From: a virus | Virus record (IMG/VR): IMGVR_UViG_3300042197_002762 | Location: 96,001 to 160,000 of that record | Length of the DNA stretch: 64,000 nucleotides | Strand: one strand, 5' to 3' | In this document: one piece after another, positions 1 to 64,000 of the stretch | Layout of the letters: each line of letters begins with the position of its first letter | Numbering within the stretch: position 1 is the first letter of the stretch | The notes under the pieces: model-generated | Told to the model about the DNA's origin: nothing | Database searches by the model: none | The model's input: only the letters and a program-made list of their open reading frames with translations | Position numbers and translations under genes: made by a program

Positions 1-1
1 A

Positions 2-172
2 ATTAGGATTTTCGTTATTTAAATATTCCTCGATTAGCAGCCATTGGTATATGTTATTTGGCAATAACTTTTTGAATGTTTTTACATAAAAAGCAAAGAA
101 ATCAGAATAAAACCATAAATGTATAATTAACGCACCTATAGAACAGAGTAAAATAAATAATAAACTTGACAT
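2..172 (-). CDS. hypothetical membrane protein, runs off left edge
   Basis: Manual translation from ATG 172: MSSLLFILLCSIGALIIHLWFYSDFF..., open to the window edge. Confidence 0.6.
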   Translation of the reverse strand, partial: MSSLLFILLCSIGALIIHLWFYSDFFAFYVKTFKKLLPNNIYQWLLIEEYLNNENPN

Positions 173-209
173 TACTGTAAAAAAATTTAAAATAAAGGAA
201 CATTTCTAT

Positions 210-250
210 TTCGAAACCTCACTTCGTTCGGCTTCGATTTGTTCGCTTCG
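210..250. repeat. cluster of six TTCG tetramers in a divergent intergenic region
   Basis: TTCG at 210, 223, 227, 233, 242 and 247 in otherwise AT-rich DNA. Confidence 0.6.
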
Positions 251-296
251 CTCACAAAGATTATATTCATCTTTTTAAGAAAATCAAATTTTTTTG

Positions 297-325
297 TTGA
301 CTATCAAATTAATTTATAGTAGTAT
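297..325 (+). promoter_or_regulatory. sigma70-type promoter of the sigma factor gene
   Basis: TTGACT-17 nt-TAGTAT. Confidence 0.55.
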
Positions 326-923
326 GGAAAAAATGAATCGTTTAAAAGATGAAACCTTGATAAAAAAAGTAATTAATAACCAGTGTAATGAGAGCTTAAA
401 AGAACTTGTTAACCGTCATAGCGGAATGATTTTTAATATTGGTAAAAAGTATTGTAGTCCATGTAATTTGGACATCAATGAATTGAATGATAACAAATAT
501 TGGATTATTTTTAATGCTGCTAAATCATACAATGCAGAAAAAGGTAGTAAATTTTCAACATGGTTAGGAAACCAAATAAGATTTTTCTGCTTAAATTTTA
601 AGAATAAAAATTCTAAACTTGTCTCAACAGAAGATGCTCATCTAGAATTTTTTATTAATAATTCTTCTAAATTAGAGAATAACTCGAATAAAAAAGAAAG
701 CATTAATAATATTATTGATCTATTCCATCAAATATCAGACCCTAATACAAAAAATGCAATATATTATCGTTATTTCTATAATAAGGAGCGTATATTAAAT
801 TATTCAGAAATAGCTGAAATTCTTAATGTAACACCTCAAACAGTTTTAAATTGGCATAATAAATTTATAGAATTTGCTAAAAAAAAATTGACATCCCACG
901 AAACTATTGATATTATGAAATAA
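324..923 (+). CDS. sigma70-family RNA polymerase sigma factor
   Basis: Region-2-like AAKSYNAEKGSKFSTWLGNQIR; region-4 HTH YSEIAEILNVTPQTVLNW; start ATG 324 or 333. Confidence 0.8.
   Translation: MEKMNRLKDETLIKKVINNQCNESLKELVNRHSGMIFNIGKKYCSPCNLDINELNDNKYWIIFNAAKSYNAEKGSKFSTWLGNQIRFFCLNFKNKNSKLVSTEDAHLEFFINNSSKLENNSNKKESINNIIDLFHQISDPNTKNAIYYRYFYNKERILNYSEIAEILNVTPQTVLNWHNKFIEFAKKKLTSHETIDIMK
888..916 (+). promoter_or_regulatory. sigma70-type promoter
   Basis: TTGACA-17 nt-TATTAT, ATG at 926. Confidence 0.7.
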
Positions 924-925
924 CT

Positions 926-1231
926 ATGGATAATAATGACAAACCCAAACTCGAAGAAGCCGGAGCTTTCTGGATTAAGAAATCAAAAACAGGTAACCAA
1001 TTTCTAACCGGTAAAGTTAAATCGAAATCTGGAGAAGAAATTAGTGTTTTAGTTTTTAAAAACAAATATAAAACTGAAGGATCTAATCAACCTGACTATC
1101 GTGTCTACTTTGATAATGGCCCACAGAAAACAAATTCTGAGATGCCCCAAACTGAAGTAGCTACAAAAACACAAAAAGCCGCTCCTAAAAAAGAGACTGA
1201 AGTAGCAAAAACTGAAGATATTCCATTTTAA
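926..1231 (+). CDS. single-stranded DNA-binding protein-like (DUF736-like)
   Basis: GAFW..KSKTG..FLTG and NQPDYRV motifs; acidic C-terminal tail EDIPF typical of SSBs. Confidence 0.6.
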   Translation: MDNNDKPKLEEAGAFWIKKSKTGNQFLTGKVKSKSGEEISVLVFKNKYKTEGSNQPDYRVYFDNGPQKTNSEMPQTEVATKTQKAAPKKETEVAKTEDIPF

Positions 1232-1234
1232 TTT

Positions 1235-2323
1235 GTGTCTAAATTAGCTTTTAATTTACCATTAAATTCTACATCTTTGGGTCAAGTATCTTTCTCGATC
1301 CTAAGAGAGTTGTATAATAAAAAAATACAAATTAATTTATTTCCAATCGGAAATGTAGACATTGGAACCCAAAAACAAGATAATGATTTTATCTTGTGGT
1401 TACAAGATGCGATTGGTTCTTCCTATAAAGAATTCGATAGGAATACTCCAATATTTAAATTGTGGCATCTTAACGGTAGCTTAGAAAGTTTTTCCAAAAA
1501 ACAGGTATTATTATCTTTTTATGAAGTAGATAGCCCTACTAAGACAGAACTTAATATCATAAAAAATAATGAAAAAGTATTATTTTCAAGTAATTATACT
1601 GTTTCTATTTTTAACGCACTTGAAGCTAAAAACGTAGATTTTATTCCACTGGCTTTTGATAATACGCATTTTAGAGAAACCCCTAAAAGAAATATTAAAG
1701 CAATCCAGTTTGGACTGTTTGGAAAACTAGAGCCCCAAAGAAAAAGACATTTAAAAACTATATCTTTATGGGCTAAAAAATACGGTAATAATCCTAATTA
1801 TAGTTTAAATTGCGCTATTTTTAATCATTTTCTTGAACCACAAGTTCAATCACAAATTATTAATCAAGCGTTAGGTGGTCAAAACTACTTTAATATTAAT
1901 TTTTTAAATTACATGCCATCTAATGAAATGTATAATGATCTATTAAATAATACAGACATTGTATTAGCAATGAGTGGCGGAGAAGGATGGGGCTTACCCG
2001 AATTTCAAACTGTTGCGCTTGGAAAGCACTGTTTAGGTCTTAATGCTCATGCCTATAAAGATTGGATGACATCAGATAATTCAGTTATGATCGAACCAAA
2101 TGGTAAAATACCTTGTTATGATAATATCTTTTTTAAGGAAGGTCTTGAATTTAACCAAGGTCAAATTTTTGATTGGGATGAAAAAGATTTTCTACATGGC
2201 TTAGATTTAATTGAGTCTAAATTTAAAAATAACCCCGTAAATACGGAAGGTCTTAAATTACAACAACAATTCACTTATTCTAAAATGGTTGACTCAATTT
2301 TGGAAATCATGAAAAATATTTAA
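1235..2323 (+). CDS. glycosyltransferase (GT4-like, GT-B fold)
   Basis: SGGEGWGLPEFQTVALGK (E-x7-E-like region); GTG start. Confidence 0.8.
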   Translation: MSKLAFNLPLNSTSLGQVSFSILRELYNKKIQINLFPIGNVDIGTQKQDNDFILWLQDAIGSSYKEFDRNTPIFKLWHLNGSLESFSKKQVLLSFYEVDSPTKTELNIIKNNEKVLFSSNYTVSIFNALEAKNVDFIPLAFDNTHFRETPKRNIKAIQFGLFGKLEPQRKRHLKTISLWAKKYGNNPNYSLNCAIFNHFLEPQVQSQIINQALGGQNYFNINFLNYMPSNEMYNDLLNNTDIVLAMSGGEGWGLPEFQTVALGKHCLGLNAHAYKDWMTSDNSVMIEPNGKIPCYDNIFFKEGLEFNQGQIFDWDEKDFLHGLDLIESKFKNNPVNTEGLKLQQQFTYSKMVDSILEIMKNI

Positions 2324-2324
2324 T

Positions 2325-2465
2325 ATGGATACAATAACACCTATTGGAGAAAAAATTAAATTTAAAGATGGCACAGAATATATGCGTATGCCAAATGGTG
2401 AATTGCGTAGAATGTCTCCAAAAGCTGCTCAAATTAGAAAAATGAATAAAAAACAAGTAAAATAA
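2325..2465 (+). CDS. small hypothetical protein (46 aa)
   Basis: Manual ORF MDTITPIGEK...KKQVK fills the gap between neighbouring genes. Confidence 0.55.
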   Translation: MDTITPIGEKIKFKDGTEYMRMPNGELRRMSPKAAQIRKMNKKQVK

Positions 2466-2469
2466 GGAT

Positions 2470-2808
2470 ATGCCTTATTATTTGTTTAGCCACCCAGAAA
2501 CCGAAGAAATTCGTGAAATATTTTTTCATATGAATGATGAAAAAGTATATATTGATGAAAATGGCTTAAAATGGAATCGTGAGTTTGTTGTTCCCCAAGC
2601 TAGTATGGATACAAACATAGATCCATATTCTAAACGCGCGTTCATGGATAAAACAAATAAAGCTGGCACATTTGGTGAAATGATGGACCTTTCGAAAGAG
2701 TTAAGTGAAAAACGTGGTGGCGCAAAAAATGATCCTGTTAAAAAACAGTATGTGCAAAATTGGAAATCTAAAAGAAAATTAAAACATACACCAAAAGCTA
2801 TTCAGTAG
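2470..2808 (+). CDS. hypothetical protein, FmdB-like N-terminus without Cys
   Basis: MPYYLF N-terminus resembles FmdB-type small phage proteins. Confidence 0.4.
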   Translation: MPYYLFSHPETEEIREIFFHMNDEKVYIDENGLKWNREFVVPQASMDTNIDPYSKRAFMDKTNKAGTFGEMMDLSKELSEKRGGAKNDPVKKQYVQNWKSKRKLKHTPKAIQ

Positions 2809-2881
2809 AATATTTTTTAATTTGAGAATTTTTATTTTTTTGCACTATATATCATATTGATGTATAATTTATATTACTAAA

Positions 2882-4861
2882 ATGAGCACAGAAATTATTT
2901 CAGAGAAGTTTGCAAACAAATATAGTAATAAACAACCAAACTGGGGCTTTAATGGGCTAGGTTATATTGTTTATAAAAGAACATACGCCCGTCTTAAAGA
3001 TGATGGTAAGACAGAAGAGTGGCATGAAACTATTCGCCGTTGTATTAATGGAGCGCAAAAAATTGGCGCAAATTATACACAGGAAGAAGCTGAACAGCTT
3101 TTTGATCTTATTTTTAATCTTAAATGTAATTTTGCAGGACGCATGTTGTGGCAACTTGGGACTCCGACTGTAGACCGTTTTGGCGCAAATTCATTACTTA
3201 ACTGCTGGAATGTGTCCATGAATAGCATCAGGTCTTTTCTTTTTCTTTTTGAAAATTTGATGCTCGGTGGTGGTGTTGGTTTTTCTATTCGTCGTGAAGA
3301 TATTCACGAATTACCCCGTATTAAAAAAGGTGTTAATATCACACATAAAAATACTAAGGATGCTGATTTTATTGTTCCCGATAGTCGTGAAGGGTGGATT
3401 CGTCTTTTAGAAAAAGTTCTTGAAGCTTTTTTTGTTAAAGGTAATTCTTTTAATTATTCAACAATTCTTATTCGCGGGGCCGGAGAACGAATTGGGGGGT
3501 TTGGTGGCATCGCAAGTGGGCCACAAATTTTGCTAGACGGTATTGAAAAAATCAATAAAATTTTTCAAACTAGGGAAGGTAAAAAATTACGCTCTATTGA
3601 TGTTCTTGATATCTGTAATATTATTGGCGGGATTGTGGTTTCTGGAAATGTTCGTCGTAGCGCACAAATTGCTATTGGTGATCCAGATGATTATCTTTTC
3701 CTTCGTGCCAAAAATTGGTCTCTTGGTAATATCCCTAATTGGCGCGCAATGTCTAACAATACAATCTATGCAGATGACTACTCTCATATTTCTAATGAAA
3801 TATGGAATAATGGATATATGTTAGATCCAGAAACTGGTTTTGCCAAAGGTGAGCCGTATGGATTTTTTAATCTTCCCCTTTCTCAAAAATACGGTCGTCT
3901 TAAAGATGGCCCAATGAAAGACAGTAATCTTTATCCAACAGATGAAGATAACGTTGTAGGAACAAACCCATGTGGGGAAATTAGTCTTGCTTCTTATGAA
4001 TGTTGCAATCTTTCTGAGCTTTATTTAAATAATATAACCTCAAAAGAAGAACTTATTCTTTGCGCTAAACTTTTATATAAAACACAAAAAGCTATTGCAG
4101 CATTACCCTTCATACATGAAGAAACAAATAAAATTGTACATAAAAATATGCGTCTTGGTTTGGGCGTTACTGGAATTTGTCAATCTCTTGATAAAATTGA
4201 TTGGTTAGATGCTTGCTATAAAGAACTGCGTAAATTTGACAAAGAATGGAGTAAAGAACGTGGATGGAATCGTAGTATTAAACTAACTACAATTAAACCT
4301 AGTGGAACTTTAAGCCTTTTAGGTGGGTCTACTCCAGGTGTCCATCCAGCTTATTCTAAATATTACATTCGCAGAGTTCGTATGGCAAGTAATGACCCTC
4401 TAGTGCAATATTGTCGTGATCTTGGGTATAATGTTGAGTATGTTGTTAATTTTGATGGTTCTGAAAATCATGATACTGTTATTGTAGAATTTCCATGTGA
4501 AACGCCAGATGGCGCACTATTTGCAGATGATATGGGTGTTATTAAACAACTTGAAATGGTTAAGAAGCTTCAAGAAGTTTGGTCAGATAATGCTGTTAGT
4601 GTTACTGCTTATTATAGTGAAGAAGAACTTAACGATCTTAAAAAATGGCTTGCTGAAAATTATGAAAATGGAATTAAATCAGTTAGTTTTCTTTTGAGAC
4701 AAAAGCATGGATTTAAACAAGCCCCATATGAAGAAATTTCTAAAGAAGTATATGAAACTAAAAAATCTAAAGTAAAACCAGTCGTAATTATAAATCAAAA
4801 TATTGGTGATCAAGCTTTAGAAGGGATTGAGTGCGAAGGCGGTGCATGTCCGATTAAATAA
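2882..4861 (+). CDS. nrdJ: class II (B12-dependent) ribonucleotide reductase, monomeric type
   Basis: YKRTYAR, TNPCGEI, TTIKPSGT and C-terminal ECEGGACPIK; promoter TTGCAC-17-TATAAT at 2840-2868. Confidence 0.92.
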   Translation: MSTEIISEKFANKYSNKQPNWGFNGLGYIVYKRTYARLKDDGKTEEWHETIRRCINGAQKIGANYTQEEAEQLFDLIFNLKCNFAGRMLWQLGTPTVDRFGANSLLNCWNVSMNSIRSFLFLFENLMLGGGVGFSIRREDIHELPRIKKGVNITHKNTKDADFIVPDSREGWIRLLEKVLEAFFVKGNSFNYSTILIRGAGERIGGFGGIASGPQILLDGIEKINKIFQTREGKKLRSIDVLDICNIIGGIVVSGNVRRSAQIAIGDPDDYLFLRAKNWSLGNIPNWRAMSNNTIYADDYSHISNEIWNNGYMLDPETGFAKGEPYGFFNLPLSQKYGRLKDGPMKDSNLYPTDEDNVVGTNPCGEISLASYECCNLSELYLNNITSKEELILCAKLLYKTQKAIAALPFIHEETNKIVHKNMRLGLGVTGICQSLDKIDWLDACYKELRKFDKEWSKERGWNRSIKLTTIKPSGTLSLLGGSTPGVHPAYSKYYIRRVRMASNDPLVQYCRDLGYNVEYVVNFDGSENHDTVIVEFPCETPDGALFADDMGVIKQLEMVKKLQEVWSDNAVSVTAYYSEEELNDLKKWLAENYENGIKSVSFLLRQKHGFKQAPYEEISKEVYETKKSKVKPVVIINQNIGDQALEGIECEGGACPIK

Positions 4862-5289
4862 TGAAAAATAAAGATGTGCATAAACAATTGCGCGACTCAA
4901 TGGACGAGACTTTGGAAACAAAGTTTATGCAAAATCTCCAATGGTCAATGTTATTTTTTTGTTTTAATTATATTGCAAATCATATAAACGAAGAGCATGA
5001 ATTTAAAGATAAACATGTTCATAAAGAATTTATTAAAACATGGAAAAAATTTGCACACCAAAATATCGCTAGTTCAGATTTAAAAATTATTAATGATATT
5101 TTAAATTCTCCTAAAAATGTATTCTATTCAGCGCTTCAAAATAGCAATGAAATAACAGAAAGTACAGAAATATATCAAGAAAAATATAATAATATTTTAA
5201 GCAAAATTGAAAAATTTTTCACAAAAACTTTAGATACTCAACAAAATTTTGAGCCGCCAGAAGAAGAAGACGATAATGAATATGCATAA
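4861..5289 (+). CDS. hypothetical protein
   Basis: 142-aa ORF coupled to both neighbours. Confidence 0.6.
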   Translation: MKNKDVHKQLRDSMDETLETKFMQNLQWSMLFFCFNYIANHINEEHEFKDKHVHKEFIKTWKKFAHQNIASSDLKIINDILNSPKNVFYSALQNSNEITESTEIYQEKYNNILSKIEKFFTKTLDTQQNFEPPEEEDDNEYA

Positions 5290-6334
5290 AAAAGTTATTA
5301 TAACTGGAGTAACTGGGCAAGATGGTAGCTATATGACAGATCTTCTTTTGGAAGAAACTGATTATGAAGTATTTGGAATGGTTAGAAGGGCTTCTACAAA
5401 TAATTATCATAATATAAAACATTTATTAGATAATTCTAGATTTAAATTAATTACTGGCGATTTAACAGATTCGCAATCTATAGATAATATTGTAAGAGAT
5501 ATTAAACCAGATTTTTTTATTAATTTAGCCGCTCAAAGTTTTGTAGGAGCATCTTGGCAAATTCCAGAACAAACATTTGATATAGATGCGGTAGGTGTTA
5601 TTAGGTGTCTTGAAGCTATTAGAAAGCACGCCCCAAAGTGTAGATTTTATAATGCTGGATCTTCAGAAGAATTAGGTAATGTAGATTACAGTCCTCAAGA
5701 TGAGAACCATCCTTTAAAACCAAGAAGTCCGTACGGAGCAGCAAAAGCTGCTGCTAGGCATATTGTTAAAGTATATCGTGAAAGTTATAATCTTTTTGCT
5801 ATTCAAGGTTTATTATATAACCATGAAAGCCCACGACGTGGAGAAGAATTTGTAACTAGAAAAATTACAAAAGAAATAGCAAGAATTAAAAAAGCCATAG
5901 ATTATGGTTATAAATTTGAGCCATTAGAGTTGGGTAATATTTATGCTAAAAGAGACTGGAGTCATGCAAAAGATTTTGTTAGAGGCATTTGGATGATGCT
6001 TAACCAAGAAGAACCTAGGGAATATATTTTATCTTCTGGAGAAACTCACACCGTAAAAGAATTTATTGAAAAAGCTTTTAAAGTCGCTGGGATAGATGGC
6101 AAGTGGGAATTTTGTGGTATAACAATAAATAATAAAAATCCAGAAGACGAAATATTTAGAAAAGATACTGGACAGATATTAATGAAAATTAATCCAGCAT
6201 TTTATCGCCCAGCAGAAGTAGATTTATTATTGGGTAACCCAAATAAAGCAATAACTGAATTAAGGTGGAATTCGGAAATTTCTTTTGACAAGCTAATTAA
6301 AGAAATGGTAAGCTCGGACATCCAAAATGTGTAA
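5282..6334 (+). CDS. gmd: GDP-mannose 4,6-dehydratase
   Basis: ITGVTGQDGSY, NLAAQSFV, SPYGAAK, NHESPRRGEEFVTRKI, RDWSHAKD. Confidence 0.95.
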   Translation: MHKKVIITGVTGQDGSYMTDLLLEETDYEVFGMVRRASTNNYHNIKHLLDNSRFKLITGDLTDSQSIDNIVRDIKPDFFINLAAQSFVGASWQIPEQTFDIDAVGVIRCLEAIRKHAPKCRFYNAGSSEELGNVDYSPQDENHPLKPRSPYGAAKAAARHIVKVYRESYNLFAIQGLLYNHESPRRGEEFVTRKITKEIARIKKAIDYGYKFEPLELGNIYAKRDWSHAKDFVRGIWMMLNQEEPREYILSSGETHTVKEFIEKAFKVAGIDGKWEFCGITINNKNPEDEIFRKDTGQILMKINPAFYRPAEVDLLLGNPNKAITELRWNSEISFDKLIKEMVSSDIQNV

Positions 6335-6354
6335 ATTTTGTGTATAATATTATT

Positions 6355-6558
6355 ATGGATATAGAACCCTTAACGCCAAATCAGTCAAAATTTCATACTT
6401 GTAAATTTCGTTCAGAGTTGCCCATTACAAAAACTATAAAGAGGTGTTCTTGTCGTGGTGGCGATTATCAGTTGACAGCATTTTATTGTAATGAGCGTCA
6501 AATTTTTGAAGTTAACGAAGATACTTGTCAAAATTGTGAAGTCTATCAATCTAAATAA
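6355..6558 (+). CDS. small Cys-rich hypothetical protein
   Basis: CSC and CQNC motifs; GTGTAA at 6329. Confidence 0.55.
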   Translation: MDIEPLTPNQSKFHTCKFRSELPITKTIKRCSCRGGDYQLTAFYCNERQIFEVNEDTCQNCEVYQSK

Positions 6559-6898
6559 AAAAGATTTTGTAAAAAAATTCTTAAAAGATACTAATAATAT
6601 TATTTGGCCAAAAGAAATGAAAATGGTCAAAAGTTTATTCAAAATTTTTCCTAATGAAGATTTTTGGAAAGGTTTAAATTTAAATTTTAAATTAAATTCC
6701 CTATGTTGGTTTTTATCCGACGATGGGCGAAAATTTCTTAATAACGAATACAAAAAATTTAATTTAGAATTACCAGAAACAAAAAAATTTGAAATAGAAA
6801 ATAATAATATTGCTTTCGAATCCAAAAAAAGCTATGATTTAGATAAAGCTCTTAATCTCAGAGAATTTTTAAATTTATGGCAAAAGAAAACACTTTAA
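6536..6898 (+). CDS. hypothetical protein
   Basis: ORF upstream of recA; GTG start assumed. Confidence 0.55.
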   Translation: MKSINLNKKDFVKKFLKDTNNIIWPKEMKMVKSLFKIFPNEDFWKGLNLNFKLNSLCWFLSDDGRKFLNNEYKKFNLELPETKKFEIENNNIAFESKKSYDLDKALNLREFLNLWQKKTL

Positions 6899-7971
6899 CG
6901 GGTAAAAGTATATTATCTTCACATCTTAAAGATAATAAAGATTCACATTATAATTTTGAAGATGAACAGGTTTTCCAAGTATCTACTGGTTCTCTTCTTT
7001 TAGACTCAGAACTTAGTGGTGCGCTCGAGGTTCCTGCAATTGTTCGTTTTACCGGAGTAAGCGGTGGCGGAAAAACAAGCTCCGCTCTTCTTATTATGAA
7101 CAATTTTCTAAAATCAGTACCTAACTCAAAAGGCTTTTTGGTTAAAGCAGAAGGTCGTCTTAATTCAAATGTTAAAAAAATCTCTGGAGTCAATTTTGTA
7201 GACGACCCAGAAAAATGGGAAAATGGTACATGTTTTGTTCTTCGTTCTAATATTTATGAAAACATTGCTACTTTAATTTTAGAATTGATTAAAAATAATC
7301 CAGAAAATACACGTTATTATTTTCTTATTGATAGTATGGATGCTCTTATTTCAAAAAATGATTTAAGTAAAGGATTTGAAGATAGCGCAAAAGTTGCTGC
7401 TGGAGCAGTTCTTACATCAAATTTTCTTCGTAGAATCATGCTACCACTTTCGACGTTTGGGCATATTTGTGGACTTATCTCACAAGTACGTTCAAATGTA
7501 CAAATTAACCCTTATGCAAAAAGCGATCCAAAACTTACTAACAGTTCTGGCGGAAACGCTTTACAACATTATGCTGATTGGATTTTTGAATTTCAACCAA
7601 GATACAAATCTGATCAAATTATGGAAGGCGACAAAATTATTGGTCACTGGTCAAAAATTCTTCTTCGTAAAACTACGAATGAAAAAGATGGTGTTGAAGT
7701 AACTTATCCAATTAGACATGGAAGAATTGACGGAAAAAGCGTTTGGACAGAATATGAAGTTGCTGATATGCTGATACAATGGGGTTTCGCTAAAAAGAGC
7801 GGTGCTTGGATAGCCTTTGATGCTGGTTTAATTAAAGACATTAAAGAAGATATTGACAAAGATTTTCCAGAAAAAATCCAAGGAATGGATCAGCTAAGAA
7901 CATTCCTAGAAAATAATCAGGATATTTGTAATTACCTTTTTAATAAGTTTAAAACAATATTATCAAAGTAA
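6877..7971 (+). CDS. recA: RecA/UvsX-like recombinase
   Basis: STGSLLLD, Walker A GVSGGGKT, Walker B LIDSMD, SGGNALQHYA, KKSGAW. Confidence 0.88.
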   Translation: MAKENTLTGKSILSSHLKDNKDSHYNFEDEQVFQVSTGSLLLDSELSGALEVPAIVRFTGVSGGGKTSSALLIMNNFLKSVPNSKGFLVKAEGRLNSNVKKISGVNFVDDPEKWENGTCFVLRSNIYENIATLILELIKNNPENTRYYFLIDSMDALISKNDLSKGFEDSAKVAAGAVLTSNFLRRIMLPLSTFGHICGLISQVRSNVQINPYAKSDPKLTNSSGGNALQHYADWIFEFQPRYKSDQIMEGDKIIGHWSKILLRKTTNEKDGVEVTYPIRHGRIDGKSVWTEYEVADMLIQWGFAKKSGAWIAFDAGLIKDIKEDIDKDFPEKIQGMDQLRTFLENNQDICNYLFNKFKTILSK

Positions 7972-8741
7972 TGTTTTCAATATATACATCAGCGTTTAAT
8001 TTAATTAAAAATAAATTTAATTATAGACATCATATTCAAAATTTTTCACAATTTGCAGACGAAGTAGTTATAGCCATCAATACAAGTGAAGATAATTCTC
8101 TAAACGAAGTACGTGATTTTGTAATTGACAACTGCGATAATGTTTATATATTAGAAACACATTTTAGTTATGAAGATCCATTGCTTGATGGAAAGATAAA
8201 AAATGCTGCACTACAAGCCACTAAACAAGATCTAAAAATCGGTTTAGATATGGATGAATACATCCCATTATGGCAACAGCATATTTGGGAAAATATTGGT
8301 AACCAATTAATGTATTCTCAAGCCAAAGCTGTTATGATCCCATCTCTTAATTTGTATAAAGATACAGATCATTATTTTTCTATAACGCCAAAATGGTATA
8401 TGCACAAAAAAGGTTTATATCGTGGTCCAGTAACTTGGGCTAAAAAAGATAATGGAACGATAGATACATCAAAAAGTGATACTTGTGAATTGATAGATGA
8501 AAATGGAAATTTAGTTTATTCAAGCCAATCACCTTTCGATATTGATTCTTTAAGAACTAATAATAATCCATTTGTTGTTCATACTGGGTATATTAATTTA
8601 TATAATAGAATATTAAGAAATAATAATTTTTGGGAAAAGCACTGGAAAATAGAATCTGGCGGAGAAGCCCCAAAACATAAAGTTCATCAATCTATAGATG
8701 ATTTTCAAGAAAACTATCAAGAACATAAATTAAATATATGA
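7971..8741 (+). CDS. glycosyltransferase (GT2-like)
   Basis: DEVVIA..SED and DxD motif LDMDE. Confidence 0.7.
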   Translation: MFSIYTSAFNLIKNKFNYRHHIQNFSQFADEVVIAINTSEDNSLNEVRDFVIDNCDNVYILETHFSYEDPLLDGKIKNAALQATKQDLKIGLDMDEYIPLWQQHIWENIGNQLMYSQAKAVMIPSLNLYKDTDHYFSITPKWYMHKKGLYRGPVTWAKKDNGTIDTSKSDTCELIDENGNLVYSSQSPFDIDSLRTNNNPFVVHTGYINLYNRILRNNNFWEKHWKIESGGEAPKHKVHQSIDDFQENYQEHKLNI

Positions 8742-9253
8742 AACTGAATCTTGGTTGCGCTAAAGATATAAAAGAAGGGTATATTAATGTAGACCTACAC
8801 TATAAACATCCAAATGTTATCAATGAGGATATTTCTAACCTTTCATTCGTTAAGAATTCCGAAGCAATTGAAATTTATGCTAAAGATATTTTAGAACATT
8901 TACCATTCTCAGTTTCTATTAAGTGTTTAGAAAAATGGTATAAATATTTAAAACCAGATGGTCGTTTATATATTCAAACTACTAATTTTATTAAGATTAT
9001 TGAAGCTTATAATTCTGGAGTTTGGAATCTTTTTTATTTGAATTATATGCTTTTTTCTGGCGTTAATTGGATAGATAGCGAGGCCAAGGAAGCTGATTTT
9101 CACAAAAGCGTATATTCAAAAGATTCTTTACTCAATGAGCTTGGGCGTATAGGTTATAAGATTATATCAGTAGAGGAAGATGAAATAGACGATGCTTTAA
9201 AAGCAAATCCTAGCGATCATAATTTAAATATTAAAATTTGGGCCGCAAAATGA
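8738..9253 (+). CDS. class I SAM-dependent methyltransferase
   Basis: KLNLGC...GYINVD, DILEH, LKPDG. Confidence 0.85.
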   Translation: MKLNLGCAKDIKEGYINVDLHYKHPNVINEDISNLSFVKNSEAIEIYAKDILEHLPFSVSIKCLEKWYKYLKPDGRLYIQTTNFIKIIEAYNSGVWNLFYLNYMLFSGVNWIDSEAKEADFHKSVYSKDSLLNELGRIGYKIISVEEDEIDDALKANPSDHNLNIKIWAAK

Positions 9254-9954
9254 TCGAAAAAAATATTTTTCAAACATTCGTTAATAATGAATTACCCGAA
9301 CCAGTAGCGAACTTAATCGAACAATTAAAATTAAATAATTCTAATTATAACTATTATTTCTATACAGATGAAAATATACTAGATTTTATAAAAACTAATT
9401 ATTCTAATGAAATTTATAATGCATATAGTAAATTACAAATAGGGGCAGCAAAAGCAGATTTTTGGAGATACTTAATATTATATAAATATGGTGGTGTTTA
9501 TTTGGATATAGATTCTTATATTACAATACCTTTAGATAATTTTATATTAGATAAAGATAAAGCAATAATTACTAGAGAAAATAATTATGGTCATTTTGTT
9601 CAATGGTGTCTTATTATAAAAAGTGAACACCCCATTTTAAAATACACAATTGAAAATGTATTAAAAAAAATCTTTGAAAAAAAAGAAACTCGTTTAAACT
9701 ATATTACTGGACCACCAGTTTTGTCAGAATGTATTGAAAATTTATATCAATATTTGGGGTTTAAATCATTATATGAAACGAAAGATGAAGAAATAAATAA
9801 TAAAATGAACGCTAACTCTGATGAATATGCAAGATTTATCGGAACAGATTTTAATAATAATGAATTTATTTTTAAGCATCAATATTATTATACATTGTAC
9901 AAAAATAAAAAGCCATGGATGGAAGAACAAACAATCAAATCAGTAATAGCATGA
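9250..9954 (+). CDS. glycosyltransferase, DXD sugar-binding (GT32/OCH1-like)
   Basis: KADFWRYLILYKYGGVYLDID. Confidence 0.88.
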   Translation: MIEKNIFQTFVNNELPEPVANLIEQLKLNNSNYNYYFYTDENILDFIKTNYSNEIYNAYSKLQIGAAKADFWRYLILYKYGGVYLDIDSYITIPLDNFILDKDKAIITRENNYGHFVQWCLIIKSEHPILKYTIENVLKKIFEKKETRLNYITGPPVLSECIENLYQYLGFKSLYETKDEEINNKMNANSDEYARFIGTDFNNNEFIFKHQYYYTLYKNKKPWMEEQTIKSVIA

Positions 9955-10523
9955 ATATAGTACAAATAGGATGTCATGATGGTAATGATCATGTTTATAA
10001 ATTTATCTGTGAAAATAGAGATACTATAAACTCAGTTCATTTAATTGAGCCCATTAAAGAGAATATTATAAAAGCTATTGAGCTATATAAATCTTTTAAT
10101 TTTATTAATTTTCATAATATCGCAATTGTTGAAAATGATTCAATTAATGAAATAGAAATTTTTTGTGCCAATGATATTAAAGAAAGTCAAACTGCATCAA
10201 TTTTTAAATCACATTCTTCATATTTTCAATCAAATATTAATTCTAGAGTAGTTTCATGTTGTAACTTAAATAAATTTTTTAAAAATAATAATATTTATAA
10301 TATTGACCGTTTATATATAGATACAGAAGGGTTAGATTGTAAAATTATTGATTCTATAGATTTTAGTTTATATAATATCAAATATCTGGAATATGAATAT
10401 ATTCATGCCGATGGAACACATTTGCATGGAAATATGGATAAATATATTGAAAATAAACTTATATCATATAGGTATGAAATAAAAGATTCTCCACCATTCA
10501 ATAAAATTGCAATTAAATTATGA
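9951..10523 (+). CDS. FkbM-family methyltransferase
   Basis: VQIGCHDG, IEP, IDTEGLD. Confidence 0.85.
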   Translation: MNIVQIGCHDGNDHVYKFICENRDTINSVHLIEPIKENIIKAIELYKSFNFINFHNIAIVENDSINEIEIFCANDIKESQTASIFKSHSSYFQSNINSRVVSCCNLNKFFKNNNIYNIDRLYIDTEGLDCKIIDSIDFSLYNIKYLEYEYIHADGTHLHGNMDKYIENKLISYRYEIKDSPPFNKIAIKL

Positions 10524-11056
10524 ATTTATTAGAAACATATTTATTAACTAAAAATTTTTCAGATAAAGAACGAATTCATTCTTATATTTCTAATTTTTAT
10601 AATGAAAAATTTAAATCTTTTAAAGACAAGCCAATAAAAATATTAGAAATTGGTGTTTTACAAGGTCATTCAATTAAACTTTGGGAAGACTATTTTACAA
10701 ATGCTGAAATTTTTGGAGTAGATATTGGTAATATTATAGAGCATAATTTTAGTAATCGGGTAAAAATTTTATTTCAAAATGCTTATTCTATAGAATTTAT
10801 AAAAAAGTTAGAAGAAAATTATGGAAAATTTGATATCATTATTGATGATGGCCCGCATACATTAGAAACACAACATTTTTTCTTAACGAATTATCAATCT
10901 CTATTAAAAGATTTTAATTCAATTATTATACTTGAAGATGTGTATTTTAATGCTTTTGAAATTTTAAAATCACAATTTACAGATTTTCAAATTATTGATT
11001 TGAGAGAACAAGTAAAAAATGAATATAATAGCGTAATTTTTTATAAAGAAAAATGA
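10520..11056 (+). CDS. class I SAM-dependent methyltransferase
   Basis: ILEIGV..G.S, FDIIIDDGPH. Confidence 0.85.
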   Translation: MNLLETYLLTKNFSDKERIHSYISNFYNEKFKSFKDKPIKILEIGVLQGHSIKLWEDYFTNAEIFGVDIGNIIEHNFSNRVKILFQNAYSIEFIKKLEENYGKFDIIIDDGPHTLETQHFFLTNYQSLLKDFNSIIILEDVYFNAFEILKSQFTDFQIIDLREQVKNEYNSVIFYKEK

Positions 11057-11892
11057 AATTAAAAAATCTATATAATTATTATGCAGATTATCTAGGCGGG
11101 GGAACAATTGTTCCAGACGAAATGGATTATCTTTTAGAGATCGTCGAATTAGTTGCTGATTATTTTTCACATTCTAAATATAATTTTTATATAACAAATA
11201 AAACAAATTTTCAACCATCAACAGAAAACAATATTGTTTTTTTAAGTGGAAGTGAACATCGTACAATGTTAGACACCGATAATTTTTTATTATGTTTTAG
11301 TAATTTTTTGCTTAATTCAAATGATAAAAGGTATTTACCATTCCCACTGGGATTAAATAAATTTATTAATAAAACTATCAAAAATGGAATAGATTTGGTT
11401 CCATTCAAAGAAAGAAAGTATGATTGTTTTTTTGCAGGATTTATACACCCATCTAGATTTGAATTTGTTAATGCTATTAAAAAATTAAATACAAATAATT
11501 ATTTTCATTTTTCAACAGGTAATAATCTTCAAACTTTTGAGCAAGACTTAAAACCAGAAGATTATTTAAGTATAGCTGCAAATTCTAAAATAATGTTATG
11601 CCCTGCTGGTGGACTACACACAACTTCATACAGATATTTTGAGTCATTGTATTGCAAAAATATTGCAATTTATCCTAAAAATGGGGCACATTCTATTTTC
11701 TTTGAAAAACAAAATCCATTAGCATTCTCTATTAATTCTTGGAATGATATTAATGACGATTTAATTAAAGAACTAATAGAAGAATATCAAAATAGAGAAC
11801 GTCATTTAGAAATTTATTTTAAACATATTACTTCTAAAATAGGCGTTGCTCAGTTTATTATAAAATCAATTGAAAATTTAAATGAAATTTAA
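11053..11892 (+). CDS. exostosin-like glycosyltransferase
   Basis: YDCFFAG, SKIMLCPAG, SYRYFESL. Confidence 0.65.
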   Translation: MKLKNLYNYYADYLGGGTIVPDEMDYLLEIVELVADYFSHSKYNFYITNKTNFQPSTENNIVFLSGSEHRTMLDTDNFLLCFSNFLLNSNDKRYLPFPLGLNKFINKTIKNGIDLVPFKERKYDCFFAGFIHPSRFEFVNAIKKLNTNNYFHFSTGNNLQTFEQDLKPEDYLSIAANSKIMLCPAGGLHTTSYRYFESLYCKNIAIYPKNGAHSIFFEKQNPLAFSINSWNDINDDLIKELIEEYQNRERHLEIYFKHITSKIGVAQFIIKSIENLNEI

Positions 11893-12295
11893 AAATATTT
11901 TTGGTAAAGAAGTTAACAAAACAATCAACAAATTTTTAGTTGATTGGAATAAGCCTTGTAAAAGCAAAGTACAATTTAATGTCAAAAAATTCTTTGAACA
12001 TTGCTGGGATACTCACGTTGTCGTTGAAGAGTTTCCCGTTTTCGGAACGCGCATGAAATGTGATCTTATTAATTTTACAAAAAAAATTGCAGTAGAAACA
12101 CATGGCCTTCAACATGATAAATTTGTAAAACATTTTCATAAAACTAAAACTGGATTTAAAAACAGTGTTAAAAGAGATTTGCAGAAATATCAATGGTTAG
12201 AAATGAATGGATTTCGTATTATTGAAATATTTGAAAATGAACTTATCAGTTTGTCGCCAGAATGGATAAAAGAAAAATTTGATATAGATATTTAA
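11882..12295 (+). CDS. PD-(D/E)XK / Vsr-like endonuclease domain protein
   Basis: EEFPV...CD...AVETHGLQH...RD..K pattern. Confidence 0.6.
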   Translation: MKFKNIFGKEVNKTINKFLVDWNKPCKSKVQFNVKKFFEHCWDTHVVVEEFPVFGTRMKCDLINFTKKIAVETHGLQHDKFVKHFHKTKTGFKNSVKRDLQKYQWLEMNGFRIIEIFENELISLSPEWIKEKFDIDI

Positions 12296-12296
12296 T

Positions 12297-12818
12297 ATGG
12301 AATATCTTGATAAACCTGTATTCACAAATAATAAAGCTTTTTATGATAAGCGTGGTGTTTTTGTACCCTTATCTTTAAGCTCTCATCTAACATGGTTACA
12401 ATCTAATATCTCTGTAAATTTAAAATCATTTACTTTAAGAGGTTTGCATTTCCAACATAAACCTTATGAACAGTCAAAACTTATAAAAGTAATTAATGGG
12501 TCAATTATCGATTTTATAACTGATCTTGATCCAAAATCAGAAACATTTTTAAAAATAAAAATGTTTACGATGAAACCTGGAGATGAATTATATATACCCA
12601 AAAATTATGCCCATGGTTTTTTGACTTTAGAAAAAAATACAATTGTTCAATATTTAGTAAATAATATTTACAATCCAGATTCAGAAGGAGTGATTCCTTG
12701 GGTAAAATTTCCAGAATTACTTCAAGAATTTCAAAAAATAGAAAACTTTTCTATAAAAGATGTTGTAATAAAAGATAGAGATTTAATAGCCAAAAATTTT
12801 GATAAAAATTTAGCTTGA
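12297..12818 (+). CDS. rmlC: dTDP-4-dehydrorhamnose 3,5-epimerase family
   Basis: DKRGVF, TLRGLHFQ, YIPKNYAHGFLTL. Confidence 0.88.
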   Translation: MEYLDKPVFTNNKAFYDKRGVFVPLSLSSHLTWLQSNISVNLKSFTLRGLHFQHKPYEQSKLIKVINGSIIDFITDLDPKSETFLKIKMFTMKPGDELYIPKNYAHGFLTLEKNTIVQYLVNNIYNPDSEGVIPWVKFPELLQEFQKIENFSIKDVVIKDRDLIAKNFDKNLA

Positions 12819-12843
12819 ATATCAAATTAAGTTAGGCTATCAT
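12815..12843 (+). promoter_or_regulatory. sigma70-type promoter, probably leaderless transcript
   Basis: TTGAAT-17-TATCAT, then 6 nt to ATG 12850. Confidence 0.65.
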
Positions 12844-12849
12844 ATATGT

Positions 12850-13446
12850 ATGAGCGTATTGTATATTGGAATAGCTGGTGTTGCCAGATCTGGTAAAGAT
12901 AGTTTAGCACTTGAAATAGAAAATCTTATTAGGGCTTCTAAAGGCCTGACTATATATAGAACTTCTTTGGCACAACCTCTTAAAGAAGATTGCAAAGATT
13001 TTATTAAAGATTATCTTGGGCTAAATGTGTTCACAGATAAGAATGAAGAAAAAGCAACTTTTCGTGAATTTCTTGTTTGGTATGGTAAAGTAAAGCGTCA
13101 ACAAACAGAAGGTAAGTATTGGACAAATTTAGTAGACCAAAGGGTTGAAAAGTTTCAGCCTGATGTTTGTATTATTCCCGATGTTCGTTATCAGCAATAC
13201 GAAGGAGATGAAGTTAGTTGGCTTAAAGCAAAAGAGAATAATATCCTTATTCATTTGCAAAGAATTGCAACTAATGGTGAAATAGTCCCACCCGCAAACA
13301 TGGATGAATCAATTAATGATTCAATCATTCAAAACAGCGCAGACTATAAAATAGTTTGGCCAACATTTACCGATGAAAATAAACAGGAAAATATGAGAGA
13401 GTTTGCCGAAAAAGCTTTCAATGCGGTAATTAAAGATAAACTTTAA
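12850..13446 (+). CDS. deoxynucleoside monophosphate kinase
   Basis: GIAGVARSGKD P-loop, LAQPLKE, IIPDVRY. Confidence 0.8.
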   Translation: MSVLYIGIAGVARSGKDSLALEIENLIRASKGLTIYRTSLAQPLKEDCKDFIKDYLGLNVFTDKNEEKATFREFLVWYGKVKRQQTEGKYWTNLVDQRVEKFQPDVCIIPDVRYQQYEGDEVSWLKAKENNILIHLQRIATNGEIVPPANMDESINDSIIQNSADYKIVWPTFTDENKQENMREFAEKAFNAVIKDKL

Positions 13447-13447
13447 T

Positions 13448-14920
13448 ATGAATTCAATTCGTAGCGCACTCGTCGAAAAGCACGTTCTTGCTGGATTTTT
13501 AAAATATCCACAAATATATTTTGAAGTTTCTCATTTTATTAATGAGGATGATTTTTCGAATGGTCATAAATCTATCTTTAGTGTTATAAAAGGTCAGATT
13601 ATGAATAACCTTCCTCTTGATCCTGTTATTGTAGCAGAAAAAATTAAAAACCTTGGCATTACTTTAAAACAAGATTTTAATATATTTGATTATATTGAAA
13701 GTATTGGTTTCTTAAAAATAAGTCAAAAATCTCTTTATGAAGCTTGTAAAGATTTAAAAAAAATAACTATTCGTAGAGAAGTGGCAGAAACTGCAACCAT
13801 GATTGCAGAAGCTATGGAAAATTCTGGAAATCTTTCTTCAGACGAAATTATTTCGTTGGCAGATAAAATGTATAATGAAAGAATTAATGCTTATGATTTA
13901 GAATCCAATCCAGAAGATCTTTTCTGTGACATCGAACGAATGGTTGAAGAAAGAGCTAATAATCCTATTCTTGAAACTGGATATTTAACACCATATAAAA
14001 TATTTAATAAAATGTATGGAGGCTTAAGACCTGGGGAGCTTTATGCATGGGTAAGTCGTCCAAAACACGGCAAAAGCACAATTCTTAGCGATATTTGTTC
14101 TAAAGCCAGTTTAATTAATCCGAACATGCAAGCTCTTATTTTAGATACAGAAATGCAGACTAATGTAATTCGCTTTCGTATTGCAAGTAGTATTACTGGT
14201 ATTCCTATGTGGTGGCTTGAAACAGGCAACTTTAAAAACAATAAAGAATTACTTGCCAAATGGAATAGTAAAAAATCTGAACTGGCGAAAGCACAAGGCA
14301 AAGTTCAACATTTGCAAGTCGCTGGAAAACCAGTTTCAGAAATTGAATCTATTGTCCAAAGATGGTATTTAGGGCAAGTTGGTCGTGGGAACCCTGCAAT
14401 AGTTGTTTATGATTATATTAAACTCACCGGAGAAATCGAAAAAGGAAAACAAGAGTATCAACTTATTGGTGATAAAGTTGATAGACTAAAAGAACTTTCT
14501 GTACGTTTAAATATACCTATTTTAACAGCTTGTCAATTAAATCGTAGCGCAGAAAATGGCGCTGATGATTCTAGTGCTATTGCACAGTCGGATCGTCTTC
14601 AATGGTTCGCTGCATATGTGGGTATTTTTAGACGTAAGACTCTTGAAGAACAGGCTGAAGATGGTGCACAGTTTGGGACTCATAAAATGATTGAGCTTGC
14701 ATCTCGTTATCAAGGTCAGCATGCTCATGGTCATAACGATCTTGTTCGCGTTATGGAAAATAATCGCCCTGTTTATCGTAAAAATTTTATTTCATTTAAT
14801 GTAGATAATTTTCACGTCGAAGAAAAAGGCACTCTTCAAGATATTGTTAATCACCAAAATGGGGTAAATGTGAATATTTTTGATCGTCCGAATAACGAAC
14901 CTCAAGAAGAAATCATATGA
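13448..14920 (+). CDS. dnaB: replicative DNA helicase
   Basis: Walker A SRPKHGKS, VYDYIK, QLNRS. Confidence 0.9.
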   Translation: MNSIRSALVEKHVLAGFLKYPQIYFEVSHFINEDDFSNGHKSIFSVIKGQIMNNLPLDPVIVAEKIKNLGITLKQDFNIFDYIESIGFLKISQKSLYEACKDLKKITIRREVAETATMIAEAMENSGNLSSDEIISLADKMYNERINAYDLESNPEDLFCDIERMVEERANNPILETGYLTPYKIFNKMYGGLRPGELYAWVSRPKHGKSTILSDICSKASLINPNMQALILDTEMQTNVIRFRIASSITGIPMWWLETGNFKNNKELLAKWNSKKSELAKAQGKVQHLQVAGKPVSEIESIVQRWYLGQVGRGNPAIVVYDYIKLTGEIEKGKQEYQLIGDKVDRLKELSVRLNIPILTACQLNRSAENGADDSSAIAQSDRLQWFAAYVGIFRRKTLEEQAEDGAQFGTHKMIELASRYQGQHAHGHNDLVRVMENNRPVYRKNFISFNVDNFHVEEKGTLQDIVNHQNGVNVNIFDRPNNEPQEEII

Positions 14921-15813
14921 AACTTTTAGAACTCCTAAAAGATGCTGGGTGTAATCCTAGAAATTATGGTACTTATCTTACTTGTACTGCTCGCTATCGT
15001 GGTGGCGATGACCCTGGATCAGTAGGCATTTATTTACAAAACAATATTGTAAAAGATTTTGTAACAGGGCATGTATTTTCTTTAGAAGAGTTTCTTAAAC
15101 TTACTCTTAAATTAAAAGATATAAAACAAGTAGAACAAATTTTAGAAGATAAAGCAAAATATTATTGCGGATTCAATAATGATATTGAAGACCCATTAAA
15201 TAAAAGTATTAAGTATTATTCATATGATGATATAGTAAATTTAAAACAGGATGGATCATATTGGAACAATCGTAATATTAGCGATGAAACATTAAAAGTT
15301 TTTGAAGGTGGTTTATGTACAGAAGGTAAAATGTTCCAAAGGTATGTATTTCCGATTCTTGATGCTCGTAAAAAAATTCAAGGATTTTCTGGGCGCGATG
15401 TTACTGGAAAATCTAAGATTAAATGGAAACATATAGGAAAAAAAAATGAATGGGCCTATCCTTTTATATTTAATCATCAAATTATTAGAGAACTAAAACA
15501 ACTTATACTTGTAGAAAGTATTGGAGATATGCTTTCTCTTTGGGAGAGTGGTATTAAAAATACTGGAATAACTTTCGGGACCGAGGCTGGTGGAGGTTTA
15601 TTAAAAGCGATTACGCGCCTTAATCCCGAAAAAATAATCATTGCTACCAACAATGATGAAAACAGGGCGGGGCAAAAAGCGGCTACGAGAATACGCTCAA
15701 CACTCATAGATTCGTTTTTTGACCCCGCCCAAATTCATATTTACCACCCATTTAAAAATGATTTTGGTGATCAAACAGTCGAAGAAAACAAGGAGTGGTA
15801 TTCTAGCCTATGA
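14917..15813 (+). CDS. DNA primase (Toprim)
   Basis: RYVFPI...GFSGR, LVESIGD, NDENRAG. Confidence 0.8.
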   Translation: MKLLELLKDAGCNPRNYGTYLTCTARYRGGDDPGSVGIYLQNNIVKDFVTGHVFSLEEFLKLTLKLKDIKQVEQILEDKAKYYCGFNNDIEDPLNKSIKYYSYDDIVNLKQDGSYWNNRNISDETLKVFEGGLCTEGKMFQRYVFPILDARKKIQGFSGRDVTGKSKIKWKHIGKKNEWAYPFIFNHQIIRELKQLILVESIGDMLSLWESGIKNTGITFGTEAGGGLLKAITRLNPEKIIIATNNDENRAGQKAATRIRSTLIDSFFDPAQIHIYHPFKNDFGDQTVEENKEWYSSL

Positions 15814-16232
15814 GAAGCAACTGGAATGAACATGCAATGAATTTAGCTGCGATAGCAATGCAGAGATCAGAAGATCCTTTTCAAAAGGTAGGCGCTTGTG
15901 TTTTAGGTCACCATAATGAAGTTTTAGCTGTAGCTTATAATGGACTTGCCGCTGGCGTTAATGTTACTCCAGAATTTTGGAGAGATCGTGATGCAAGACG
16001 GCCATACATGATTCATGCTGAAAGCAATGCTCTTGCTCGAATTAAAATGGGAGAAGGCAAATTATTAGCTTGTACTTTACTTCCATGTTCAGCATGTGCT
16101 ACCAATATTGCTGCATATGGAATCAAAGAAGTTATCTTTAAAGATATTTATAATAGAGACACAAAATCCATAGATATTTTTAAATTTTATGGGATTTCTT
16201 GTACACAAGTAGATCCTACATATCCATTATGA
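15810..16232 (+). CDS. dCMP deaminase
   Basis: KVGAC, HAESNA, PCSAC. Confidence 0.9.
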   Translation: MRSNWNEHAMNLAAIAMQRSEDPFQKVGACVLGHHNEVLAVAYNGLAAGVNVTPEFWRDRDARRPYMIHAESNALARIKMGEGKLLACTLLPCSACATNIAAYGIKEVIFKDIYNRDTKSIDIFKFYGISCTQVDPTYPL

Positions 16233-17221
16233 GTGAATTAGTTAAACTTTCAGCTAGTAGAATCAAGACATTACAATCATGTTCTTGGATGTATTATTGT
16301 AATTATAATCTTCGATTACCGCAAAAAAATAACTCTGGTGCGATGCGCGGGACTGTGGCGCATTTAATCTTTGAGGTCTTGGCCAATCCTCGACACGAGC
16401 ATTACGTTAAAAAAATTGTAAAAAGCAAAACGTGCCTCAAACAGCCAGCTATTTTTAGATTAATTATAAAGGCTGCCAAGCGCGAAGGGTTAGACCTAGA
16501 CGAAATGGTTCCGCCTCTAAAGAAAAGCGGTCAAGAAATCACCAATCTTAAATGTATAGATGAAATGATTCTTGTCGGATTAAAATTTGATTTTATTGGA
16601 GACTCAAAACTAATTGGTTCAGAATGGGAATTTGATATCACAAGCGAACAGCCAAAATATCGGATTGGAGGTTTTGTTGACCGTATTTTTAAAGATAAAA
16701 AACAAATGATCATTCGTGATTTTAAATCAAGCAAGAAAGCTTTTAAAGGCGACGAGCTTGAAAGTAATTTACAAGGAATGATGTATTCATTAGCTGTTAG
16801 AAAGAAATACGAAAAACAAAAAGATGTTCTAGTTAAATTTTTGTTTCTACGTTATCCAGATGACCCAGAAAGAGAATGTCCACATTTTAGCGAAGAAGAA
16901 CTTCGAGGTTTTGAACATTACCTTGAATATATTAGTGAATATCTTAAAAACTTTGACGAGAAAAAAGCTCGTTCTAATTTTGCGGCACATGAATTTAGTA
17001 AGAAATGGATGTGTCAAACAAAGTCTGGTTGGCGTTGTCCTTATCTAAACCAAATAGAATATAAAGTTCTTTTAGATAACAACGGAAAGATTATTAAATC
17101 AATTTTTGCGAATGAAGAATTTAAAGAGAGTGATTTAAAACCAGAGTATCGAATTGAGGTAAGAAAATACGATGGATGCCCAGCTTGGAAACAAAGTAGT
17201 AATAATGATTTTGACTTTTAG
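16229..17221 (+). CDS. PD-(D/E)XK nuclease (RecB/Cas4-like exonuclease)
   Basis: LSASRIK, GTVAH, GFVDR...IRDFKS, Q..MY. Confidence 0.85.
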   Translation: MSELVKLSASRIKTLQSCSWMYYCNYNLRLPQKNNSGAMRGTVAHLIFEVLANPRHEHYVKKIVKSKTCLKQPAIFRLIIKAAKREGLDLDEMVPPLKKSGQEITNLKCIDEMILVGLKFDFIGDSKLIGSEWEFDITSEQPKYRIGGFVDRIFKDKKQMIIRDFKSSKKAFKGDELESNLQGMMYSLAVRKKYEKQKDVLVKFLFLRYPDDPERECPHFSEEELRGFEHYLEYISEYLKNFDEKKARSNFAAHEFSKKWMCQTKSGWRCPYLNQIEYKVLLDNNGKIIKSIFANEEFKESDLKPEYRIEVRKYDGCPAWKQSSNNDFDF

Positions 17222-17247
17222 AAAAAGTTTTGATAAGATTCGACTTG

Positions 17248-18000
17248 ATGCTACCTATTTTTAGATCAAATTATTCTTTGACTTCTGTTTTAACGCTAGA
17301 CGCTGCGACAGAAAAAGAAAATCGTTCTCAAAATCGTCCAGATTCAATCTTTGATATTTGCAATGATTACGAATTATCTGATGTATTTATTGTTGAGAAT
17401 ACTCTAACTGGGTTGGTGGAAGCATATGAAAACGCTAAGAAAGCAAAACTTAATTTACGATTTGGTTATAGGGTTAGTGTTTGTAGAGATATCACTGATA
17501 AAACACCTGAATCAGAATTAACCGAAAGCAAATTTATTATCTTTGCCACAAAAGGTTCTTTTACAGATTTAATTAAATTGCATAATATTTCTTCAACTGA
17601 TGGAATTTATAATGGTCGCCCAAGACTTGATTTTAAAACTCTTAAAGAAAATTGGAGCAAGAATCTTGCTTTAGTAATCCCATTTTATGATTCATATGTT
17701 TATTATAATCTTTTGTATGGTCGTCAATGCGTTCCAGAATTAGATTTTACAGATCCGGTTTATCTTACAGAAGATAACGGCTTGCCATTTGATGGGCTTT
17801 TGATTAATCATATCAAAGAAACAATTAAAGATCATGAGATTATACCATCAAAAACTATTTATTATCGTGAACGAAAAGATTTTAAATCATATATGACCTA
17901 TCGTTGTATTCTTAATAGAACTACATTTCAGAAGCCAGAGTTGAGACATTTTGGTAGTCAGGAATTTTGTATGGAGGCATGGAAAGAAAATGCAAAGTAA
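17248..18000 (+). CDS. stand-alone PHP domain of DNA polymerase III alpha
   Basis: FRSNYSL, LRFGYR and IIFA..KG..DLIKL resemble the DnaE N-terminus; His ligands degenerate. Confidence 0.75.
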   Translation: MLPIFRSNYSLTSVLTLDAATEKENRSQNRPDSIFDICNDYELSDVFIVENTLTGLVEAYENAKKAKLNLRFGYRVSVCRDITDKTPESELTESKFIIFATKGSFTDLIKLHNISSTDGIYNGRPRLDFKTLKENWSKNLALVIPFYDSYVYYNLLYGRQCVPELDFTDPVYLTEDNGLPFDGLLINHIKETIKDHEIIPSKTIYYRERKDFKSYMTYRCILNRTTFQKPELRHFGSQEFCMEAWKENAK

Positions 18001-18622
18001 TCTTTTACGTTTTAATAAAAAGCAAAAATATATTGTTTTCGATACGGAAACAGAATCGTTAGCACTTGCTTTAGCTAGACCCTGGCAACTTTCTTGGTTG
18101 GTATATGAAGATCATAAAATTGTTAAAAATGAAGATCATATGCTTTATTGGAAAGACTTGAACGTATCTGCTGACGCTGCTAGGATTACTAGGTTTGATT
18201 ATAATAACTGGAAAGAGAAATCTGAAGATCCAAAAGAAGTTCTAGATCTTTTTGAAAGTTATCTTTATAACCCAGAATATCTAATTGTTGGCGCGAATCT
18301 TTTTGGTTATGATGTTTATGTTATCAATACATTGCGCCGACTTTTGGGAATGAAATCAGATTTTTCTTATCTTGATCGTGTTTTAGATATACAATGTATT
18401 CAAAAAGGTATATATATGGGATTAAAGACCATTCCAGAAAACAGAACAGCTTGGCAGTATCAAATGTATCATTATGTTAAAAAAGGTGTGAAGACTTCTG
18501 TAAAACATTTGTGTGGGCTTTATGATATTCCGTATGATGAAAGTATGGCTCACGATGCTAAATACGATAATATTTTGTGTATTCAAATTTTTCAGAAACA
18601 AATAATGACTATTGATATATGA
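17990..18622 (+). CDS. DnaQ-like 3'-5' exonuclease (DEDDh)
   Basis: VFDTETE, GANL.GYD, HDAKYD. Confidence 0.85.
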   Translation: MQSNLLRFNKKQKYIVFDTETESLALALARPWQLSWLVYEDHKIVKNEDHMLYWKDLNVSADAARITRFDYNNWKEKSEDPKEVLDLFESYLYNPEYLIVGANLFGYDVYVINTLRRLLGMKSDFSYLDRVLDIQCIQKGIYMGLKTIPENRTAWQYQMYHYVKKGVKTSVKHLCGLYDIPYDESMAHDAKYDNILCIQIFQKQIMTIDI

Positions 18623-21153
18623 AATTTTTAGAACAATTTAAAAACATTGAAATGAAGAATGTCAACCTTGTAAGGTTGCCCAATATTTCTTTCACAAAAG
18701 AAGAAAAAGGTATCTTGGCCGAGAAAGCTGAAAATAACGAGCAGTTTCTTCAACAGCTTGTAAACGAAGGCTGGAAAAAGTTTCGTGATAAGATTCCAGA
18801 AAAGAAAAAGCCAGTTTATCTTGAGCGTATTAAAGAAGAATTTGAGATTGTAAAAGATCTTGGGTTTATTGATTACTACCTTCTTGTATGGCGTGTTATT
18901 AACAAGGCGCGCCAGCTTGGGGCTTTTATTGACTGGGGTCGTGGTTCTGCGGCTGGTAGTTTGATATTCTATTTGATTGGAGTTACAGGTGTAGATCCAA
19001 TTGATAAGAATCTTTTCTTTACTCGTTTTATTTCTAAAACTCGCGCTAAGAAAGAAGTAATTGATGGGGTAACCTATATTCAAGGTGATCTAGCTCCAGA
19101 TGTTGATATTAATTTGGGTGGGGTTCGTGATCAAATTATTGAATGGCTAAAGAAGTGTTATCCGAACAAGGTTTGTAAAATTTCTTCAGTATCAACATTT
19201 TCTGGTAAGATTCTTGTAAAAGATGTTTACAAAATTGTTAATGAAGCCAGTGAAGAAGAAGCTAGCCATCTAGCAGATACAATTGGCAAACACTTCGGGG
19301 TAGTTGAAGACATTGAAGATTCTTATAAAAATAGCGAGAAGTTTCGTGATTGGGCTGATCGTTATCCCGAAACATATCAAATTGCATTGAAGTTGCGCGG
19401 TCTTATTCGCGGTAAATCGACACATGCTAGTGGATACTTTATTTCTTATTATCCTCTTGATAAATTTGTTCCTGTAGAAATTAATAAAGAAGGTGAGCTT
19501 GCAATTTCATATGAAATGAATACTGCGGCCAAGTTTGGAATTAAGCTTGACCTTCTTGGGCTTATTAGTAATGAGATTATCAAAAATGTATTTGAATTAA
19601 TTCCTGAAAAATTTGAAGATATTAACCTTGATGACAATGAGGAAGTTTATACTCATCTTCAACGCGATGATTTAATGCCTTATGGTCTTTATCAAATTAG
19701 TGCCGATTGCGCTTATCGTGTTTGTAAAAATATTCGACCAGCAAATATTGCACATTTGAGTGACGTAAATGCTATCGCTCGACCTGGAGCTTTAGCGTAT
19801 GAAAAAGATTATATTAATTTTACGGGAGAAGCCCCGCATGAAAAACTTGCCCCAGTATTTGCGGAAACACGTAACCTTCCACTTTATCAAGAGCAATTAA
19901 TTCAAGCTCTTGTTACAGTTGGTTTTACTCCAGATGAATCTGAATATATTCGACGGATTATTGGTAAAAAGAAACGTGATGAAATGCCAAAATGGAAAGA
20001 TAAAGTATTCGAAATTTGTGAACAAAATAAATTTGGTGAGCAAGTTGCAGAAGCTATATGGAAAGTCATGTTGGATTCTGCTGACTATTCATTTAATAAA
20101 TCACACTCATATTGTGTGGCATACCTTGGGGCATTGACAGTTTATCTTAAGTATAAATATCCGCTTCAATTCTTTACCGCTTGCTTGAATGCTATTCAGA
20201 AGCTTCCTGACCCAATGGATGAGATTAGACAGATAGAGCGAGAGCTACCGCATTTTAATATAAAATTGCTTCCGCCGCATTTGTTGAAATCAGACGTGGG
20301 ATTCACTGTAGAAGATGAAAATATTAGATATGGACTAAGCGCTATTAAAGGTGTCTCAGATAGTTCTATTGAAAAACTTGTTAAATTCCGTGGTGAATAT
20401 GACAATAAAATTGATTGTTTTATGGCCGCTAAACAAGCTGGTTTAAATATTGGAATTGTTTCTGCCTTAATTCAAGCTGGAGCTTTAGATGACCTTGGTT
20501 CATCAAGACCACATTTAGTATTGCAAGCACAAGCATTTAATCTTCTTACTGATAAAGAAAAGCGTTTAGTTAAAACTTTGCATGACGAAGGAGAAGTAAA
20601 AAATATTCTCAGTATTATCCAATTACTTGTTGATAAAAAACAAATCAAACAAACGCGATTTGAAACATTTAAGAAAAAGTACATGCCCTATCGACAGATA
20701 TTTGAATTGAATACTCGTAACGAAGCACTTACTAATTATTTTTATGAGAAAAATTGTTTGGGATTTAGCTATACACAAAATTTAACAGACATCTTTAAAC
20801 AGGGGAATGGTAATTTTATTACTATCAAAGACGCATTTGAAACTAAAGAAGATAATGATAGAGTCTTAATTATTGGCGAAATTGTTGAAACACCAAGACA
20901 ATCTAAATCTAGAAATGGTAATAAATTTTTCAAAGCTACCGTTGCAGACGATACGGGCAAAGTTTCCGTATTACTTTTTGATGGCCGCTTTGGGCTTTTT
21001 GAAGATTGCAAAGATAAAAATGGTGGAGCTTTTCCAGAAGAAGGAGATATTGTTATAGCTAATGGTCGCTTAAAAGGAACAGACGCTATTTTTGCAGATG
21101 ATATTGTAAAACAAGATTGTAAAATATACAAGAATATGCGAGATTTGAAGTAA
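18619..21153 (+). CDS. dnaE: DNA polymerase III alpha, catalytic part lacking PHP
   Basis: GRGSAAGSL, PDVDIN, HASG, KLDLLGL, YQEQ, FNKSHS, C-terminal OB fold. Confidence 0.93.
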   Translation: MKFLEQFKNIEMKNVNLVRLPNISFTKEEKGILAEKAENNEQFLQQLVNEGWKKFRDKIPEKKKPVYLERIKEEFEIVKDLGFIDYYLLVWRVINKARQLGAFIDWGRGSAAGSLIFYLIGVTGVDPIDKNLFFTRFISKTRAKKEVIDGVTYIQGDLAPDVDINLGGVRDQIIEWLKKCYPNKVCKISSVSTFSGKILVKDVYKIVNEASEEEASHLADTIGKHFGVVEDIEDSYKNSEKFRDWADRYPETYQIALKLRGLIRGKSTHASGYFISYYPLDKFVPVEINKEGELAISYEMNTAAKFGIKLDLLGLISNEIIKNVFELIPEKFEDINLDDNEEVYTHLQRDDLMPYGLYQISADCAYRVCKNIRPANIAHLSDVNAIARPGALAYEKDYINFTGEAPHEKLAPVFAETRNLPLYQEQLIQALVTVGFTPDESEYIRRIIGKKKRDEMPKWKDKVFEICEQNKFGEQVAEAIWKVMLDSADYSFNKSHSYCVAYLGALTVYLKYKYPLQFFTACLNAIQKLPDPMDEIRQIERELPHFNIKLLPPHLLKSDVGFTVEDENIRYGLSAIKGVSDSSIEKLVKFRGEYDNKIDCFMAAKQAGLNIGIVSALIQAGALDDLGSSRPHLVLQAQAFNLLTDKEKRLVKTLHDEGEVKNILSIIQLLVDKKQIKQTRFETFKKKYMPYRQIFELNTRNEALTNYFYEKNCLGFSYTQNLTDIFKQGNGNFITIKDAFETKEDNDRVLIIGEIVETPRQSKSRNGNKFFKATVADDTGKVSVLLFDGRFGLFEDCKDKNGGAFPEEGDIVIANGRLKGTDAIFADDIVKQDCKIYKNMRDLK

Positions 21154-21169
21154 ATTATCAAATTCTTAG

Positions 21170-21177
21170 GTGTAAAT
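21170..21177 (+). promoter_or_regulatory. GTGTAA putative phage late promoter (representative copy)
   Basis: Motif ends 10 nt before ATG 21186; about 16 similar intergenic copies in the window. Confidence 0.6.
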
Positions 21178-21185
21178 TATATATT

Positions 21186-22067
21186 ATGCCAATTCCAAAT
21201 CCAAAAAAGTCAGAAAAACAAGGTGATTTTGTTTCGCGTTGTATGGGAGATGAGACAATGAATAAAGAGTTTCCTGATCAAAAACAACGTGCCGCTGTTT
21301 GTTATTCTCAATTTAAAAAAGCGAATGCTACGCTTGATGCTTCTGAAAGTTTGGAAGAATATAAAAATGATTTTTATGAAATGTCTGTTGGTTCTATCAA
21401 TTCAATTAAAAAACATGCAGAAAATATTTTAGAATCTTTAAATGATCCAATGGTTAAAGATAACTTAACTGAATCTTGGTTACAGGGTAAAATTGCGATT
21501 ACAGAAGATTACATGCTTACTATTCATAATTATGTGATGTTTGTGCAAGAAAACGATGATGAAACAGAAGAGTCCGAAGTAGATGCAGCAGCAGAAGACC
21601 TTACTGTTGATAATCTTTATATTCCAGGGCCTAATGAATATGTAACAGCAGAAGAAGTTGCTTTTGATGAAGCGGATATTCTTGAATACGATATTGCTAA
21701 AGCAAGACCTGGGCTATGGGAAAATATTAGACGTAAAAAACAAAGAGAGGGTAAAAATTATAAACCAGCAAAACCTGGAGACAAAGATCGTCCATCAAAA
21801 GAAGCTTGGAAAAAAGCGCAGGGTTCGGAATATCAAGGTAGAAAAGTAACTCTTAATAAACCCTTTAGAACCCCAGGCGGTCCTAAAAAATTTGCTGTAT
21901 ATGTTAAGAATCAAAGTGGCAATGTTGTTATTGTAAGATTCGGTGATCCGAATATGAAAATAAAGAAAAACATTCCTTCTCGTAGGAAAAGTTTTCGCGC
22001 CCGACACAATTGCTCAAATCCTGGTCCAAAATGGAAAGCCAGATATTGGGCATGCAAAAGTTGGTAA
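21186..22067 (+). CDS. mosaic hypothetical protein with basic C-terminal domain (DUF6321-like)
   Basis: Basic/Cys N-terminal module, acidic middle, C-terminal RFGD..M...RRKSFRARHNC...ARYWACKSW. Confidence 0.5.
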   Translation: MPIPNPKKSEKQGDFVSRCMGDETMNKEFPDQKQRAAVCYSQFKKANATLDASESLEEYKNDFYEMSVGSINSIKKHAENILESLNDPMVKDNLTESWLQGKIAITEDYMLTIHNYVMFVQENDDETEESEVDAAAEDLTVDNLYIPGPNEYVTAEEVAFDEADILEYDIAKARPGLWENIRRKKQREGKNYKPAKPGDKDRPSKEAWKKAQGSEYQGRKVTLNKPFRTPGGPKKFAVYVKNQSGNVVIVRFGDPNMKIKKNIPSRRKSFRARHNCSNPGPKWKARYWACKSW

Positions 22068-22111
22068 ATCTTATTGACTCATAAATAAAAAAGTTCTATC
22101 ATATTGATTAT

Positions 22112-22399
22112 ATGATAGTAACATGGACAGTCGAAGGCGTTGATTGGGCAAAAAAAATCAAAGCTCATATTGATACAGACCCTTCTGAGATTGCCACTCG
22201 TGGTGTCGAAATGGCTTTAGAATCATTAAAAACAGAAGAAGATTCTATTCAATTTGGCGCAATCTTAAGAGTCTTTCATAATAAAATGGAAGATGAAGGA
22301 GAACATTGGATTATGTATGCTCCTAAAATTTTAGCCAATGCTGGTTATTATAAAGATGCAGAAGAGCTTCGAGAAGCTGCGGAAAAAGAATATTTGTGA
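22112..22399 (+). CDS. hypothetical protein
   Basis: Promoter TTGACT-17-TATCAT at 22074-22102. Confidence 0.65.
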   Translation: MIVTWTVEGVDWAKKIKAHIDTDPSEIATRGVEMALESLKTEEDSIQFGAILRVFHNKMEDEGEHWIMYAPKILANAGYYKDAEELREAAEKEYL

Positions 22400-23634
22400 A
22401 TCAAAATCTAACATATCAAGAATATAGAAATATTTTAGAGTCTCTTCTTGAGCATCATGGAATATTTTATCAATTTTGGCGTTTGATAAAACCAGTCTAT
22501 AGCGCATCTGTTCCAACTGCCTGTGTGGGATTTAATAAAGAAGGTAATTGTATTGAATTTTTAATTAATAAAAAATTTTGGGATAAACAAAGCGACCACA
22601 ATAAAAAGTTTATTATTGCACATGAATGTTTACATGTGATTAATTCTCATGGAAAACGTGCTGGAAAAAAAATGTCTAATCTTGCAAATCAAGCAATGGA
22701 CATTGTTGTTAACGAAAGTCTTGTCAAATATTTTAAATTTGATCGTAAAGAAATAGATCCTAAAACAGAATATTATTGGATGAATAATTCATTTGATAAT
22801 GATCCCAATATTCTACCTTGGAATAATTTTGAATATTATTATAACCGTCTTTTAAAAGACGCGAAATTTGTAAAGAATAAACAACTTATTAATGACCATA
22901 GCGGTCTTGGGGATTTTCCTGAACAATCTGTTCAAGAAATAATTAATAATCTTTCCGAAGAAGATGCGGAAAGTCTCAAAAATATTTCTGAAGATGCCGA
23001 AAAAAATGCGCGTAAAAATGATGATAAAAATATTGGTAACGTGCGTGGCGGACTAGTTCAGAAAATTGAAAATAAACCAGTTCAATATAAAAAGAAATGG
23101 GAAAATATTATTCGACGTTTTGAAAAAAAAATGTCAAAAGATGAGGGGTTAGAGTCTCATTGGATAATGAAAGATCGTCGTCTTTATAATTTAAATTTTA
23201 ATATCTTTTTGCCTTCTGACATAGAACAGACTTTAAGAAAAACAGAAAGTGAAAAAGTATCAACTTGGTTTTTTATGGACACAAGTGGTTCATGTTGGGG
23301 ATTAGCCCCACGTTTTTTTCAAGCTGCAAAAAGTCTTGATCCAGAAAAATTTGATGTTAAATATTTTGCTTTTGATACAGAAGTTTATGAAGTAGACTTA
23401 AAAAAACAAAAACTTGATGGAGGCGGTGGTACAAGTTTTCGTTGTATTACAGATTATATTTATAATAATAAAAAAGTTAAACCTTTTGTATGGGTTCTTA
23501 CTGATGGCTGGGGATATGGAGCCAAAATTCCCGAAGATCAAAGAAAAAAATGGAACTGGTTTTTGACAAATGATGGAACGACAGCTTATATCCCACAGGG
23601 CTGCAAGATTCATGAATTAAAAAATTTTGAATAA
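22396..23634 (+). CDS. DUF2201-type metallopeptidase + VWA domain protein
   Basis: HECLH (HExxH), N.AMD..VN, MIDAS DTSGS, GGGGTSF. Confidence 0.85.
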   Translation: MNQNLTYQEYRNILESLLEHHGIFYQFWRLIKPVYSASVPTACVGFNKEGNCIEFLINKKFWDKQSDHNKKFIIAHECLHVINSHGKRAGKKMSNLANQAMDIVVNESLVKYFKFDRKEIDPKTEYYWMNNSFDNDPNILPWNNFEYYYNRLLKDAKFVKNKQLINDHSGLGDFPEQSVQEIINNLSEEDAESLKNISEDAEKNARKNDDKNIGNVRGGLVQKIENKPVQYKKKWENIIRRFEKKMSKDEGLESHWIMKDRRLYNLNFNIFLPSDIEQTLRKTESEKVSTWFFMDTSGSCWGLAPRFFQAAKSLDPEKFDVKYFAFDTEVYEVDLKKQKLDGGGGTSFRCITDYIYNNKKVKPFVWVLTDGWGYGAKIPEDQRKKWNWFLTNDGTTAYIPQGCKIHELKNFE

Positions 23635-23660
23635 TTAAACAACAATATATAATATATAAT

Positions 23661-24098
23661 ATGAATATTCCTAAAGAAAAAGAAGCTTATTTTCAAAAAA
23701 TCGCTCTTAATCTGATTAGAGTCTCCGATGACTTTAAATCAATTTTACAGTCTGAATTTCCTAATATTTATGCAGATATTCAGAGTGCGGCTACAAATCC
23801 AAATTGTGGATGTGTAAACAAAGTCGAAGCAGAACTTTTAAACAATAAAGATAAATCTTTAAATTTGTTAAATAACTTCTTATCGAATAAAGATAATCTT
23901 GAAAAAATTAATGAAGTATTAAGTGTGGATTATGCGGCCTTATCTCCAAAGCCATATTCTGGAAGGATGTTTGTCATTGAAAATACTGAAGAAAAATTTA
24001 AAGAATTCATGGATAGTATAAATAAAGATCGTGCTGTTTTTAGAAATTTTTCTACAGCGATATCTCCAGAAGGTAAATTACATGTTTACTTTTTATAA
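23661..24098 (+). CDS. hypothetical protein with CxC motif
   Basis: NPNCGCVNK. Confidence 0.6.
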   Translation: MNIPKEKEAYFQKIALNLIRVSDDFKSILQSEFPNIYADIQSAATNPNCGCVNKVEAELLNNKDKSLNLLNNFLSNKDNLEKINEVLSVDYAALSPKPYSGRMFVIENTEEKFKEFMDSINKDRAVFRNFSTAISPEGKLHVYFL

Positions 24099-24104
24099 AA
24101 AAAT

Positions 24105-24398
24105 ATGCATTTATTTGATTTATTATATTATATTTGTATAAGTCTAAGTTTCTCCTATATGTGGAGTTTTGCAGATATTTTTGCTCCAGTTCGAAACTTT
24201 GTTGCTAAAATTCCATACGTAAGAAGACCACTATTATGTCCAGAATGCAGTAGTTTTTGGGTAGGTCTATTTGTGTCATTTTTATATAATCCTATTGTTT
24301 TAGATTTAAATTTATTTATTTTAACAAATATTTGTTGTGGGTTAGTCACCCATTTATTTGCCTGTATTTTGTACAAGTCTGTACATAAATTCTTATAA
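24105..24398 (+). CDS. DUF1360-like membrane protein
   Basis: Hydrophobic, L.CPECSSFWVG motif. Confidence 0.65.
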   Translation: MHLFDLLYYICISLSFSYMWSFADIFAPVRNFVAKIPYVRRPLLCPECSSFWVGLFVSFLYNPIVLDLNLFILTNICCGLVTHLFACILYKSVHKFL

Positions 24399-24442
24399 AA
24401 AAGTTTCTTGCTTTATTTATAAAATAGTCATACCATTAATGC

Positions 24443-25474
24443 ATGGCTCAAGATATTAATACAATTAAAAATAAATTAGACCAATATTTTAAAATTGGTA
24501 AAAATGTATTACTTGAGGGGCGTCATGGAACAGGTAAAACAAGTCTTGTTACAGAAATATTTGACAAAAATTGTAAAAATTGGCTTTATTTTTCTGGATC
24601 GACTCTTGATCCATGGGTAGATTTTGTTGGAGTCCCTAAAGAAATTAAAAAAGGTAATGATTATGTTCTTTCATTTGTTCTTCCAGAAAAAATGGCAGAT
24701 GATAAAGTAGAAGCTATTTTTATTGATGAATATAATCGTAGCCATAAAAAAATTCGCAATGCTACAATGGAACTTGTACAGTTTAAAAGTATCAATGGAC
24801 GTAAGTTTCCAAATCTAAAAGTAGTCTGGGCGGCTATTAATCCAAGTGATGATGAAGAAGAGTATGATGTGGAAGAATTAGACGGTGCCCAAACTGATCG
24901 TTTCCAGATTAGAATTAAAGTTCCGTTCATTCCTGACATCGAGTATTTCCAAAATAAATTTGGAAATGATTGGGCTAAATCTGCTCTAGAATGGTGGAAT
25001 GGTATGCCCGATAAAGCTAAGAAGTTAGTATCCCCTCGTAGACTTGATTACGCTCTTGAAATTCATAAAGAAGGTGGAGATGTCTTCGATGTATTACCGA
25101 TAGAAACAAACCCTACTAAATTAATTGCTACGCTTAAACTTGGTAGTCTTGAAGATAAAATTAAAAGCCTTTTTAAACTAAAAGATGCAAAGAAAGCTCA
25201 AAAGTTTTTTGAAGACGAAAATAACTTTCAAGCGGCACTACCGATTATTAAAAGAAAAGCTGATTATATGAAGTTCTTTCTACCCACGATTGATAATGAG
25301 CGTATTACTTCATTGTTTTTTAGTGATGATCATTTTAAAACATTTATTCTTGATCATGCGCCATATTTTAAACCTGCATTAGAAGAAATTTCTAAATTAA
25401 AGTCGGTTAATAAAGATGACATCCGAATGATTAATCATGCACTTAAACAAGTTGGAAATATAACTTATTTTTAA
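24443..25474 (+). CDS. MoxR-like AAA+ ATPase
   Basis: Walker A GRHGTGKT, Walker B FIDEYNR, AAINP, DRF; promoter TTGCTT-17-TACCAT at 24408-24436. Confidence 0.85.
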   Translation: MAQDINTIKNKLDQYFKIGKNVLLEGRHGTGKTSLVTEIFDKNCKNWLYFSGSTLDPWVDFVGVPKEIKKGNDYVLSFVLPEKMADDKVEAIFIDEYNRSHKKIRNATMELVQFKSINGRKFPNLKVVWAAINPSDDEEEYDVEELDGAQTDRFQIRIKVPFIPDIEYFQNKFGNDWAKSALEWWNGMPDKAKKLVSPRRLDYALEIHKEGGDVFDVLPIETNPTKLIATLKLGSLEDKIKSLFKLKDAKKAQKFFEDENNFQAALPIIKRKADYMKFFLPTIDNERITSLFFSDDHFKTFILDHAPYFKPALEEISKLKSVNKDDIRMINHALKQVGNITYF

Positions 25475-25476
25475 TA

Positions 25477-26043
25477 TCAAAAACAACCGCATTCAGAAGG
25501 TTCTCCACAAGTACATTGTATACGCCCACTATATATATCAGTAGTTATTTCTTTTACGTAATAGACTCTTCTATTTCTCTCTACCGTAATAGGGCCAACA
25601 AGTTCTCTTATATATGGAGGAGCCCCAGCAGTTCCTGGATATAATGGGTTACGCCTTGCCCCATACCAATAAAAATCAACACTTAAAGTGTCAATATGAG
25701 AAAAAGTCTCTTCTCTTTCGATTTTTGGTCCACTAGCATGGCTAACGTTAGTAGCCGCAGATACACATGCATATGGTTCTGAATAACTAATATTACAATC
25801 TGGAGATAATGATTGAGTTTGTTCTTTATCCCAATCGGGAGGGTTTACATAAGCATCCGCTGTTTCAAAACTTTCGTACTCCGGCCAAACATTAACTGGA
25901 TCTGGTGGCCAAAAAGTATATATTGGGCGATAGATTATTTCTATTGGATCGCAAGTCACTGTTTCCGCCCAGGCAAAGGCAATAATGCAATTATTACATT
26001 CTTCTTCGCTACTTTGCTGTTTAACTGTATTTGTAGTTCCCAT
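25477..26043 (-). CDS. Cys-rich hypothetical protein (paralog of 36903-37436)
   Basis: Shares DWDK.Q, SVDFYW and C-terminal CTCG.P..CGC. Confidence 0.65.
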   Translation of the reverse strand: MGTTNTVKQQSSEEECNNCIIAFAWAETVTCDPIEIIYRPIYTFWPPDPVNVWPEYESFETADAYVNPPDWDKEQTQSLSPDCNISYSEPYACVSAATNVSHASGPKIEREETFSHIDTLSVDFYWYGARRNPLYPGTAGAPPYIRELVGPITVERNRRVYYVKEITTDIYSGRIQCTCGEPSECGCF

Positions 26044-26047
26044 AATA

Positions 26048-26260
26048 TTAATAATAAAATAATTCTCTATTAAATGCCCAACCAGTCAACATAAAAAGCC
26101 CCATTTGTAAAAATGAGGCCCAACAAAGGGGTGGATCTAATTTAAAACCAAAACCCATACGAGCAGAAAAAAGACAAAAAGAAACCGTTAATAATATCAT
26201 GGCAACAACTAGCATTGAATTAACCATTATTTTAATTGTTTTTTTAGTTTGCTTTTTCAT
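26048..26260 (-). CDS. small two-TM membrane protein
   Basis: Basic N-terminus and two hydrophobic stretches. Confidence 0.55.
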   Translation of the reverse strand: MKKQTKKTIKIMVNSMLVVAMILLTVSFCLFSARMGFGFKLDPPLCWASFLQMGLFMLTGWAFNRELFYY

Positions 26261-26585
26261 TTCGCCTTGATTCCAAAATAGCCACCATTTGTTCTAATTG
26301 TCTTAATCTTATTTCAATAAGTTCTAATGTTTTTGTTTGAGAAATGTCTACTTGATTTTTGATTTCTAACTGTCCAAGAATAAGTTCGATTCTTTGAACT
26401 TTTTCAGAGGTTTTAGAATATTCTGATTTTGTAATAAAATTATTTTGTAAATATAAACTAGCAACCATAAAAGCTAAAATTGCTAATTTCCATATATTAT
26501 CAAAAGAAAAAAAATCTGATAAATGAATGGGCTTTGGGTTATTGTGAGCAATAATTTTTTTTGTATTTTTATTAGAAGTAAGCAT
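26244..26585 (-). CDS. single-TM coiled-coil protein
   Basis: TM segment then heptad-like C-terminus; GTGTAA at 26610-26615. Confidence 0.55.
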   Translation of the reverse strand: MLTSNKNTKKIIAHNNPKPIHLSDFFSFDNIWKLAILAFMVASLYLQNNFITKSEYSKTSEKVQRIELILGQLEIKNQVDISQTKTLELIEIRLRQLEQMVAILESRRNEKAN

Positions 26586-26619
26586 AATAAAGATATAGTA
26601 TATTATATATTACACATAA

Positions 26620-27279
26620 ATGGCTTATATTAATACAGATATTCCTATATTTTCAGCTTATTTAGATACAAGTTTTCTGTATGATAAAGCGCCACGCTCT
26701 ACAAATGAGTATATAATTGTTGAAGTTTTCGGATTTACTTCTTTAAATCGCCGTTGCGCCTTGTTTTCTGTAATGACGGACATGGGCAGTATTCATGCCC
26801 GTGTTCCAATACATTATTTAACAGATATACTGCCAGAAGAAGGGCTTACAAATTTTCCTCTGGATTGGCTTGAATTATGGGATTGTTATTCTCCTTATGT
26901 GACTGTTAATAGGTATGAGTATCTTAAGAATAGCGCTTGTAAAATTTTATTAAAAAATAAAGAATGGCATGATGCTACATACCTAATGACTTTTGATTGG
27001 GCTTACGGACCACATCATCAAACAGGACAAAGTGAAAATCCAGGGGGGCATAAACAAGGGCATCTTTTAATAGGTAAAGGTGGTCAATTCTTTTTCCAAC
27101 CTGGAAATCGCATTGTTTGGCGCGACGGTGGTGCATTCATTGGTAAGGAACTAAAAGGTCATGAAAAATGGAAAGTTTTTAGTAAAGAATTTTCTTGTGA
27201 ACAAACTGGTAGTCGCTGGTTTGCTGGTGATGAAGAATTATATTTTTATCAATTTGAGCCTAATAAAGATAAGTCTTGA
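26620..27279 (+). CDS. conserved phage hypothetical protein
   Basis: 219-aa ORF; LELWDCYS, HKQGH, QPGNRIVW. Confidence 0.6.
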   Translation: MAYINTDIPIFSAYLDTSFLYDKAPRSTNEYIIVEVFGFTSLNRRCALFSVMTDMGSIHARVPIHYLTDILPEEGLTNFPLDWLELWDCYSPYVTVNRYEYLKNSACKILLKNKEWHDATYLMTFDWAYGPHHQTGQSENPGGHKQGHLLIGKGGQFFFQPGNRIVWRDGGAFIGKELKGHEKWKVFSKEFSCEQTGSRWFAGDEELYFYQFEPNKDKS

Positions 27280-27312
27280 ATATTAATTCAATTAATTATA
27301 ATATCTTCAACA

Positions 27313-27936
27313 ATGAATAATACTGTTGAACTAATTGGTTATTACGGTTCTGATGAAATAATTGCTTGTTCAGCCTGGACTTCCACTTCTCGTAATTTAA
27401 CAGAAGAAAAACGTGAGAGAATCGAGGGATTGATTAACATGCTTTGGTCGAATGGTCACGAAACCCCATTTGAAAAAGGTATTGTTCATTTTTTAGTAAA
27501 TACAGATATTGCTACTCATATTCACCTCCTTAAACATCGTATTTCAAGTATTAATGCTGAATCAGCACGTTATAAAGAACTAAAAGAGGATAAATATTAT
27601 GTGCCCGATGACTGGCCTTTTGAATGGATTGAAAAATTAGAGAATTATACAGGACAAGGTCTAAAATTATACCATGAATGTATTGATAACCTTACTAAAC
27701 ATTATGGTATAGACCGTAAACGCGCAAAAGAAACTGCACGATTTTTTCGTGGATATAATACACAAATCGAAGCTGATATTATGTTTAATATGCGTAGTTT
27801 TGCTAATTTTTTAAAATTGCGCGATAGCGAACACGCTCAGAAAGAAATATGTGATATTGCCCAACAAATGGCGCAAGCTGTTAAGTCTATAGAAAATAGA
27901 CCTTTTAAATTTACTTTAAAAGCTTTTGGGTATTAA
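27313..27936 (+). CDS. thyX: flavin-dependent thymidylate synthase
   Basis: GHETPFE, HRISSINAESARY, LRDSEHAQKEI. Confidence 0.92.
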   Translation: MNNTVELIGYYGSDEIIACSAWTSTSRNLTEEKRERIEGLINMLWSNGHETPFEKGIVHFLVNTDIATHIHLLKHRISSINAESARYKELKEDKYYVPDDWPFEWIEKLENYTGQGLKLYHECIDNLTKHYGIDRKRAKETARFFRGYNTQIEADIMFNMRSFANFLKLRDSEHAQKEICDIAQQMAQAVKSIENRPFKFTLKAFGY

Positions 27937-28514
27937 GGAAGGCTAATCTTGACAAGAGCATAGCCATTTTCATCTAAACGGCTTAAGAACTTACCAATAA
28001 CCACAATACCATCTGTCCCGATACGGCCATTTGAGCCAACATAAGCGGCATCCCCAATATCAGGATTACCGCCTCCGCCACCACGATTTGTTGTATCAAT
28101 GTCATTAACAAGAATAAGACCTCTTGTTAATACTGGAACAGCTTGAATATCTTTAATAATAACATCCATTTCGGCGGCTTTACGTGAATTAAAAATTAAT
28201 TTTTCTCCATTTTCATCAAATTCACGGATATCTTTAAGCAATACACCAATAGCGGTAGGAACATCGTCGTGACCTACAACTGGCTCAACTTGACCAACTA
28301 ATTCAAAATTTTGGGTTACCGTATTTGGGTAAGTAGCACCTGGAGCAGAAGCGCCTAAATCTAATGGGCCAGCAGTCTTTTTATCTGTAGCTCCTACTGA
28401 TTTCCAGCTTCTTTTTGGTTTCACAAGAGTTCCTTTATTTGCAATGGCTGTGCATGCAAAAAAGTTTAAAACTTCATGTTCATTATAATCTCTAAATGGA
28501 AGTAAGTTTGGCAT
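27933..28514 (-). CDS. putative capsid decoration/cement-like protein
   Basis: LPFRDY.EH.V, DENGEKLIFN.RKAAEMD, AVPVLTRG resemble head-module proteins of large freshwater phages (from memory, unverified); GTGTAA upstream. Confidence 0.4.
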   Translation of the reverse strand: MPNLLPFRDYNEHEVLNFFACTAIANKGTLVKPKRSWKSVGATDKKTAGPLDLGASAPGATYPNTVTQNFELVGQVEPVVGHDDVPTAIGVLLKDIREFDENGEKLIFNSRKAAEMDVIIKDIQAVPVLTRGLILVNDIDTTNRGGGGGNPDIGDAAYVGSNGRIGTDGIVVIGKFLSRLDENGYALVKISLP

Positions 28515-28557
28515 ATACTCATATTACACTTCGAAAATCAATTTGTCTACTTTTTTT

Positions 28558-29466
28558 TTAAAATAAATTATTTAATTTATTAATATTAATAATACCATGC
28601 CCAAATAAATTATCCTTACCAATAGGTCCATAATCGTCACAACTTTGTGTTAAAATACTTTTTAATTCTTCTATTGTGTATTGCTTATTTTGTTTTTTAG
28701 CCTCTGAAAGAATAATGGCGACAAGACCAGATAAAAATGGAGCCGCAAAACTAGTTCCATTTACAATCGAATATTGATTATTTAAATTAGTTGTTAATAT
28801 ATTTTCCCCAGGTAGCGCAAAATCTGCATTATTACTTCTCGATGAAAAATTCGATATATTTCTATCTTTTCTATACGAGGTAACCCCTATTGTTTCTGTA
28901 TAATCGGCAGGAAAACATGAATAATTTTCACCATAATTACCCATTGCACAAATTACCGGAATATTTAATTTATACAATTCTTTTAATAAATCATGAAAGA
29001 TTTCTCCTTGCGGTGATTTACCACCTAAAGACATATTAACTATATCGGGTTTAATTTCTATTGCATATCGTAGTGAATTTTCTAAACTAATATTATTACC
29101 AAAACCTTTATTGGACAATGTTTTGACTGGAATAATTTTAGAATGAGGTGCGACACCTACCACTCCGAAACCCGAATCTTTTGCGGATATAACTCCAGCT
29201 ACAGAAGTTCCATGACCTTGGTGGTCACTATAATCCTCATTTTTTATAAAACTTCTGGCTTTCTCAAAATCGATATTATCTTTTAAATCTTCATGGTCGG
29301 TGATTCCAGTATCACAAACCATAACGGAAATATTTTCACCTTTATTTTTATTCCATAATTTTGGAACATCGATGTCAATTATACCCCAATCTACAATATC
29401 TGATAAAGTTGCAACGTCACCAGTTTCAATTATTTCATCACCTGGTAATAAATATTTTTTGCTCAC
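28558..29466 (-). CDS. subtilisin-like S8 serine protease
   Basis: Triad CDTG, HGTSVAG, GTSFAAP; GTG start; GTGTAA at 29475-29480. Confidence 0.92.
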   Translation of the reverse strand: MSKKYLLPGDEIIETGDVATLSDIVDWGIIDIDVPKLWNKNKGENISVMVCDTGITDHEDLKDNIDFEKARSFIKNEDYSDHQGHGTSVAGVISAKDSGFGVVGVAPHSKIIPVKTLSNKGFGNNISLENSLRYAIEIKPDIVNMSLGGKSPQGEIFHDLLKELYKLNIPVICAMGNYGENYSCFPADYTETIGVTSYRKDRNISNFSSRSNNADFALPGENILTTNLNNQYSIVNGTSFAAPFLSGLVAIILSEAKKQNKQYTIEELKSILTQSCDDYGPIGKDNLFGHGIININKLNNLF

Positions 29467-29479
29467 ATAAATTATTACA

Positions 29480-30280
29480 CTAAATACCAAGATATTTATT
29501 CATAGAAAATATATTTTTTAAAACAAGTTTATTTGATTTACTACCTTGTAAATGACAGATATTTTTTATATACGCTTCTTTACTAATTACGGCCAAATTT
29601 CTTGTTTGATGTAAATATGATGAAAATTCTTGTTTATAATGTTTTAATAATTGGAATATCCAAACTTGTTCTAACAATAAAGCGGGCATAAATGGCATAA
29701 AATTTAAAGATTCTTTACTGTTTAATTTTTGATTAATGCTTTGTTTATTTTCTATAATAAAATTAATGATCTCTTCGCATATATCTTGTATTAATTTGAA
29801 ATTTTTACCACCAAATAGGGCACAATTATAAGACCTATTTATAAACGATTTTGTATTGCTTGGCCTTAATTCAAAATAATTTTGATATTCTTCTACCAAA
29901 GGATCTAAATGAAATTCATTGTGATAGAAAACAACCTCTTTATTTAAAAAATCTTGATCAAAATTTTTAAACAAAAATATATCATAGTCCATATGAATAA
30001 AAGGCTCGTTTATTCTTAATAAAGAAAATAATTTACCTATACTCCACATTTGGTCAGGTATCTCATTAAATCTATCGTCATTTAATTCATGGTGCTCATT
30101 AAATTTAATATCTTCAAATGATTCCAAAGATTTTTTGTCTCCATAAAAACAGGTTTTGTAACCATGGCTTTGGACTAAAAAATTAGACAATTTTGCCATT
30201 TCTAAATTAATTTTTAACTTTTCATCGTTCATGCCATTTTTGAATCTAGACATATATACGTTACTAAAAACAGTCTTCAT
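29480..30280 (-). CDS. DUF6734-like (glycosyltransferase-like) protein
   Basis: WSIGKL...PFIHMDYDIF DxD motif. Confidence 0.55.
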   Translation of the reverse strand: MKTVFSNVYMSRFKNGMNDEKLKINLEMAKLSNFLVQSHGYKTCFYGDKKSLESFEDIKFNEHHELNDDRFNEIPDQMWSIGKLFSLLRINEPFIHMDYDIFLFKNFDQDFLNKEVVFYHNEFHLDPLVEEYQNYFELRPSNTKSFINRSYNCALFGGKNFKLIQDICEEIINFIIENKQSINQKLNSKESLNFMPFMPALLLEQVWIFQLLKHYKQEFSSYLHQTRNLAVISKEAYIKNICHLQGSKSNKLVLKNIFSMNKYLGI

Positions 30281-30324
30281 ATTTTTATTATACTTATAAG
30301 ATGTATTTACATATAATATTTGTA

Positions 30325-30597
30325 ATGATAAAAGTAGTAAATCATTTATTTGGAAACGATTTAATAAAAAACAATTTTTATTTATCGCAATTCAAGAATA
30401 TTATATTTGATACAGACGATATTGATTTAGTAAAAGTACAGATATATTCACGTTTTATGGAGAATTTTGATATTTATAATGTTCAATTTAAATTTGAGAA
30501 AGTTAAAGATTTACCCACTGATGATGAATTTACCATGTTTATTTCAAAATATCAAATAGCGTGGGATAAATTATATTTAGAAAATATTGAATATTAA
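30325..30597 (+). CDS. hypothetical protein
   Basis: ORF track; start uncertain. Confidence 0.45.
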   Translation: MIKVVNHLFGNDLIKNNFYLSQFKNIIFDTDDIDLVKVQIYSRFMENFDIYNVQFKFEKVKDLPTDDEFTMFISKYQIAWDKLYLENIEY

Positions 30598-30612
30598 ACT
30601 TATATATAGATA

Positions 30613-31101
30613 ATGGATTTACAACAACTTCTAAATATGGAACAGTTAGACGGATTACATCTTGATGTAATGTTTGGGGCTGTACCAAAACGTCTTGTGG
30701 GAGATGTTTCGAAAAAGTTTAATAAACGTAAAACAAAAAATTTGTTTTATATTATTTTCGGAGTTTATTTAAAAGAGTCTAATCAATATATTGTTTTTAC
30801 GAGCGTATTTAAATCTTCAAAGAAAAAGGTTGATGGGCAATGGTTTTCTGAAGTTATGGTAGATTCCGCAGTGTTTGAAGATAAGCAAAAAGTTCTTGAT
30901 TATCTTTATGATTTCATGGACCATTTTGAAGATCACGATAGAATTATTAATGAAGAAATAATGAGTATGGGAATGATGCCAGCAATTGATGCTTTTCATT
31001 ATTTGCTAGTTTGGAATAAAGGTATTTTTGATTATTTCAATGTATTTATTGAGAGCGAAAATAAAAAAAGATCTGGACTTTTTAAGAAATTATTGGGATA
31101 A
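30613..31101 (+). CDS. hypothetical protein
   Basis: 162-aa ORF. Confidence 0.6.
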   Translation: MDLQQLLNMEQLDGLHLDVMFGAVPKRLVGDVSKKFNKRKTKNLFYIIFGVYLKESNQYIVFTSVFKSSKKKVDGQWFSEVMVDSAVFEDKQKVLDYLYDFMDHFEDHDRIINEEIMSMGMMPAIDAFHYLLVWNKGIFDYFNVFIESENKKRSGLFKKLLG

Positions 31102-31109
31102 TATCTATT

Positions 31110-31328
31110 ATGTATTGGCCATCTATGCAAGTATTAAAAAGTAGTGAGCTTTGGAAAAAGCTTGATAAAAAAATGAAATGGACTTTTATGGGAATGTGGA
31201 CCGTTGAAGATTCGCAAATGCATTCCGATCATCCAGAATATAAAGTAGAGCCAAATATGGCTTATCTCAACAAAAGAAAAACAGGTTTTAAACCTCGCCT
31301 ACAAAGAGACGAAGAATCGGAAGATTAA
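31110..31328 (+). CDS. hypothetical protein
   Basis: 72-aa ORF. Confidence 0.5.
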   Translation: MYWPSMQVLKSSELWKKLDKKMKWTFMGMWTVEDSQMHSDHPEYKVEPNMAYLNKRKTGFKPRLQRDEESED

Positions 31329-31663
31329 TTTTGATAGGTAATATAAGCAAACACTGGAGCATTTCCAGATGTAGCCGCTAGTCTAATCTCAGCTATTGGA
31401 GAATCAAAAAAGATAGGATCTCCATAACCAGCCCCAACCCCAGTTGCTGTGTAAAAAGAGACAGCTTCTGCTGAACCACCCGCTAAAAACATTGGGTTTT
31501 GATTTAATTGTGTTTTAGCCTGTAAATCAATATTAACACTAGAACCACTAGCATAAACTACAATAAAACCATTTTTACATAATGCTGTGTTTACCCATTG
31601 ACCAGTAAAAGGAGCTACTTGTCCAGTTGCCAAATATTCTGTTTTAATAAGAGAAGGATTCAT
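31325..31663 (-). CDS. hypothetical protein, probably virion-associated
   Basis: Beta-rich small-residue composition; GTGTAA at 31674-31679. Confidence 0.55.
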   Translation of the reverse strand: MNPSLIKTEYLATGQVAPFTGQWVNTALCKNGFIVVYASGSSVNIDLQAKTQLNQNPMFLAGGSAEAVSFYTATGVGAGYGDPIFFDSPIAEIRLAATSGNAPVFAYITYQN

Positions 31664-31720
31664 TACTTTTTATTTACACATAAAATAGATAGTTTATATT
31701 TTAAAAATTAAAATAATTAA

Positions 31721-32140
31721 ATGAATCGAGAGAAAACAATACAATTTTTACGTCAAATTTGTTTGCAATATGATGTAAAAGTTAAATTTAGGTCACGTTT
31801 TCATAAAGATCTTGATGGTGAAGCAGATGTTGAAAATGAAATAATTTATATAGATAAAAAACTAACAAGAAAAGCTATGGCAGAAGCAGTATTTCACGAA
31901 CTAGGACATATATACTGTTACAGAAAAGGGATTTGGAAAAAATTCCATAAAGAACATGATTATTCAGCAATTAAATCTTTCAAAGCTGAAAATTGGATTG
32001 AACATTGGGCCAAACGTGAATGGGACGCATGGGGAATGAGAAAAATATTTGGACAATATCGCTTTTCTTATTTAAAGAGCGAGCAAAAAAAATTAGTTAA
32101 ATGGATTAAAAAACATTTTAGAATACCTAAAATAAATTAA
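31721..32140 (+). CDS. ImmA/IrrE-like zinc metallopeptidase domain protein
   Basis: IIYID...AVFHELGH. Confidence 0.65.
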   Translation: MNREKTIQFLRQICLQYDVKVKFRSRFHKDLDGEADVENEIIYIDKKLTRKAMAEAVFHELGHIYCYRKGIWKKFHKEHDYSAIKSFKAENWIEHWAKREWDAWGMRKIFGQYRFSYLKSEQKKLVKWIKKHFRIPKIN

Positions 32141-32592
32141 CATCCACAAGTATAAGGCCAAGGGCGATTACATGGATTACAAATCCATCTTGGCGGAGTC
32201 ACAGCGCGAGTAATTCTTACGCCACGATCTCTCCAGCATTTTAAAGGAGTAAACGTGGCTGTAATATACCATAATCCACGACCTATACCACACTGTTCCC
32301 ACGTTTTACCAGGAATAATTAATTTGCCATTTTTTAATGTTCCAATATTATTACTAGAATAAGCATGATATTGAATAGAACCAGGTATTCTAATTATTTT
32401 AGTAACACCACTACCCCCAGGGCAAGTGTTGTTACCTCTAACAGAAACGTAACTATTTACTGATATAGCTGATTGTGGTGCCCATGAACCCACAAATTCT
32501 GTGCCTATTTTTTGATTGCGATAATAAGAACCCTTTAAATTAGCTGTCCAAGCTAATGATACTGTATTTAGTTGTCCTGTCCAAGCTGCCAT
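32137..32592 (-). CDS. hypothetical protein with Cys-rich C-terminus
   Basis: Ends WICNPCNRPWPYTCGC. Confidence 0.55.
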   Translation of the reverse strand: MAAWTGQLNTVSLAWTANLKGSYYRNQKIGTEFVGSWAPQSAISVNSYVSVRGNNTCPGGSGVTKIIRIPGSIQYHAYSSNNIGTLKNGKLIIPGKTWEQCGIGRGLWYITATFTPLKCWRDRGVRITRAVTPPRWICNPCNRPWPYTCGC

Positions 32593-32606
32593 ATTTTATA
32601 TTTCTA

Positions 32607-34355
32607 TTATGTTACGATTTTTGGTTTTGCTGGTAATTGGTTATTTCCAGTCCAATTACAGCTTCTTGGATTGGAAGGGTCATAAAAAGTTTGACATCTT
32701 GTTGGTATTATACTATCATTTGGAAGTCTAATTCCAGCAGAAGTTGCAATACCACTTTGTTGACATTGGATTATTATTCCTGTTGGGGTAATAACTTCAT
32801 AACATTTGGAGCCTGTTGGCCAACTTCCCGAGTTAAATAATTTAACAACTTTTTTAACTCTATTATTATTTTTTGTAAAACCTTTATCCCAAAGAGTTCC
32901 GAATAATTTTGCACGAGCGTCTTTTTCAGCACGATTTTTTGCTATGTATTGGGGCTCATTATATGATTTATTACTATAAGCAATTTTTTTAGAAAAGAAA
33001 GTTCCAAATAAACCATTTTCGATACTTTTATCATCAATATAATGTGTATGGGTTGTTCCATTTCCTGATAAAACTCCAGTTCCAGAAACAAAATAATTTA
33101 CAGAGTAAAAATCAAATTGCAAATTATTCGAACCATAATCACCATTTTTTGTTCTTACAACTTCTATTTGAAAAGGCGTCCCACTTGGAATAATACCATT
33201 CCAAGTACCTGTATTCATTGCATCTTTTCTATAAACTGGTTCATATAATTTGTAGAAATTAGTATTTGCTAATGGAACATTTTGTTTAAGTCTAACTTGT
33301 TCTAAGTTTACAAATTCAACAAACGAGTTATCAGAACCACTAGTAAAACCAGAACCAGAAATAAATGTTCCGGATTCTGGGAACTTTCTATAACTTAAAC
33401 CACTAAAAGCAGTATCTTCACTAGAAACAGAAATTAAACTGCCACTTCTTAATATATATACATCTCTAGTACCAACAACTTGACCATTTTTTCCAGTTTT
33501 TGGTGCTGCATTTGGTCTTCCAGAAAGTTCAGCCCAAAATCCCGAAAAGGTTTCTACTTTATGAGGGCTTACGTAAACAATATTTTTTGTATTTATTCCT
33601 GTACTGATTATGATTAAATCCTTTATACCAGTAGTAACATTATTACCACTCAATGAAAATATATTTTTAATTTTAGGAACAACAACTAAATCATGCCTAA
33701 AGGCTGGAAAGGATTTGGTTTCATAAGAGTGTGGATAAGTAGCCCATCTGGCACCGCTTGGTAAATTGCCACTAGTATTACCAACTAAAACGCCAGTTTC
33801 ACCTAAACCAGAACCATATATTTTATTTTTGTTATAAGAAACTCTTGTGGTAGCAATTTTATAAAATTGAGAAAACCCTGTAGTTAACTTGAAATATCTT
33901 TCTTTTTCTCCAAATCTTATTCCGGTAACTCCAGATACTACGAAAGTTTGCTCTGGAGAAGAAGTTAAACGACTAAATGAAGCAAAAATAGGATCATAAG
34001 GATTATCTGGATATACTTGATTATAGACAGAATAATTTAATAATTCACCATTGGTTTGAATAGAACTTTCTGATTCTGCATAAAAATAATTCGTTTGACG
34101 AATATCGGAATTTTGAATTTCAACATATTTTTCTCCATTAGCCTCTTCTGAAACTAATGTTAAAACTTGCTTTGGTTTTCTTAAAGTTCCCAAGTTGATA
34201 TTTTTTATTCTTATATTTGTATAAGATAAAGGCTCTTTTGTTTTTTTATCAAAAGATATGGGTGATAAATTTTCTAAATCTTTTTTAAGATTATCTACTT
34301 GTGAACGATCAATTAGGCCAAGGCCTAATTTTCTTCTTTTATAATTGCTATTCAT
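32607..34355 (-). CDS. large Ser/Gly/Thr-rich protein, putative tail/virion component
   Basis: 582 aa, repeated SG/TG dipeptides, in a late-motif transcription unit. Confidence 0.5.
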   Translation of the reverse strand: MNSNYKRRKLGLGLIDRSQVDNLKKDLENLSPISFDKKTKEPLSYTNIRIKNINLGTLRKPKQVLTLVSEEANGEKYVEIQNSDIRQTNYFYAESESSIQTNGELLNYSVYNQVYPDNPYDPIFASFSRLTSSPEQTFVVSGVTGIRFGEKERYFKLTTGFSQFYKIATTRVSYNKNKIYGSGLGETGVLVGNTSGNLPSGARWATYPHSYETKSFPAFRHDLVVVPKIKNIFSLSGNNVTTGIKDLIIISTGINTKNIVYVSPHKVETFSGFWAELSGRPNAAPKTGKNGQVVGTRDVYILRSGSLISVSSEDTAFSGLSYRKFPESGTFISGSGFTSGSDNSFVEFVNLEQVRLKQNVPLANTNFYKLYEPVYRKDAMNTGTWNGIIPSGTPFQIEVVRTKNGDYGSNNLQFDFYSVNYFVSGTGVLSGNGTTHTHYIDDKSIENGLFGTFFSKKIAYSNKSYNEPQYIAKNRAEKDARAKLFGTLWDKGFTKNNNRVKKVVKLFNSGSWPTGSKCYEVITPTGIIIQCQQSGIATSAGIRLPNDSIIPTRCQTFYDPSNPRSCNWTGNNQLPAKPKIVT

Positions 34356-34362
34356 TATGTTT

Positions 34363-34726
34363 AATCCGCCATCCAGATGTCAGTTACTAACCTAAGTTCG
34401 TCCACGACCAGTGAACTACCCTAGGATTTGGGTCCGAATCTAGTAGGTCTCCGAACCAGCTCGGCAAAACTTTGTGTCTTGACTGTTGAGTGGCTCAATG
34501 CAACAATGATGTTATCGTATACTTGTTTATAATATACTTCTTTATGTCACCATAAAGGTCAGACTATATCTTCTTTCTTACGAAAGTTCGGGCGCTCGTG
34601 GGCCGTATTATTGTTGGGACTCAACAGCCTAGTCGTTACACCTTCCATCTTATCTTTCCCAGATGGCTTGGATCGGGATTGTCTTTATTTCTAAAGAGTT
34701 TCCCCGAATTCACCCGATAACGGACT
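34363..34726 (-). ncRNA. group I self-splicing ribozyme, apparently circularly permuted
   Basis: P3 UCGGGUG/CGCCCGA; P4-P6 AAUUCGGGGAAAC...GACAAUCCCGAUCCAAGC...GAAGGUGUA; P7 ACGACUA/UAGUCU; J8/7 AAGAUA; P9 with GUGA tetraloop; 5' and 3' ends pair. Confidence 0.8.
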
Positions 34727-34734
34727 TGCTAAAA

Positions 34735-34746
34735 TTTTAAAGAACT
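34735..34746 (-). promoter_or_regulatory. boxA-like antitermination element
   Basis: AGTTCTTTAAAA between GTGTAA (34755-34760) and the ribozyme. Confidence 0.5.
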
Positions 34747-34808
34747 ATTTATTATTACACATTATTTTTTAAATAGACTTAAATTTTAAATTAAAGTATA
34801 ATAAAATT

Positions 34809-35069
34809 ATGATCGCAGAAATATTTGGAATAATAATGACATTAAGTTTTATGTTGTGTTATCTTCCTCAAATTGTTAAAATTTATAAAAATAAATCATC
34901 AGAAGGCGTATCTTTAATGCTTGTAATTATGTGCATAATTGGGTATATATCTGGGATGATATATATGTTTTTAACCCAGTTTGGAATTTGGTGGTTTGCA
35001 AATTATTCTGTTGGGTTAATAATGTGTATAATACTTGTTTATGCTTGGTTTAAATTTGCAGAAAAATAG
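34809..35069 (+). CDS. PQ-loop / SemiSWEET-like membrane protein
   Basis: YLPQIVKIYKNKSSEGVSL, three TM helices; promoter TAGACT-17-TATAAT at 34774-34802. Confidence 0.8.
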   Translation: MIAEIFGIIMTLSFMLCYLPQIVKIYKNKSSEGVSLMLVIMCIIGYISGMIYMFLTQFGIWWFANYSVGLIMCIILVYAWFKFAEK

Positions 35070-35072
35070 TTT

Positions 35073-35146
35073 GGGGGATTGTTGTAATGGTAGCGAGCGG
35101 CCTTTACACGGCTGAAGCAGGAGTTCGATTCTCTTATCCCCTACCA
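35073..35146 (+). tRNA. tRNA-Val(UAC), CCA encoded
   Basis: GGGGGAT/ATCCCCT acceptor, anticodon loop TTTACAC, T-loop TTCGATT. Confidence 0.88.
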
Positions 35147-35184
35147 TTAAATGTCTTTAGTGGTATATTGGTGTAATCACATAT

Positions 35185-35721
35185 ATGACCACTATTTTAA
35201 AAGAATATATCATTAAGGATAAACATGGAAAGAGCCGTAGTCATGTTGATTTTAAATGTGATTTTTGTTCTAAAAAACATACTAAAGAAAAAAGATTAGT
35301 TAAAAATAATAATTTTTGTTCAGTTTTATGTTCCAATAATTTTAGATATAAAGATGTAAAAAAAATTAAAACAAAATGCGCATATTGTAAACAAGATATT
35401 ATTCGAAGTCCATCTAAACATCGAGCTAAGTCTGGTTTATGTTTTTGCTCTAAGAAATGCAAAGACGAAGGTCAAAAAATTAAAAACAATATACAAGATG
35501 TTTGGCCATCTCATTATGGTTTGGCAAATGGTTTCCATTCTTACAGAAAACTAGCTTTATCTCATTATGAAAAAAAATGTGCAAAATGTGGATATAAAAA
35601 AATTCCAGATATTTTACAGGTGCATCATATAGATCATAATCGAAGCAATAATGATATTAATAATTTACAAATTTTATGCCCTAATTGTCATTCTATAGAG
35701 CATTTGTGTAAAAAAGATTGA
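35185..35721 (+). CDS. HNH endonuclease with N-terminal Cys/Zn repeats
   Basis: CxxC...FCS..C repeats; CAKCG...QVHHIDHNRSNN...LCPNCH. Confidence 0.88.
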   Translation: MTTILKEYIIKDKHGKSRSHVDFKCDFCSKKHTKEKRLVKNNNFCSVLCSNNFRYKDVKKIKTKCAYCKQDIIRSPSKHRAKSGLCFCSKKCKDEGQKIKNNIQDVWPSHYGLANGFHSYRKLALSHYEKKCAKCGYKKIPDILQVHHIDHNRSNNDINNLQILCPNCHSIEHLCKKD

Positions 35722-35819
35722 CTTTATAAATAAAATTTGGGATTATCTCGTAAAAGGAGCCGACTTTCCGCTGGTTGTGGTTTTCCCAGAGCAGTCGCGG
35801 GTAAACTGCTCACATTTAA

Positions 35820-35892
35820 GGGGGTGTAGCTCATCTGGTAGAGCAGGACCTTTGCAAGGTCAAGGTAGCAGGTTCGAACCCTGTCACCTCCA
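35820..35892 (+). tRNA. tRNA-Ala(UGC)
   Basis: G3:U70 pair, anticodon TGC, GGTTCGAACCC. Confidence 0.93.
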
Positions 35893-35897
35893 TAAAA

Positions 35898-35979
35898 GCT
35901 CAAATGGCGAAACTGGCAGACGCGACAGACTTAGGATCTGTTTCCGTAAGGAGTGTGGGTTCAACTCCCTCTTTGAGCA
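35898..35979 (+). tRNA. tRNA-Leu(UAG)
   Basis: GCTCAAA/TTTGAGC, ACAGA-CTTAGGA-TCTGT, long variable arm. Confidence 0.92.
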
Positions 35980-35981
35980 TT

Positions 35982-36419
35982 TTATTCAACAGTGCATTCA
36001 CCATCACAATTATTAAAACAAAGACTAACATCAAATTCTTCACATTCTAATAATGTTGATGGATATGGTTTGTAAGCAGGGTTTGGTTCTATAACTCCAG
36101 TTTCAGGATTTGTATAAGCAGCTTGATTACAAGGGGCGGGCTGAGCATTTAAACAATCGTTTACCCATTGTTTTGCTTGATTTTTCAGCGCTTCTATTAA
36201 TTCGTCTTTATAAGATGCTATTATAGCATCATCAGCAGCCCCTTTACATTCTTTTTGTATTTTTGATTCATCATCATAAAAAACAATAAAATCAAAATTA
36301 TATACAGGTTCAGAATTAGGAGCTATCTCGCCCCCAAAATCTGCCGAGCCACAAACTCCACCCTGAACATCTACACAACAATTCGAACATTTACCATTGT
36401 TTTTACTAGTGGTACTCAT
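35982..36419 (-). CDS. acidic Cys-rich hypothetical protein
   Basis: MSTTSKNNGKCSNCC N-terminus. Confidence 0.6.
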   Translation of the reverse strand: MSTTSKNNGKCSNCCVDVQGGVCGSADFGGEIAPNSEPVYNFDFIVFYDDESKIQKECKGAADDAIIASYKDELIEALKNQAKQWVNDCLNAQPAPCNQAAYTNPETGVIEPNPAYKPYPSTLLECEEFDVSLCFNNCDGECTVE

Positions 36420-36426
36420 AAAGTAA

Positions 36427-36837
36427 TTATTGTGGGGAAATATCTACATTTCCAATATCAACATCAGCAGTAGCGCCGCCACCACTTTCTGCATCAATGG
36501 TAGCAGCAAAGTCAGCGCATACCTCAAATGATTGACCATTTTCAAAATAGAAGGTATCCCATCTTTCTCTAATATATTGTGCTAAAGCATCTGCTAATGC
36601 TTGCGCCAAAGCATTTTCAAGTGCTGTTTGGGCATTTTGTTTTAAAGGTTTATCAGACTGTTGATTTGTTATATCTGGCCCCGTAGGAGAAGTTAAATCA
36701 AAAGTTCCAGAACCTCCCGTGTGTGGCGTCGTTGGGTCGATTTCAATTGTAAATGTCATGCATCCGTTTCCATCTACAGCTCTTTGACATGAGTTGTTAT
36801 TGTTAGATTTAGTGTTGGCGGTTGAAGATGTGCTCAT
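36427..36837 (-). CDS. acidic Ser/Thr-rich hypothetical protein
   Basis: MSTSSTANTKS N-terminus; GTGTAA at 36863-36868. Confidence 0.6.
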   Translation of the reverse strand: MSTSSTANTKSNNNNSCQRAVDGNGCMTFTIEIDPTTPHTGGSGTFDLTSPTGPDITNQQSDKPLKQNAQTALENALAQALADALAQYIRERWDTFYFENGQSFEVCADFAATIDAESGGGATADVDIGNVDISPQ

Positions 36838-36902
36838 TTATTTTTATAACGATATTATAGTATTACACCTTTTTATACTTGATTTATAAAATTTATTTGA
36901 AA

Positions 36903-37436
36903 CTAGTAGCAGCCACAACCTACTGGCTGACCACAGGTACAAATAATTTGTCCTTCATAAAAAGTGTAGACATCAGTATATTCAATTACCGTTTCCCTAT
37001 CAAAGGATTTAGACTCAGGACCCGCAGTCGTTAATATTTCTGGCGGTGGGGGGTTTGGATTTGGCCCAGAACACTGCCAATAAAAATCAACACTAGGATT
37101 AGTATTTCCTAAAAATTCTTCCCTATTAACTGTTTTCTGATCTACCTCCCGAACATTAGAAGCTTGACCAATACAACTACGATCTGCCCCAATATAATAG
37201 TCTTCTACAAATTCATGATTATAATCTGCGAGTACTTGGTCTTTATCCCAATTAGGATCGCTAACCATATAAGGACCCCCACCTGGTGGATAAACATTAC
37301 AACTAGAAGGTGGATTTGGGGGCATGGCATTTGGAGGGGCTTTACTAACCTCCCGTTCTTTATAAACCTCCACATGTGTCCAATTAATATTAATTAGACA
37401 TTGTTTACACCCACCATTTTTTGAGGAAGTACTCAT
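36903..37436 (-). CDS. Cys/Pro-rich hypothetical protein (paralog of 25477-26043)
   Basis: MSTSSKNGGCKQC...CTCGQPVGCGCY; GTGTAA at 37445-37450. Confidence 0.65.
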   Translation of the reverse strand: MSTSSKNGGCKQCLININWTHVEVYKEREVSKAPPNAMPPNPPSSCNVYPPGGGPYMVSDPNWDKDQVLADYNHEFVEDYYIGADRSCIGQASNVREVDQKTVNREEFLGNTNPSVDFYWQCSGPNPNPPPPEILTTAGPESKSFDRETVIEYTDVYTFYEGQIICTCGQPVGCGCY

Positions 37437-37487
37437 ATGATGATTTACACAAAATATTTGACTATTATTAAATTTTATTTATAATAA

Positions 37488-37703
37488 ATGAAGCGTGTGA
37501 ACAAGCGATCTGCTATGAGCAAATTCAAAAAACCAACAAAAAAAGAAATTAAACGTATGGCAGAACTTTTAGTTAAATATTATGAAAAGGATATTAATCG
37601 TGAACGTGAGAATGATTTGTATCTTGCCTTAAATAGTCGCTTGCATAAACAAGCGAGTATTGAAGTTGTTTTATCTACATTTTTTGGTTTAGACCCTTTT
37701 TAA
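37488..37703 (+). CDS. hypothetical protein
   Basis: TTGACT promoter at 37458; start 37488 or 37515. Confidence 0.55.
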   Translation: MKRVNKRSAMSKFKKPTKKEIKRMAELLVKYYEKDINRERENDLYLALNSRLHKQASIEVVLSTFFGLDPF

Positions 37704-37704
37704 T

Positions 37705-38865
37705 ATGAGTAAATCCTACAGAATTCCAAAATCTAAATTACCAGAATTAACTTTAACTGGTTTATTTCATTCTGAATTTATAAACCCAATTGCATTAATA
37801 GCTTCCTTATATGAAGGAGAAATGCCATCATACAAAAGATACAGAGAGAATTTTTTTAAAGAGAAACTTATTGATTACTTAAATAAAAATGGCGGACAAA
37901 TCGTTCAAGTTGGTGAAGAAGTTTTAGTTTCTAAAACTATAGACGATTTGGAGCAAGAAGAAGGAGAAGAACCATTTATAGTCGGTGGCGAAGTTATCAT
38001 TCCTAGTTTTGATTATGAAGAAGGTTCAATTTATTTTTATAAAGATAACTTCATACAAATTAGTTCTGAAAATGGAAGGGATAAAGACAAATGTAAATTA
38101 ATGTTTTATTATCCAACGAGTAAAGAATGTGTTGATGAAGAATTTAGAGAGTTTATGGATATGGACAAACGTCCTAATGTATTCATGGTAAATCAAGATT
38201 ATGGTAATTTTAATTTTTCTAAATTTAATATTAATTTACCGGAAACATTTGATCTTGAATTAAACTATGGAGAAGATTTTGAAAAAGTAAGTGAAAAGAT
38301 GATTAAATCACTTCATGAAAATTCGTCTGGCCTGTACATGCTTCATGGTAAACCTGGAACAGGCAAAACAACTTATATAAGATATTTAGCATCAGTGCTT
38401 AAGAAAGATGTTATTTTCTTTCCGACTTCTTTTGTCGATGAAATTACAAACCCTTCGATCCTTTCCTTGTTGAAAAAGAAACAAGACTGCGTAATGATTC
38501 TTGAAGATGCGGAAAAAGCTCTTACTAAACGTCATCTTTCAGACCAGCCCTCTCTTGTTTCAACACTGCTTAACATGACAGATGGTATTTTAGGTGATGT
38601 TCTTAAATTAAATGTTATTGTTACTTACAACTGTGATCGTCAAGATATTGACGAAGCACTTTTAAGAAAAGGTCGTTTGAAAGCTGAGTATTCATTCCAA
38701 GGTCTCAAAAAGCATCAAGCAGAAAAGCTTATTAAAAAACTTGACATTGACATCAAACCAGAAGATAATATGACCTTAGCTGATATTTATTACGCAAAAA
38801 GTGATGAAGAACTTATTGGTAATATCAAAAGTCTTGAAAAACCCAAAATAGGATTTATGCCATGA
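37705..38865 (+). CDS. AAA ATPase (BCS1-like)
   Basis: HGKPGTGKT, ILEDAE, LLNMTDG, ALLRKGR. Confidence 0.88.
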   Translation: MSKSYRIPKSKLPELTLTGLFHSEFINPIALIASLYEGEMPSYKRYRENFFKEKLIDYLNKNGGQIVQVGEEVLVSKTIDDLEQEEGEEPFIVGGEVIIPSFDYEEGSIYFYKDNFIQISSENGRDKDKCKLMFYYPTSKECVDEEFREFMDMDKRPNVFMVNQDYGNFNFSKFNINLPETFDLELNYGEDFEKVSEKMIKSLHENSSGLYMLHGKPGTGKTTYIRYLASVLKKDVIFFPTSFVDEITNPSILSLLKKKQDCVMILEDAEKALTKRHLSDQPSLVSTLLNMTDGILGDVLKLNVIVTYNCDRQDIDEALLRKGRLKAEYSFQGLKKHQAEKLIKKLDIDIKPEDNMTLADIYYAKSDEELIGNIKSLEKPKIGFMP

Positions 38866-39509
38866 AAAATAAGCAAGTAAAAATTAAACCAAATAAAACT
38901 GCTCGCAAAGTAGAAAAAATGAAAACAGATGTTAAAGATTTCGCGGCGAGTACGAAAAAAATCAATATCGTTGATCCCGCCGAATATAAATCTACTTGGC
39001 GGACAAAATTTAATTTAAACATTTTACTTCCGTGGCTTATGTTTAAGAAAAGTATTTCTTACCGAATTCCCTATCAAATTCGTGATGGGTGGTATAAATT
39101 TAAATGTTTTTTTAATCCGAAAAATAAAAAATACCGCGCCGCGATTCCAAATACTTGGGTTGATGTTTGCGCCCTTATTGAAGACGTAAATTTCGCCTTC
39201 ATTAAAGGTTTTTACGAAGATGAATATAAAAGTGGTTTGGTAGACTGGGAAGGTTCTGGCGAACAGAATTCAAAATTTGCTAAGTGGCTTGAAAAAGCAT
39301 ATCAGTATATCACAGTCGAAAGACCACAATTGCAAAAAGATTTGGATGAGGCTTATCCGCCACTGACAGGCAAACGTCTTACGGAAATCAATCGTGATTC
39401 TTATGAGAAAGAATATGCAGAAGTTCATCGTATTGAAAAATTAATTCAAGATAAAGATACAAAGGTCTTGACAGAAACTATAAAATATAGACAATATTTC
39501 TGGACATGA
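38862..39509 (+). CDS. hypothetical protein
   Basis: 215-aa coupled ORF. Confidence 0.65.
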   Translation: MKNKQVKIKPNKTARKVEKMKTDVKDFAASTKKINIVDPAEYKSTWRTKFNLNILLPWLMFKKSISYRIPYQIRDGWYKFKCFFNPKNKKYRAAIPNTWVDVCALIEDVNFAFIKGFYEDEYKSGLVDWEGSGEQNSKFAKWLEKAYQYITVERPQLQKDLDEAYPPLTGKRLTEINRDSYEKEYAEVHRIEKLIQDKDTKVLTETIKYRQYFWT

Positions 39510-39883
39510 GTGAAGATTCTCCAAAGTACGAAGTTCTCTATAATCATAATACTCTTTTAGAAACTCGTAAATTTGACAATAAGTCAGAATCAATTTATAC
39601 AATTACCGTAGTTCCAGAAAAATCTGGGGAACGTTGTCGCTGTATTGGTTTTTATACCAGATATAGTGACGCCCTACATTTTATAGAAAAATTTGGCATC
39701 AATGGCCTTGATGAAGGCGGCTTGTTTAAATATTTAGTAATTGAAAAAGTTTTAGAAGGCATCTATGCCATGTCCGAAGAATTTGAAGAGTCATGGTTTG
39801 AAGCAGATTTCAAGACAATGAAATGGAAAGAAATAAAAAAGCCAGAAAAGTTTAAAGGTGTAATTAACTTTGGGCTTGGATAA
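39506..39883 (+). CDS. hypothetical protein
   Basis: RCRCIGFY motif; coupled ORF. Confidence 0.6.
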   Translation: MSEDSPKYEVLYNHNTLLETRKFDNKSESIYTITVVPEKSGERCRCIGFYTRYSDALHFIEKFGINGLDEGGLFKYLVIEKVLEGIYAMSEEFEESWFEADFKTMKWKEIKKPEKFKGVINFGLG

Positions 39884-39884
39884 T

Positions 39885-40280
39885 ATGGCTAAATACGAAA
39901 ATTTTATTATTACAAAAGAGTTTTTAGACGAAAATCCAAATGCTGTATTTATCTTTGGTGATAATCTTCGTCGGGTGGGTTATGGTGGCGCAGCAGCTTT
40001 AAGAGACCATCCGCAAACGTACGGATTTATTACTAAAAAAAGTCCTGATAATATGGACGATTCTTTTTATCGACCAGATACTTATACAACAGATTTTCTA
40101 GCCTATGCGGTAGAGTTACAGCTTTTTGTTGAAAAAAATACAGATAAAACCTTTTATATTTCTCAACTTGGCGGCGGATTAGCCAATAGATACAAAATAT
40201 GGGAAAAAGTTCTTAAACCTGGATTAATAAAATATTTTGCACATTACGATAATGTTGTATTCCTTTGGGATAAAGATTAA
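39885..40280 (+). CDS. macro-domain-like phage protein
   Basis: FIFGDN...G.GGAAA and LGGGLA Gly-rich loops. Confidence 0.4.
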   Translation: MAKYENFIITKEFLDENPNAVFIFGDNLRRVGYGGAAALRDHPQTYGFITKKSPDNMDDSFYRPDTYTTDFLAYAVELQLFVEKNTDKTFYISQLGGGLANRYKIWEKVLKPGLIKYFAHYDNVVFLWDKD

Positions 40281-40293
40281 TGTAATAATATGA

Positions 40294-40950
40294 ATGCAAT
40301 ACAAAATATTGGCGTTCTCTGATATTCACCTTGGCGACCCTGATTGTCAGCCCAAAAAAGTAATAAACGTTTTAAGAAAAGTAAAAGCCGAAAAAATAAT
40401 TATTGTAGGCGATCTTTTTGATTCCAAACACTTATCAAGATTAAAAAAGAATCATTGGCGGGTGTTATCTACCATCCGTAGTGTTAGTAAAAAATGTGAA
40501 GTAATTTACTTACTGGGCAATCATTGTTTTCTTAATATGGAATATATGACCCATCTCTTGGGAATTAAAACGGGGTTAGAACATGAAGAAACAATTAATG
40601 GCAAGAAATTTATATTTCTACACGGTGATATTTTTGATTTTTTTGTTTCAACTAAACGCTGGAGAACTGATTTAACAACTAATTTTTATTACTGGTTAAG
40701 AACAAACTTTCCTGATTTTGCCCGTTGGGTTCGCCATGCTTGCCACAAATTGGTATGTAAAGCAACTTATTATAAAGATAATGCAAAAAAGTATTGTACA
40801 TTGAATAAAAAAGATTATATAATCTGTGGACATTCACATTTTCCAGCTATAGAAGGGTGCTACGTAAATACGGGCTCTTTCTGTGAAAGAAAACTGTGTT
40901 CTTACATAACAATTGACCAAAACGCAGAAATACGGCTTAACTACATTTAA
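40294..40950 (+). CDS. metallophosphoesterase, LpxH/YbbF-like
   Basis: SDIHLG, VGDLFD, GNH, HGD.FD, CGHSH, VNTGS. Confidence 0.85.
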   Translation: MQYKILAFSDIHLGDPDCQPKKVINVLRKVKAEKIIIVGDLFDSKHLSRLKKNHWRVLSTIRSVSKKCEVIYLLGNHCFLNMEYMTHLLGIKTGLEHEETINGKKFIFLHGDIFDFFVSTKRWRTDLTTNFYYWLRTNFPDFARWVRHACHKLVCKATYYKDNAKKYCTLNKKDYIICGHSHFPAIEGCYVNTGSFCERKLCSYITIDQNAEIRLNYI

Positions 40951-40952
40951 TT

Positions 40953-41741
40953 ATGAAAACTCTTATAATTCCAGACATTCATCAAGATATAGCTGGGCTC
41001 AAAAAGATTTTTAAACTTGAGAAGTTAGACTCATTTGATGAAATCATTTTTTTAGGGGATTGGTTTGACTCTTTTTATGAACCGCCCAAAGTCGCAAGTT
41101 TTAAAGATACTTGCCTCTTTTTGCGCGACCTTGTTTGGGAAAATGAAAAAACTGGTAAAATGGTTTTTCTTGTCGGAAACCATGATCTTGCCTATATTTA
41201 CAATAATAGAAAAGGCGGATATACGAGCGTTGCGCCAAGTATAACCTACTGGTGTTCAGGGGTTACTAAAAGTAAAATTGGTACTTTTCGTCAAGTTTTT
41301 TTTGATAAAGGTCTTAAAGACGAATGGTTTGTAAAAAATTTTAAAATCGCACATCGTTCTCAAGGGTGGATTTTTTCTCATGCTGGAATGGTTAATCGTC
41401 AGATTCCATATGGTCATACTGTAAATCAAGTAATTGATGAGATTATACCAGATGTTTGGCTTAATTTTAGAAATGTTGCTTATCGTCAAAACGCATTAAT
41501 TTCTGCTGTTGGTATTGTCCGTGGTGGTCAAGATAATACTGGTGGGCTTCTTTGGCTTGATTATCACAATGAATTTTATGCATCGCCAGACATTGGTAAA
41601 CAAGTTTTTGGGCATAGCTATGTTCCAGAACCAACAGCAACAGCTTTAAATACTGATTATGAAAGTTGGAATATGGATACTAATCTTAAAGATTATGCTA
41701 TCATTCGTGATGGCCGTTTAACAACTCGTCGAATTGTATGA
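40953..41741 (+). CDS. metallophosphoesterase (calcineurin-like)
   Basis: PDIHQ, LGDWFD, GNHD, SHAG, QVFGHS. Confidence 0.85.
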   Translation: MKTLIIPDIHQDIAGLKKIFKLEKLDSFDEIIFLGDWFDSFYEPPKVASFKDTCLFLRDLVWENEKTGKMVFLVGNHDLAYIYNNRKGGYTSVAPSITYWCSGVTKSKIGTFRQVFFDKGLKDEWFVKNFKIAHRSQGWIFSHAGMVNRQIPYGHTVNQVIDEIIPDVWLNFRNVAYRQNALISAVGIVRGGQDNTGGLLWLDYHNEFYASPDIGKQVFGHSYVPEPTATALNTDYESWNMDTNLKDYAIIRDGRLTTRRIV

Positions 41742-42322
41742 ATAAAAATATACAAAAATTAATATCAGACATTATGACACAATGTGTTAAGAATGGAATT
41801 AATTTTCGTCTTGAACATACTGACCAAGTTGACCAAGAGAATATCCCTTGTAGTGGATATTTTGACGAACAAACATTGGCCGTTGCCACGAAAAAAGAAA
41901 AAATGCAAGATTGGTTAGATATTCTTGTTCACGAATCTTGCCACCTTGATCAGTTTCTTGCAGGGCCGAAAGTTTGGATGCCAGATGAAGAAACTTTGTT
42001 CATAGTTGAAGGATGGATTCATGGTAAGAATATTTCTAAACCTAAACTAGAGAAAGGTTTTAAAAATACAATTGCTCTTGAATTAGATTGTGAAAAAAGA
42101 ACTGTAACTAAAATGCAAAAGTATGGAATTCGTTTTAACAAAAAACAATACATACAAAAAGCAAATTCATATCTTTTCTCTTATACTTATGCTTTTGTTA
42201 ATAAAGCGTGGTATCCGAAACCATACGAAAAGCCCAAAATTTACAATCATATGCCAACAAAGTTCTTGACTGTAGATGAATATTTTGATATAAATAGTAA
42301 ATACTTTCAATACTATCTATGA
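41738..42322 (+). CDS. hypothetical protein with HExxH motif
   Basis: LVHESCHLDQ...ELDCE. Confidence 0.55.
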   Translation: MNKNIQKLISDIMTQCVKNGINFRLEHTDQVDQENIPCSGYFDEQTLAVATKKEKMQDWLDILVHESCHLDQFLAGPKVWMPDEETLFIVEGWIHGKNISKPKLEKGFKNTIALELDCEKRTVTKMQKYGIRFNKKQYIQKANSYLFSYTYAFVNKAWYPKPYEKPKIYNHMPTKFLTVDEYFDINSKYFQYYL

Positions 42323-42687
42323 AAAAAATAATCAAACCAAAACAAGAAGAAAAAGCAGAATATTTTTCTGATTTTAGCGGAAAACCTTTTGGTGATGAAG
42401 TTGCTTTTTTTGTTCCAGAAGTTGAAATCAAATTTGAATTTAATTATGGTTCAGAATTTGATGGCTCAAAAATCGAATTCCATTTGACCGATCAAGAAGC
42501 AAAACATGTTCTAGATTTTATTCGTATGAACTTGTCAGAAGGTAAGATTACTGAACTTAAAACTCGGCTTGAATCTGCTAACGAAGATTACGATGATAAC
42601 ATGGACGCACGTGATTGGCAATCATGTGATTATATTGGCAATTCTATAAATCTTTATAAATATCTTTTGCCTAATGACGATAATTAA
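42319..42687 (+). CDS. hypothetical protein
   Basis: Coupled ORF; FNYGSEFDG. Confidence 0.6.
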   Translation: MKKIIKPKQEEKAEYFSDFSGKPFGDEVAFFVPEVEIKFEFNYGSEFDGSKIEFHLTDQEAKHVLDFIRMNLSEGKITELKTRLESANEDYDDNMDARDWQSCDYIGNSINLYKYLLPNDDN

Positions 42688-42877
42688 TCTTAAACATCGA
42701 AATATTTTTGGTTATAATGTTCTCGTATGGTGGAATACAAATTCTGAATTTAAACTACTAAAAATAGATAACCGCATGTATAAAAAATATAGCCTTTATA
42801 TATGGAAGTTTATTTTCGAAATCGGAAAACTCAAATATGGAACAAACAATAAATCTGTATCAACAATTAGTAAATAA
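42674..42877 (+). CDS. small hypothetical protein
   Basis: ORF track; overlaps neighbours. Confidence 0.4.
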   Translation: MTIINLKHRNIFGYNVLVWWNTNSEFKLLKIDNRMYKKYSLYIWKFIFEIGKLKYGTNNKSVSTISK

Positions 42878-43196
42878 TTTAACAAATGCAATCGACCAAA
42901 ATTTCCGTAACCAACTCGCTAAAGAAACGCAAATCGAATCGCTCGACCCAAAATGGAAAGCCGCGCGCCAAAATATCGAAAGATACTTACAGCAAATTGC
43001 CAATCAAAACGTGGGACTTGAACCTGTTCTTTTATCAGATGGGTTTTTTATTTACGAGGATATCGCGGCTCTTTTGGTAGATTTATTGTGGCAACAGCTT
43101 AATAATAAGCTAGATATAAAAGAAACTCTGTATTATTATCGTTATTATAAAATTCAGATTTATAATAAATATTTATTGACAGATAAAACAAATTAA
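42837..43196 (+). CDS. hypothetical protein
   Basis: 119-aa ORF. Confidence 0.5.
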   Translation: MEQTINLYQQLVNNLTNAIDQNFRNQLAKETQIESLDPKWKAARQNIERYLQQIANQNVGLEPVLLSDGFFIYEDIAALLVDLLWQQLNNKLDIKETLYYYRYYKIQIYNKYLLTDKTN

Positions 43197-43209
43197 AAGA
43201 TAATAAGGT

Positions 43210-43500
43210 ATGGAAAAAACTAAAAAAGTCCTAGAAAAAAAAGAACTCTACATCCAGTTCTCTGATGAAGAAATGGAAGAACTTGGATGGGAAGAAGGTC
43301 AAAAACTTTCTTTCAAGTTCGATGAAGAAACAAAAGCTATTACTCTTGAGCCGTTTGTGAAAATGGATATTGATATTAGCGAATGGCCTCGTGAAATTCT
43401 CCAATTCTTGATTGGAGAATCTTGCGATAGAGATATCTCTGTAAATGCAGTTATTAACGAAACCCTTTTAAAATTTATTGAAAAAAATGAATATAAATAA
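43210..43500 (+). CDS. AbrB/MazE-like DNA-binding protein
   Basis: ELYIQFSDEEMEELGWEEGQKL; promoter TTGACA-17-GATAAT at 43176-43204. Confidence 0.6.
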   Translation: MEKTKKVLEKKELYIQFSDEEMEELGWEEGQKLSFKFDEETKAITLEPFVKMDIDISEWPREILQFLIGESCDRDISVNAVINETLLKFIEKNEYK

Positions 43501-43771
43501 AAACAAAAAAGTAGAAGCACATATTTATAAAGTTGTGCATACTTTAGATATTCCAATTGATAGCGTTTACCCGACAGTCAGTATGGAAATTGATGAACAA
43601 GCTACTCTTGCAGATCATCTTTATGCTTTTGAACGTTTTCTTCAAAGCATCGGGTATCATTTGCCAGCAAATAGTCACCTTGATTTCGTGGAAGATGATA
43701 TAGAAAGCGATAGAGACGATGAAGTCACTATCGGTGAACCCTCTAACCATAAAAATAATGGAGTAAATTAA
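43487..43771 (+). CDS. hypothetical protein
   Basis: FERFLQSIGY motif. Confidence 0.55.
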   Translation: MNINKNKKVEAHIYKVVHTLDIPIDSVYPTVSMEIDEQATLADHLYAFERFLQSIGYHLPANSHLDFVEDDIESDRDDEVTIGEPSNHKNNGVN

Positions 43772-43932
43772 TGAAACAAGATCGCGTCACAATGTTTGCA
43801 ATCCTTTCAATCCTAATTATCCAATTAGGAGTATTGATTTCTAATGAGTTCCGTTTTTCTAGGATTGAAGAAAAAATCGACCAATATTTTTTGCCAATTG
43901 TTGAGTTACCAGAATGGGAGGAAAATCCATAA
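43771..43932 (+). CDS. small single-TM protein (53 aa)
   Basis: Manual ORF MKQDRVTMFAILSILIIQLGVLI... Confidence 0.55.
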   Translation: MKQDRVTMFAILSILIIQLGVLISNEFRFSRIEEKIDQYFLPIVELPEWEENP

Positions 43933-44522
43933 TGGGTATGTTCGATTCAATTCAATGTAACTATCCACTTCCACTTCCGTTGGAAGTTATAGACGTTATG
44001 CCAGATCCATATGACCTGGAATTTCAAACCAAAGACTTAGAAAATCTATTGGATAATTATTATTTAAATGAGGATGGAATATTGTCTTGGCACAAAAAGA
44101 AATATGAATGGAAAGATGACGATAGTGCCTTTTTAAAGGGATATATGGATGTTGTCGAAGAAGAAATCGTCCCAACAGATTTTCACGGTGTTCTTAATTT
44201 TTACTGTTACGAAACAGTAGAAGAAGATATAGAAAATAATAAAGCAAAAGATATTACAATAGATTATCTTGCCAAATTTACAAATGGTAAACTTGAAAAT
44301 ATAGAGATTCTTTCCTATGATATTATTGATGCTACCGTGCGTATTATTGATTTAAAAAATACCATGAAAAAACACGAAGAGCGCCGCAAGCGTTGGTATA
44401 ATAAATATATTTTCTATACTAAAGGTTGGAGATTTATTAAAAATAAAATAATTTTAAACCCTATTGATTTATTGAGAAAATTTTTAGATAAATTATATTG
44501 GTTAATAGTAAGATATTTGTAA
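43932..44522 (+). CDS. conserved phage hypothetical protein
   Basis: MGMFDSIQC...FQTKDL...AKFTNG. Confidence 0.65.
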   Translation: MGMFDSIQCNYPLPLPLEVIDVMPDPYDLEFQTKDLENLLDNYYLNEDGILSWHKKKYEWKDDDSAFLKGYMDVVEEEIVPTDFHGVLNFYCYETVEEDIENNKAKDITIDYLAKFTNGKLENIEILSYDIIDATVRIIDLKNTMKKHEERRKRWYNKYIFYTKGWRFIKNKIILNPIDLLRKFLDKLYWLIVRYL

Positions 44523-44680
44523 TGAAATTAGATTTCACGCAAATAAATGGAAAACAAATTCAAGTAACCGATATGGAATATCTTTATACTTATACAAATA
44601 AAGACGGTGAAAAAATTGCTGTTTTTGAATATCAAGGAGAACAAATAGAGAAGAAAGTAGCCGAAGATGTCGCCTCTTGA
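44522..44680 (+). CDS. small hypothetical protein
   Basis: Coupled ORF. Confidence 0.45.
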   Translation: MKLDFTQINGKQIQVTDMEYLYTYTNKDGEKIAVFEYQGEQIEKKVAEDVAS

Positions 44681-45560
44681 TAAATTAAAATCACATCCAT
44701 ACGTTTCAGAAAATGTTTCATTAAGTATTTATAATGAGCCATTTAAATATATTGTTATAGATAATTTATTTAAACCTGAAATATATAATCAACTTTCTCA
44801 AAAATTTCCAGAGTATATTGCTAGAAAATCTCACGTGCATGGTCAAGTTGGTGATAATGCAAATAATATTTATAATGCCATTATCTATGGATTTAAATCA
44901 AATGATTATGTAAATGGTTTTGAATTTTTTATAGATACTTTTTGGAAAAATTATATTTCAGAAATTTTTGAAATTGAATTTAACCAACATGTTACATCTT
45001 CAGTACATTTTCATAAAGGCTCTCCTGAACAACCATCAAAAAGCGGATGGGCTCATAAAGATTTGAGTATATGTTCTGCGATTGAAGACCCATCAAAAGA
45101 AATAAAAAATATTGATGATTGTCAATATGCGGATGATAGTAATGGACAACCGTTTACAAAAAAAATAATTCGTAGTGTAGCAAATCTATATTATTTAAAT
45201 AATAAAGAAGATGTAACAATTGATGACGGTGGAGGGACAGCAGTTTGCAATAATTATAATATGAATGATATTGCAGAAACTATATTACCTATAAATAATA
45301 GACTTTTCTCGTTTGAAATTAGTCCTATTTCTTATCATGGTTTTATTGGAGCTAAATTTGATCGCAGTGCAATGGTTCAATGGTTTCATAGTGATCCGAT
45401 TTATATTGTGAAAAAACATCTAGACAAATTTAAAAAACAGTGGAAAGAGTCTAGAATGATTTTTGAGAAATGGAAAAAAGAAGATTTATGGCAAATTGAG
45501 CAGCATCCAGAATATTGGGATAATTTTGATAAGCCATTTGTAGAAATATTAAATAATTAA
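44667..45560 (+). CDS. 2OG-Fe(II) oxygenase superfamily protein
   Basis: PFKYIVIDN, HKD, GGGT, SYHG, RSAMVQWFH. Confidence 0.8.
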   Translation: MSPLDKLKSHPYVSENVSLSIYNEPFKYIVIDNLFKPEIYNQLSQKFPEYIARKSHVHGQVGDNANNIYNAIIYGFKSNDYVNGFEFFIDTFWKNYISEIFEIEFNQHVTSSVHFHKGSPEQPSKSGWAHKDLSICSAIEDPSKEIKNIDDCQYADDSNGQPFTKKIIRSVANLYYLNNKEDVTIDDGGGTAVCNNYNMNDIAETILPINNRLFSFEISPISYHGFIGAKFDRSAMVQWFHSDPIYIVKKHLDKFKKQWKESRMIFEKWKKEDLWQIEQHPEYWDNFDKPFVEILNN

Positions 45561-45562
45561 TT

Positions 45563-46066
45563 GTGTTTTTTTATTTACAAATTGTTGTTTCAATTTTTTT
45601 GTTATTTTTATTATTTTTTGTAAGAGGGTCTTTAGAAAATCCTATTTATAGTATATTAAAATTTAGACACAGTAAATTTGATAAAATAATTTCAAGATTA
45701 AGATTTTATATACCGTGGTTATTATTTAATGAAATGAATAATAATTACATGGATATTAAAATAATTTCGAGTTCAAATAAAAGTTCTCATGTATGGTATT
45801 TAAGAAAAGATAAATGCATAGGAAACTATTATTTTAATAATGATTTAAGTTCATTGACTTTAACATTTTATTATAAAGAAATGTTTAGTTCTTTTTTAAA
45901 TAAATTTTGCTTGAATAAAGTTCAAGAATTTTATTTTAATAAAAATGAGGTTTGTAAATCTTTAATAATAGAAAAACATTGGTTTGATTCTTTTGATGAA
46001 AAAAGTATTAATTATAGACTTAATCCAATAAATATTGGACAACTTTTTAATTGGAAAAATGATTAG
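45563..46066 (+). CDS. membrane-anchored protein, possible SdpA/DUF5819-like partner
   Basis: N-terminal TM; lies directly upstream of the HTTM gene. Confidence 0.4.
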   Translation: MFFYLQIVVSIFLLFLLFFVRGSLENPIYSILKFRHSKFDKIISRLRFYIPWLLFNEMNNNYMDIKIISSSNKSSHVWYLRKDKCIGNYYFNNDLSSLTLTFYYKEMFSSFLNKFCLNKVQEFYFNKNEVCKSLIIEKHWFDSFDEKSINYRLNPINIGQLFNWKND

Positions 46067-46919
46067 CTTTATAGATATATATAATTTTTTATTTAATTAT
46101 CAGGTTTATTCTGAATTTACAGTCTTTTTAAGAATTATCTCTGTAGGATATTTATTATTTTGCCTGTCATGGATTTATAGGGATGCTTGGTATTTTTCAT
46201 CTCCGATCGGGCCTTTTGGGGATGCAGATTATAAAAATTTTTCTAGAAATATTTTTCCACAATTTTCATTATTTGACTATTTTAATAATCAATTCTTTGC
46301 ACAAAAATTTATTTTTATTAATTTCTATATTTTTGGACTTTTTTCTTTATTGGGTTTATTTACAAATGTATCGTTATTTATATTTTTAATTATGATGATA
46401 TCTATACAGAGTAGAATTCTACCTATTATATATAGTGGTGGAGATTCTATCGCTAGAATATTAATTACTTGTATGATTATAACAGATTGCGGATCTCAAT
46501 ACTCTATTGATAATTTTTTAGGATTTGCATCTAATCAAAATATTATAAATGGAACAGGTATTAGAACTTTACAAATTAGTATCTGCATGATATATTTTTG
46601 GTCTTCAGTCTATAAATTAAGAGATAAATATTGGCTAAATGGAGATGTTATTAAAAATGCAATTGCTTCTCCAATTTGGGGTAAAAGATGGCTTATAAAA
46701 TTTTGGTCTATTAACTTTGTATCAAAAATTACTACATGGTCAGTATTAATATTTGAGTATTTTGCACCAGCTTTATTTTTCATTAAAGAAACAAGAAATT
46801 TTGCTATTGCATATGCGATATGTATGCATATTTGTATTACTATATTTATGAGAATTGGATATTTTGGACCTATAATGATAATATCTATATTAAGTTTTTG
46901 TAACGATTTTTTTGAATGA
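46059..46919 (+). CDS. HTTM-domain (VKGC/SdpB-like) membrane protein
   Basis: Multi-TM; SGGD, QISICMIYFWSSVYKL...WLNG, H..I...MRIGYF. Confidence 0.8.
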   Translation: MISFIDIYNFLFNYQVYSEFTVFLRIISVGYLLFCLSWIYRDAWYFSSPIGPFGDADYKNFSRNIFPQFSLFDYFNNQFFAQKFIFINFYIFGLFSLLGLFTNVSLFIFLIMMISIQSRILPIIYSGGDSIARILITCMIITDCGSQYSIDNFLGFASNQNIINGTGIRTLQISICMIYFWSSVYKLRDKYWLNGDVIKNAIASPIWGKRWLIKFWSINFVSKITTWSVLIFEYFAPALFFIKETRNFAIAYAICMHICITIFMRIGYFGPIMIISILSFCNDFFE

Positions 46920-47536
46920 ATATTTTAATATTAGGTGGCACACAAATGATTGGTAAGGATTTTACTAATCTTTTAATTACTAATAATAAAAATTATAAAA
47001 TAATTATAGCGAATCGTGGGCTAACAAGGCCAGATTTATTTCCTAATATACCTCATGTTAAAATAGATAGAAACATAGAGTCAACATGCCAAGTGTTATC
47101 CAATTATAATTTTGATATTGTGGTTGATTTTTCATGTTATACCGTAGATCAATTCAGTAATACATATAAATATTTAAAATATAATAAGTATATTTATATA
47201 TCTACAATGTCCGTACATGAAAAGCATATTATAAATAATCTTGATTTAAATAATAATTATCATAGATATTGTATAGGTAAATATCTAATTGAAGAATTTA
47301 TATTTAACAATAAAATAAGAAATTGCTTAATTATAAGGCCTTGTGCGATTTATGGCGAGGATGATTATACAAATAGGTTTTATAAGAAAGATGGTGAGTA
47401 TTATTGGAAATCGAATAACTCTAAAGTTGGAACTGGAACAATGTTTGTAAAAGATTTCTCTAAATTACTTAGCTATCATATACATAGCTACCCAGAAATT
47501 GGTGCTATAGATGTTTGTGAAAAATGGTGGACGTGA
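46916..47536 (+). CDS. NAD-dependent epimerase/dehydratase family protein
   Basis: ILILGGTQMIG, YIYIST, YCIGK, IIRP..IYG. Confidence 0.8.
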   Translation: MNILILGGTQMIGKDFTNLLITNNKNYKIIIANRGLTRPDLFPNIPHVKIDRNIESTCQVLSNYNFDIVVDFSCYTVDQFSNTYKYLKYNKYIYISTMSVHEKHIINNLDLNNNYHRYCIGKYLIEEFIFNNKIRNCLIIRPCAIYGEDDYTNRFYKKDGEYYWKSNNSKVGTGTMFVKDFSKLLSYHIHSYPEIGAIDVCEKWWT

Positions 47537-47959
47537 GGAGAGTTGAACTCCTGTCCATTTAATTTACATTAAAAAGTCTACATGTTTAAGTGTTTTTGGT
47601 ATTTGGTTGGCTAAAGGTTACCTTGGTACACTAACCTATCTTTTAAAGCCTACCTATGCAGAGAACATTCTGCATAATGTTCAACAATTATTTTTACAAT
47701 TAAGTTGACTTCATAAACCTATTGCAGTTCCAACGCTTTTAATAGGATCCAGACATTGGTTCTTAGGCAGCCATCAAGTATTCTTCTTCAACACCGCCGA
47801 GAAACTCGTCGGAGTTATTGAAGATGTACTCAGCTTCTGCCAAGATCGAGTCAGTATTATCTTCTGCTCTTAATTTTTTAATCGATTTTTTACGAGGCCA
47901 TCGATTAACCTCGACATGCGTTTTTAATTTCAACCAAATGTCGAAACCAGTACACGCCC
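47525..47959 (-). ncRNA. ssrA: tmRNA with 34-aa tag AEDNTDSILAEAEYIFNNSDEFLGGVEEEYLMAA
   Basis: 5' GGGCGTGTACTGGTTTCGAC; 3' GGAGTTCAACTCTCCTCACGTCCACCA; G3:U70; tag frame 47867-47763 ends in AA. Confidence 0.93.
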
Positions 47960-47963
47960 AAAA

Positions 47964-47975
47964 TTTCAAAGATCT
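47964..47975 (-). promoter_or_regulatory. boxA-like element in tmRNA leader
   Basis: AGATCTTTGAAA; GTGTAA at 47999-48004. Confidence 0.5.
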
Positions 47976-48054
47976 ACCTATTTAGATAGTAATATTTATT
48001 ACACAATTTGTCAATATTTTTATATTTATATTTTATATTACTTATAATTAAAGA

Positions 48055-48759
48055 ATGAAAGAATTAATTAATAAATTTTACAGCGAAAGAGTCTACGCTC
48101 AAACCCCTACTAAACTTTGTGAATTTATGAATATGTATGGTAGTGACAAAGGAACGAGGGGTGGCGCAGGAAACTATACGAAACTTTATAATTTTTTATT
48201 CAAAGATATTGCAAATGATATAGAAAATGTATTTGAAGTTGGTCTGGGAACCAATAATATTAATATCCCTAGTAATATGGGTCCGTTAGGTAAACCTGGA
48301 GCTTCTTTGCGCGCATGGAGAGAATACTTTCCAAATGCAGAAGTATATGGAGCAGATATTGATAATGAAATTTTATTTGAAGAAGACAGAATAAAAACCT
48401 TTTTTGTTGATCAGTACGATGAAAATTCAATAAAAAGTTTATGGAATAATTTTGAAGGAATTGAATTTGATATTATATTAGATGATGGGATACATGATGT
48501 TGCTTGGACAGAGAAATCAGGAAATATTAATTTTTTTAAAAATTCTATTCAAAAATTAAAACAATCAGGATTTTATATAATTGAAGATGTAGCTTGCGAC
48601 CATGATGGGGAAATGATTTCTCCTAAAGTTTTAAATTTTGTAAAAGATTTAAAATCAGGAGTTTATGGAATTTTTGAGTTTGCGGAACTTATTAAAACAC
48701 CTGCATTCAAAAATAAAGAAAATTTTAGAAATACTCAATTAATTTTGATAAAAAAATAA
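48055..48759 (+). CDS. class I SAM-dependent methyltransferase
   Basis: YGSDKG, VFEVGLG, SLRAWREYFPNA, DIILDDG. Confidence 0.85.
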   Translation: MKELINKFYSERVYAQTPTKLCEFMNMYGSDKGTRGGAGNYTKLYNFLFKDIANDIENVFEVGLGTNNINIPSNMGPLGKPGASLRAWREYFPNAEVYGADIDNEILFEEDRIKTFFVDQYDENSIKSLWNNFEGIEFDIILDDGIHDVAWTEKSGNINFFKNSIQKLKQSGFYIIEDVACDHDGEMISPKVLNFVKDLKSGVYGIFEFAELIKTPAFKNKENFRNTQLILIKK

Positions 48760-48768
48760 AAAGGTTTC

Positions 48769-50571
48769 ATGCACAAAAAAATAGGAGTTCAGTCTTGTTG
48801 GGGGTTTGGAAATTTTCTTTTCGTAACCTCTTTGGCTTTATCAAATATACGACAAAATAAAAGAAGTAATGAGTTATCAATAATAGAACACGGGAATTGT
48901 GGCTATGATTCTGAAAAAAAAAGAAATAGATTCGTGTCAGATTATTTTTTAAATTTATTTACTCCAAAATTAAATATTGAAGTTATTGAGAAAGAAGAAA
49001 ATTTTTATAAAGATGACCCTAGCAACTTCCTTTATAAAGGTTTTAATTTTCAATATAACCTAGACCAACATAAAGATTATATAATAGATTGCCTTCAGTT
49101 CTCAGAAAAATCAGAACAATTATGCGATGAATTTCTTAATAAAATTCATTATAAAGATGAAAATAAACAATACATATGTGTTAATATTAGAGACGGTGAT
49201 TTTAAATCATATTATAATAAAATAGATGAAACTTTAGATCCAAATATTTTTATTGAAATAATAGATGCATTAGATAAAGAATTACCAATTATTGTAAATA
49301 TCATTCCACAAGAAGAAAAAGAAAAATATAAAAAAATATTTGAAAAATATATTAACAGAATTTATTTTTGTAACATAGATTATCCTATGTTTTTACCAAT
49401 AATAGCGAAATCAGATTATTGTATTATTGCTAATTCTACTTTTTATTGGTGGGGAGCTTTTTTAAATAAAAAAGGTAAAATATTTTATCCAGATCCATGG
49501 TTTCGTGTTTTCAATCAAAAAATGTGGATTCCAAATGGGTGGGAAAAAATAGAAAATAGAATAAAAAGAAAAAATACCATAATTCATGTTGGTGCGCATC
49601 ATGGTAATGAAATTCCTAATTATAAAAAACTATTTGATAGAATAATAATGATAGAAGCAGATCCAAACAGTTTTTTAGTATTAAAAGAAAAATATCAAAA
49701 AGAAACTAATATAGAATTAATCAATATAGGAATCTCCGATAAAAAAGAAAATATACCTTTTTATAGAACATCTAACGAACAATCAAGCTCTTTTTTCAAA
49801 TTAAATGATCCACATATAAAACAATTTCCTTATGTTCAACAAACAGATACAATAAATATAGAGACCGATACTTTAGATTCGATAATTAAACTTGATGGTC
49901 GTAATAATGTATTAGTTATAGATGTTCAGGGGGCTGAACTAAAAGTTCTCAAAGGAGCTTTAGAAACATTAAAAAAAGTTAATGAGATACGGCTTGAGAT
50001 AAATTACGAAGAAACTTATAAAGGCGGCTGTTTAATGTACGAAATAGATGAATTTCTTTATAATAATGGATTTAAAAGAACAGTCGCCAATTTCGGGGGC
50101 TGCCAAGGTGAAGCAACTTATATTAAAAATAAAACAATATTTAAAAATATTGATATAAATACTGATTGGATAACAATTTTTGATTCTGATGATCCAAAAA
50201 ATTGGATGGAGAAGTCTTTACCCTTAATATTTTGGATAAAAAAACATTCAATAAAAACGGATAAATTAAAAATAGAAGCAGTGGGTGTCTCAGAAGAAAT
50301 TTCTATAGCATTAGAAGATTTAGGTAAAATAACGCCTGAATGGAATGGATATGGTTATTTTATTTGGAATGCTTTTCATTTGGGGGCAACAAATAAAATA
50401 CAAACAGAACAAGGTAAAATAATTATATCTGAAAAAGATGGGTCATACATCGGTGGTACAGGTTTTGGGAGAGTCCATTATGTTGGAGATAAACAAGGAT
50501 ATTCTGTAAATGGAACGAATATAGAAAAAACAAATTTTAAAATATCTCTACACAAAAAAATTGACTTCTAG
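48769..50571 (+). CDS. fusion: GT11 fucosyltransferase-like + FkbM methyltransferase + C-terminal domain
   Basis: GFGNFLF, NIRDGD, IANSTFYWWGAFL; then IHVGAHHG, IEADP, IDVQGAE. Confidence 0.8.
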   Translation: MHKKIGVQSCWGFGNFLFVTSLALSNIRQNKRSNELSIIEHGNCGYDSEKKRNRFVSDYFLNLFTPKLNIEVIEKEENFYKDDPSNFLYKGFNFQYNLDQHKDYIIDCLQFSEKSEQLCDEFLNKIHYKDENKQYICVNIRDGDFKSYYNKIDETLDPNIFIEIIDALDKELPIIVNIIPQEEKEKYKKIFEKYINRIYFCNIDYPMFLPIIAKSDYCIIANSTFYWWGAFLNKKGKIFYPDPWFRVFNQKMWIPNGWEKIENRIKRKNTIIHVGAHHGNEIPNYKKLFDRIIMIEADPNSFLVLKEKYQKETNIELINIGISDKKENIPFYRTSNEQSSSFFKLNDPHIKQFPYVQQTDTINIETDTLDSIIKLDGRNNVLVIDVQGAELKVLKGALETLKKVNEIRLEINYEETYKGGCLMYEIDEFLYNNGFKRTVANFGGCQGEATYIKNKTIFKNIDINTDWITIFDSDDPKNWMEKSLPLIFWIKKHSIKTDKLKIEAVGVSEEISIALEDLGKITPEWNGYGYFIWNAFHLGATNKIQTEQGKIIISEKDGSYIGGTGFGRVHYVGDKQGYSVNGTNIEKTNFKISLHKKIDF

Positions 50572-50597
50572 TGTAAATAATAATATTATTTTTTAAT

Positions 50598-50714
50598 ATG
50601 GAATGTCAAAATAATAATTCTTGCGGGGCTGGTAAAGGTGACAAACCCAGAAATTGTTTTTCGCAGAAATATCGTGATAATTATGACTCTATAAATTGGA
50701 ATAAAAAAAATGAA
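50598..50714 (+). CDS. small protein with GKGDKPR motif (38 aa)
   Basis: Manual ORF; GTGTAA at 50571. Confidence 0.55.
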
Positions 50715-50979
50715 AAAAATCAAACTAATACTGACGTTGCTCCTCCTCCAAAACGTGGGCTGTCAACATTTAGATAAAATACAAGTAAAAGGGGAAATTA
50801 CGGGAACTAGATACAGTAGCCAGCAATTTACTAGAGGTAAACATATTATTTCTGCAATTTATCCAATCACAGACAGGGTTAATATTAAAGGTAAAATGGC
50901 TCAACCTTATATAAGTAATCATTCAATGGATGTGGGTATGCCAGATTACGGAGAAACAGGATTAGAAATTTTATTTTAA
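50710..50979 (+). CDS. putative lipoprotein/secreted protein
   Basis: Basic N-terminus, hydrophobic stretch, VGC. Confidence 0.5.
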   Translation: MKKIKLILTLLLLQNVGCQHLDKIQVKGEITGTRYSSQQFTRGKHIISAIYPITDRVNIKGKMAQPYISNHSMDVGMPDYGETGLEILF

Positions 50980-50985
50980 AAAGTG

Positions 50986-51032
50986 TTGACAAACTTATAA
51001 AATAAGTGTATAAAAGTAATAGTTCTTTGAAA
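50986..51032 (+). promoter_or_regulatory. sigma70-type promoter plus boxA-like element
   Basis: TTGACA-17-TATAAA (50986-51014), AGTTCTTTGAAA (51021-51032). Confidence 0.65.
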
Positions 51033-51037
51033 ACAAT

Positions 51038-51376
51038 TTGTTAGCAAACCGCTCACTAAGAGCAGAGATGCTAACAATGGTGGTGTGGCGATGAACAACC
51101 AGTAAAATTGGGGTCGCCTTTGAATAAGGTATGCAACTCTACCTCCATATTTCCGTGCTTACATGCACGGAGACTTCTAGAAGCAATATGGTTCCACAGT
51201 GAATAAGCTGCCAGACATGCTGGTCAAAAAAGAAGAGCGCGGGTTCTGGGTAAACCGAAGGCTGTATGTGCCAAAACTCATGTATAAATGGTTTGGTGTT
51301 CTGCGGCTACTGAATGGGTAGCCAATGCCGTAAAAGGCGCAACTTTTACGGTCCAAAGTGCGATAAAAACACCAAG
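51038..51376 (+). ncRNA. large structured ncRNA of unknown family
   Basis: GC-enriched, no ORF in the track, many perfect helices, own promoter, co-transcribed with tRNA-Met. Confidence 0.75.
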
Positions 51377-51383
51377 TTTTAAT

Positions 51384-51456
51384 TGCAGGATCGACAAGAG
51401 GTTAAGTCAGTAGGCTCATAACCTACCATGCGTGAGTTCAAATCTCACTCCTGCTA
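51384..51456 (+). tRNA. tRNA-Met(CAU), initiator-like
   Basis: U1:U72 mismatch, A11-U24, A73, anticodon stem GTAGG/CCTAC. Confidence 0.85.
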
Positions 51457-51483
51457 TTATTTATCTTAAATCAATTATATATT

Positions 51484-52331
51484 ATGATTATATCAAAATT
51501 AATGGGGGGGCTAGGAAATCAAATGTTTCAATATGCTTTTGCAAGAAACTTATCTCTTAAATTTAACACGCCATTAAAAATAGATTTATTGCGATTAAAA
51601 AAAGAACGGAAGAAAGTTTTAATTCTAAAACAGGACCTAGAAGAGATTACGATTTAAATGTATTTAATGTTTATGAAGATTTTGAAATCAATCCTCAAAA
51701 ATTAATAACAATCTCTGAACCCCATTTTCATTATAATAAAGATTTAATTGATATTATTGAGAAACTTATTCGTAATGGTTACGATATTCTTTTAAGGGGG
51801 TATTGGCAAAGCCCCCACTACTTTAATGAAAATGAATCACAGATCAGACAAGATTTTAAATTTAAAAATAGTATTTTTAATGAAGAGGGTGATATAAGTA
51901 AATTATTAAATAATATAAATTCTAAAAATTCTGTAATGATCAACATACGAAGGACCGATTATTTACAAACATCTTTTTTTGGCGTTATGGGGTTAGATTA
52001 TCTAGAAAAAGCAAAAAAGATAATTGAATCAAAGATTTCAGATCCTCACTATTTTGTTTTTTCAGACGATATTTTTTGGTGCGAAAAAAATATTAAATTT
52101 CCAAATATGTTTTTAGTTGATCATTCTTATAAGGGGCGTAAATTTGAGTATTATTTGCAGTTAATGTCCCAATGCAAACATTTTATTATACCAAATAGTA
52201 CTTTTGCTTGGTGGGGCGCTTGGTTAAATAATGATAATAATAAACTAGTAATAGCTCCGTCCAAATGGTTCACGAATTGTGATATAAATACTAAAGATCT
52301 AATACCTTTTAAAAATTGGATTCGTATCTAA
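51484..52331 (+). pseudogene. alpha-1,2-fucosyltransferase (GT11) with a -1 frameshift near the A7 run at 51597-51603
   Basis: MGGLGNQMFQYA in frame 0 (stop 51657); GYWQS, NIRRTDY, NSTFAWWGAWL in the -1 frame. Confidence 0.85.
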
Positions 52332-52376
52332 TTAAATGTATTTGACTATTCATAAAAATTATAATAATATCAAAAC

Positions 52377-52637
52377 ATGAACAACACAATTGATATTCAT
52401 AGTCGTAATACCCCTACAATTCATCAAATGCGGCGCGCGGGTTGGAAAGTGCGCGTAATTCATGGTAAAATGGAAACCCCTCTTTCAGATCGTTTTACTC
52501 GTATTGAGTTGACAAGTCCAGAAGGCAAAGATTCAACTGGTACGGCCTATTGTAGTAAAGTGGATCAGTGGAATCGTAAATTGGGTAATCGCATCGCACT
52601 TGGTCGTGCACTTAAAAATTATTCTACTGTAAATTAA
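52377..52637 (+). CDS. hypothetical protein
   Basis: C...DQWNRKLG.RIALGRA motif; promoter TTGACT-17-TAATAT at 52342-52370. Confidence 0.65.
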   Translation: MNNTIDIHSRNTPTIHQMRRAGWKVRVIHGKMETPLSDRFTRIELTSPEGKDSTGTAYCSKVDQWNRKLGNRIALGRALKNYSTVN

Positions 52638-52642
52638 TGTAT

Positions 52643-52713
52643 TGCCCTCTGGTGAAACGGTATCACGGGACCCTTTGGAGGTCTTTTTCTACGTTCGAAT
52701 CGTAGGGGGGCAG
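52643..52713 (+). tRNA. tRNA-Gln(UUG)
   Basis: U1-A72, GGACC-CTTTGGA-GGTCT, G73. Confidence 0.92.
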
Positions 52714-52756
52714 CTTTTAGGTTGACTCGTCTTTAAAATGATCATATCATAACTCT

Positions 52757-52978
52757 ATGAAAACAAATACAGACAAAGATGGTATTTTCTTTATGTTTAT
52801 TTACTGCCTTGGCTTTTTAATTATGCTATTAGCAATCGTTTCATTAAAAGACGATGTTCGTAATTTAAAAACAGAAACAGACGAATTGCGCCTACTTTTT
52901 AATCAAAAGTTTTTGCAAGAAATGACTGTAAGTAGACCAGAAATCAGAGATCTAACTTATAGAAGATTTGAATTTTAA
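52757..52978 (+). CDS. small single-TM protein
   Basis: Promoter TTGACT-17-TATCAT at 52722-52750. Confidence 0.6.
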   Translation: MKTNTDKDGIFFMFIYCLGFLIMLLAIVSLKDDVRNLKTETDELRLLFNQKFLQEMTVSRPEIRDLTYRRFEF

Positions 52979-52981
52979 AAA

Positions 52982-53053
52982 ACTCCTATAGTTCAATGGT
53001 TAGAACGGCCTGTTTATAACGGGCGAATCTTGGTTCAACTCCAAGTGGGAGTA
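52982..53053 (+). tRNA. tRNA-Ile(UAU)
   Basis: ACTCCTA/TGGGAGT, GCCTG-TTTATAA-CGGGC. Confidence 0.88.
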
Positions 53054-53071
53054 TAGTTTGTGTAATAATAT

Positions 53072-53251
53072 ATGATGAATATAAAAGATACTTCCATATA
53101 TAAAGAATTTTTGGCGCAAAAAGAAGAAGTGATGAAACATAAATGGTACGAAAGTGAACGTGCTGGACGTGATGTAGGTTTTGCTTACGCTATAATAGAT
53201 TGGACAATTAAATTTAAAAATAAATGGATTAAAGAAAGAAAAAAAAAATAA
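53072..53251 (+). CDS. DUF4032-like small protein
   Basis: Manual ORF ...SIYKEFLAQKEEVMKHKWYESERAGRDVGFAYAIIDW...; GTGTAA at 53060. Confidence 0.7.
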   Translation: MMNIKDTSIYKEFLAQKEEVMKHKWYESERAGRDVGFAYAIIDWTIKFKNKWIKERKKK

Positions 53252-53252
53252 T

Positions 53253-53325
53253 GTTGCTTGTGGTGTAACGGTAAGCATTACAGATTGTGATTTTGTCGGT
53301 GAGGGTTCGATCCCCTTCAAGCAAC
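53253..53325 (+). tRNA. tRNA-His(GUG)
   Basis: G-1:C73, anticodon GTG, GGGTTCGATCCCC. Confidence 0.9.
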
Positions 53326-53376
53326 CCTCAAAAAATTATTTGACATTTAATTCAATCTTCACTATAATAATAGACT

Positions 53377-53481
53377 ATGAAATATATTATTCTATCAATC
53401 CTTGTTGTTGCATTGACGGCATGTGCTTCTAAAAAGTCTTGCCAGCCTTGCGGAAAAGCAACTGTTTGCGCTGTTAAATAA
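53377..53481 (+). CDS. small Cys-rich lipoprotein (34 aa)
   Basis: MKYIILSILVVALTAC lipobox; promoter TTGACA-17-TATAAT at 53340-53368. Confidence 0.7.
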   Translation: MKYIILSILVVALTACASKKSCQPCGKATVCAVK

Positions 53482-53506
53482 ATTAATTTAAAAGCGTAAA
53501 CAAGAG

Positions 53507-53537
53507 TAGCAGGCTAGAAATAGTCTGCTATTTTTTT
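53507..53537 (+). terminator. Rho-independent terminator
   Basis: TAGCAGGCTA-GAAA-TAGTCTGCTA followed by T7. Confidence 0.85.
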
Positions 53538-53538
53538 A

Positions 53539-53609
53539 GCGGGATTAGTTTAGTGGTAAAACCGGACTCTTCCAAAGTCAAGATGCCAGTTCGATTCTGG
53601 CATCCCGCA
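53539..53609 (+). tRNA. tRNA-Gly(UCC)
   Basis: GCGGGAT/ATCCCGC, anticodon TCC, A73. Confidence 0.9.
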
Positions 53610-53613
53610 TTTT

Positions 53614-54861
53614 CTAGAGTTGGCTTGTAAACTTAGATATTATTCCAGTTACACCGCTAAAAGAAGCAACAAATGGTGGTAAGTTTTTCCAATTAGAATT
53701 GTCTACTATCCCAACAATATTAGCGTCTTTTGAAGAGGCGATTTTTAAACTATTAATCGAAGAACGTGTATTTTCATCAAAAACTGGAACTCTGCCAGTT
53801 AATTGAGAAGGAACGTTTTGTAATAATTCCCATGGTTGATCATTATATTTGCCATAGACTAACTTTGGTTTTGAGACATCTAGAAGATCATCTTTAACGC
53901 CTACCGCAAATTTAATTATGTTTCCATTTATTTCTGATATACTAACGCTTCTCCAGTATTGCAAATCACCTTCTGTGCTCCATGTAACACCAGAATCATT
54001 ACTGGACCAAATATAACCCAGGTCATTTCTTACAGCAATCATATTTTTTCCGTCTTTGGAAATTCCTAAATCTCTCCAGTTTCCAGTAACTGAAGAAGAA
54101 TTTATTATACCTGAAAACCAAGAATTACCAGAGTTATGGCTAACAATAATTGGGCCATTTTCTGCTGCGATGGCTTGAATTTTAAAATCACTGGAGACAT
54201 CTACCAACTCCCAACTACCAGTGGGAACTCCAGAATTTATTGACCAACTAACTCCAGAGTTACTACTAATTCTAGCTCTGACATTATTTGAACTGGTAGC
54301 GCCATCACTTAATACTATAATTTGGAATTTACCATCTGAAGACATTGCGACATCTCCAAGATAAGCACCATGCCAGAAATCCGAGAAAGTAACACCGGAA
54401 TTTGCACTTCTTTGGGAATAAAGGCCAGGAAATTTTTGTATTATAGTCATACATTTTAAATCATCTGAGACGGCAATTCTTTTATTGAGAGAATTGCTAC
54501 CACCATCTGGAGCATTTGGGCTGATACTTAACCAAACCCCCGTACCAAAGTCAGTATTATAAAAAAATCGTTGGCTAGCGAAAGGATAAACAACATGATT
54601 TTTACCACTACCAACTATTTTATAATCATAAAAATAACCAGTAATAAGTTGAGAGCTAAAACCAGAAGCCGTACCAGAAACAAAATTATTAAAAGAAATA
54701 TCTATAGATGATTCTGTCACTGTATTATAAAAACTATTAGTTTTAACAGCAGAACCCGAAATCAATTCGATATTATTATTTACATTTTCTAAATCTTCAG
54801 AAATTAATCTTCCGACAGGAAGTCCTAAGCGTTTATAAATTTGTGGTGATAAATTACTCAT
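53614..54861 (-). CDS. beta-propeller (BNR/Asp-box repeat) protein, putative virion/tail
   Basis: Repeats SSDGKFQ, SSNSGVSW, SSNDSGVTW; GTGTAA at 54870-54875. Confidence 0.65.
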   Translation of the reverse strand: MSNLSPQIYKRLGLPVGRLISEDLENVNNNIELISGSAVKTNSFYNTVTESSIDISFNNFVSGTASGFSSQLITGYFYDYKIVGSGKNHVVYPFASQRFFYNTDFGTGVWLSISPNAPDGGSNSLNKRIAVSDDLKCMTIIQKFPGLYSQRSANSGVTFSDFWHGAYLGDVAMSSDGKFQIIVLSDGATSSNNVRARISSNSGVSWSINSGVPTGSWELVDVSSDFKIQAIAAENGPIIVSHNSGNSWFSGIINSSSVTGNWRDLGISKDGKNMIAVRNDLGYIWSSNDSGVTWSTEGDLQYWRSVSISEINGNIIKFAVGVKDDLLDVSKPKLVYGKYNDQPWELLQNVPSQLTGRVPVFDENTRSSINSLKIASSKDANIVGIVDNSNWKNLPPFVASFSGVTGIISKFTSQL

Positions 54862-54925
54862 ATTAAATATTACACATAAATAGTTGATTAATATATAAAA
54901 ATATAATTATTGTGTAATTATATAA

Positions 54926-56077
54926 ATGATTAATACATATCAAGAAGGGGATGAAAAATTTCCCACATTATTTGGATTTAAAACAGATAATAAATTCGCA
55001 GCAAGCGCTTTAAATACAGTTTATGGTATTGTAATGACTGTATCTATTGCTTTTGCCTATTACGCATTAAGCTTAATTTTAGTTGGGTGGCCGATGATAA
55101 TGACCTTTTTAGCAGCCTTGGCTGTAGTAGGCTTACCTTATTGCATTAAAATTATTTTATATGGCCGCAAAGAGTTTACTTTAAAGATGGCATACTTATG
55201 TATTGCTATTAGTATCCTTCCTACAATATTTGATTTTATTGGTTTTTATGCCAAAACCAGCGTTAGACAATCACTTGTAGAAACAAAGTTCGAAGTTCTT
55301 GAAAAAATCAATTATTTTGACAAAGAAGCTAGAGATAGTATTACTAAAAATATAATTCAACTAGACCAAAATTTTAATGCCCAATTAGTAGAAACTGACA
55401 AAAAGTTTAACGAACAAAAAGCCGAATTAAGTAAACAAGTATTAGATGCGGAACAAACTTATATAGATGAAACACAAGGAGTTCAAGGCAGATCTACAAG
55501 TGGTCGCATTGGTGTTGGACCAAAAGCTAAAGAGCTTGAAGCAGAATGGCGTAGGAAACAAGCAGAAAAAAATTTAGCGGTAGAAACGCTAGACTCTAAT
55601 AAAAAGCGCGAGATAGATCGCATTACAAAAGATTATGAGACGGAAAAAAAATCTCTTGAACAAGGTATTACGGTTATTGATGAGTTGACCAAAACAGGAA
55701 AAGACTCTGGTATTGTTATTGAAGTGACTAAAGCAGAAACTTTTGACCAATTAGCGGAAACTCTAATTCGTTTAAATAGTTCTATTAATGTAATAAGTTC
55801 TAAATTAAAATTAGAACCAGAGTATATTAAATTTTCTACTGAGAATATTATTCAATTATCTTTCGGCGCACTAATGCGTTGGGAAATTACTGCTGTAATT
55901 TGTTTTGCGCTCGCGGTTCTTTTAGAAATTGTTGATACAATTATTGTATATATGATACGTGGCGTAAAACGTAAAAATGAAGAAGAAAAGATACAAGAAG
56001 AAAACGTTACTCAACAAGAAGTTCCACATGTAGATATTCATCTTGACAATAAGAAAAAAATTGTTAATGTAAGATAA
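54926..56077 (+). CDS. multi-TM coiled-coil protein (DUF4407-like)
   Basis: Three N-terminal TMs, long coiled coil with G..G.GPKA, C-terminal TM. Confidence 0.55.
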   Translation: MINTYQEGDEKFPTLFGFKTDNKFAASALNTVYGIVMTVSIAFAYYALSLILVGWPMIMTFLAALAVVGLPYCIKIILYGRKEFTLKMAYLCIAISILPTIFDFIGFYAKTSVRQSLVETKFEVLEKINYFDKEARDSITKNIIQLDQNFNAQLVETDKKFNEQKAELSKQVLDAEQTYIDETQGVQGRSTSGRIGVGPKAKELEAEWRRKQAEKNLAVETLDSNKKREIDRITKDYETEKKSLEQGITVIDELTKTGKDSGIVIEVTKAETFDQLAETLIRLNSSINVISSKLKLEPEYIKFSTENIIQLSFGALMRWEITAVICFALAVLLEIVDTIIVYMIRGVKRKNEEEKIQEENVTQQEVPHVDIHLDNKKKIVNVR

Positions 56078-56080
56078 GTT

Positions 56081-56371
56081 ATGTATAATATTCGTATGGA
56101 ATATGGTATCGTTAAAACAGTTGCTCCAGATCAACAATTAATTAATTTAATTGAGTCAATGGGTAGATGCGTTAGAGAAACAGAGTGTCATTTTAAATAT
56201 AGTCGATGGAATCGTTTAGTTGAAATTTATTACTATTTGAGATATGGTCTTCTGGGAATGGCTTGGATTAAAATAAATGATTTGCGCGATGATTTGCGTT
56301 GGAGAATTCCCAGTGATGTTTATCATACTCTCAAAGATATCTGCAAAGATATGGACGTTAAGATTGCCTAA
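56081..56371 (+). CDS. hypothetical protein
   Basis: 96-aa ORF whose stop abuts tRNA-Asn. Confidence 0.55.
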   Translation: MYNIRMEYGIVKTVAPDQQLINLIESMGRCVRETECHFKYSRWNRLVEIYYYLRYGLLGMAWIKINDLRDDLRWRIPSDVYHTLKDICKDMDVKIA

Positions 56372-56443
56372 TGATGCGTAGCTCAATGGTAGAGCTAGCG
56401 GCTGTTAACCGCTCGGTTGTAGGTTCGAATCCTACCGCATCAG
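56372..56443 (+). tRNA. tRNA-Asn(GUU)
   Basis: TGATGCG/CGCATCA, AGCGG-CTGTTAA-CCGCT. Confidence 0.92.
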
Positions 56444-56459
56444 TTTTTTAAAAAAATAT

Positions 56460-56488
56460 TTGACAAAGTAATCAAAGTATTATATGAT
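56460..56488 (+). promoter_or_regulatory. sigma70-type promoter of the RuvC/Tas-like gene
   Basis: TTGACA-17-TATGAT; AGGA before ATG 56517. Confidence 0.7.
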
Positions 56489-56516
56489 GTATTTATCCTA
56501 TTTAATTAGGATAACT

Positions 56517-57560
56517 ATGAACGATAATAATAAAAATGAAGGTAAGCTCTATTCAGAGCCAACAACCGTAACAATTGATTGCGGTCAAAATGGTGCCACT
56601 ATTTATAGTGGCAATGAACAACGCAGGGCAGTTAAAATCTCTTTTGAAGATTTGTTTAATTTGCCGAATACCCTTCCAAAGGGTTCCTCGATCTGGGGCG
56701 AAAGAGCCCATTTCGGAGTTCCACGGGAAGAGGATTCTAAAGCGCAATATTTTACATCAGAACAATTATTGAAATTCTATTCTGATTGTAAAGAAAAAGG
56801 TATCGACCTCCGTTTTTATTCGGAGCGTTTGATTCCCAAAATGCTGACATATGCTGGTTTCGAGCAAGATGAAAAATCAGATTTCATTGATCCAGTCGCG
56901 GCTTATGAATATATCATGGCTCGACCAAATGTTCGAGGCACTTTGATGAAGCCTCCGAAATCATTTGATCCTGATCCACTTCGTGATGAAGGTCATGCGT
57001 TTCGTGAAACGACAAATAAGCATTTGAACGTTGCGCGTTTCAATAATTATGAAAATCCTAACGCAAAATGGATTAAAGATAATATAGACGAAATTGCAAA
57101 ACAATTGTCTTGTACAGCCAAATCAGCTTTTGGTCTTGATGAAAAATCTCATTTCAAGATAAAAGCTAAACAAGGGCAAATCAATCTTAATAAGGTTAAG
57201 CTCCCACAGATGTATTCTGTACTGGCAACTCTTAAAGATTTAAGGGGTAACCTAAGATTGCGTGACAATCCTAAAATGTATAACAAAGAACTTCCAGGAT
57301 GGAAGTTTATTAAAAAATATGTTATTCCAATGAGTCCATTCCATTTTCGTGGAGGAGTTGCTCGTAGCAACTTGTATCATCATGGGATGAAAAATTGGAT
57401 CAACATGAAAATCAAAGAAACACATAGTTACGATATCAAAAAGAAAGATCGTGGTAACTTCTCGCAAGAAGAAGACTATATTTTCAATAAATATCGTACA
57501 CAGTATTGTAATTCAATTCATGAATTATTCCATGTGTTTAAAGACATGATTCAAAAATAA
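56517..57560 (+). CDS. IS110/TasR-like protein: DEDD RuvC-fold N-domain + putative Nop-like RNA-binding C-domain
   Basis: TIDCG (D), IWGERAH (E), KSDFIDP (D,D; cf. IS110 KTD..DA); helical linker; GWKFIKKY...GGVARSNL; structured array directly downstream. Confidence 0.6.
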   Translation: MNDNNKNEGKLYSEPTTVTIDCGQNGATIYSGNEQRRAVKISFEDLFNLPNTLPKGSSIWGERAHFGVPREEDSKAQYFTSEQLLKFYSDCKEKGIDLRFYSERLIPKMLTYAGFEQDEKSDFIDPVAAYEYIMARPNVRGTLMKPPKSFDPDPLRDEGHAFRETTNKHLNVARFNNYENPNAKWIKDNIDEIAKQLSCTAKSAFGLDEKSHFKIKAKQGQINLNKVKLPQMYSVLATLKDLRGNLRLRDNPKMYNKELPGWKFIKKYVIPMSPFHFRGGVARSNLYHHGMKNWINMKIKETHSYDIKKKDRGNFSQEEDYIFNKYRTQYCNSIHELFHVFKDMIQK

Positions 57561-57566
57561 TAAATC

Positions 57567-64000: not shown

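What the first reader, a model, noticed from the sequence alone, without database searches (positions are those of the whole stretch)
34363..34726. Apparently natural circularly permuted group I intron (PIE-like ribozyme) with its own promoter
Seen on the minus strand: a complete group I core closely resembling Azoarcus-type introns (AAUUCGGGGAAAC...GACAAUCCCGAUCCAAGC...GAAGGUGUAACGACUA...AAGAUAUAGUCU, P9 with GUGA loop). Only ~40 nt separate the GTGTAA motif from P3, with no host gene, 5' exon or P1 there. Instead the RNA's 5' end AGUCCGUUA (34726-34718) pairs with its far 3' end UGGCGGAUU (34371-34363), forming a P2 opened at its loop. A P1-like hairpin GUU|AG-UAA-CU-GAC with a U.G pair (U34389, G34381) lies downstream of the likely omega-G (34501, P9.0 GAC/GUU). 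The order is therefore 3' intron half - exon - 5' intron half. Known: this geometry is the engineered permuted-intron-exon design that makes circular RNA; natural permuted group II introns are described. I know of no well-characterised natural permuted group I case, but could not check the literature.
Basis: partly seen in the sequence, partly recalled or inferred. Interest (0 to 1): 0.92.

Follow-up and report, generated by a model that had tools for sequence, protein, structure and literature searches.

The report
Natural permuted group I ribozyme
An uncultured freshwater phage carries a complete group I self-splicing ribozyme whose cutting site lies behind its catalytic core instead of in front; this should cut the next gene's mRNA free and probably close a 140-nt RNA into a ring, a layout I found in print only as an engineered design.

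Summary
The group I core is real: Rfam RF00028 scores 69.6 bits at 34540-34773(-). No host gene, 5' exon or upstream P1 exists. Its helix assignments are not.

Eleven relatives show what the helix joining the RNA's two ends is. It is P1 opened at its loop, not P2.
- **P1:** G34725 pairs with U34364. This G.U wobble and the three pairs next to it are kept in all 11 sequence types, with compensatory changes.
- **Omega-G:** G34504, which ends a terminal block shared with conventional relatives.
- **P10:** 34729-34726 pairs with 34503-34500 and also covaries.
it fails. Its 'splice U' is A in two relatives.

Predicted reaction: GTP cuts between U34364 and U34363, 8 nt before the AUG of a conserved 582-aa gene.

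Catalysis is untested; no RNA run was listed as holding the stretch. I found no published natural case. The closest design is the engineered 'self-targeting and splicing' system. This scan has already noted similar elements on other DNA.

The parts
34754..34760 (-). GTGTAAT motif, a promoter-like element
   Evidence: Kept upstream of the element in all WIN-clade relatives. The gene upstream is divergent, so a promoter must lie in the roughly 80 nt before the ribozyme. Its function is inferred.
34730..34745 (-). Conserved leader or promoter-proximal motif GTTCTTTAAAATTTTA
   Evidence: Nearly invariant in 11 relatives. Similar AGWTCTTTGAAA motifs follow the promoters of the tmRNA and of a large ncRNA in this window.
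34726..34729 (-). P10 5' strand (GCAA), just 5' of the guide G
   Evidence: Pairs with 34503-34500 (UUGC). Contiguous P10 pairs summed over 11 sequence types are 29, against 11.0 +/- 4.3 when partners are permuted.
34721..34725 (-). Internal guide sequence, the P1 5' strand (GUCCG); G34725 is the wobble G
   Evidence: The G.U pair plus the next three pairs are intact in 11 of 11 sequence types (33 of 33 cells). Pair types are UA/GC/AU and CG/GC (helix 1).
34718..34720 (-). J1/3 linker (UUA)
   Evidence: Conventional relatives without P2 also place the guide strand a few nt before P3.
34517..34717 (-). Catalytic core: P3 34717-11/34594-88; P4 34707-02/34678-73; P5 34697-92/34687-82; P6 34666-61/34650-45; P7 34634-30/34566-62; extra hairpin 34629-34601; P8 34586-82/34577-73; P9 34557-51/34546-40; P9.1 34537-32/34522-17
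   Evidence: Rfam RF00028 match. In one search, 87.6% of cells pair against about 40% when partners are slid, P7 is invariant, and P3, P4, P6, P8, P9 and P9.1 show compensatory changes.
34504..34516 (-). 3'-terminal block GAUAACAUCAUUG; omega-G = G34504
   Evidence: The block GAUAACA-N3-6-G is shared with conventional introns of the class. In L150, joining the exons at this G restores an open frame. A G is present here in all 13 aligned members.
34364..34503 (-). 'Exon', the predicted 140-nt circle: variable 5' part 34503-34450, conserved 3' domain 34449-34364
   Evidence: Lies between omega-G and the 5' splice site. All three frames carry stops. Pa 34443-38/34378-73 covaries. Pa_in is 34437-34/34383-80. 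Pa_out 34447-46/34370-69 changes from C-G to U-A in L294. The Pb hairpin 34425-34391 has a UGGUC loop and a compensatory 34415/34401 change in a related contig.
34364..34368 (-). P1 3' strand (CGGAU); predicted cut after U34364
   Evidence: Covaries with 34725-34721: CGGAU, CGGCU, AGCUU, AGCAU, GGGAU and CGGUU match GUCCG, GGCCG, GAGCA, GUGCA, GUCCA and GACCA.
32607..34363 (-). Released downstream mRNA: 8-nt leader UAAACAUA, then AUG 34355-34353 of the 582-aa ORF
   Evidence: ORF. The ribozyme precedes the homologous gene in all 11 look-ups that returned DNA, down to 31% protein identity. Pfam and PHROGs give no family.

Best explanation
This is a stand-alone group I ribozyme permuted at the P1 loop. 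Transcription starts a few nt to about 20 nt before the guide sequence. The guide strand GUCCG (34725-34721) sits 3 nt before P3. It pairs with CGGAU (34368-34364), which lies 140 nt downstream of omega-G, and this forms P1 with the wobble pair G34725.U34364. A free guanosine or GTP bound in the intact P7 site attacks the bond between U34364 and U34363. That detaches the mRNA of the 582-aa gene, which now starts with the added G and an 8-nt leader. The 3'-OH of U34364 is held on the guide. P10 (34729-34726 with 34503-34500) aligns it, and it attacks behind omega-G34504. This closes 34503-34364 into a 140-nt non-coding circle and releases the linear core. Shown here: the sequence, the helices, and their covariation and conservation. 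Inferred: the promoter, both chemical steps, and any role of the circle.
For: Core: the Rfam match. The structure as a whole pairs in 87.6% of cells against about 40% when partners are slid, with 38 pairs changed on both sides. No upstream exon or P1: and upstream sequences in relatives lack any complement to the guide. P1: the G.U pair plus three pairs hold in 33 of 33 cells over 11 sequence types, with compensatory changes; permuting partners gives P about 2e-5. L308 against L430 shows A-U changed to U-A. Position: conventional relatives without P2 place the guide strand directly before P3. Omega-G: it ends a block shared with conventional introns. P10: 29 contiguous pairs against 11.0 +/- 4.3. 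Selection: the element precedes the homologous gene in 11 of 11 look-ups, down to 31% protein identity. A second clade (L054, L041) and a third exon type (L428) keep the same layout with unrelated 'exons'.
Against: There is no biochemical or transcript evidence, so catalysis is untested. The P1 duplex is short, and on any single sequence it is no better than chance. The guide G lies 6-7 nt from P3, against 8-11 nt in conventional relatives. P10 is weak in L294/L297, which have no pair at the junction, and in L428, which has one pair. The register in L308 and L430, which have two adjacent G.U pairs, was chosen by distance to P3 and is not certain. The sequence types are related, so the permutation P values overstate independence. 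The cut falls between an SD-like GGCGGA and the AUG, which is hard to reconcile with simply helping translation. The transcription start is not mapped.
Confidence: 0.6

Rival explanations
1. Cleavage-only leader ribozyme. P1 and the first step are as above, but the second step is vestigial or rare. The element's job would be only to cut the mRNA just before its start codon, or to separate two cistrons as in L054. The 34503-34364 stretch would be a scaffold that presents the substrate strand, not a cargo.
For: The cut lies 4-40 nt before a start codon in every member. The conserved exon helix Pa abuts the P1 substrate strand with no spacer, like a positioning domain. 'Exons' differ wholly between clades. 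P10 is weak in L294 and L428.
Against: Omega-G and its terminal block are kept in all members, and P10 covaries overall. Neither would be needed for a one-step cleaver.
Confidence: 0.2
2. The end-to-end helix is P2 opened at its loop. P1 is the hairpin 34391-34379 with U34389.G34381. Omega-G is G34501, and a 112-nt circle forms.
For: The hairpin exists in the window sequence and is invariant in six close relatives. Some conventional relatives, such as L150, do have a P2.
Against: U34390 is C in L300, L302, L305 and L307 without compensation. In L308 and L430 the 'splice U' is A and two of five pairs break. CUGA 34383-34380 extends the covarying Pa helix instead. With G34501 as omega-G no P10 can form. 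The conserved G.U in the end-to-end helix has no explanation if that helix is P2. The L054 clade has no such hairpin.
Confidence: 0.05
3. Inactive relic or purely structural leader. A former intron core would be kept as a folded 5' UTR that affects mRNA stability or translation without any transesterification, with the end-to-end helix simply closing the fold.
For: No activity data exist. The single-sequence duplex is at chance level.
Against: All catalytic-core junctions and P7 are invariant across relatives whose neighbouring protein has diverged to 31-49% identity. A G.U wobble at a fixed place and P10 covariation are specific to the splicing chemistry.
Confidence: 0.12

Closest known systems
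Engineered 'self-targeting and splicing' (STS) and ribozyme-upstream circularisation systems built on the Tetrahymena group I intron (Cui et al. 2023, PMC10415121; Lee et al. 2023, cited in PMC13542726)
   Same: The order of parts is the same: guide sequence at the 5' side, intact ribozyme, omega-G, the RNA to be circularised, and a target U at its 3' end that pairs with the guide.
   Different: Those are laboratory constructs with a different intron (Tetrahymena IC1). The element here is natural, phage-borne, of the phage IA-like type, carries a small non-coding insert, and sits directly in front of a gene.
Classical permuted intron-exon (PIE) constructs (Puttaraju and Been 1992, recalled from memory; described in PMC11417360)
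   Same: The exon lies between the 3' and 5' splice sites, so splicing gives a circular exon.
   Different: PIE splits the intron inside a peripheral loop, so its two halves flank the exon. Here the core is in one piece and only P1 is opened.
Natural circularly permuted group II introns (Roth et al. 2021, PMC8637638)
   Same: These are natural self-splicing ribozymes with permuted domain order that yield RNA circles.
   Different: They belong to a different ribozyme class, with different chemistry (branching) and different hosts.
Conventional ORF-less phage group I introns of the same sequence class (for example L150, and the tandem introns in L135, L136 and L157)
   Same: The same core, the same GAUAACA-N-G terminus, and the guide strand directly before P3.
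   Different: They interrupt coding sequence, and the 5' exon lies upstream of the guide.
GIR1 lariat-capping ribozyme, and the c-di-GMP-II riboswitch-controlled group I ribozyme of Clostridioides difficile (both recalled from memory)
   Same: Both are group I-derived RNAs upstream of a gene that reshape the mRNA's 5' end.
   Different: Neither family's Rfam model matches at E up to 10. GIR1 lacks P1 and branches 3 nt after omega-G. The C. difficile RNA has conventional exon order and an aptamer.

Membership tests
Group I catalytic intron (Rfam RF00028) | Covariance-model match above the gathering score | tested here: met
   69.6 bits against a gathering score of 50, model positions 1-253.
Group I catalytic intron (Rfam RF00028) | P3-P9 core with the P7 guanosine site and the J3/4, J6/7 and J8/7 junctions | tested here: met
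   P7 and the junctions are invariant in 13 sequences. P3, P4, P6, P8 and P9 show compensatory changes.
Group I catalytic intron (Rfam RF00028) | P1 with a U.G wobble at the 5' splice site, formed with an internal guide sequence | tested here: met
   Present, but the U strand lies downstream of the core. G34725.U34364 is kept in 11 of 11 sequence types.
Group I catalytic intron (Rfam RF00028) | Omega-G at the 3' end, with P10 to the 3' exon | tested here: met
   G34504 ends the conserved block. P10 has 29 contiguous pairs against 11 +/- 4.3 when permuted.
Group I catalytic intron (Rfam RF00028) | Interrupts a host gene whose exons are joined in 5'-to-3' order | tested here: not met
   There is no upstream exon or ORF, and the splice sites are in reversed order. 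It is therefore a group I ribozyme but not a conventional intron.
Group I catalytic intron (Rfam RF00028) | Guanosine-dependent transesterification | not testable with these tools
   This needs in vitro transcription with GTP and Mg2+.
Permuted or STS-type circularising design | Order: guide - core - omega-G - insert - 5' splice site, on one transcript | tested here: met
   The same order holds in three clades with unrelated inserts.
Permuted or STS-type circularising design | A covalently closed insert RNA is produced | not testable with these tools
GIR1 lariat-capping ribozyme | Match to the family model; no P1; branch point 3 nt after omega-G | tested here: not met
   No GIR1 match at E up to 10 in 34000-35200. 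A P1 with G.U is present, and 140 nt separate omega-G from the closing strand.
c-di-GMP-II riboswitch plus group I ribozyme | A c-di-GMP-II aptamer next to the ribozyme | tested here: not met
   No riboswitch family matches at E up to 10.

The most novel reading that the evidence does not exclude
Phages use P1-permuted group I ribozymes as a general device. One transcript both releases a gene's mRNA with a fresh GTP-derived 5' end and makes a small, stable circular non-coding RNA. The conserved fold of that circle (helices Pa and Pb with a GGUC loop) would have a function of its own during infection.
Probability: 0.3. Interest if true: 0.9.

Novelty: new variant of a known kind. Interest (0 to 1): 0.82.

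Why it matters
Group I introns have been studied for forty years as elements that join exons in order. Permuted versions that make RNA circles are an engineering design central to today's circular-RNA production. A natural, conserved, phage-borne version would show three things. Evolution reached the 'ribozyme first, target behind' layout on its own. It would add a protein-free route to circular RNA and to mRNA 5'-end formation in bacteria and their viruses. It would also supply compact, naturally optimised scaffolds of about 225 nt, and several families of small circular RNAs of unknown function to test.

Tried and rejected
- **RNA evidence:** The look-up of sequencing runs listed no RNA holder. 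The four DNA contig sets I laid showed no joints.
- **Close relatives in IMG/VR by protein pattern:** none.
- **DNA pattern scans for more members:** only the L300 contig again, three metagenome contigs, only L054 and L041 for the second clade, and 115 chance matches without a core. The 15-mer scan gave almost only chance hits.
- **Conventional P1 upstream:** Rfam's P1 for the window (34773-34745) is AU-rich and not kept in relatives. No complement to the guide lies upstream.
G34370 instead covaries with C34446 inside the exon, changing to U-A in L294. L304 has a mismatch at 34721.
- **Guide pairing with the conserved exon motif UUCGGACCC:** rejected, because the motif does not change when the guide does, as in the L298 type.
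- **Coding circle with an endless frame, as in earlier scan notes:** rejected; there are 8 stops per three turns in every frame.
- **tRNA-like or known RNA family in the exon:** none.
- **Protein family of the downstream gene:** none in Pfam or PHROGs.
- **Other permuted cases among about 170 fetched cores:** candidates with a short upstream frame (L123, L066, L012, L028, L150) looked like conventional introns.
- **Covariance model:** not built. The element exceeds the practical size for calibration, and P1/P10 and P3/P7 cross each other.

Full report
**What is there.** The window is part of a complete 178-kb viral record with terminal repeats, from freshwater metagenomes. It is AT-rich and carries a tRNA array and a tmRNA. 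On the minus strand, Rfam's group I model matches 34540-34773 at 69.6 bits against a gathering score of 50. This is the only such match in the genome. The core lies in a divergent gap between a PQ-loop ORF on the plus strand (34809..35069) and a 582-aa ORF on the minus strand (AUG at 34355-34353). No minus-strand ORF lies upstream. By blastn, the nearest cores are introns of Clostridium and Staphylococcus phages. An extra hairpin (34629-34601) sits between P7 and P3'. From memory, that is where phage-type IA introns carry P7.1/P7.2. The 'Azoarcus-like' label is therefore not supported.

**Relatives.** I recovered whole-element homologs by three routes.
- Pattern scans of IMG/VR gave about 170 cores of the same class. 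Two of them, L054 and L041, are also intergenic: they follow the stop of a giant ORF and are followed by a structured stretch and then a gene start.
- Homologs of the 582-aa protein were looked up on their contigs. In all 11 look-ups that returned DNA, the same ribozyme precedes the gene, down to 31% protein identity.
- One metagenome scan added three more.

Together these give 11 distinct sequence types of the critical helices.

**The end-to-end helix is P1.** On single sequences it is no better than chance: between 3% and 27% of shuffles fold as well for the members where this helix is the best duplex, and in L304 and L308 the best duplex lies elsewhere. Comparison settles the matter.
- The inner pairs change together. 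GUCCG/CGGAU (window) becomes GGCCG/CGGCU (L298 type), GAGCA/AGCUU (L308), GUGCA/AGCAU (L430), GUCCA/GGGAU (L428) and GACCA/CGGUU (L054).
- The first pair is always G.U, with the G on the 5' strand and the U on the 3' strand. The next three pairs are standard in 33 of 33 cells. Permuting partners gives P about 2e-5, although the sequences are related.
- A conserved G.U with the G in a strand 3 nt before P3 is the signature of a group I 5' splice site.
- Conventional relatives of this class, the tandem introns of L135, L136 and L157, lack P2 and place their guide strand directly before P3.
G34370 pairs with C34446 inside the 'exon', and both change to U-A in L294 and L297.

GUUAG-UAA-CUGAC (34391-34379) is invariant in close relatives. 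However, U34390 is C in L300, L302, L305 and L307, opposite an unchanged A. In L308 and L430 the proposed splice U34389 is A, and two of five pairs break. Its 3' half instead extends a long helix that covaries strongly. That helix is CYARRU-UCGG (34443-34434) with CUGA-C-AYYURG (34383-34373), and 6 of its 12 pairs change on both sides.

**Omega-G and P10.** After P9 and P9.1 comes the block GAUAACA-N3-6-G, which is shared with conventional introns of the class. In L150, joining the exons at the U.G of P1 and at this G restores an open frame, whereas the unspliced frame stops at once. In the window the block ends at G34504. The four bases before the guide G (34729-34726, GCAA) pair with the four bases after G34504 (UUGC). 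Across the 11 types the two sides change together: AAC/UUG, UA/AU, UAC/AUG, GCU/UGA, GCUA/UGAU and UUAA/GAUU. Summed contiguous pairs are 29, against 11.0 +/- 4.3 when partners are permuted. P10 is needed only for the second step, so it argues for exon ligation, which here means circularisation. It is weak in L294/L297 and L428.

**The whole model.** On a 13-sequence alignment, the full structure (P1, P3-P9.1, exon helices) pairs in 87.6% of cells, against 38-41% when partners are slid by 1-3 columns. There are 38 pairs changed on both sides, and P7 is invariant. The Pb hairpin is misaligned there. It is supported separately by lineage-specific stems and by a related contig with a compensatory change at 34415 and 34401.

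**The 'exon'.** It spans 34503-34364, 140 nt. It is also 140 nt in four other lineages, and 80-192 nt elsewhere. Every frame carries stops, so it does not code. Its 5' part is variable. Its 3' domain is highly conserved and abuts the P1 substrate strand without a spacer. That domain is built from helix Pa with its extensions and hairpin Pb with a GGUC loop. The L054 clade and L428 carry unrelated inserts in the same layout. No Rfam family or tRNA matches the insert.

**Promoter.** The divergent arrangement requires a start within about 80 nt of the ribozyme. GTGTAAT and GTTCTTTAAMAWTTTA are conserved there. Similar leader motifs follow clear TTGACA-17-TAnnAn promoters at the tmRNA and at a large ncRNA in this window. 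The transcription start is inferred, not mapped.

**Mechanism, with odds.** The most likely course (0.6) has two steps.
1. GTP attacks between U34364 and U34363. This frees the downstream mRNA with an added G and an 8-nt leader.
2. U34364 then attacks behind G34504, giving a 140-nt circle and a linear core.

In every member the cut lies 4-40 nt before a start codon. This points to a role in forming the mRNA's 5' end. In the window and in L428 the cut removes an SD-like run, which I cannot explain.

**Known or new.** Five full-text searches found engineered permuted group I systems and natural permuted group II introns. They found no natural permuted group I ribozyme. The engineered 'self-targeting and splicing' layout has the same order of parts. 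This scan has already noted similar elements on other DNA. One earlier report on a relative (e1-5661718) reached the same 140-nt reading, and another (e1-5661734) rejected the pairing.

Noticed in passing
L136:1-2229; L135; L138; L157; also L114 and L065: Jumbo-phage contigs of 127-279 kb hold tandem arrays of 6-10 group I introns spaced about 260-360 nt apart. Rfam scores are 61-101 bits. The exons between them are as short as about 10-120 nt and look protein-coding, so one gene appears to be cut into micro-exons. A literature search found nothing on this.
   Followed up: partly
L054:6765-7085 and L041:1055-1390: A second clade of the permuted ribozyme lies between the stop of a giant ORF (over 2200 aa) and a 127-aa Lys-rich gene. 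It carries an unrelated 80-nt hairpin 'exon', and here the cut would separate two cistrons.
   Followed up: partly
L428:880-1200: A distant relative, whose neighbouring protein is 31% identical, keeps the core, P1 and omega-G. Its insert is a third, unrelated one of about 70 nt with two GC-rich hairpins, and the cut lies 4 nt before the AUG.
   Followed up: partly
window 34735-34746(-), 47964-47975(-), 51021-51032(+): The motif AGWTCTTTRAAA lies just downstream of the promoter at three non-coding RNA units: the ribozyme, the tmRNA, and a roughly 340-nt ncRNA before tRNA-Met. The tmRNA and ncRNA units have clear TTGACA-17-TAnnAn promoters.
   Followed up: partly
window 47525-47959(-): The phage-encoded tmRNA scores 132.5 bits and has a 103-nt insertion relative to the Rfam model.
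   Followed up: no
window 34809-35069(+): An 86-aa PQ-loop membrane protein gene is kept divergently next to the ribozyme in most relatives.
   Followed up: no

Follow-up and report, generated by a model that had tools for sequence, protein, structure and literature searches.

Positions 51038-51375 of the 64,000-nucleotide stretch of phage DNA analysed here (the window; positions 96,001 to 160,000 of IMG/VR record IMGVR_UViG_3300042197_002762) lie between a predicted promoter and a tRNA gene, and raise the question of what kind of RNA they encode and what it might do. The window is part of a complete phage genome of 178,478 bp with terminal repeats, a GC content of 33.5% and 20 tRNAs. No close cultured relative of this phage was found, the best match of its DNA polymerase III alpha standing at 29%. 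As described below, the locus is almost certainly a real and functional RNA gene. Comparison of its homologs shows a conserved, structured and pseudoknotted RNA (hereafter the ncRNA), which has a promoter of its own and belongs to tRNA- and tmRNA-rich phages.

The locus and its transcription signals

The promoter is a sigma70-type candidate, predicted on the plus strand at 50986-51014, with TTGACA (50986-50991) and TATAAA (51009-51014) separated by 17 nt. A consensus scanner did not list it because its -10 box lacks the last T. Both boxes and their spacing are kept upstream of most homologs. A boxA-like antitermination site, GTTCTTTGAAAA, follows at 51022-51033 (plus strand), and this pattern is present upstream of 30 of the 31 homologs. 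An earlier sequence-only reading had described the promoter and the boxA-like site upstream of the ncRNA, and both are indeed in that place. The phage genome contains five sites with the boxA pattern, three of which head the ncRNA, the tmRNA and a group I ribozyme core.

The ncRNA gene (51038-51375, plus strand, as are all its parts given below) is about 340-348 nt long, its ends being placed by the boxA site and by a 3' U-tract. The minimum free energy of this strand is -111.6, compared to -90.6 ± 4.4 for shuffled sequences (z = -4.75; none of 100 was as low), and its GC content is 0.40-0.45, whereas that of the coding DNA on either side is mostly 0.25-0.33. The claim that the locus is free of ORFs was nearly right: four ORFs of 40-59 amino acids overlap the ncRNA, but none of them recurs as a family across the homologs. 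The only recurring ORF is antisense, 65-66 amino acids long, and is found in three close relatives.

A tRNA-Met(CAT) without an encoded CCA occupies 51384-51456 (plus strand), starting 7 nt after position 51376. It is reasonable to call it an initiator because of its U1.U72 mismatch, the A11-U24 pair and the CUCAUAA loop; there are only two G-C pairs at 29-31. Since the spacer is 7 nt and no terminator-like site was found between the ncRNA and this tRNA, the two are likely to be on one transcript at the window locus, as had been proposed. Such co-transcription is not a property of the family, however, because a tRNA-Met stands directly behind the ncRNA, 3-5 nt past the end of the aligned core, in 11 of the 31 homologs. 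A glycosyltransferase-like gene further downstream is seen as two ORFs (51484-51657 and 51936-52331), the second of which matches phrog_2644 over positions 141-264 alone, so that the gene may be split or carry a frameshift. A tRNA with a UAU anticodon is located at 52982-53053. TAT tRNAs are rare in bacteria. Relatives carry tRNA-Ser(ACT) (L003:16995-17081 and L061:1376-1460).

Homologs and their distribution

Scanning with motifs and then with an iterated HMM yielded 29 distinct full cores. A second, different motif led to a far more distant homolog, L270, and with contigs linked through a protein the number of distinct full-core homologs is 31. Two contigs fetched through a protein, L335 and L362, match a covariance model that covers the 3' domain at 94 and 92 bits; neither was used in building that model, and L362 is outside the counts of 31. 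Three related phages, reached via a protein encoded next to the ncRNA, all carry the ncRNA at about 83% identity. There is one copy per genome. The DnaB proteins of the carriers are 90-92%, 61% and 23-31% identical to that of the window phage, giving at least three levels of relatedness.

Blastn searches of 50,697 isolate phages, for which three different homologs served as queries, and of plasmids gave no real match to the ncRNA. When 185,579 prokaryote genomes were scanned with a pattern, only seed matches came up. The 3'-domain model had no match in 151 Planctomycetota and 151 Bacteroidota genomes, nor in 16 unrelated large phages. In related phages with the same type of tmRNA the ncRNA was not seen within the 13-20 kb that could be read, which does not imply its absence.

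Architecture of the RNA

The family consists of a conserved 3' core of 242-304 nt (51127-51375 in the window) behind a variable 5' arm of 29-316 nt, with a total length of 278-591 nt. The mean identity among 28 aligned sequences is 58% and 58 columns are invariant, many of them unpaired, although this invariance is partly inflated because the homologs were found with these same motifs. Covariation was computed on a structure-blind MAFFT alignment. The 45 pairs are 92.6% paired, compared to 36-48% in slid-partner controls, and 20 of them change on both sides, which none of 500 shuffles reached. Such a shuffle ignores kinship, and the pseudoknot was therefore checked on a tree.

The 5' accessory arm (51038-51126) contains two hairpins, at 51038-51077 and 51087-51118, formed by the helices TTGTTAGCA (51038-46 with 51069-77) and GGCGAT/GTCGCC (51087-92 with 51113-18). 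Both show compensatory changes among near relatives. In other clades they are replaced or lost, the arm sequence being unrelated, and L177 has one small hairpin. Four homologs (L055, L194, L152 and L179) have a common 5' arm of 190-316 nt with conserved hairpins of its own, possibly a separate RNA module.

The core begins with the P1 hairpin (51127-51144), in which AGGTA (51127-31) pairs with TACCT (51140-44). The P2 stem (51145-51191) has variable inner hairpins, and five of its six pairs change on both sides; in the window it is made of CCATATT (51145-51) and AATATGG (51185-91), enclosing TCCGTGC/GCACGGA. P3 (51192-51203) is a small hairpin of 3-4 bp with the loop CAYWGY, the stem of which reads UUC/GAA, UCC/GGA, UCU/AGA or UUU/AAA. 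The variable hairpin P4 (51211-51223), which folds in most homologs from unrelated sequences, is followed by an A-rich linker that carries AGAGYG. The 3' multiloop domain (51290-51375) is closed by P7 (51295-300 with 51368-73), contains the variable P8 (51305-23) as well as P9 (51328-51), and leads into the U-tract. In the window its outer helix pairs TTGGTGTT (51293-300) with AACACCAA (51368-75) and encloses GGCTAC/GTAGCC and CCGTAAAAG/CTTTTACGG. The invariant parts of this domain are GGUU (51290-93), the P9 loop RCGCAA, and UGCGA (51359-63), which is found in a UCC-N4-UGCGAY-AA strand inside the multiloop. The invariant GGUU could extend P7 or could pair with an AACY overlapping strand S2 of the pseudoknot described below.

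P1, the pseudoknot PK1 and most of P7 have no covariation support because their pairs never vary; the exceptions are a single AU-for-GC change in P7 and, in PK1, a G.U-compatible change seen in L209. All five sets of helices named in the sequence-only reading are present, but the first two make up the dispensable arm, and both pseudoknots had been missed. The most distant homolog (L270:8860-8890) is without boxA, and the stop codon of the ORF that precedes it overlaps P1.

Other structures were tried and rejected. A free GGU for tRNA 3' ends, as in RNase P, found no support: in every sequence inspected by eye, GGUU is able to pair with an AACY lying just 5' of it, and the base that precedes GGUU varies. 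Pairing of a 3' GCGAY with a 5' RUCGC fails since the 5' strand, which other clades lack, covaries with its local partner. The closing helix of the minimum free energy fold, UGGUG/CACCA, was abandoned because UGGUG is missing in L177, L196 and L335, whereas P7 is universal. When RNAalifold was run on the plain alignment, the resulting structure was poor, and its local AGAGY/GUUCU hairpin is incompatible with the pseudoknot that covaries.

Pseudoknots and invariant loops

The H-type pseudoknot PK2 (51242-51279) is composed of S1 (51242-45 with 51253-56) and S2 (51248-51 with 51276-79), and accommodates the hairpin P6 (51260-51272) in its loop. S2 switches from GGGU/ACYC to AGGU/ACCU and GAGU/ACUC. 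Its 5' strand has changed five times on the tree, four of the changes being forced by well-supported branches, and the 3' strand follows each of them (by eye), up to a fully rewritten 8-bp helix, UCUAGAAG/CUUCUAGA, in L270. S1 lengthens with covariation in L055, L152, L179 and L199.

The second pseudoknot, PK1, is a candidate: the invariant AGAG at 51234-51237 would pair with CUCU at 51137-51140 in the P1 hairpin, through four pairs. Of the 31 homologs, 28 have UGCAACUC as their P1 loop, and the variants of this loop, UGCAACUU, UGCGAUACUC and AGCAACUC, can be parsed as UGCAA-CUU, UGCGA-UACUC and AGCAA-CUC. T-loop/pseudoknot units occur in riboswitches, and an A1.A5 pair is tolerated in T-loops. 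We infer that the P1 loop is a T-loop, UGCAA, with an extruded CUC that pairs with GAG, because residue 1 pairs with the invariant A5 and a purine is at position 4, in keeping with the residue-level definition of T-loops (PMC4810234).

Pairing of the P9 loop RCGCAA with the junction UGCGA is possible, either inside one molecule or between two; alternatively, they may be further T-loops. By chance, 4-8 T-loop-like pentamers are expected in each core, so that the latter reading is a lead only. The tetramer of the P1 loop is UGCA in 29 homologs, UGCG in one and AGCA in one, with no switch between palindromes. A self-kissing P1 loop is made less probable by AGCA, which keeps only the central GC.

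Comparison with known RNA families

Searches of Rfam at the gathering thresholds and at E<=10, with the window and the long homolog L055, returned chance matches only; for the ncRNA there was no real match to GOLLD, ROOL, RNase P or group I/II introns, the families that were to be checked. With the homologs and the covariation, this bears out the proposal of a large structured ncRNA of a new class. The alternative proposal, a short variant of GOLLD, did not survive. GOLLD (RF02032) is also phage-encoded, often lies near tRNAs, and has a conserved 3' part, a variable 5' part and pseudoknots (PMC12286853). However, GOLLD is often longer than 800 nt, compared to the 278-591 nt of the ncRNA, and the ncRNA is upstream of tRNA-Met, whereas GOLLD env-38 is downstream. 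RF02032, which describes the conserved 3' domain of GOLLD, has no match at E<=10 in the genome of the window phage. In a carrier genome, G015, the same model does detect a GOLLD (150 bits), about 3 kb from the ncRNA. The mean local alignment score between the ncRNA and this GOLLD is 62.7, compared to 58.4 ± 4.2 for shuffles (15 of 100 were as high), and six core motifs of the ncRNA, when sought in it, were all absent. Given the lack of a model match and of similarity, and the coexistence of a true GOLLD in G015, the ncRNA is not GOLLD. In that phage, which also has a tmRNA, the GOLLD is immediately followed by a pistol ribozyme (L270:5701-6185; G015:17289-17773).

ROOL (PMC12286853; PMC5737381) resembles the ncRNA in being a phage RNA near tRNA islands with several pseudoknots and no known protein partner. 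It is about twice as large, however, and gave no Rfam match at E<=10 with the window or L055. GOLLD and ROOL form RNA-only cages, an assembly that is hypothetical for the ncRNA.

Bacterial RNase P RNA (RF00010) is of similar size, has T-loop-like pentamers in its junctions and shares the position beside tRNAs, but its helices are in a different order. Its P4 motifs, CR-I GAGGAAAGUCC and CR-V ACAGAA..CGGCUUA, are absent in all aligned homologs of the ncRNA, and the first of these had rightly been reported as lacking. The RF00010 model has no match. In alignments to five RNase P RNAs, 42, 7, 35, 1 and 30 of 60 shuffles scored as high, and there was no HMM match. An RNase P ancestry, suggested by short motifs seen by eye, was rejected because the similarity is insignificant.

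No group I or group II intron core was found in the ncRNA, whereas the same search does find the group I core of the window (about 34540-34773, minus strand; 69.6 bits). The latter (34731-34540) is compact and apparently free-standing: it begins immediately behind a boxA site, and no 5' exon is evident. The ncRNA has neither an acceptor stem with a free 3' CCA nor a T-arm or a tag frame of the kind found in tRNA and tmRNA, and is not called by ARAGORN. Its 3' CACC takes part in the P7 helix and has AA, CA or GA behind it, or else the sequence is CACU.

T-box stem I, the RNase P S-domain and the L1 stalk contain interdigitated T-loops (PMC4810234), and the invariant loops of the ncRNA contain candidate T-loop pentamers. 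The T-loops of these systems form an interdigitated pair; in the ncRNA the P1-loop variants fit one putative T-loop. Unlike a T-box, the ncRNA has no specifier loop and no conserved UGGN antiterminator bulge, and is not a leader of amino-acid genes. A search of the literature by motif and topic found no description of the ncRNA; at most a fragment of it might be among the viral structured RNA motifs of 29-151 nt that Fremin et al. 2023 mined from the same IMG/VR collection (PMC10690425). The ncRNA is a family separate from GOLLD and ROOL, absent from Rfam 15 and from the literature searched.

Neighboring genes, tRNAs and tmRNA

The surroundings of the ncRNA differ among the homologs. Apart from those with tRNA-Met directly behind the core, seven of the 31 have a tRNA-Asn 195-316 nt downstream, after a second RNA; 11 have no tRNA start within about 350 nt, and two are truncated where the contig stops. 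Directly behind the ncRNA of L060 and L335 there is a new, separate promoter. No neighboring protein family adjoins more than nine of 26 loci, and none is common to the clades within the ±4 kb examined. The second RNA is conserved and about 200 nt long (L056:5575-5770 and L186:8730-8915; also L061, L066, L057, L203 and L209). It contains a CUGAUGA..GAAA-like stretch, has no Rfam match at E<=1, and is preceded by an extra insert of about 120 nt in L057.

A tmRNA is present in 12 of 13 carrier records, compared to two of 16 unrelated large phages. The tmRNA of the window phage (47525-47959, minus strand) has a boxA and encodes an unusually long tag, AEDNTDSILAEAEYIF...LMAA. All ten tags that were read, including those of distantly related carriers, are of one long type, and therefore one host group is indicated; the tag type is, by this comparison, a usable host marker. 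The association with tmRNA may merely reflect a shared host group and few lineages. The tags of four sampled bacterial phyla differ from the phage tag, and the long carrier type presumably recalls Verrucomicrobiota. Group I cores are found in three of the 13 carrier records, and in L004 such a core comes directly behind the tmRNA. Contigs of related phages (L358, L359, L360 and L361) encode the ribosomal protein bS21 and/or Hc1 histone-like proteins.

Possible functions

The best explanation, held tentatively, is that the ncRNA is a stand-alone stable RNA that docks in trans on tRNA or on the host translation machinery. It would have no protein product and would be part of the translation-support kit of the phage, together with the tRNAs and the tmRNA. 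The host sigma70 polymerase would transcribe it with rRNA-type boxA antitermination and, where a tRNA follows, host processing of the tRNA 5' end would free the 3' end of the ncRNA. The T-loop/pseudoknot and the H-type pseudoknot would hold a compact fold, from which the invariant unpaired loops UGCAA, RCGCAA and UGCGA would make up the surface used for docking on a partner that does not change. This partner would most likely be a tRNA-shaped RNA, or a host factor directed at the ribosome or tRNA, for example an anti-phage nuclease that is decoyed by the ncRNA so that phage translation keeps running. This explanation is favored by the many unpaired invariant columns, the covariation, the nearly universal boxA, the varied downstream context, the separate promoters of L060 and L335 and the lack of a constant protein neighbor. 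It is also favored by the frequency of tmRNA, the single tag type and the presence of the ncRNA in lineages whose DnaB is only 23-31% identical, as well as by the fit of the P1-loop variants to T-loop grammar, paired T-loops being the means by which known RNAs bind the tRNA elbow (PMC4810234). The narrower proposal of a new functional class, a compact T-loop/pseudoknot RNA with tRNA elbows or tRNA-directed host factors as its targets in trans, is doubtful. Against docking, chance alone makes T-loop-like pentamers common, CGCA might do no more than pair with UGCG, and the link to tmRNA may have the cause given above. Nor is there a conserved complementarity to the phage's own tmRNA, a conserved 3' CCA or a tRNA-like arm; antisense pairing to the tmRNA was rejected, being no better than in shuffles.

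A structural alternative, possible although somewhat unlikely, is that the ncRNA forms an RNA-only homo-oligomer, a cage or scaffold like GOLLD and ROOL, in which the P1-loop GC would pair with itself, the P9-loop CGCA with UGCG of a neighbor, and CUCU with AGAG. This arrangement can coexist with docking. It would agree with a life style and plan shared with GOLLD (PMC12286853), with a UGCA that is self-complementary in 29 of 31 homologs and wobble-compatible in one more, and with the constant linker of 7-8 nt between P9, which varies in length, and UGCGA, an awkward geometry for an intramolecular knot. However, loops that switch from palindrome to palindrome, the evidence used for GOLLD and OLE (PMC12286853), have no counterpart in the ncRNA, where the most distant homolog is left with the central GC of AGCA and the GCGC of the P9 loop is broken (ACGC) in two homologs. 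The core of about 250 nt is also smaller than the 375-nt 3' domain of GOLLD (PMC12990946).

That the ncRNA is a ribozyme or binds a metabolite, its invariant junction residues being an active site or pocket, is distinctly unlikely: such residues are dense in the junctions and pseudoknots, and carrier phages have group I and pistol ribozymes, but no known ribozyme or riboswitch signature was found, the likeness to RNase P is insignificant and there is no fixed substrate-like neighbor. It is quite improbable that the ncRNA is the scaffold of an RNP whose protein the phage would encode at another place in its genome. The gene is single-copy, its variable arms could dock a protein, and the neighborhood examined spans ±4 kb; yet no neighboring protein is common to the clades, and the replication genes of the carriers are very distant. 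A cis-acting leader that regulates, or helps to process, the downstream tRNA-Met or gene would account for the 11 homologs with a closely following tRNA-Met, but the downstream context differs by clade and two homologs have a separate promoter behind the ncRNA, which makes this very improbable. Least credible of all is a degenerate GOLLD or RNase P. The context is GOLLD-like, and short motifs recall RNase P junctions in similar order (by eye), but no covariance model matches, the alignments to five RNase P RNAs and one GOLLD are no better than shuffles, GOLLD coexists as a separate gene and the P4 motifs are lacking.

Implications

Large structured phage RNAs are few, and the best known of them, GOLLD and ROOL, form RNA-only cages of unknown purpose. 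What is new here is a family rather than a mechanism. The core measures only about 250 nt, natural deletion variants such as L177 (278 nt) mark the minimal unit, and the very distant homolog L270 is useful for testing contacts. The ncRNA is therefore a cheap target for cryo-EM and pull-down experiments on the role of ornate phage RNAs and on how general self-assembly is among them. Its ties to boxA, tRNAs and tmRNA suggest that the carrier phages may run an rRNA-operon-like programme of stable RNAs.
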